A DNA stretch of 11,846 nucleotides from Candidatus Heimdallarchaeota archaeon. Its GTDB lineage: Archaea > Asgardarchaeota > Heimdallarchaeia > Heimdallarchaeales > Heimdallarchaeaceae. The stretch's first letter is position 1; every line of letters begins with the position of its first letter. Positions 1 through 11,846 of the stretch are shown one piece after another. The position numbers and the translations under genes were made by a program. The stretch spans positions 1-11,846 of the forward strand of contig JAHLWR010000041.1 of assembly GCA_019057815.1 (NCBI GenBank), given 5' to 3'. The notes beneath the pieces were generated by a model. It did not search any database, was not told where the DNA came from, and saw only the letters and a list, made by a program, of their open reading frames with translations.

Positions 1-1
1 T

Positions 2-862
2 AATTCTGCAGTTGCTAACAACACTTGTAACAGCAATGGCGAGGGCATCAAGCTTCGATTTTCTGGGAGTTCGACGGTTGCAAACAACACGTGCTACAAC
101 AATGGGGATGGTATCTATCTTTACGATTCTGAGAGTTCTACTGTCCTTAACAACACTTGCAGCGACAATGGGGATGGTATCAAGCTTGAGTCTTCTGATA
201 GGTCTACAGTTGTTAATAACACTTGTAGCAACAACCACAGAGGTATCAAGCTTGAGTCTTCTGATAGGTCTACGGTTGTTAATAACACTTGTAACAGCAA
301 CGACTGGGAAGGCATCTATCTTTTCAATTCTTTTGGTTCAACTGTTGTTAACAACACTTGCAGCAATAACAACTTGGGCATCTTTATTGATGATTCTGAT
401 CGTTCTACTGTTACCAGAAACACTTGTAGCAACAATCACGACTGTGGCATCGAGCTTTACGATTCTAGTTATTGTGTTGTTACTTATAATCTTCTACAAG
501 AAAACGTTGGTTATGGAGTGTACATATTTACTGGTTCTGGCGGTAATCTTATTCACCATAATACCTTTGTAGGCAATAGTCTAGGAGGAACTTCACAAGC
601 ATATGATAGTGCATATAAGAACGTCTGGTATGACCCTGAGACAAAAGAAGGGAATTATTGGTCCGACTGGTCAGGTACAGGTTCTTATTCTATTGATGGT
701 TATACTGGTTCAGAAGATCTCTATCCTCTCGATGAACCTGCTGAATATTCAGTTGAATCTACTACAGATGAAAATCAATTAAACTTTACAATTACTCTCA
801 TAATGTTAGTAGTTCCCTTAATGCTTACAAGGATAATCTCAAAGAAGTCAAAGAAAAAATAG
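2..862 (+). CDS. Right-handed parallel beta-helix (NosD/CASH-like) repeat surface protein with C-terminal membrane anchor, 5'-partial
   Basis: The frame of track ORF 374..862 stays open back to base 2 and reads NSAVANNTCNSNGEGIKLRFSGSSTVANNTCYNNGDGIYLYDSESSTVLNNTC..., i.e. 22-23 aa repeats of GIxLxxSxxSTVxNNTCxxN. These are followed by a cap region (HHNTFVGN...AYD...NVWY...GNYWSDW...DLYPL), a hydrophobic helix and a KKSKKK tail. The TTG at 374 is internal. Confidence 0.9.
   Translation, partial: NSAVANNTCNSNGEGIKLRFSGSSTVANNTCYNNGDGIYLYDSESSTVLNNTCSDNGDGIKLESSDRSTVVNNTCSNNHRGIKLESSDRSTVVNNTCNSNDWEGIYLFNSFGSTVVNNTCSNNNLGIFIDDSDRSTVTRNTCSNNHDCGIELYDSSYCVVTYNLLQENVGYGVYIFTGSGGNLIHHNTFVGNSLGGTSQAYDSAYKNVWYDPETKEGNYWSDWSGTGSYSIDGYTGSEDLYPLDEPAEYSVESTTDENQLNFTITLIMLVVPLMLTRIISKKSKKK
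176..293 (+). repeat. Near-perfect tandem duplication (66-bp period) inside the beta-helix coding repeats
   Basis: ggtatcaagcttgagtcttctgataggtctac(a/g)gttgttaataacacttgta occurs at 176-227 and 242-293, identical at 51 of 52 nt. More degenerate 66-69 bp units run from about 2 to 450. Confidence 0.95.
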
Positions 863-964
863 AGCAGAGGATGAGAAGAACCTTTTCTAGAATACTAACA
901 ATTCTTGAAGATTGATGTTCTAAGAGTTCTTCCATCATAAGAGATTCTAACCCTTAAACAATTA

Positions 965-983
965 TTTTTTTCTTTATTTTTTT
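965..983 (+). terminator. Oligo-T tract between convergent genes, candidate archaeal-type intrinsic terminator
   Basis: tttttttctttattttttt lies about 100 nt downstream of the beta-helix stop and just beyond the stop of the convergent gene. Confidence 0.45.
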
Positions 984-991
984 ATTATAAT

Positions 992-1579
992 TTATTTAAT
1001 TCTTCGTTTCCTTAGATACACAAAAGAAACCAACACTAAAAAACTCAAAGTAGAAGCGAAACCATTTGTTAGTTCAGTATCATTATTACTTGTTTCCGTA
1101 TTAGTTTCTGTTATAGTAGTAGCTGTTTGTATAGGAATTTGAATGTAATATTCTCCAGGAAGAGGTTCAACTATATTATCTATACTCAAGAAATCTAAAG
1201 AATCAGGCACAATTACTGAACTATAATTCTCATATACAATCATTATGTGGTAACCTAAAACTGACCCTTCTGGGTATGTTACGTTAAATATTCCACTAAA
1301 TATATTCGGACTAATCTTCTCCATCTCAATTGGAGCTGAACACACGAAATCCGGTGATAATTGACATAGTAAGAGTCTTATATTGAGGATTTCAGTCTGA
1401 TCATAAAAATCGATTGTAACATTAAGATTCATTCCTGTGCTGATAGTTTCAGGTGAATGCTGAATTGTCGTAATTCCATAATCCTTTGCGTAGGCTGTCA
1501 TACCTTCATTTTGGAAAAGAACTAAAATAAGTATAAAAACAAATAAACTAATAGAATATATTTTAGAATTTTTTTTCAT
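992..1579 (-). CDS. Small secreted, C-terminally anchored protein with a beta-rich (probably Ig-like) domain carrying a C-x7-C pair
   Basis: The ATG at 1579 is separated by 1 nt from the upstream stop at 1581. The protein has a signal peptide (MKKNSKIYSISLFVFILILVLF...AYA), only two Cys (LLLCQLSPDFVCSAP), a Thr-rich linker, then NGF, a TM helix and RKRRIK. Confidence 0.85.
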   Translation of the reverse strand: MKKNSKIYSISLFVFILILVLFQNEGMTAYAKDYGITTIQHSPETISTGMNLNVTIDFYDQTEILNIRLLLCQLSPDFVCSAPIEMEKISPNIFSGIFNVTYPEGSVLGYHIMIVYENYSSVIVPDSLDFLSIDNIVEPLPGEYYIQIPIQTATTITETNTETSNNDTELTNGFASTLSFLVLVSFVYLRKRRIK

Positions 1580-1580
1580 C

Positions 1581-2864
1581 TTAAGTTCCAATGAAAAATT
1601 CGAGTAATAAATATATTCCTACACCAATAATTAAAGCGCCACTAACCTTCTTAATAACTGAAGTGGAAGCTTTTAGTTTTTGAAGAATAGCATCTTTTGA
1701 GATACTAAGTAGTATAGTTGTACCTATCATTAATAGTAAAACAGTCAAAATGAAAGCTAAATATGCAAAAATCATTTTGATTATACTATCTTGAGAAGAG
1801 ACTTGTAGACTAAAGGCAAGGAAGATAGGAGCATTACAACCTAATGAGGCTATCCCATAACCTAAACCATACAAGAAAGTACTGGTAATTTTAGCTCTTA
1901 CTGAGGTTTTAGAATCTTCTTGAACATATTTCATTTGCTTTTTCCTAATCCATCCCAATATTCTAGAAAATGTTAGTGAATAATTAGTAAACATAAAAAT
2001 ACCTAGGATAAGAAAAATACCTCCAATTATAGGCAAAGCATACACAATATAGGGCATAATAGCGTTTCCAACAGCGCTTACAATTATTCCTAGAATTAGA
2101 TAACTAATTAAAATTCCTATGCCTCCAAACAATCCTAGAATTCCAAAAAATAGATGACTACTCCGTTGTTTATCAGTGCTCTCTTTATCTTCCATCTCTT
2201 TCTTATCGTTTGCATCAATATTTAGAATATGAGCAAGGTAGCTTGGTAGTAATGGAAACGAACAAGGTGAAAAGAAAGAAGATATCGCTACTATGATTGC
2301 AAAACCGATAATTACTCCTTGATAGCTTATTAAGGTTTGAGTTTTTCTAGAACCCTCTAGAGTTTCCAGAACAACGGTTTTTAATTCTTCGTAAGAAATA
2401 ACGCCTTCATTGTCTAAAGTAATCCCGCTTTCAGAATTTAAGATGATGATTGTTGGAAGATTGATTACTCCAAAATCAGTTTGCATACTTGGAGGAGCTT
2501 GAACGAATTTCCAAGTTATATTGTAAGATGTAGCATATTCTATCATCTGTTCGTGTGTTGTACCATTATATACTTCAATAGATACGATCTCTAGATTATC
2601 TTTAAGTTCAGGTTCTTCGAGCAAAGAGATAAACCGTGGATACATAAGTTTGCAAGGTCCACACGAATAGCTCATGAAATCAAGTATAACTACCTTAGGC
2701 TGCAGAGATTCTATTGTAAAAACAGTTTTTTCAATAGTTTCAAGGGTATAATTAGGAGCTTCTGTTAATTCCTCACCTTGTGATTGAATTATAAAATATA
2801 ATCCTACAGCTCCCCCAATAATAAGAACTGAAATTATTAAGATAGATACTTGACTCTTTTTCAC
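1581..2864 (-). CDS. Fusion of an N-terminally anchored TlpA/redoxin-like thioredoxin domain to a CcdA (DsbD-beta-like) transmembrane electron transporter
   Basis: GTG start and N-terminal TM helix. The thioredoxin domain has APNYTL...VVILDFMSYSCGPC...NLPTIII. Six hydrophobic segments follow, with the CcdA Cys motifs SFFSPCSFPLLPSY and SLGCNAPIF and the C-terminal KKVSGALIIGVGIY. Confidence 0.92.
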   Translation of the reverse strand: MKKSQVSILIISVLIIGGAVGLYFIIQSQGEELTEAPNYTLETIEKTVFTIESLQPKVVILDFMSYSCGPCKLMYPRFISLLEEPELKDNLEIVSIEVYNGTTHEQMIEYATSYNITWKFVQAPPSMQTDFGVINLPTIIILNSESGITLDNEGVISYEELKTVVLETLEGSRKTQTLISYQGVIIGFAIIVAISSFFSPCSFPLLPSYLAHILNIDANDKKEMEDKESTDKQRSSHLFFGILGLFGGIGILISYLILGIIVSAVGNAIMPYIVYALPIIGGIFLILGIFMFTNYSLTFSRILGWIRKKQMKYVQEDSKTSVRAKITSTFLYGLGYGIASLGCNAPIFLAFSLQVSSQDSIIKMIFAYLAFILTVLLLMIGTTILLSISKDAILQKLKASTSVIKKVSGALIIGVGIYLLLEFFIGT

Positions 2865-2886
2865 AATACTTCGAAATATATTGGGT

Positions 2887-2900
2887 TATTTATATTTTCT
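2887..2900 (-). promoter_or_regulatory. Putative archaeal BRE-TATA promoter giving a leaderless or near-leaderless mRNA for the Trx-CcdA gene
   Basis: The minus strand reads AGAAAA-TATAAATA, ending about 23 nt before the GTG at 2864. No Shine-Dalgarno sequence precedes the GTG. Confidence 0.6.
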
Positions 2901-2901
2901 G

Positions 2902-2930
2902 AAAAGAGAAAAAAAAAAGAAGAATGAAAA
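2902..2930 (-). terminator. U-rich terminator-like tract immediately after the stalked thioredoxin gene
   Basis: The minus strand reads TTTTCATTCTTCTTTTTTTTTTCTCTTTT directly after the TAG at 2931. Confidence 0.6.
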
Positions 2931-4307
2931 CTATTTTCTCTTTCTATAAGCAACAGTTCTTCTTAGCGCGAAAACAATTGTAAAAAGTATTAAGATCCCT
3001 ATACTGATGTAGCCTGCTTCAGTTGTAGTTTCTGTTGCCAATGTTGTAGTTGTTTCTATAGATGTGGTAGTTTCAGTTGTTGTGGTTGTTGTGGTTGTTG
3101 TTTCTTCTGGAGGTTCCTCAAGTATTGTTTCTTCAACCACTAGATTCCCTGCAACGTCTTCGAACACAAGTAATATAGTAAATTCATGAGGTGCACCCAT
3201 ACTATAAAGCATGTTAACCGAAGCTTGCAAGTGAGATGAATTGTATTCTGTGAAAATGGTATTTCTTATAAGAACATCATCAATATAGAACTCTAACCTT
3301 GCTGTTGTTAATAGAAGATCTTCTGTAATTTCTGCGAGTATTTCAACTTTATACATTGTTTCTGTTAATTCAGTAAGAGTAATGTTATAGCCACCCAAAA
3401 CCGGTGGTCCTGCGTCAAAGTAGGGAGTAGAAGACGATACAATTGTTGAAGATATGTTATAATTTTCAAAATAGTCTAAGGCATCAATATAAACACTAAA
3501 AGTATCAATTCCATAAAGATACTCTGGTAAAATTGTTATGGTTTCGTTTATGATGAAACTTCCATTTAATTTAGTTGGAGTGAGTTTTTCAATAATAGTA
3601 TGGATACCTGCATTTATGTGAGCATACGAACTTTTTACATTCCTATCATCAGTGATATTAGCGTAGAGGTTGAAGCTTGGGTTGAATATAGATATTTCTG
3701 TAGTGTTTGTTATTGCTAGTTCAGTAAATGCTGGTTTTTGAGTATCATCAGGTAAATATCCTTGTATGATTGGCATCATTGTATCATACCAGAGTTCGTC
3801 ACTTATCCCCGCGTCTAAATATTGAATTACGCCTGAAGGATCAATGATAACAAATGTTGGAATAAATCCAGTACCATAAATATTACTAACAAGATTATTG
3901 ACTTCTATTCCAACAATCCAGTCCATACCGCGAGATTTTCGGAAAGCTGAAACTTGAGCTTCTGTTTCAGTTTCATCGACATCAATTGATATAACTTGCA
4001 GCATACTTTCAGGATACATCAGATATAATTCTCGGATGAAAGGCATAGAAATTTCACAAGGACCACACCATGTAGCCCAAAGATCTAAGAATATGACTTT
4101 TCCGTAAAAATCACTTAAACTGTGATTAACCCCTGTATCTACGTCTACAATCCAAAAATCTTCAGCTGATTCACATACTGATATATTGAGCTGGTTTTCT
4201 TGATCATTGTAATAGATACTTGTATGTGCAAAACTTGCAAAGCTGGTTGCTATTATTATTGTACCTAGAAAGATAAACAATAACGCAATTTTTTTCTTAT
4301 CATTCAT
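2931..4307 (-). CDS. Secreted TlpA/ResA-like thiol-disulfide oxidoreductase on a beta-rich stalk, with Thr-rich linker and C-terminal membrane anchor
   Basis: Signal peptide, then SLSDFYGKVIFLDLWATWCGPC and the cis-Pro motif GFIPTFVIID. Two Ig-like-looking modules begin DDTQKP and FDAGPP (ANITDD...V and AEITED...L; IDALDYFEN and FEDVAGN). The protein ends with poly-Thr, AGY, a TM helix and RKRK. Confidence 0.92.
   Translation of the reverse strand: MNDKKKIALLFIFLGTIIIATSFASFAHTSIYYNDQENQLNISVCESAEDFWIVDVDTGVNHSLSDFYGKVIFLDLWATWCGPCEISMPFIRELYLMYPESMLQVISIDVDETETEAQVSAFRKSRGMDWIVGIEVNNLVSNIYGTGFIPTFVIIDPSGVIQYLDAGISDELWYDTMMPIIQGYLPDDTQKPAFTELAITNTTEISIFNPSFNLYANITDDRNVKSSYAHINAGIHTIIEKLTPTKLNGSFIINETITILPEYLYGIDTFSVYIDALDYFENYNISSTIVSSSTPYFDAGPPVLGGYNITLTELTETMYKVEILAEITEDLLLTTARLEFYIDDVLIRNTIFTEYNSSHLQASVNMLYSMGAPHEFTILLVFEDVAGNLVVEETILEEPPEETTTTTTTTTETTTSIETTTTLATETTTEAGYISIGILILFTIVFALRRTVAYRKRK
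3076..3101 (-). repeat. 9-bp tandem unit encoding the poly-Thr linker
   Basis: The + strand reads gttgttgtg-gttgttgtg-gttgttgt, within the EETTTTTTTTTETTTS linker. Confidence 0.7.
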
Positions 4308-4348
4308 AGACTATCTGAAAATGTAAGTTATATCTGAACTTTTTCTAG

Positions 4349-4360
4349 AAACAAAAAAAA
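4349..4360 (-). terminator. T8-containing tract downstream of the NTPase gene, candidate terminator
   Basis: The minus strand reads TTTTTTTTGTTT about 32 nt after the stop at 4393. Confidence 0.45.
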
Positions 4361-4392
4361 CATTTCACGCGAAAAGCGTTTATACACTTAAA

Positions 4393-4926
4393 TTAGGGAT
4401 TTACAAACAATTTAAGATGTTCTTCAATGCTTTTGCAAAACTTTTCAAGGGTTTGTTTGGACGGGTATTTCTTGATTTCCAAGGTTCCCTTGGGAACAAT
4501 AGCTAAGAGATTTAGAATTTTACTCTTAACATCTTCTCTAATGCATAAAATCATAAGCTTCTTATCGCTTTTTTTCACGATTTCTACTACTTCATGTATT
4601 GAAGTATATAATCCCTTTCCTTTGCTTTCTAACAACCCTAGTTCGTCTATAATTATAACATTAGATAACAACGATCTTCTAATAACTCTGTTTCCAAAAT
4701 CTAAGGATTTTTGGGAGAAAACAAATTTACCAATCTTTTCTCCTATCAAATCCCCTTCCTGGAAAAAATTACTACGTTGACCAGTCTCTAAATCTAAAAA
4801 AAACCTTTCTTCTTGACCTTGAATGATTAACCCAAAAACCTTATAATTTTCTTTTAAAACCTCTGATAAATCAAATAAAAAAGTAGATTTTCCTGTTCCT
4901 TTCTTTCCCGTTATGACAAAGAACAG
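4393..4926 (-). CDS. THEP1/NTPase_1-family P-loop nucleoside triphosphatase (177 aa if initiated at CTG 4926)
   Basis: The frame of track ORF 4393..4749 is open upstream to a TAG at 4959-4957. It reads (L/M)FFVITGKKGTGKSTFLFDLSEVLKENYKVFGLIIQGQEERFFLDLETGQRSNFFQEGDLIGEKIGKFVF..., with Walker A GKKGTGKST, IGKF and Walker B VIIIDELGLLE. The start position is inferred. Confidence 0.88.
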   Translation of the reverse strand: MFFVITGKKGTGKSTFLFDLSEVLKENYKVFGLIIQGQEERFFLDLETGQRSNFFQEGDLIGEKIGKFVFSQKSLDFGNRVIRRSLLSNVIIIDELGLLESKGKGLYTSIHEVVEIVKKSDKKLMILCIREDVKSKILNLLAIVPKGTLEIKKYPSKQTLEKFCKSIEEHLKLFVNP

Positions 4927-4939
4927 TTTCTTCCACCGC

Positions 4940-5575
4940 CTATTGTTGAGATGACACTATTTCTAACCAAGATTCAAGAATATGAACCAATCCTTTTGCT
5001 CCTGCATCAACAACATTAGCATCTTTTAGAACTTTTAGCATGTCTTTTGTCTTTGCAAGAGTGGATTTTCCTATTTCTACAAGTGTAGTCATGAAATCAA
5101 CCCAACTAATATCAGGATTTTCAATGATAAGTTCTTTTGATCTCTCTGTTATAACCTTCATAATTGTTAGAATGGTACCTTCAGTAGGATTAAGTATTGC
5201 ATCATAAGCCATTTCAGTACCTTCATCTAGTGCTTTAGAAAAGTCCTTAGGAGTAGTATTAGTTTTTCCTTCTAACGCCTCCACAACTCCAATCAAGAAC
5301 TGGGAATAAATTACTCCTGAATTTCCTTTTGCACCAACAAATGCACCTTTTGAAATTGCTGAGATAATTGAATCATGATCATCATCTTCTGCTAGATTAT
5401 CAACTTCATCGACTATAGCTTTAATTGTATAAAAAAGATTATTTCCTGTGTCCCCATCTGGTATTGGGAAGACATTTATGGCGTTTATGTTTTCTTTCTC
5501 AATAGCTATAATTTCTTGACTTTTTTCCATCATTTTCTTTAGTAAAACAGTTCGTATATTTTTCGTATTAAACAT
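4940..5575 (-). CDS. Stand-alone DAK2 domain protein of the FakA/YloV (fatty-acid kinase A) N-terminal type
   Basis: Motifs INAINVFPIPDGDTGNNL, GAKGNSGVIYSQF, PTEGTILT and LKDANVVDAGAKG. The ATG at 5575, preceded by GGTGAG with a 7-nt spacer, is preferred over 5641 and gives 211 aa. Confidence 0.9.
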   Translation of the reverse strand: MFNTKNIRTVLLKKMMEKSQEIIAIEKENINAINVFPIPDGDTGNNLFYTIKAIVDEVDNLAEDDDHDSIISAISKGAFVGAKGNSGVIYSQFLIGVVEALEGKTNTTPKDFSKALDEGTEMAYDAILNPTEGTILTIMKVITERSKELIIENPDISWVDFMTTLVEIGKSTLAKTKDMLKVLKDANVVDAGAKGLVHILESWLEIVSSQQ

Positions 5576-5760
5576 TATATATCTCACCAACAAGGTTACA
5601 TTCTTTTCTATTTCCACTTCTTTAAAAATATTATCATGCAATAATTATTATTAGTTTTTTTTGCTGAAATAGTTACTGTTTCACGTGATAGTATATATGT
5701 AATTAATCACATACAAATCTTTTAAAAAAGCAAACTTCAGATTTACTCAAGGTTACAAAT
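5576..5760. promoter_or_regulatory. Divergent promoter region (DAK2-NTPase versus GH57-glgA)
   Basis: AT-rich intergenic stretch with TTTAAAAA at 5721-5728 (+), TTTTTAAA at 5628-5621 (-) and a central palindrome TCACGTGA at 5681-5688. Confidence 0.55.
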
Positions 5761-6903
5761 ATGGATTTTACTAAAGATGTTCCTGTTGCATTTATTCTTC
5801 ATGCTTACCAGCCCATAACACAAACAGAACAAATTATTGTAAGAATTGTTAATAAATGCTATGAGCCATTCTTTACAAAGCTTCTAGAAAATCCACAAAT
5901 CAAGATTACTTTGAATATATCAGGATGTCTAGTTGAAAAGCTAGAGAACGATTATCCTCAGGTAATAAAATTAGTTAACAAAGGTATTTCATCAGGTCAA
6001 ATCGAAATTATGGGTTCAGCTTATTACCACGCTTTATTACCTCTACTAACAAAAGATGAGCAGAATTATCAGATAACAAAACAGCAGATGATTATTCAAG
6101 AAGTTTTTAACATTTTACCTACATCTTTTTTTCCACCTGAGTTAGCAATTTCGCCAACTATTTTCGACTCTTTAACATTAAATGGGTTTGAAAATATTAT
6201 TTCTCCATCTAACGTTTTTCTTGAACCTTATGGTGGGATTCTCAAGGTTACAAGTGATAAATCGATTTCTATTATTAAAAGAAATAAAATACTGAGTAAT
6301 AGTATTGCTTTTAATGGTTATAACAACAACTCAAAAAGAGCTTTGAAAGATATTTTACATGCATTTCAGACTTCTTCAATTCCAGTTGTTTTAGCTATGG
6401 ATCTTGAAACTTTTGGAGAACATCATGAAAATTATTACAATTTCTTTTTCGAATTAATGAACGAATTACAAAGTATTCAAGTATCAGAACTTTCTAGAAA
6501 ATATAAGATTGCAGAACAGGTCGGGATTTTACAGTCAACTAGTTGGTCTACTGATGATGTTCAGCTAAAGATGGGGATACATTTCCCTCTATGGGATCAC
6601 CCCCAAAATCCTGTTCATCAGCTCCTCCATTCACACCTTGAACTCCTAAGACAAATCAAACAAAAAGTTTCCTTGAGTAGTTGGTTAGAGGATTATCATG
6701 CTTCTTTTTACTCTTGTCAATTCTGGTGGGGATCTGAAGAATGGTGGAATAAAAAATTAGTTCTTACTGGTCTGGGTTTTCAAAGGAAAACGCTGGAAAA
6801 TATCGTTGAAAACCTTCCTGAATCCGACAAGAACATGATAATCAATCTTTCAGACAACATTATTAAAAGAGTTAAAAAATGTAATCTTGGGAAAGAGAAA
6901 TGA
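5761..6903 (+). CDS. Glycoside hydrolase family 57 protein (short alpha-amylase/amylopullulanase-like)
   Basis: GH57 conserved regions FILHAYQP, EIMGSAYYHALLPLL, FFPPELA (nucleophile Glu), AMDLETFGEH (acid/base Asp), STSWS and SCQFWW. Confidence 0.9.
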   Translation: MDFTKDVPVAFILHAYQPITQTEQIIVRIVNKCYEPFFTKLLENPQIKITLNISGCLVEKLENDYPQVIKLVNKGISSGQIEIMGSAYYHALLPLLTKDEQNYQITKQQMIIQEVFNILPTSFFPPELAISPTIFDSLTLNGFENIISPSNVFLEPYGGILKVTSDKSISIIKRNKILSNSIAFNGYNNNSKRALKDILHAFQTSSIPVVLAMDLETFGEHHENYYNFFFELMNELQSIQVSELSRKYKIAEQVGILQSTSWSTDDVQLKMGIHFPLWDHPQNPVHQLLHSHLELLRQIKQKVSLSSWLEDYHASFYSCQFWWGSEEWWNKKLVLTGLGFQRKTLENIVENLPESDKNMIINLSDNIIKRVKKCNLGKEK

Positions 6904-8375
6904 ACATTATATTCTGTTCTACAGAAGTAACACCATTTTCTAAAACTGGAGGTTTAGCCGATGTATCTGCTGCTATACCCAGATCTTTAGAAAAACTTGG
7001 AAATTCTATATGTATTATTACTCCATTTTACAAATTTATTGATATTCAAAAATATGACTTAGTACTTGTTCGTGAAAAAATAGGTGTACAAGTAGGAGAC
7101 GCGATAGAATTCATGGATTTGTATAGAGGAATCCTTCCAGATAGTAGTATTCTAGTATACTTCATCAAGAATCAGTTCCTCTATAGAGAGGGGCTCTACG
7201 TTGATGAAAAAGGAATAGAATATGAGGATAGTGCTATGAGATTTATATTCTTTAATAAAGCAATATTCACAGTTCTAAAGCATTTACAGCTTAAAGCAGA
7301 TATCATACACACCAATGATTGGCATACTAGTTTAGTTCCGTTTTTTCTAAAAAGCGAATATCATTCAGAATATTTATTCAAAGAAACCAAGACAATTTTC
7401 ACAATCCATAATATCGGTTATCAAGGAATCTTTCCTGTAGAAGATGTACAAGAAGCTAATATACCTGAAATTTATTTCACTGAAGAGTGTCTTGGTTACT
7501 ATTCAAAGATTAATTTCATGAAATCAGGTATTCTCTATGCTGATCTAATTACAACGGTTAGTCCAACTTATGCAAATGAAATCCAAACGAAAGAATATGG
7601 ATTCGGATTAGAAAAGTATATTCAAAAACGAAAAAATGATCTTTTTGGTATTGTTCATGGAATAGATTATACTGAGTGGAACCCTAGTATTGACCCATTT
7701 ATTAAACAAAATTATGATAAAAATAATATAAATGGTAAAGCGATTTGTAAAAGTGATTTACAGCTAGAAATGGGATTGGAAATATCAGATAAGCCTTTAA
7801 TAGGTATAGTCTCAAGGCTTGCACCCCAAAAAGGGATAGATTTAATTTTAGAGATTTTCGATCAAATGATGAATCTTGATATCCAATTTGTATTATTGGG
7901 AACAGGTGATTATGCTCTTGAAAAAGCTTTGAAGAAAAAAGAAAAAAAGTTTAAAGGCATGTGTTCAATCATTATTGATTTTAATAATAAACTTGCTCAT
8001 AAAATAGAAGCTGGGGCAGATATTTTCCTTATGCCTTCTATTTATGAACCCTGCGGATTAAATCAAATGTACAGTATGGTCTATGGAACAGTTCCAATTG
8101 TAAGAAGAACAGGAGGGTTAGCTGATACAGTTAAGAATTTCGACACTTTGACAGCCAAGGGGACAGGTTTTGTATTTGACAAAATTGATGCTAAAGAGTT
8201 ATTCGATACAGTTCAAAGAGCAATAAATCTCAGAAGCAATCCTAAAAAATGGAAAAAATTGCAAAAAAACATCATGAAAATTGATTTCTCGTGGCAAAAT
8301 TCTGCTAAACACTGGCAAGAAGTGTATAGAAAGGTATTAAACGAAAAAGGACAGAAAAAGAAAAAGAGTGTTTAG
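6900..8375 (+). CDS. glgA: Glycogen synthase (GT5)
   Basis: Motifs KTGGLADV, HTNDWH, TIHNIGYQG, TTVSPTYA, VSRLAPQKG, MPSIYEPCGLNQM and TGGLADTV. The start overlaps the upstream GH57 stop as ATGA. Confidence 0.97.
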   Translation: MNIIFCSTEVTPFSKTGGLADVSAAIPRSLEKLGNSICIITPFYKFIDIQKYDLVLVREKIGVQVGDAIEFMDLYRGILPDSSILVYFIKNQFLYREGLYVDEKGIEYEDSAMRFIFFNKAIFTVLKHLQLKADIIHTNDWHTSLVPFFLKSEYHSEYLFKETKTIFTIHNIGYQGIFPVEDVQEANIPEIYFTEECLGYYSKINFMKSGILYADLITTVSPTYANEIQTKEYGFGLEKYIQKRKNDLFGIVHGIDYTEWNPSIDPFIKQNYDKNNINGKAICKSDLQLEMGLEISDKPLIGIVSRLAPQKGIDLILEIFDQMMNLDIQFVLLGTGDYALEKALKKKEKKFKGMCSIIIDFNNKLAHKIEAGADIFLMPSIYEPCGLNQMYSMVYGTVPIVRRTGGLADTVKNFDTLTAKGTGFVFDKIDAKELFDTVQRAINLRSNPKKWKKLQKNIMKIDFSWQNSAKHWQEVYRKVLNEKGQKKKKSV

Positions 8376-10090
8376 AGCTCAAACCATTTGTAAACGTCTT
8401 GTTCCCAAGCTATACTGTCTTCTTTTTCTAATTTGTCAAGAAGTTGAAACTGATGCTCTGATAATGAATTTTCATGGCTTTCCTTGAAGATTTCATGAAG
8501 TTTTTTGAAACTTTCATAGTGTTGAGACACTCTATGCTCTGCATAATCTCGGGCTGCCCAAGTTGAAATAAGAAATGTCCAATCTGAAGAAGAAAGTAGG
8601 AATAACTCTCTTCCCATTTGATTAATAAGCCTCTTAGTTACTGAGAAATCTTTATGGTGTTTCTTCTTAAAATCCTTCAGATCTTGCAAATATATCTCTT
8701 CACATTCATAGATATGTTTCCATACCCACATCGTATCTTGATTAAGCCAAATCCAATGAAAAGAACCCTTACCCCAAGAACCTTCTGGAAGCGAAACAAC
8801 AGTATCAGCTTTTGGAGGATAGGTTTCAAGGTACTTTTTACTAGTAATCATGGAAATTTCATCATCTTCAGAGACTAGATTAATAACTCTATCAAGAAAA
8901 CCTACTCCTTCAAACCACCAATGTCCTAAGAGTTCAAAGTCATATGGACTAACAACTGCTCCTGGCTTAGAGTTTTCATCATAATACTGTAATAAGTTCT
9001 CTTTAACCATTTTTACGAAATATGCGGAATTTTCATCTAATCGTTCTACAACTTTATTTGGTTCGTAAAGTTTTTTCTCACCAAGATCAACATCAGAACC
9101 TGTTACACGCCAATATCTATTTCCAGAGGAGAAATGCTTTTTATGAAATTCTAGGTAATAACCATCTCCTGGAAATCCATGTTCTCCAGACCAGACTAAA
9201 ATTCCTGTTTTATCATCACGTGTTAAGAAACTAACATTATTTTCAAGATTTTCTGATCCTCCTGCGATATAAGGACGATAGATAGAAAGATTTTCTCCTT
9301 GAATATCTTGTTTTTGTTTCTCAAATTGTTGCCATAAAAGTTGAAGGGCTGTGAATCTGTCTAGGTAGGTGCCTATTCCTTCACCTCCTCTTAACAAGGG
9401 AGTATCAACTAAGAAATATTTGATGTTATTCTTCTGAATGTAATATTCAACCCCTTTTCTTTCAAATTCTTCTTCAGTAACAGGATTCCTCCACTTATAA
9501 CTAGGTCTATATGCTAACTCTGGTAACCAAATACCAGAGCTATCTCGACCGTAACGATATCTATAGATATGCTGTCCACCCTTTATTTGAGCATTAACAG
9601 TTTCCTCTTTACCTAAGAGAGGTAGATATCCATGAGAAACACCACAAGTAATTATCTCAATTGCTTCCCTATCTTGTAATTCTCGATATCCTAATGTCAA
9701 ATCACTGTTAAATCTCTCTACAAATTGTTCTTTGACAGAGCTATAGAATTCAGCCCACCTTATAGATAATTTAGCTGTTTCAGAATCACCAATCCAATTA
9801 AAGTGATCTTTATCTTTATAACTAGCATTGATTCTGTCTTCAAGAAAGTTAACAAAACCTTCCTTAAATCTGGGATGAGCTAGTTGCTCTGTTAAAACAG
9901 GTGTTAAACCTATTGTTACCATTTCAGTGTAACCTTTCTTTTCTGAAAGATCAGTTAACATTGATAAAGTTGGACAATAAGTTTCAGCTGTTGCTTCATG
10001 GAGCCATACTTCACCATGAGGCCATGTTCCCTGTTCTAGAACCCAAGGAAGATGTCCATGTAAAACGAAATTAAGATATCCTTTAGTCAT
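8372..10090 (-). CDS. GH57 1,4-alpha-glucan branching enzyme (DUF1957-containing type)
   Basis: Motifs FVLHGHLPWV, GEVWLHEATAETY, HGYLPLL, GIWLPELAY (nucleophile), YLEFHKK, YWRVTG, PYDFELLGHWWFEG (acid/base), EGSWG and ELFLLSSSDWTF. Confidence 0.94.
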   Translation of the reverse strand: MTKGYLNFVLHGHLPWVLEQGTWPHGEVWLHEATAETYCPTLSMLTDLSEKKGYTEMVTIGLTPVLTEQLAHPRFKEGFVNFLEDRINASYKDKDHFNWIGDSETAKLSIRWAEFYSSVKEQFVERFNSDLTLGYRELQDREAIEIITCGVSHGYLPLLGKEETVNAQIKGGQHIYRYRYGRDSSGIWLPELAYRPSYKWRNPVTEEEFERKGVEYYIQKNNIKYFLVDTPLLRGGEGIGTYLDRFTALQLLWQQFEKQKQDIQGENLSIYRPYIAGGSENLENNVSFLTRDDKTGILVWSGEHGFPGDGYYLEFHKKHFSSGNRYWRVTGSDVDLGEKKLYEPNKVVERLDENSAYFVKMVKENLLQYYDENSKPGAVVSPYDFELLGHWWFEGVGFLDRVINLVSEDDEISMITSKKYLETYPPKADTVVSLPEGSWGKGSFHWIWLNQDTMWVWKHIYECEEIYLQDLKDFKKKHHKDFSVTKRLINQMGRELFLLSSSDWTFLISTWAARDYAEHRVSQHYESFKKLHEIFKESHENSLSEHQFQLLDKLEKEDSIAWEQDVYKWFEL

Positions 10091-10094
10091 TTTT

Positions 10095-10100
10095 CTCCTC
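10095..10100 (-). promoter_or_regulatory. Shine-Dalgarno sequence of the branching enzyme gene
   Basis: GAGGAG-AAAA-ATG sits in the 15-nt gap after the phosphohexomutase-like gene, which implies co-transcription. Confidence 0.75.
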
Positions 10101-10105
10101 TTGTT

Positions 10106-11533
10106 TTAGTTTGTTGATACTTCATTATCTATTCTTCGGACTAAGTCCAATATTTCAATAAGTAATTTTTCCCTATCTTCTTTATTTTCAGCACATACTT
10201 TAACAATCAAAGTTGTAGAAATTATACTCGCATAAATATGAGCCCATTTTCTAGCTCCTGATACTATTTTGACACCGTCTAGTGTGTTTACAACTCTCCC
10301 ATCTGTATCAGTTTCATATATTTTTTTGAAAAACAAAGTTGGATCAGCATTCAGTCTATAATACTCTTCTAAATACATATTTTCGTCGACAACGTCATTT
10401 TCTTCTGCAAAAGAAGAAATATATTTGTGTTTTTCATTTTGAGCAAAAGACCAAAGAAGTAACAATGTCGACACAAAAGGTTCTGATTCATTCGAAAATG
10501 TTGGGTGTATATAGCTTCCATGTTCATTTGCTCCAAATAATGCTCTTTTAAACTGTATTAATCTCGACATTTCTCCTGGAGAGCCTCGAGTAAAAGTGTG
10601 AGAAATATTCTTTTCATTGAGCCATTTTTCTAAAACCCACATTGTTTCAGCCAAAACAACATGTCCTTTTTCTCTTCCTATCATCTTGTTTTTCAGGAGA
10701 ATTGTTGCAATAACATGTGAATCAATAATCTTTCCATGCTCATCCATAAAAATAACTCTAGAACCACTAGGGTCGAATGCTATACCCAAATCAGCTTTTG
10801 CTGCAACAACAGTACGAGATAGTATTGTCAAAGAAATAGGGCTTGGAAGCGATTCAGGGATTCCATCAGGTCTATAAGAATTAAGTGTAAATATTTTACT
10901 TCCTAACTCAGCCATAATGTTAGGAAATATCTCAGCTACAGGACCTAATGAACAGTCAACTACAATAGAAAAATTCTTTTCTTTCAAAACATCATAAGGC
11001 ATAGCAGATCTAATAGCTGAACGATACAAATCGTTTGCTTGGTGTACTGATAAAATGTCAGCAATCTTATCAGGAGCTGATCTAATAATTTTCCGCTTTT
11101 GTAATTTTTCTTTCTCAAAAATCTCTGTGAAGGGTAACTCTACACCTGTTTGGTCAAAGATTCGTATATTAATTTTTTCTGGAGATCTGTGAGCAGAAGC
11201 AAAATGCACTCCTGCATGGGCACTAAATCTACGGAGAGCAAATTGTAAAACAGGTAAAGAACATGCGTGCAATTCAAAAACTGTTGTTCCTACGGAGATT
11301 AAACCTGCATTAAATGATCGACTAATCATACGAGTATCTTTTCTGAAATCTCTAGCACTTACAACAACTGCTTCTTCACCTCCCAAGTAGCTACCGAATA
11401 GAGCACCTAATGTTGAAGCTATCTCAGGAGACAATTCTGTTGCTGTTCCTGCTAAACGGTTTTTTCTCATAAGAGAATTGTAATCATAATTCGACAATGC
11501 TTCCATTACAAAAAAATATAATAATTCAACCAT
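10106..11533 (-). CDS. Alpha-D-phosphohexomutase (PMM/PGM) superfamily homolog with degenerate catalytic motifs
   Basis: Fold-defining motifs ELSPEIASTLG, VVSARDFR, GLISVG, IVVDCSLG, ADLGIAFD, DEHG and TLDGVKI. The ATG at 11506 (MEALSNYDY...) is an equally plausible start, about 27 nt downstream of a TTTAAA box. Confidence 0.85.
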   Translation of the reverse strand: MVELLYFFVMEALSNYDYNSLMRKNRLAGTATELSPEIASTLGALFGSYLGGEEAVVVSARDFRKDTRMISRSFNAGLISVGTTVFELHACSLPVLQFALRRFSAHAGVHFASAHRSPEKINIRIFDQTGVELPFTEIFEKEKLQKRKIIRSAPDKIADILSVHQANDLYRSAIRSAMPYDVLKEKNFSIVVDCSLGPVAEIFPNIMAELGSKIFTLNSYRPDGIPESLPSPISLTILSRTVVAAKADLGIAFDPSGSRVIFMDEHGKIIDSHVIATILLKNKMIGREKGHVVLAETMWVLEKWLNEKNISHTFTRGSPGEMSRLIQFKRALFGANEHGSYIHPTFSNESEPFVSTLLLLWSFAQNEKHKYISSFAEENDVVDENMYLEEYYRLNADPTLFFKKIYETDTDGRVVNTLDGVKIVSGARKWAHIYASIISTTLIVKVCAENKEDREKLLIEILDLVRRIDNEVSTN

Positions 11534-11750
11534 TTAAATCTTATCGGAAATTTTCTCTTTCTAATAATTTGATTTCGAGATTTTTAAAACGTCATCAAAG
11601 CTGAAAATCATAATATTAGTGATTTGGATACGATTCTCCTTAGTAATAGAATAGCGATAGGACATTCTGAAATAGAATCTACAGAGTCCTCATGCTGTGA
11701 AGAGTAATTCTTTGAGACACAAATTCAGTCATAAAATCACCATTCAACCT

Positions 11751-11846
11751 TTATTTCAGTCTCCTAACAAGAAAGCGATAATCATTGGGGTCACTCTCTT
11801 CTGCGGAAATCACTTCTTGACCTGTGACATGAGCCCAGGCTGGAAT
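11751..11846 (-). CDS. tusA: TusA/SirA-family sulfur carrier protein, 3' end only
   Basis: Not in the ORF track. The minus strand from 11846 translates IPAWAHVTGQEVISAEESDPNDYRFLVRRLK*, matching the TusA C-terminal pattern (D)IPAWxxxxGxxxxxxxxxxxxYxFxIxK. The catalytic CPxP motif lies outside the window. Confidence 0.8.
   Translation of the reverse strand: MPAWAHVTGQEVISAEESDPNDYRFLVRRLK

Follow-up and report, generated by a model that had tools for sequence, protein, structure and literature searches.

Export of reducing power across the membrane is well mapped in bacteria (DsbD, ScsB, CcdA) and hardly in archaea. The window analysed here, the whole stretch of 11,846 nucleotides from a Candidatus Heimdallarchaeota archaeon, raises the question of whether such a pathway can include a dedicated component that is not a thioredoxin. 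Three adjacent, co-oriented genes on the minus strand encode a stalked thioredoxin (P0003, 4307..2931), a fusion of a thioredoxin to CcdA (P0001, 2864..1581) and a small anchored protein (P0002, 1579..992), and each carries a cysteine pair, all as the preliminary description had reported them. The stop codon of P0001 (TAA) is followed by a single base and then by the ATG of P0002, a junction read from the sequence that agrees with the one-nucleotide gap and the translational coupling proposed earlier. The chances are about even that the three genes encode a CcdA pathway taking reducing equivalents from cytoplasm to cell surface in this Asgard-type archaeon, and that P0002 is a Cys-pair protein dedicated to this pathway and not itself a thioredoxin. 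It is probably a new part of the CcdA reducing-power export pathway, functionally similar to the adaptor domain of DsbD and unrelated to it by descent, because it is genetically tied to CcdA: the two genes are adjacent, are lost together and are fused elsewhere. We found no description of the protein or of this arrangement in the literature searched, the coverage of which was limited, and the preliminary description likewise knew of none.

P0001 (427 amino acids; 1581..2864, minus strand) starts with an N-terminal transmembrane (TM) helix, followed by an external thioredoxin (Trx) fold and a six-helix DsbD_TM/CcdA domain. It matches Thioredoxin_8 with 37.3 bits and DsbD_TM (PF02683) with 27.6 bits against a cut-off of 27.1, a marginal but full-length match (profile positions 4-215 of 219) that was reported only for the TM part alone (residues 170-427) and not in the whole-protein scan. 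The genome profile search gave 26.4 bits for CcdA, or 27.5 with its neighbours in frame, and found it to be single-copy in the 3.7-Mb genome. The protein contains exactly four cysteines, all invariant across 25 homologues. Two form the CGPC motif of the Trx domain (SCGPC, C68 and C71; 2652..2663), the third lies in SPCSFP of TM1 (FSPC201SFP; 2253..2270) and the fourth in LGCNAP of TM4 (LGC343NAP; 1827..1844), all on the minus strand, which locates each element of the CcdA first described with PC in TM1, GC in TM4 and a CGPC thioredoxin fused N-terminally. The surrounding motifs FSPC201xFPxLP and GYGxASxGC343 are also invariant in these homologues, which come from Asgard, Poseidoniales and Thermoplasmata loci. 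With the gathering score reached and a conserved cysteine within a Pro-rich motif in each of the pseudo-symmetric helices TM1 and TM4, residues ~175-427 belong to the CcdA/DsbD_TM family. P0001 does not have the full-length DsbD/ScsB architecture, as its Trx domain is N-terminal and nothing follows TM6.

Pfam and NCBIfam scans, together with the sequence anatomy, identify P0003 (458 amino acids; 2931..4307, minus strand) as a stalked extracytoplasmic TlpA/ResA-like thioredoxin. The protein runs from a signal/anchor (ASFA/HT) through the Trx fold, a stalk of ~210 amino acids with further domains and a Thr-rich linker to a C-terminal TM helix and RKRK. Its active site reads WCGPC (residues 80-84, context WATWCGPC), with C81 and C84 in the CGPC motif at 4056..4067 on the minus strand, in keeping with the earlier reading of a WCGPC thioredoxin on a long anchored stalk. 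The Pfam scan gave matches above cut-off to Redoxin (51.2 bits) and to AhpC-TSA (46.8 bits), and the ResA subfamily scored 96.8 bits in the NCBIfam scan, below its cut-off of 170. An exported, anchored Trx fold with CxxC places P0003 in the TlpA/ResA type and, to judge from these scores, it is a relative of ResA and not a ResA orthologue. The P0002 domain was also considered as a copy of this stalk and no relation was detected (BLASTP E at least 0.5; hhalign probability 0.9%).

The small partner protein P0002 (195 amino acids; 992..1579, minus strand) consists of a signal peptide, a domain of ~115 amino acids (about residues 33-150), a Thr-rich linker, a C-terminal TM helix and RKRRIK. True to the preliminary description it has only two cysteines, C72-QLSPDFV-C80 (1340..1366, minus strand), in the context LLLC72-QLSPDFV-C80-SAP. 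Neither Pfam nor NCBIfam holds a model for it, the sole match in the library scans being TRL (E 0.042) on the signal peptide, and its family profile gave only chance-level lectin and netrin matches among PDB sequences (E at least 0.009). The family is new and rare: a word-based homologue search returned two close relatives only, and an exhaustive search was needed to find 69 representatives among 1.84 billion proteins. Only five positions are at least 90% conserved in 58 family members, namely C72, P76, C80, G109 and P125, and the cysteine pair that had drawn attention in a single sequence is nearly invariant. Seven residues separate the pair in P0002 and four to seven in its relatives. Tandem paralogues, although still similar at the level of the fold, lack the C72/C80 pair and have other arrangements of Cys, a CPNC motif among them; the pair is therefore not required for the fold.

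What kind of domain, then, carries this pair? The alignment-based AlphaFold2 model predicts a confident, all-beta, Ig-like beta-sandwich (mean pLDDT 88, 95-98 in the domain), and was used instead of the single-sequence model, which was poor (pLDDT 53). In the model C72 ends strand 64-75, the chain turns at P76 and C80 lies in a short strand, 79-80. Fold searches returned generic Ig, E-set and FN3-like domains as the best matches (VIA Z up to 10.7, rmsd 2.7 Å over 97 residues); no specific structural relative emerged from them and nDsbD was absent among the matches listed. DsbD-alpha likewise belongs to the Ig-like beta-sandwich class (Cho & Beckwith 2012, PMC3322552), and what the predicted P0002 domain has in common with it is the fold class only. 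P0002 had no match to DsbD_N (PF11412) at E up to 10, a search of the complete genome at E up to 1 gave none either, and hhalign of the P0002 family alignment (A1) against residues 1-151 of E. coli DsbD gave a probability of 0.2%. On these results P0002 was rejected as a homologue of E. coli DsbD-alpha, and because no homology is detectable the term 'alpha-like' can denote only an analogy. The earlier proposal of a DsbD-alpha equivalent holds for the predicted fold class and for attachment to a DsbD/CcdA TM domain, covalent or genetic, and does not extend to detectable homology.

The genetic link to CcdA is strong. In 24 genomes, 15 from family f1 and 9 from family f6, the gene directly following the Trx-CcdA fusion on the same strand is an orthologue of P0002; with this recurrence, and with CcdA in single copy in the present genome, the arrangement is more than chance. 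Within f1, the closest family, 14 genomes have both genes, 9 have neither and 2 have no fusion and decayed remnants of the small gene; the small gene is intact only where the fusion is present. In G001 a clean 3108-bp deletion, equivalent to window 1246-4353, took the 5' part of the small gene (approximately the first 110 of 195 codons) together with the whole of the Trx-CcdA and stalked-Trx genes. The copy in G021 is N-terminally truncated, has a premature stop and directly adjoins an NTPase gene. Elsewhere the domain is found in natural fusions. It is joined straight to TM1 of CcdA in P0054, which was recovered on three contigs from three samples; P0072 and an ORF from a Thermoplasmata MAG (L014) have the order domain-TM-TM-Trx-CcdA; and in P0065, a stalked WCGPC thioredoxin, it sits beside the membrane anchor. 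All of these fusions keep the Cys pair (C-x6-C or C-x7-C). In addition P0052, a more distant member of the P0002 family, has Trx-type genes on both flanks, with overlapping junctions. Conserved adjacency, co-loss and such Rosetta-stone fusions to both CcdA and thioredoxins sustain the earlier view that the three genes form one thiol-redox module, 'hypothetical' small protein included. Some orthologues in family f3 (L059, L060) had no CcdA or Trx gene within 8 kb, and Trx-CcdA loci of Poseidoniales and Bathyarchaeia had no small protein in flanks of up to 5 kb per side, less on short contigs. Since none was present in the Poseidoniales flanks examined, the Trx-CcdA fusion can work without it.

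A role for P0002 in electron transfer could take the following form. Cytoplasmic thioredoxin would reduce the C201/C343 pair of CcdA, as known family behaviour suggests, and this pair would pass electrons to external, membrane-proximal acceptors, either the fused Trx (C68/C71), the Ig-like domain of P0002 (C72/C80) or both. Translational coupling would tie the synthesis of P0002 to that of CcdA, and on its flexible Thr-rich tether P0002 may act as a thiol-disulfide shuttle to Trx-fold proteins farther out, such as P0003, which might in turn keep surface proteins reduced. We infer the redox activity of C72/C80, the order of transfer and the final clients. A relay from the Trx of the fusion to the small protein and on to the stalked Trx is plausible, and the sequence of P0054, with its domain on TM1 where the Trx sits here, allows direct transfer from CcdA to the domain instead. 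The usual clients of CcdA-type systems are cytochrome c maturation and MsrA. The 95%-complete genome has no match to PF01578 or to PF01625 (MsrA), and cytochrome c maturation and extracellular methionine sulfoxide repair were rejected on this basis as the purpose of the module.

Clients are also often fused or adjacent to their own reductases (for example TlpA-Msr), so linkage alone cannot tell an adaptor from an end substrate. It is conceivable that P0002 is a terminal client and not a relay, its disulfide being reduced by Trx-CcdA to switch on a thiol-dependent surface function such as two-thiolate metal binding, adhesion or sensing. A dedicated substrate would account for the linkage, co-loss and fusions just as well, in P0054 the domain is joined straight to CcdA and nothing else is fused, and a module whose genome shows neither of the usual clients may serve something unusual. 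However, beyond the Cys pair, P76, G109 and P125, the family has no conserved His, Met, Asp or similar candidate ligand. In P0065 a single chain has the domain between the membrane and the distal Trx, a placement suggestive of pass-through, and the second, stalked Trx of the operon requires a donor of electrons with sufficient reach. We consider a terminal client rather unlikely, and lean towards P0002 as a shuttle.

Conserved Cys pairs of secreted Ig-like domains are often structural disulfides. P0002 might serve Trx-CcdA as an accessory subunit without redox activity, stabilising the fusion or positioning it in the membrane, with C72-C80 as such a bond. Translational coupling across one nucleotide and strict co-occurrence are typical of subunits, and P0002 carries its own TM helix. 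When P0001 was modelled in complex with P0002 residues 28-195, the score was 0.36, against 0.00 for the best of three controls, with at least 53% of contacts agreeing among the runs and partner pLDDT of at least 70. In calibration, 58 of 80 solved complexes attained the mark, as did 2 of 110 mismatched pairs; at scores of 0.60 or below only 7 of the 80 attained it, along with both of the passing mismatches. The predicted complex weakly suggests that the two proteins may associate, which would suit a redox component of the pathway as well as an accessory subunit. Plastids offer a precedent, in that CCDA, the anchored Trx-like CCS5 (HCF164) and the small anchored CCS4 parallel the three proteins here and CCS4, 'a protein of unknown function' needed by the plastid CCDA pathway, may support CCDA (bioRxiv 10.1101/2022.10.14.512171). 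Yet paralogues of P0002 keep the domain without the Cys pair whereas CcdA-adjacent orthologues never lose it, which would be odd for a purely structural bond. Moreover, a secreted structural disulfide beside a reductase would risk reduction, and the TM anchor is dispensable in P0054. CCS4 is not known to be a beta-sandwich protein or to have a conserved Cys pair. An accessory role of this kind seems distinctly improbable. That P0002 is just another Ig-domain protein of the cell surface (S-layer-associated), co-transcribed with Trx-CcdA by chance and with no functional tie, would fit its generic fold matches and the weak matches of the family profile to giant surface proteins of its own genome, in their Ig-like domains and anchors (E 1e-6 to 1e-2), but can be largely dismissed given a gene pair adjacent in two families, two independent co-deletions followed by decay and at least three different fusion architectures in separate lineages.

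A shuttle of this type can be compared with several known systems. Like E. coli DsbD (DsbD_N PF11412, DsbD_TM PF02683 and a C-terminal Trx), the module combines a TM domain that carries a single Cys pair, a CxxC-bearing Trx-fold domain on the outside and, by prediction, an external Ig-like beta-sandwich with its Cys pair on a strand-turn-strand; in P0054, P0072 and L014 the Ig-like domain is fused N-terminally to the TM domain, as in DsbD. The Trx of DsbD is C-terminal to the TM domain, whereas that of P0001 is N-terminal to a TM domain of the six-helix CcdA type. P0002 differs in being a separate protein with its own anchor, in having C-x7-C in place of C-x5-C and in showing no detectable relationship to DsbD_N, and the host, unlike that of DsbD, is a single-membrane archaeon without a periplasm. 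ScsB, the third class of the DsbD superfamily (Cho & Beckwith 2012, PMC3322552), sets the precedent of a DsbD-type transporter with an alpha domain unlike that of DsbD, and so with other clients (the Trx-like and peroxiredoxin proteins ScsC, TlpA and PprX). In ScsB, a protein of proteobacteria and Chlamydia, alpha, beta and gamma form a single polypeptide, whereas the module is split, permuted and archaeal and has an alpha-like domain of another family. The CcdA-ResA/StoA system of B. subtilis and the CcdA1/2-Etrx1/2-MsrAB2 system of S. pneumoniae (PMC3914529) share with it a six-helix CcdA, surface-tethered TlpA/ResA-like thioredoxins and a single-membrane cell, and likely also the purpose of surface-protein reduction or repair. 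These systems lack a non-Trx Cys-pair part and serve known clients (apocytochrome c, spore proteins, MsrAB); in the module, by contrast, one Trx is fused to CcdA and the genome yielded no cytochrome c maturation gene or MsrA.

The module is probably a new, analogous variant of the modular DsbD/ScsB/CcdA reductive pathways. P0002 appears to have the role of DsbD-alpha or ScsB-alpha and, by descent, to be an independent invention. More tentatively, and somewhat short of an even chance, Asgard archaea and some Thermoplasmata may have arrived independently at an electron shuttle for CcdA that is not a thioredoxin but an Ig fold with a Cys pair; it would be convergent with DsbD-alpha/ScsB-alpha and occur free, as domain-CcdA or as domain-Trx-CcdA. 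If this is true the convergent shuttle would form a further architecture class of the DsbD superfamily, and the rule that a Trx-fold donor needs a non-Trx adaptor for Trx-fold clients would have been discovered twice. A second, apparently independent candidate for an Ig-like Cys-pair adaptor makes the design logic of DsbD, a non-thioredoxin module between thioredoxin folds, testable by comparison. The locus also gives a family absent from Pfam and NCBIfam a concrete, testable role beside CcdA, and the surface clients, in a genome where the usual ones were not found, bear on oxidant handling in mostly anaerobic relatives of eukaryotes. P0052, a more distant member of the P0002 family, has Trx-type genes on both flanks, with overlapping junctions.

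The window makes up the whole of contig C25 in a host genome of 3.74 Mb that is 95% complete. Between its positions 4307 and 992 the minus strand carries three genes in head-to-tail order. The first encodes P0003 (4307..2931, minus strand, 458 amino acids), in which an N-terminal signal or anchor (ASFA|HT) precedes a thioredoxin fold with the active site WATWCGPC. In the family-model scan this fold matched Redoxin (51.2 bits) and AhpC-TSA (46.8 bits), and its nearest NCBIfam model is ResA, at 96.8 bits under a cut-off of 170. There follow about 210 residues without a family match, a threonine run, a C-terminal hydrophobic helix and RKRK. P0001 (2864..1581, minus strand, 427 amino acids) has a transmembrane helix at its N-terminus, a thioredoxin (Trx) fold with SCGPC and then a DsbD_TM domain, which was matched at 27.6 bits against a cut-off of 27.1, over profile positions 4-215 of 219, only when the transmembrane part was scanned by itself. 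Its cysteines number exactly four, C68, C71, C201 and C343. The ATG of the small gene, P0002 (1579..992, minus strand, 195 amino acids), lies one base past the P0001 TAA. The product's signal peptide leads into a domain of about 115 residues, after which come a Thr/Asn-rich linker, a transmembrane helix and RKRRIK, and its sole two cysteines, C72 and C80, sit within LLLC-QLSPDFV-CSAP. When coordinates, cysteine motifs, the 1-nt gap and anchors were re-read, the preliminary description of the three genes was correct throughout. The C-termini of P0002 (window 992-1060) and P0003 (window 2931-3000) share one plan, in which a linker rich in threonine leads to a hydrophobic helix and then a basic tail. 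An NGF or GF stands before the helix in P0002 and in many orthologues and is reminiscent of sorting signals of the PGF-CTERM type.

Sequence comparison indicates that the Trx-CcdA fusion is a recurring archaeal architecture. The layout of P0001 (N-terminal helix, Trx, CcdA) was found at 21-29% identity in Poseidoniales (marine groups II/III), Thermoplasmata and other MAGs, and at two loci from Bathyarchaeia Trx and CcdA are separate adjoining genes. In an alignment of 25 fusion proteins both CxxC cysteines and both transmembrane cysteines are invariant, the latter within FSPCxFPxLP and GYGxASxGC, and the assignment as a CcdA with PC in TM1 and GC in TM4 holds. Fusions of 458-483 amino acids are widespread in marine group II/III archaea (loci L010-L036: Poseidoniales, Thermoplasmata, other MAGs), where flanks of up to 5 kb on each side, shorter on short contigs, yielded no member of the small-protein family. 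Some of these fusions carry long cytoplasmic N-terminal extensions.

The small protein represents a rare, unannotated family with a nearly invariant cysteine pair. A word-indexed search with P0002 returned two close relatives only; an exhaustive phmmer search of 1.84 billion representatives returned 69 proteins at E ≤1e-3, of which 36 reached E ≤1e-10. Library scans gave no matching Pfam or NCBIfam model, and no solved structure was related to the family by sequence. Just five positions are at least 90% conserved in the 58-member alignment, C72, P76, C80, G109 and P125, with the consensus C-x-[LI]-x-P-x-[FY]-x-C at the pair, and conservation of both cysteines, on which the preliminary proposal depended, is borne out. 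The family profile also weakly matches domains and anchors of giant surface proteins in the same genome, in ORFs of up to 3225 amino acids (G000:C38:185854-186192, C3:13956-14357, C39:76407-76640 and others), and it is possible that the P0002 domain was derived from a common surface-protein module.

The main new result is the genetic linkage of the small protein to CcdA. Within the phylum the family was found in 31 of 301 genomes, all from four families (f1, f3, f5 and f6) of a single class. In 15 f1 and nine f6 genomes an orthologue lies directly downstream of a Trx-CcdA fusion on the same strand, at spacings between a 26-nt overlap and a gap of about 40 nt; in one genome, G002, only the first 42 codons of the small gene are present before the contig ends. 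In f5 the small gene follows a Trx-only gene, and the f3 contexts are mixed: one copy adjoins a CcdA ORF, another a Trx gene, and for two no gene of either kind lies within 8 kb. Co-occurrence with ccdA and trx genes was recovered as adjacency in 24 genomes, as co-loss in f1 and elsewhere as fusion. We consider it very probable that P0002 belongs to the CcdA pathway.

Longer proteins returned by the exhaustive search are fusions, in which the domain takes several positions. P0054 (399 amino acids) is identical on three contigs, one from each of three samples. In it a signal peptide, the domain (with C-x6-C) and a short linker lead into CcdA TM1, so that the domain fills the position held by Trx in P0001; a separate Trx gene (202 amino acids) and an Omp28-like one (326 amino acids) lie upstream. 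P0072 (598 amino acids) and a Thermoplasmata MAG ORF, L014 (590 amino acids), combine the domain, two transmembrane helices, Trx and CcdA. P0065 (555 amino acids) resembles P0003 in being a stalked WCGPC thioredoxin and carries the Cys-pair domain as its final module ahead of the anchor. In P0049 the domain is linked to a Redoxin-like fold from which the CxxC has been lost, and P0052, a distant member, has a Trx-type gene on either side, with overlaps of 4 nt.

P0002 is best read as a redox-active adaptor that would work like DsbD-alpha or ScsB-alpha, the alpha domains of bacterial DsbD and ScsB. It would accept electrons at the membrane and hand them to Trx-fold proteins beyond the reach of the doubly tethered Trx domain of P0001, such as the thioredoxin at the distal tip of the P0003 stalk. 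The layout of P0065, with a membrane-proximal domain and a distal Trx, agrees with this. Transfer from the fused Trx to the small protein and on to the stalked Trx is one option for the order; P0054 suggests that the domain may draw electrons straight from the CcdA cysteine pair. Reductases are often fused to their own substrates, and for this reason linkage and fusion are equally compatible with P0002 being a terminal client, a role that we nevertheless think unlikely.

We give a lower probability still to P0002 being a non-redox stabilising subunit with a structural disulfide. Tandem or nearby paralogues without C-x7-C (L055:9386-9985, L049:2585-3169, L056:8359-8949; L061:6446-7090, L053:5415-6059) show that the C72-C80 pair is not needed for the domain to exist, and a pair of this type is retained in every orthologue beside CcdA. 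The paralogues carry ICAC with two more cysteines or else, within an inserted loop, CPNC, a CxxC motif that may be another redox or metal site. A complex prediction for P0001 (alignment A3) with P0002 residues 28-195 (alignment A1) scored 0.36, against 0.00 for the best of three controls, with contact agreement of at least 53% between runs and partner pLDDT of at least 70. In calibration 58 of 80 solved complexes reached the mark, as did 2 of 110 mismatched pairs; at ≤0.60 only seven of the solved complexes and both passing mismatches did so. The prediction named no interface, lends weak support to an association of the two proteins and is given little weight.

That P0002 is co-transcribed with Trx-CcdA by coincidence is very improbable: CcdA was lost twice independently, the small gene decayed each time thereafter, and this speaks for functional dependence. 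Among f1 genomes 14 have both genes and nine have neither, and a further two, without the fusion, keep nothing but decayed remnants of the small gene. In G001, a sister species of the same genus, a clean 3108-bp deletion corresponds to window 1246-4353 (junction at L046, G001:C8, 8489-8491). Lost with it were the 5' end of the small gene, about 110 of its 195 codons, and the Trx-CcdA and stalked Trx genes in full; the flanks are syntenic on either side at about 95% DNA identity, and no obvious direct repeat was seen at the borders. In G021 (L104, G021:C75:184000-194000) the remnant at 188224-188580 has an N-terminal truncation and a premature stop and abuts a THEP1-like NTPase gene; both redox genes are gone, and no Trx-CcdA was found in this genome with the query used.

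The structural prediction bears on the likeness to DsbD-alpha. AlphaFold2 gave a poor model of P0002 without an alignment (pLDDT 53) and, with a 58-row alignment, a model of mean pLDDT 88 that reached 95-98 over residues 31-150. The model is a nine-strand all-beta sandwich, in which C72 ends a long strand (64-75) and, after a turn (76-78), C80 lies in a short return strand. Foldseek and exhaustive VIA-align searches matched only generic Ig-like, E-set and FN3 domains, with 918 chains at Z ≥5 and the N-terminal domain of a GH5 mannanase at the top (Z 10.7, rmsd 2.7 Å over 97 residues). DsbD-alpha is described as immunoglobulin-like (PMC3322552). The model would thus place P0002 in the same fold class, with nothing specific joining the two. 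P0002 had been called 'alpha-like', and this stands for the predicted fold class but not for sequence, where an hhalign comparison of the family with residues 1-151 of E. coli DsbD returned a probability of 0.2%.

The locus would work like the modular pathways of the DsbD superfamily, namely DsbD, ScsB and CcdA with ResA or Etrx (PMC3322552; PMC3914529). What sets it apart is a permuted order, with Trx ahead of the transmembrane domain, and an Ig-like module that is free-standing, has its own anchor and comes from a family without sequence relationship to DsbD_N (PF11412). The setting is also an archaeal cell with a single membrane, in which no usual client was detected. The 95%-complete host genome has a single DsbD_TM gene, and no DsbD_N domain, CcmC/CcmF/CcsA-type cytochrome c assembly protein or MsrA was found in it; it encodes a full-length actin (446 bits, E 1e-133) and two more actin-family genes, which is indicative of an Asgard host. 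A census of Asgard transporters mentions CcdA homologues only generically (PMC7997004), and our literature search found no description of the small protein.

Several further genes lie near the module or near relatives of the small protein. In relatives a small Cys-rich (zinc-ribbon-like) gene comes after the module, and so does a second exported Trx with a Cys-rich C-terminal tail (...CANCSTKGCKNCGS...), at L055:9942-10301 and 11817-12761 and at L057:8567-8893 and 8944-9744; both are absent from the window. An Omp28-like domain (PF11551, ≤37.3 bits) recurs beside distant members of the small-protein family (L065:2991-3971, L106:3-1070, L107:2-373), is once fused behind a Trx fold and may be a further component or client. 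A Cys-rich, NosD-like right-handed beta-helix surface protein adjoins the redox module (window 2-862, plus strand; L046:5477-7873; L055:6100-7005), and in one relative its gene sits within the module. It has one cysteine per NNTCSNN coil (the G001 orthologue, of 798 amino acids, has 30) and is anchored at its C-terminus, and it is a possible client whose thiols would need to stay reduced.
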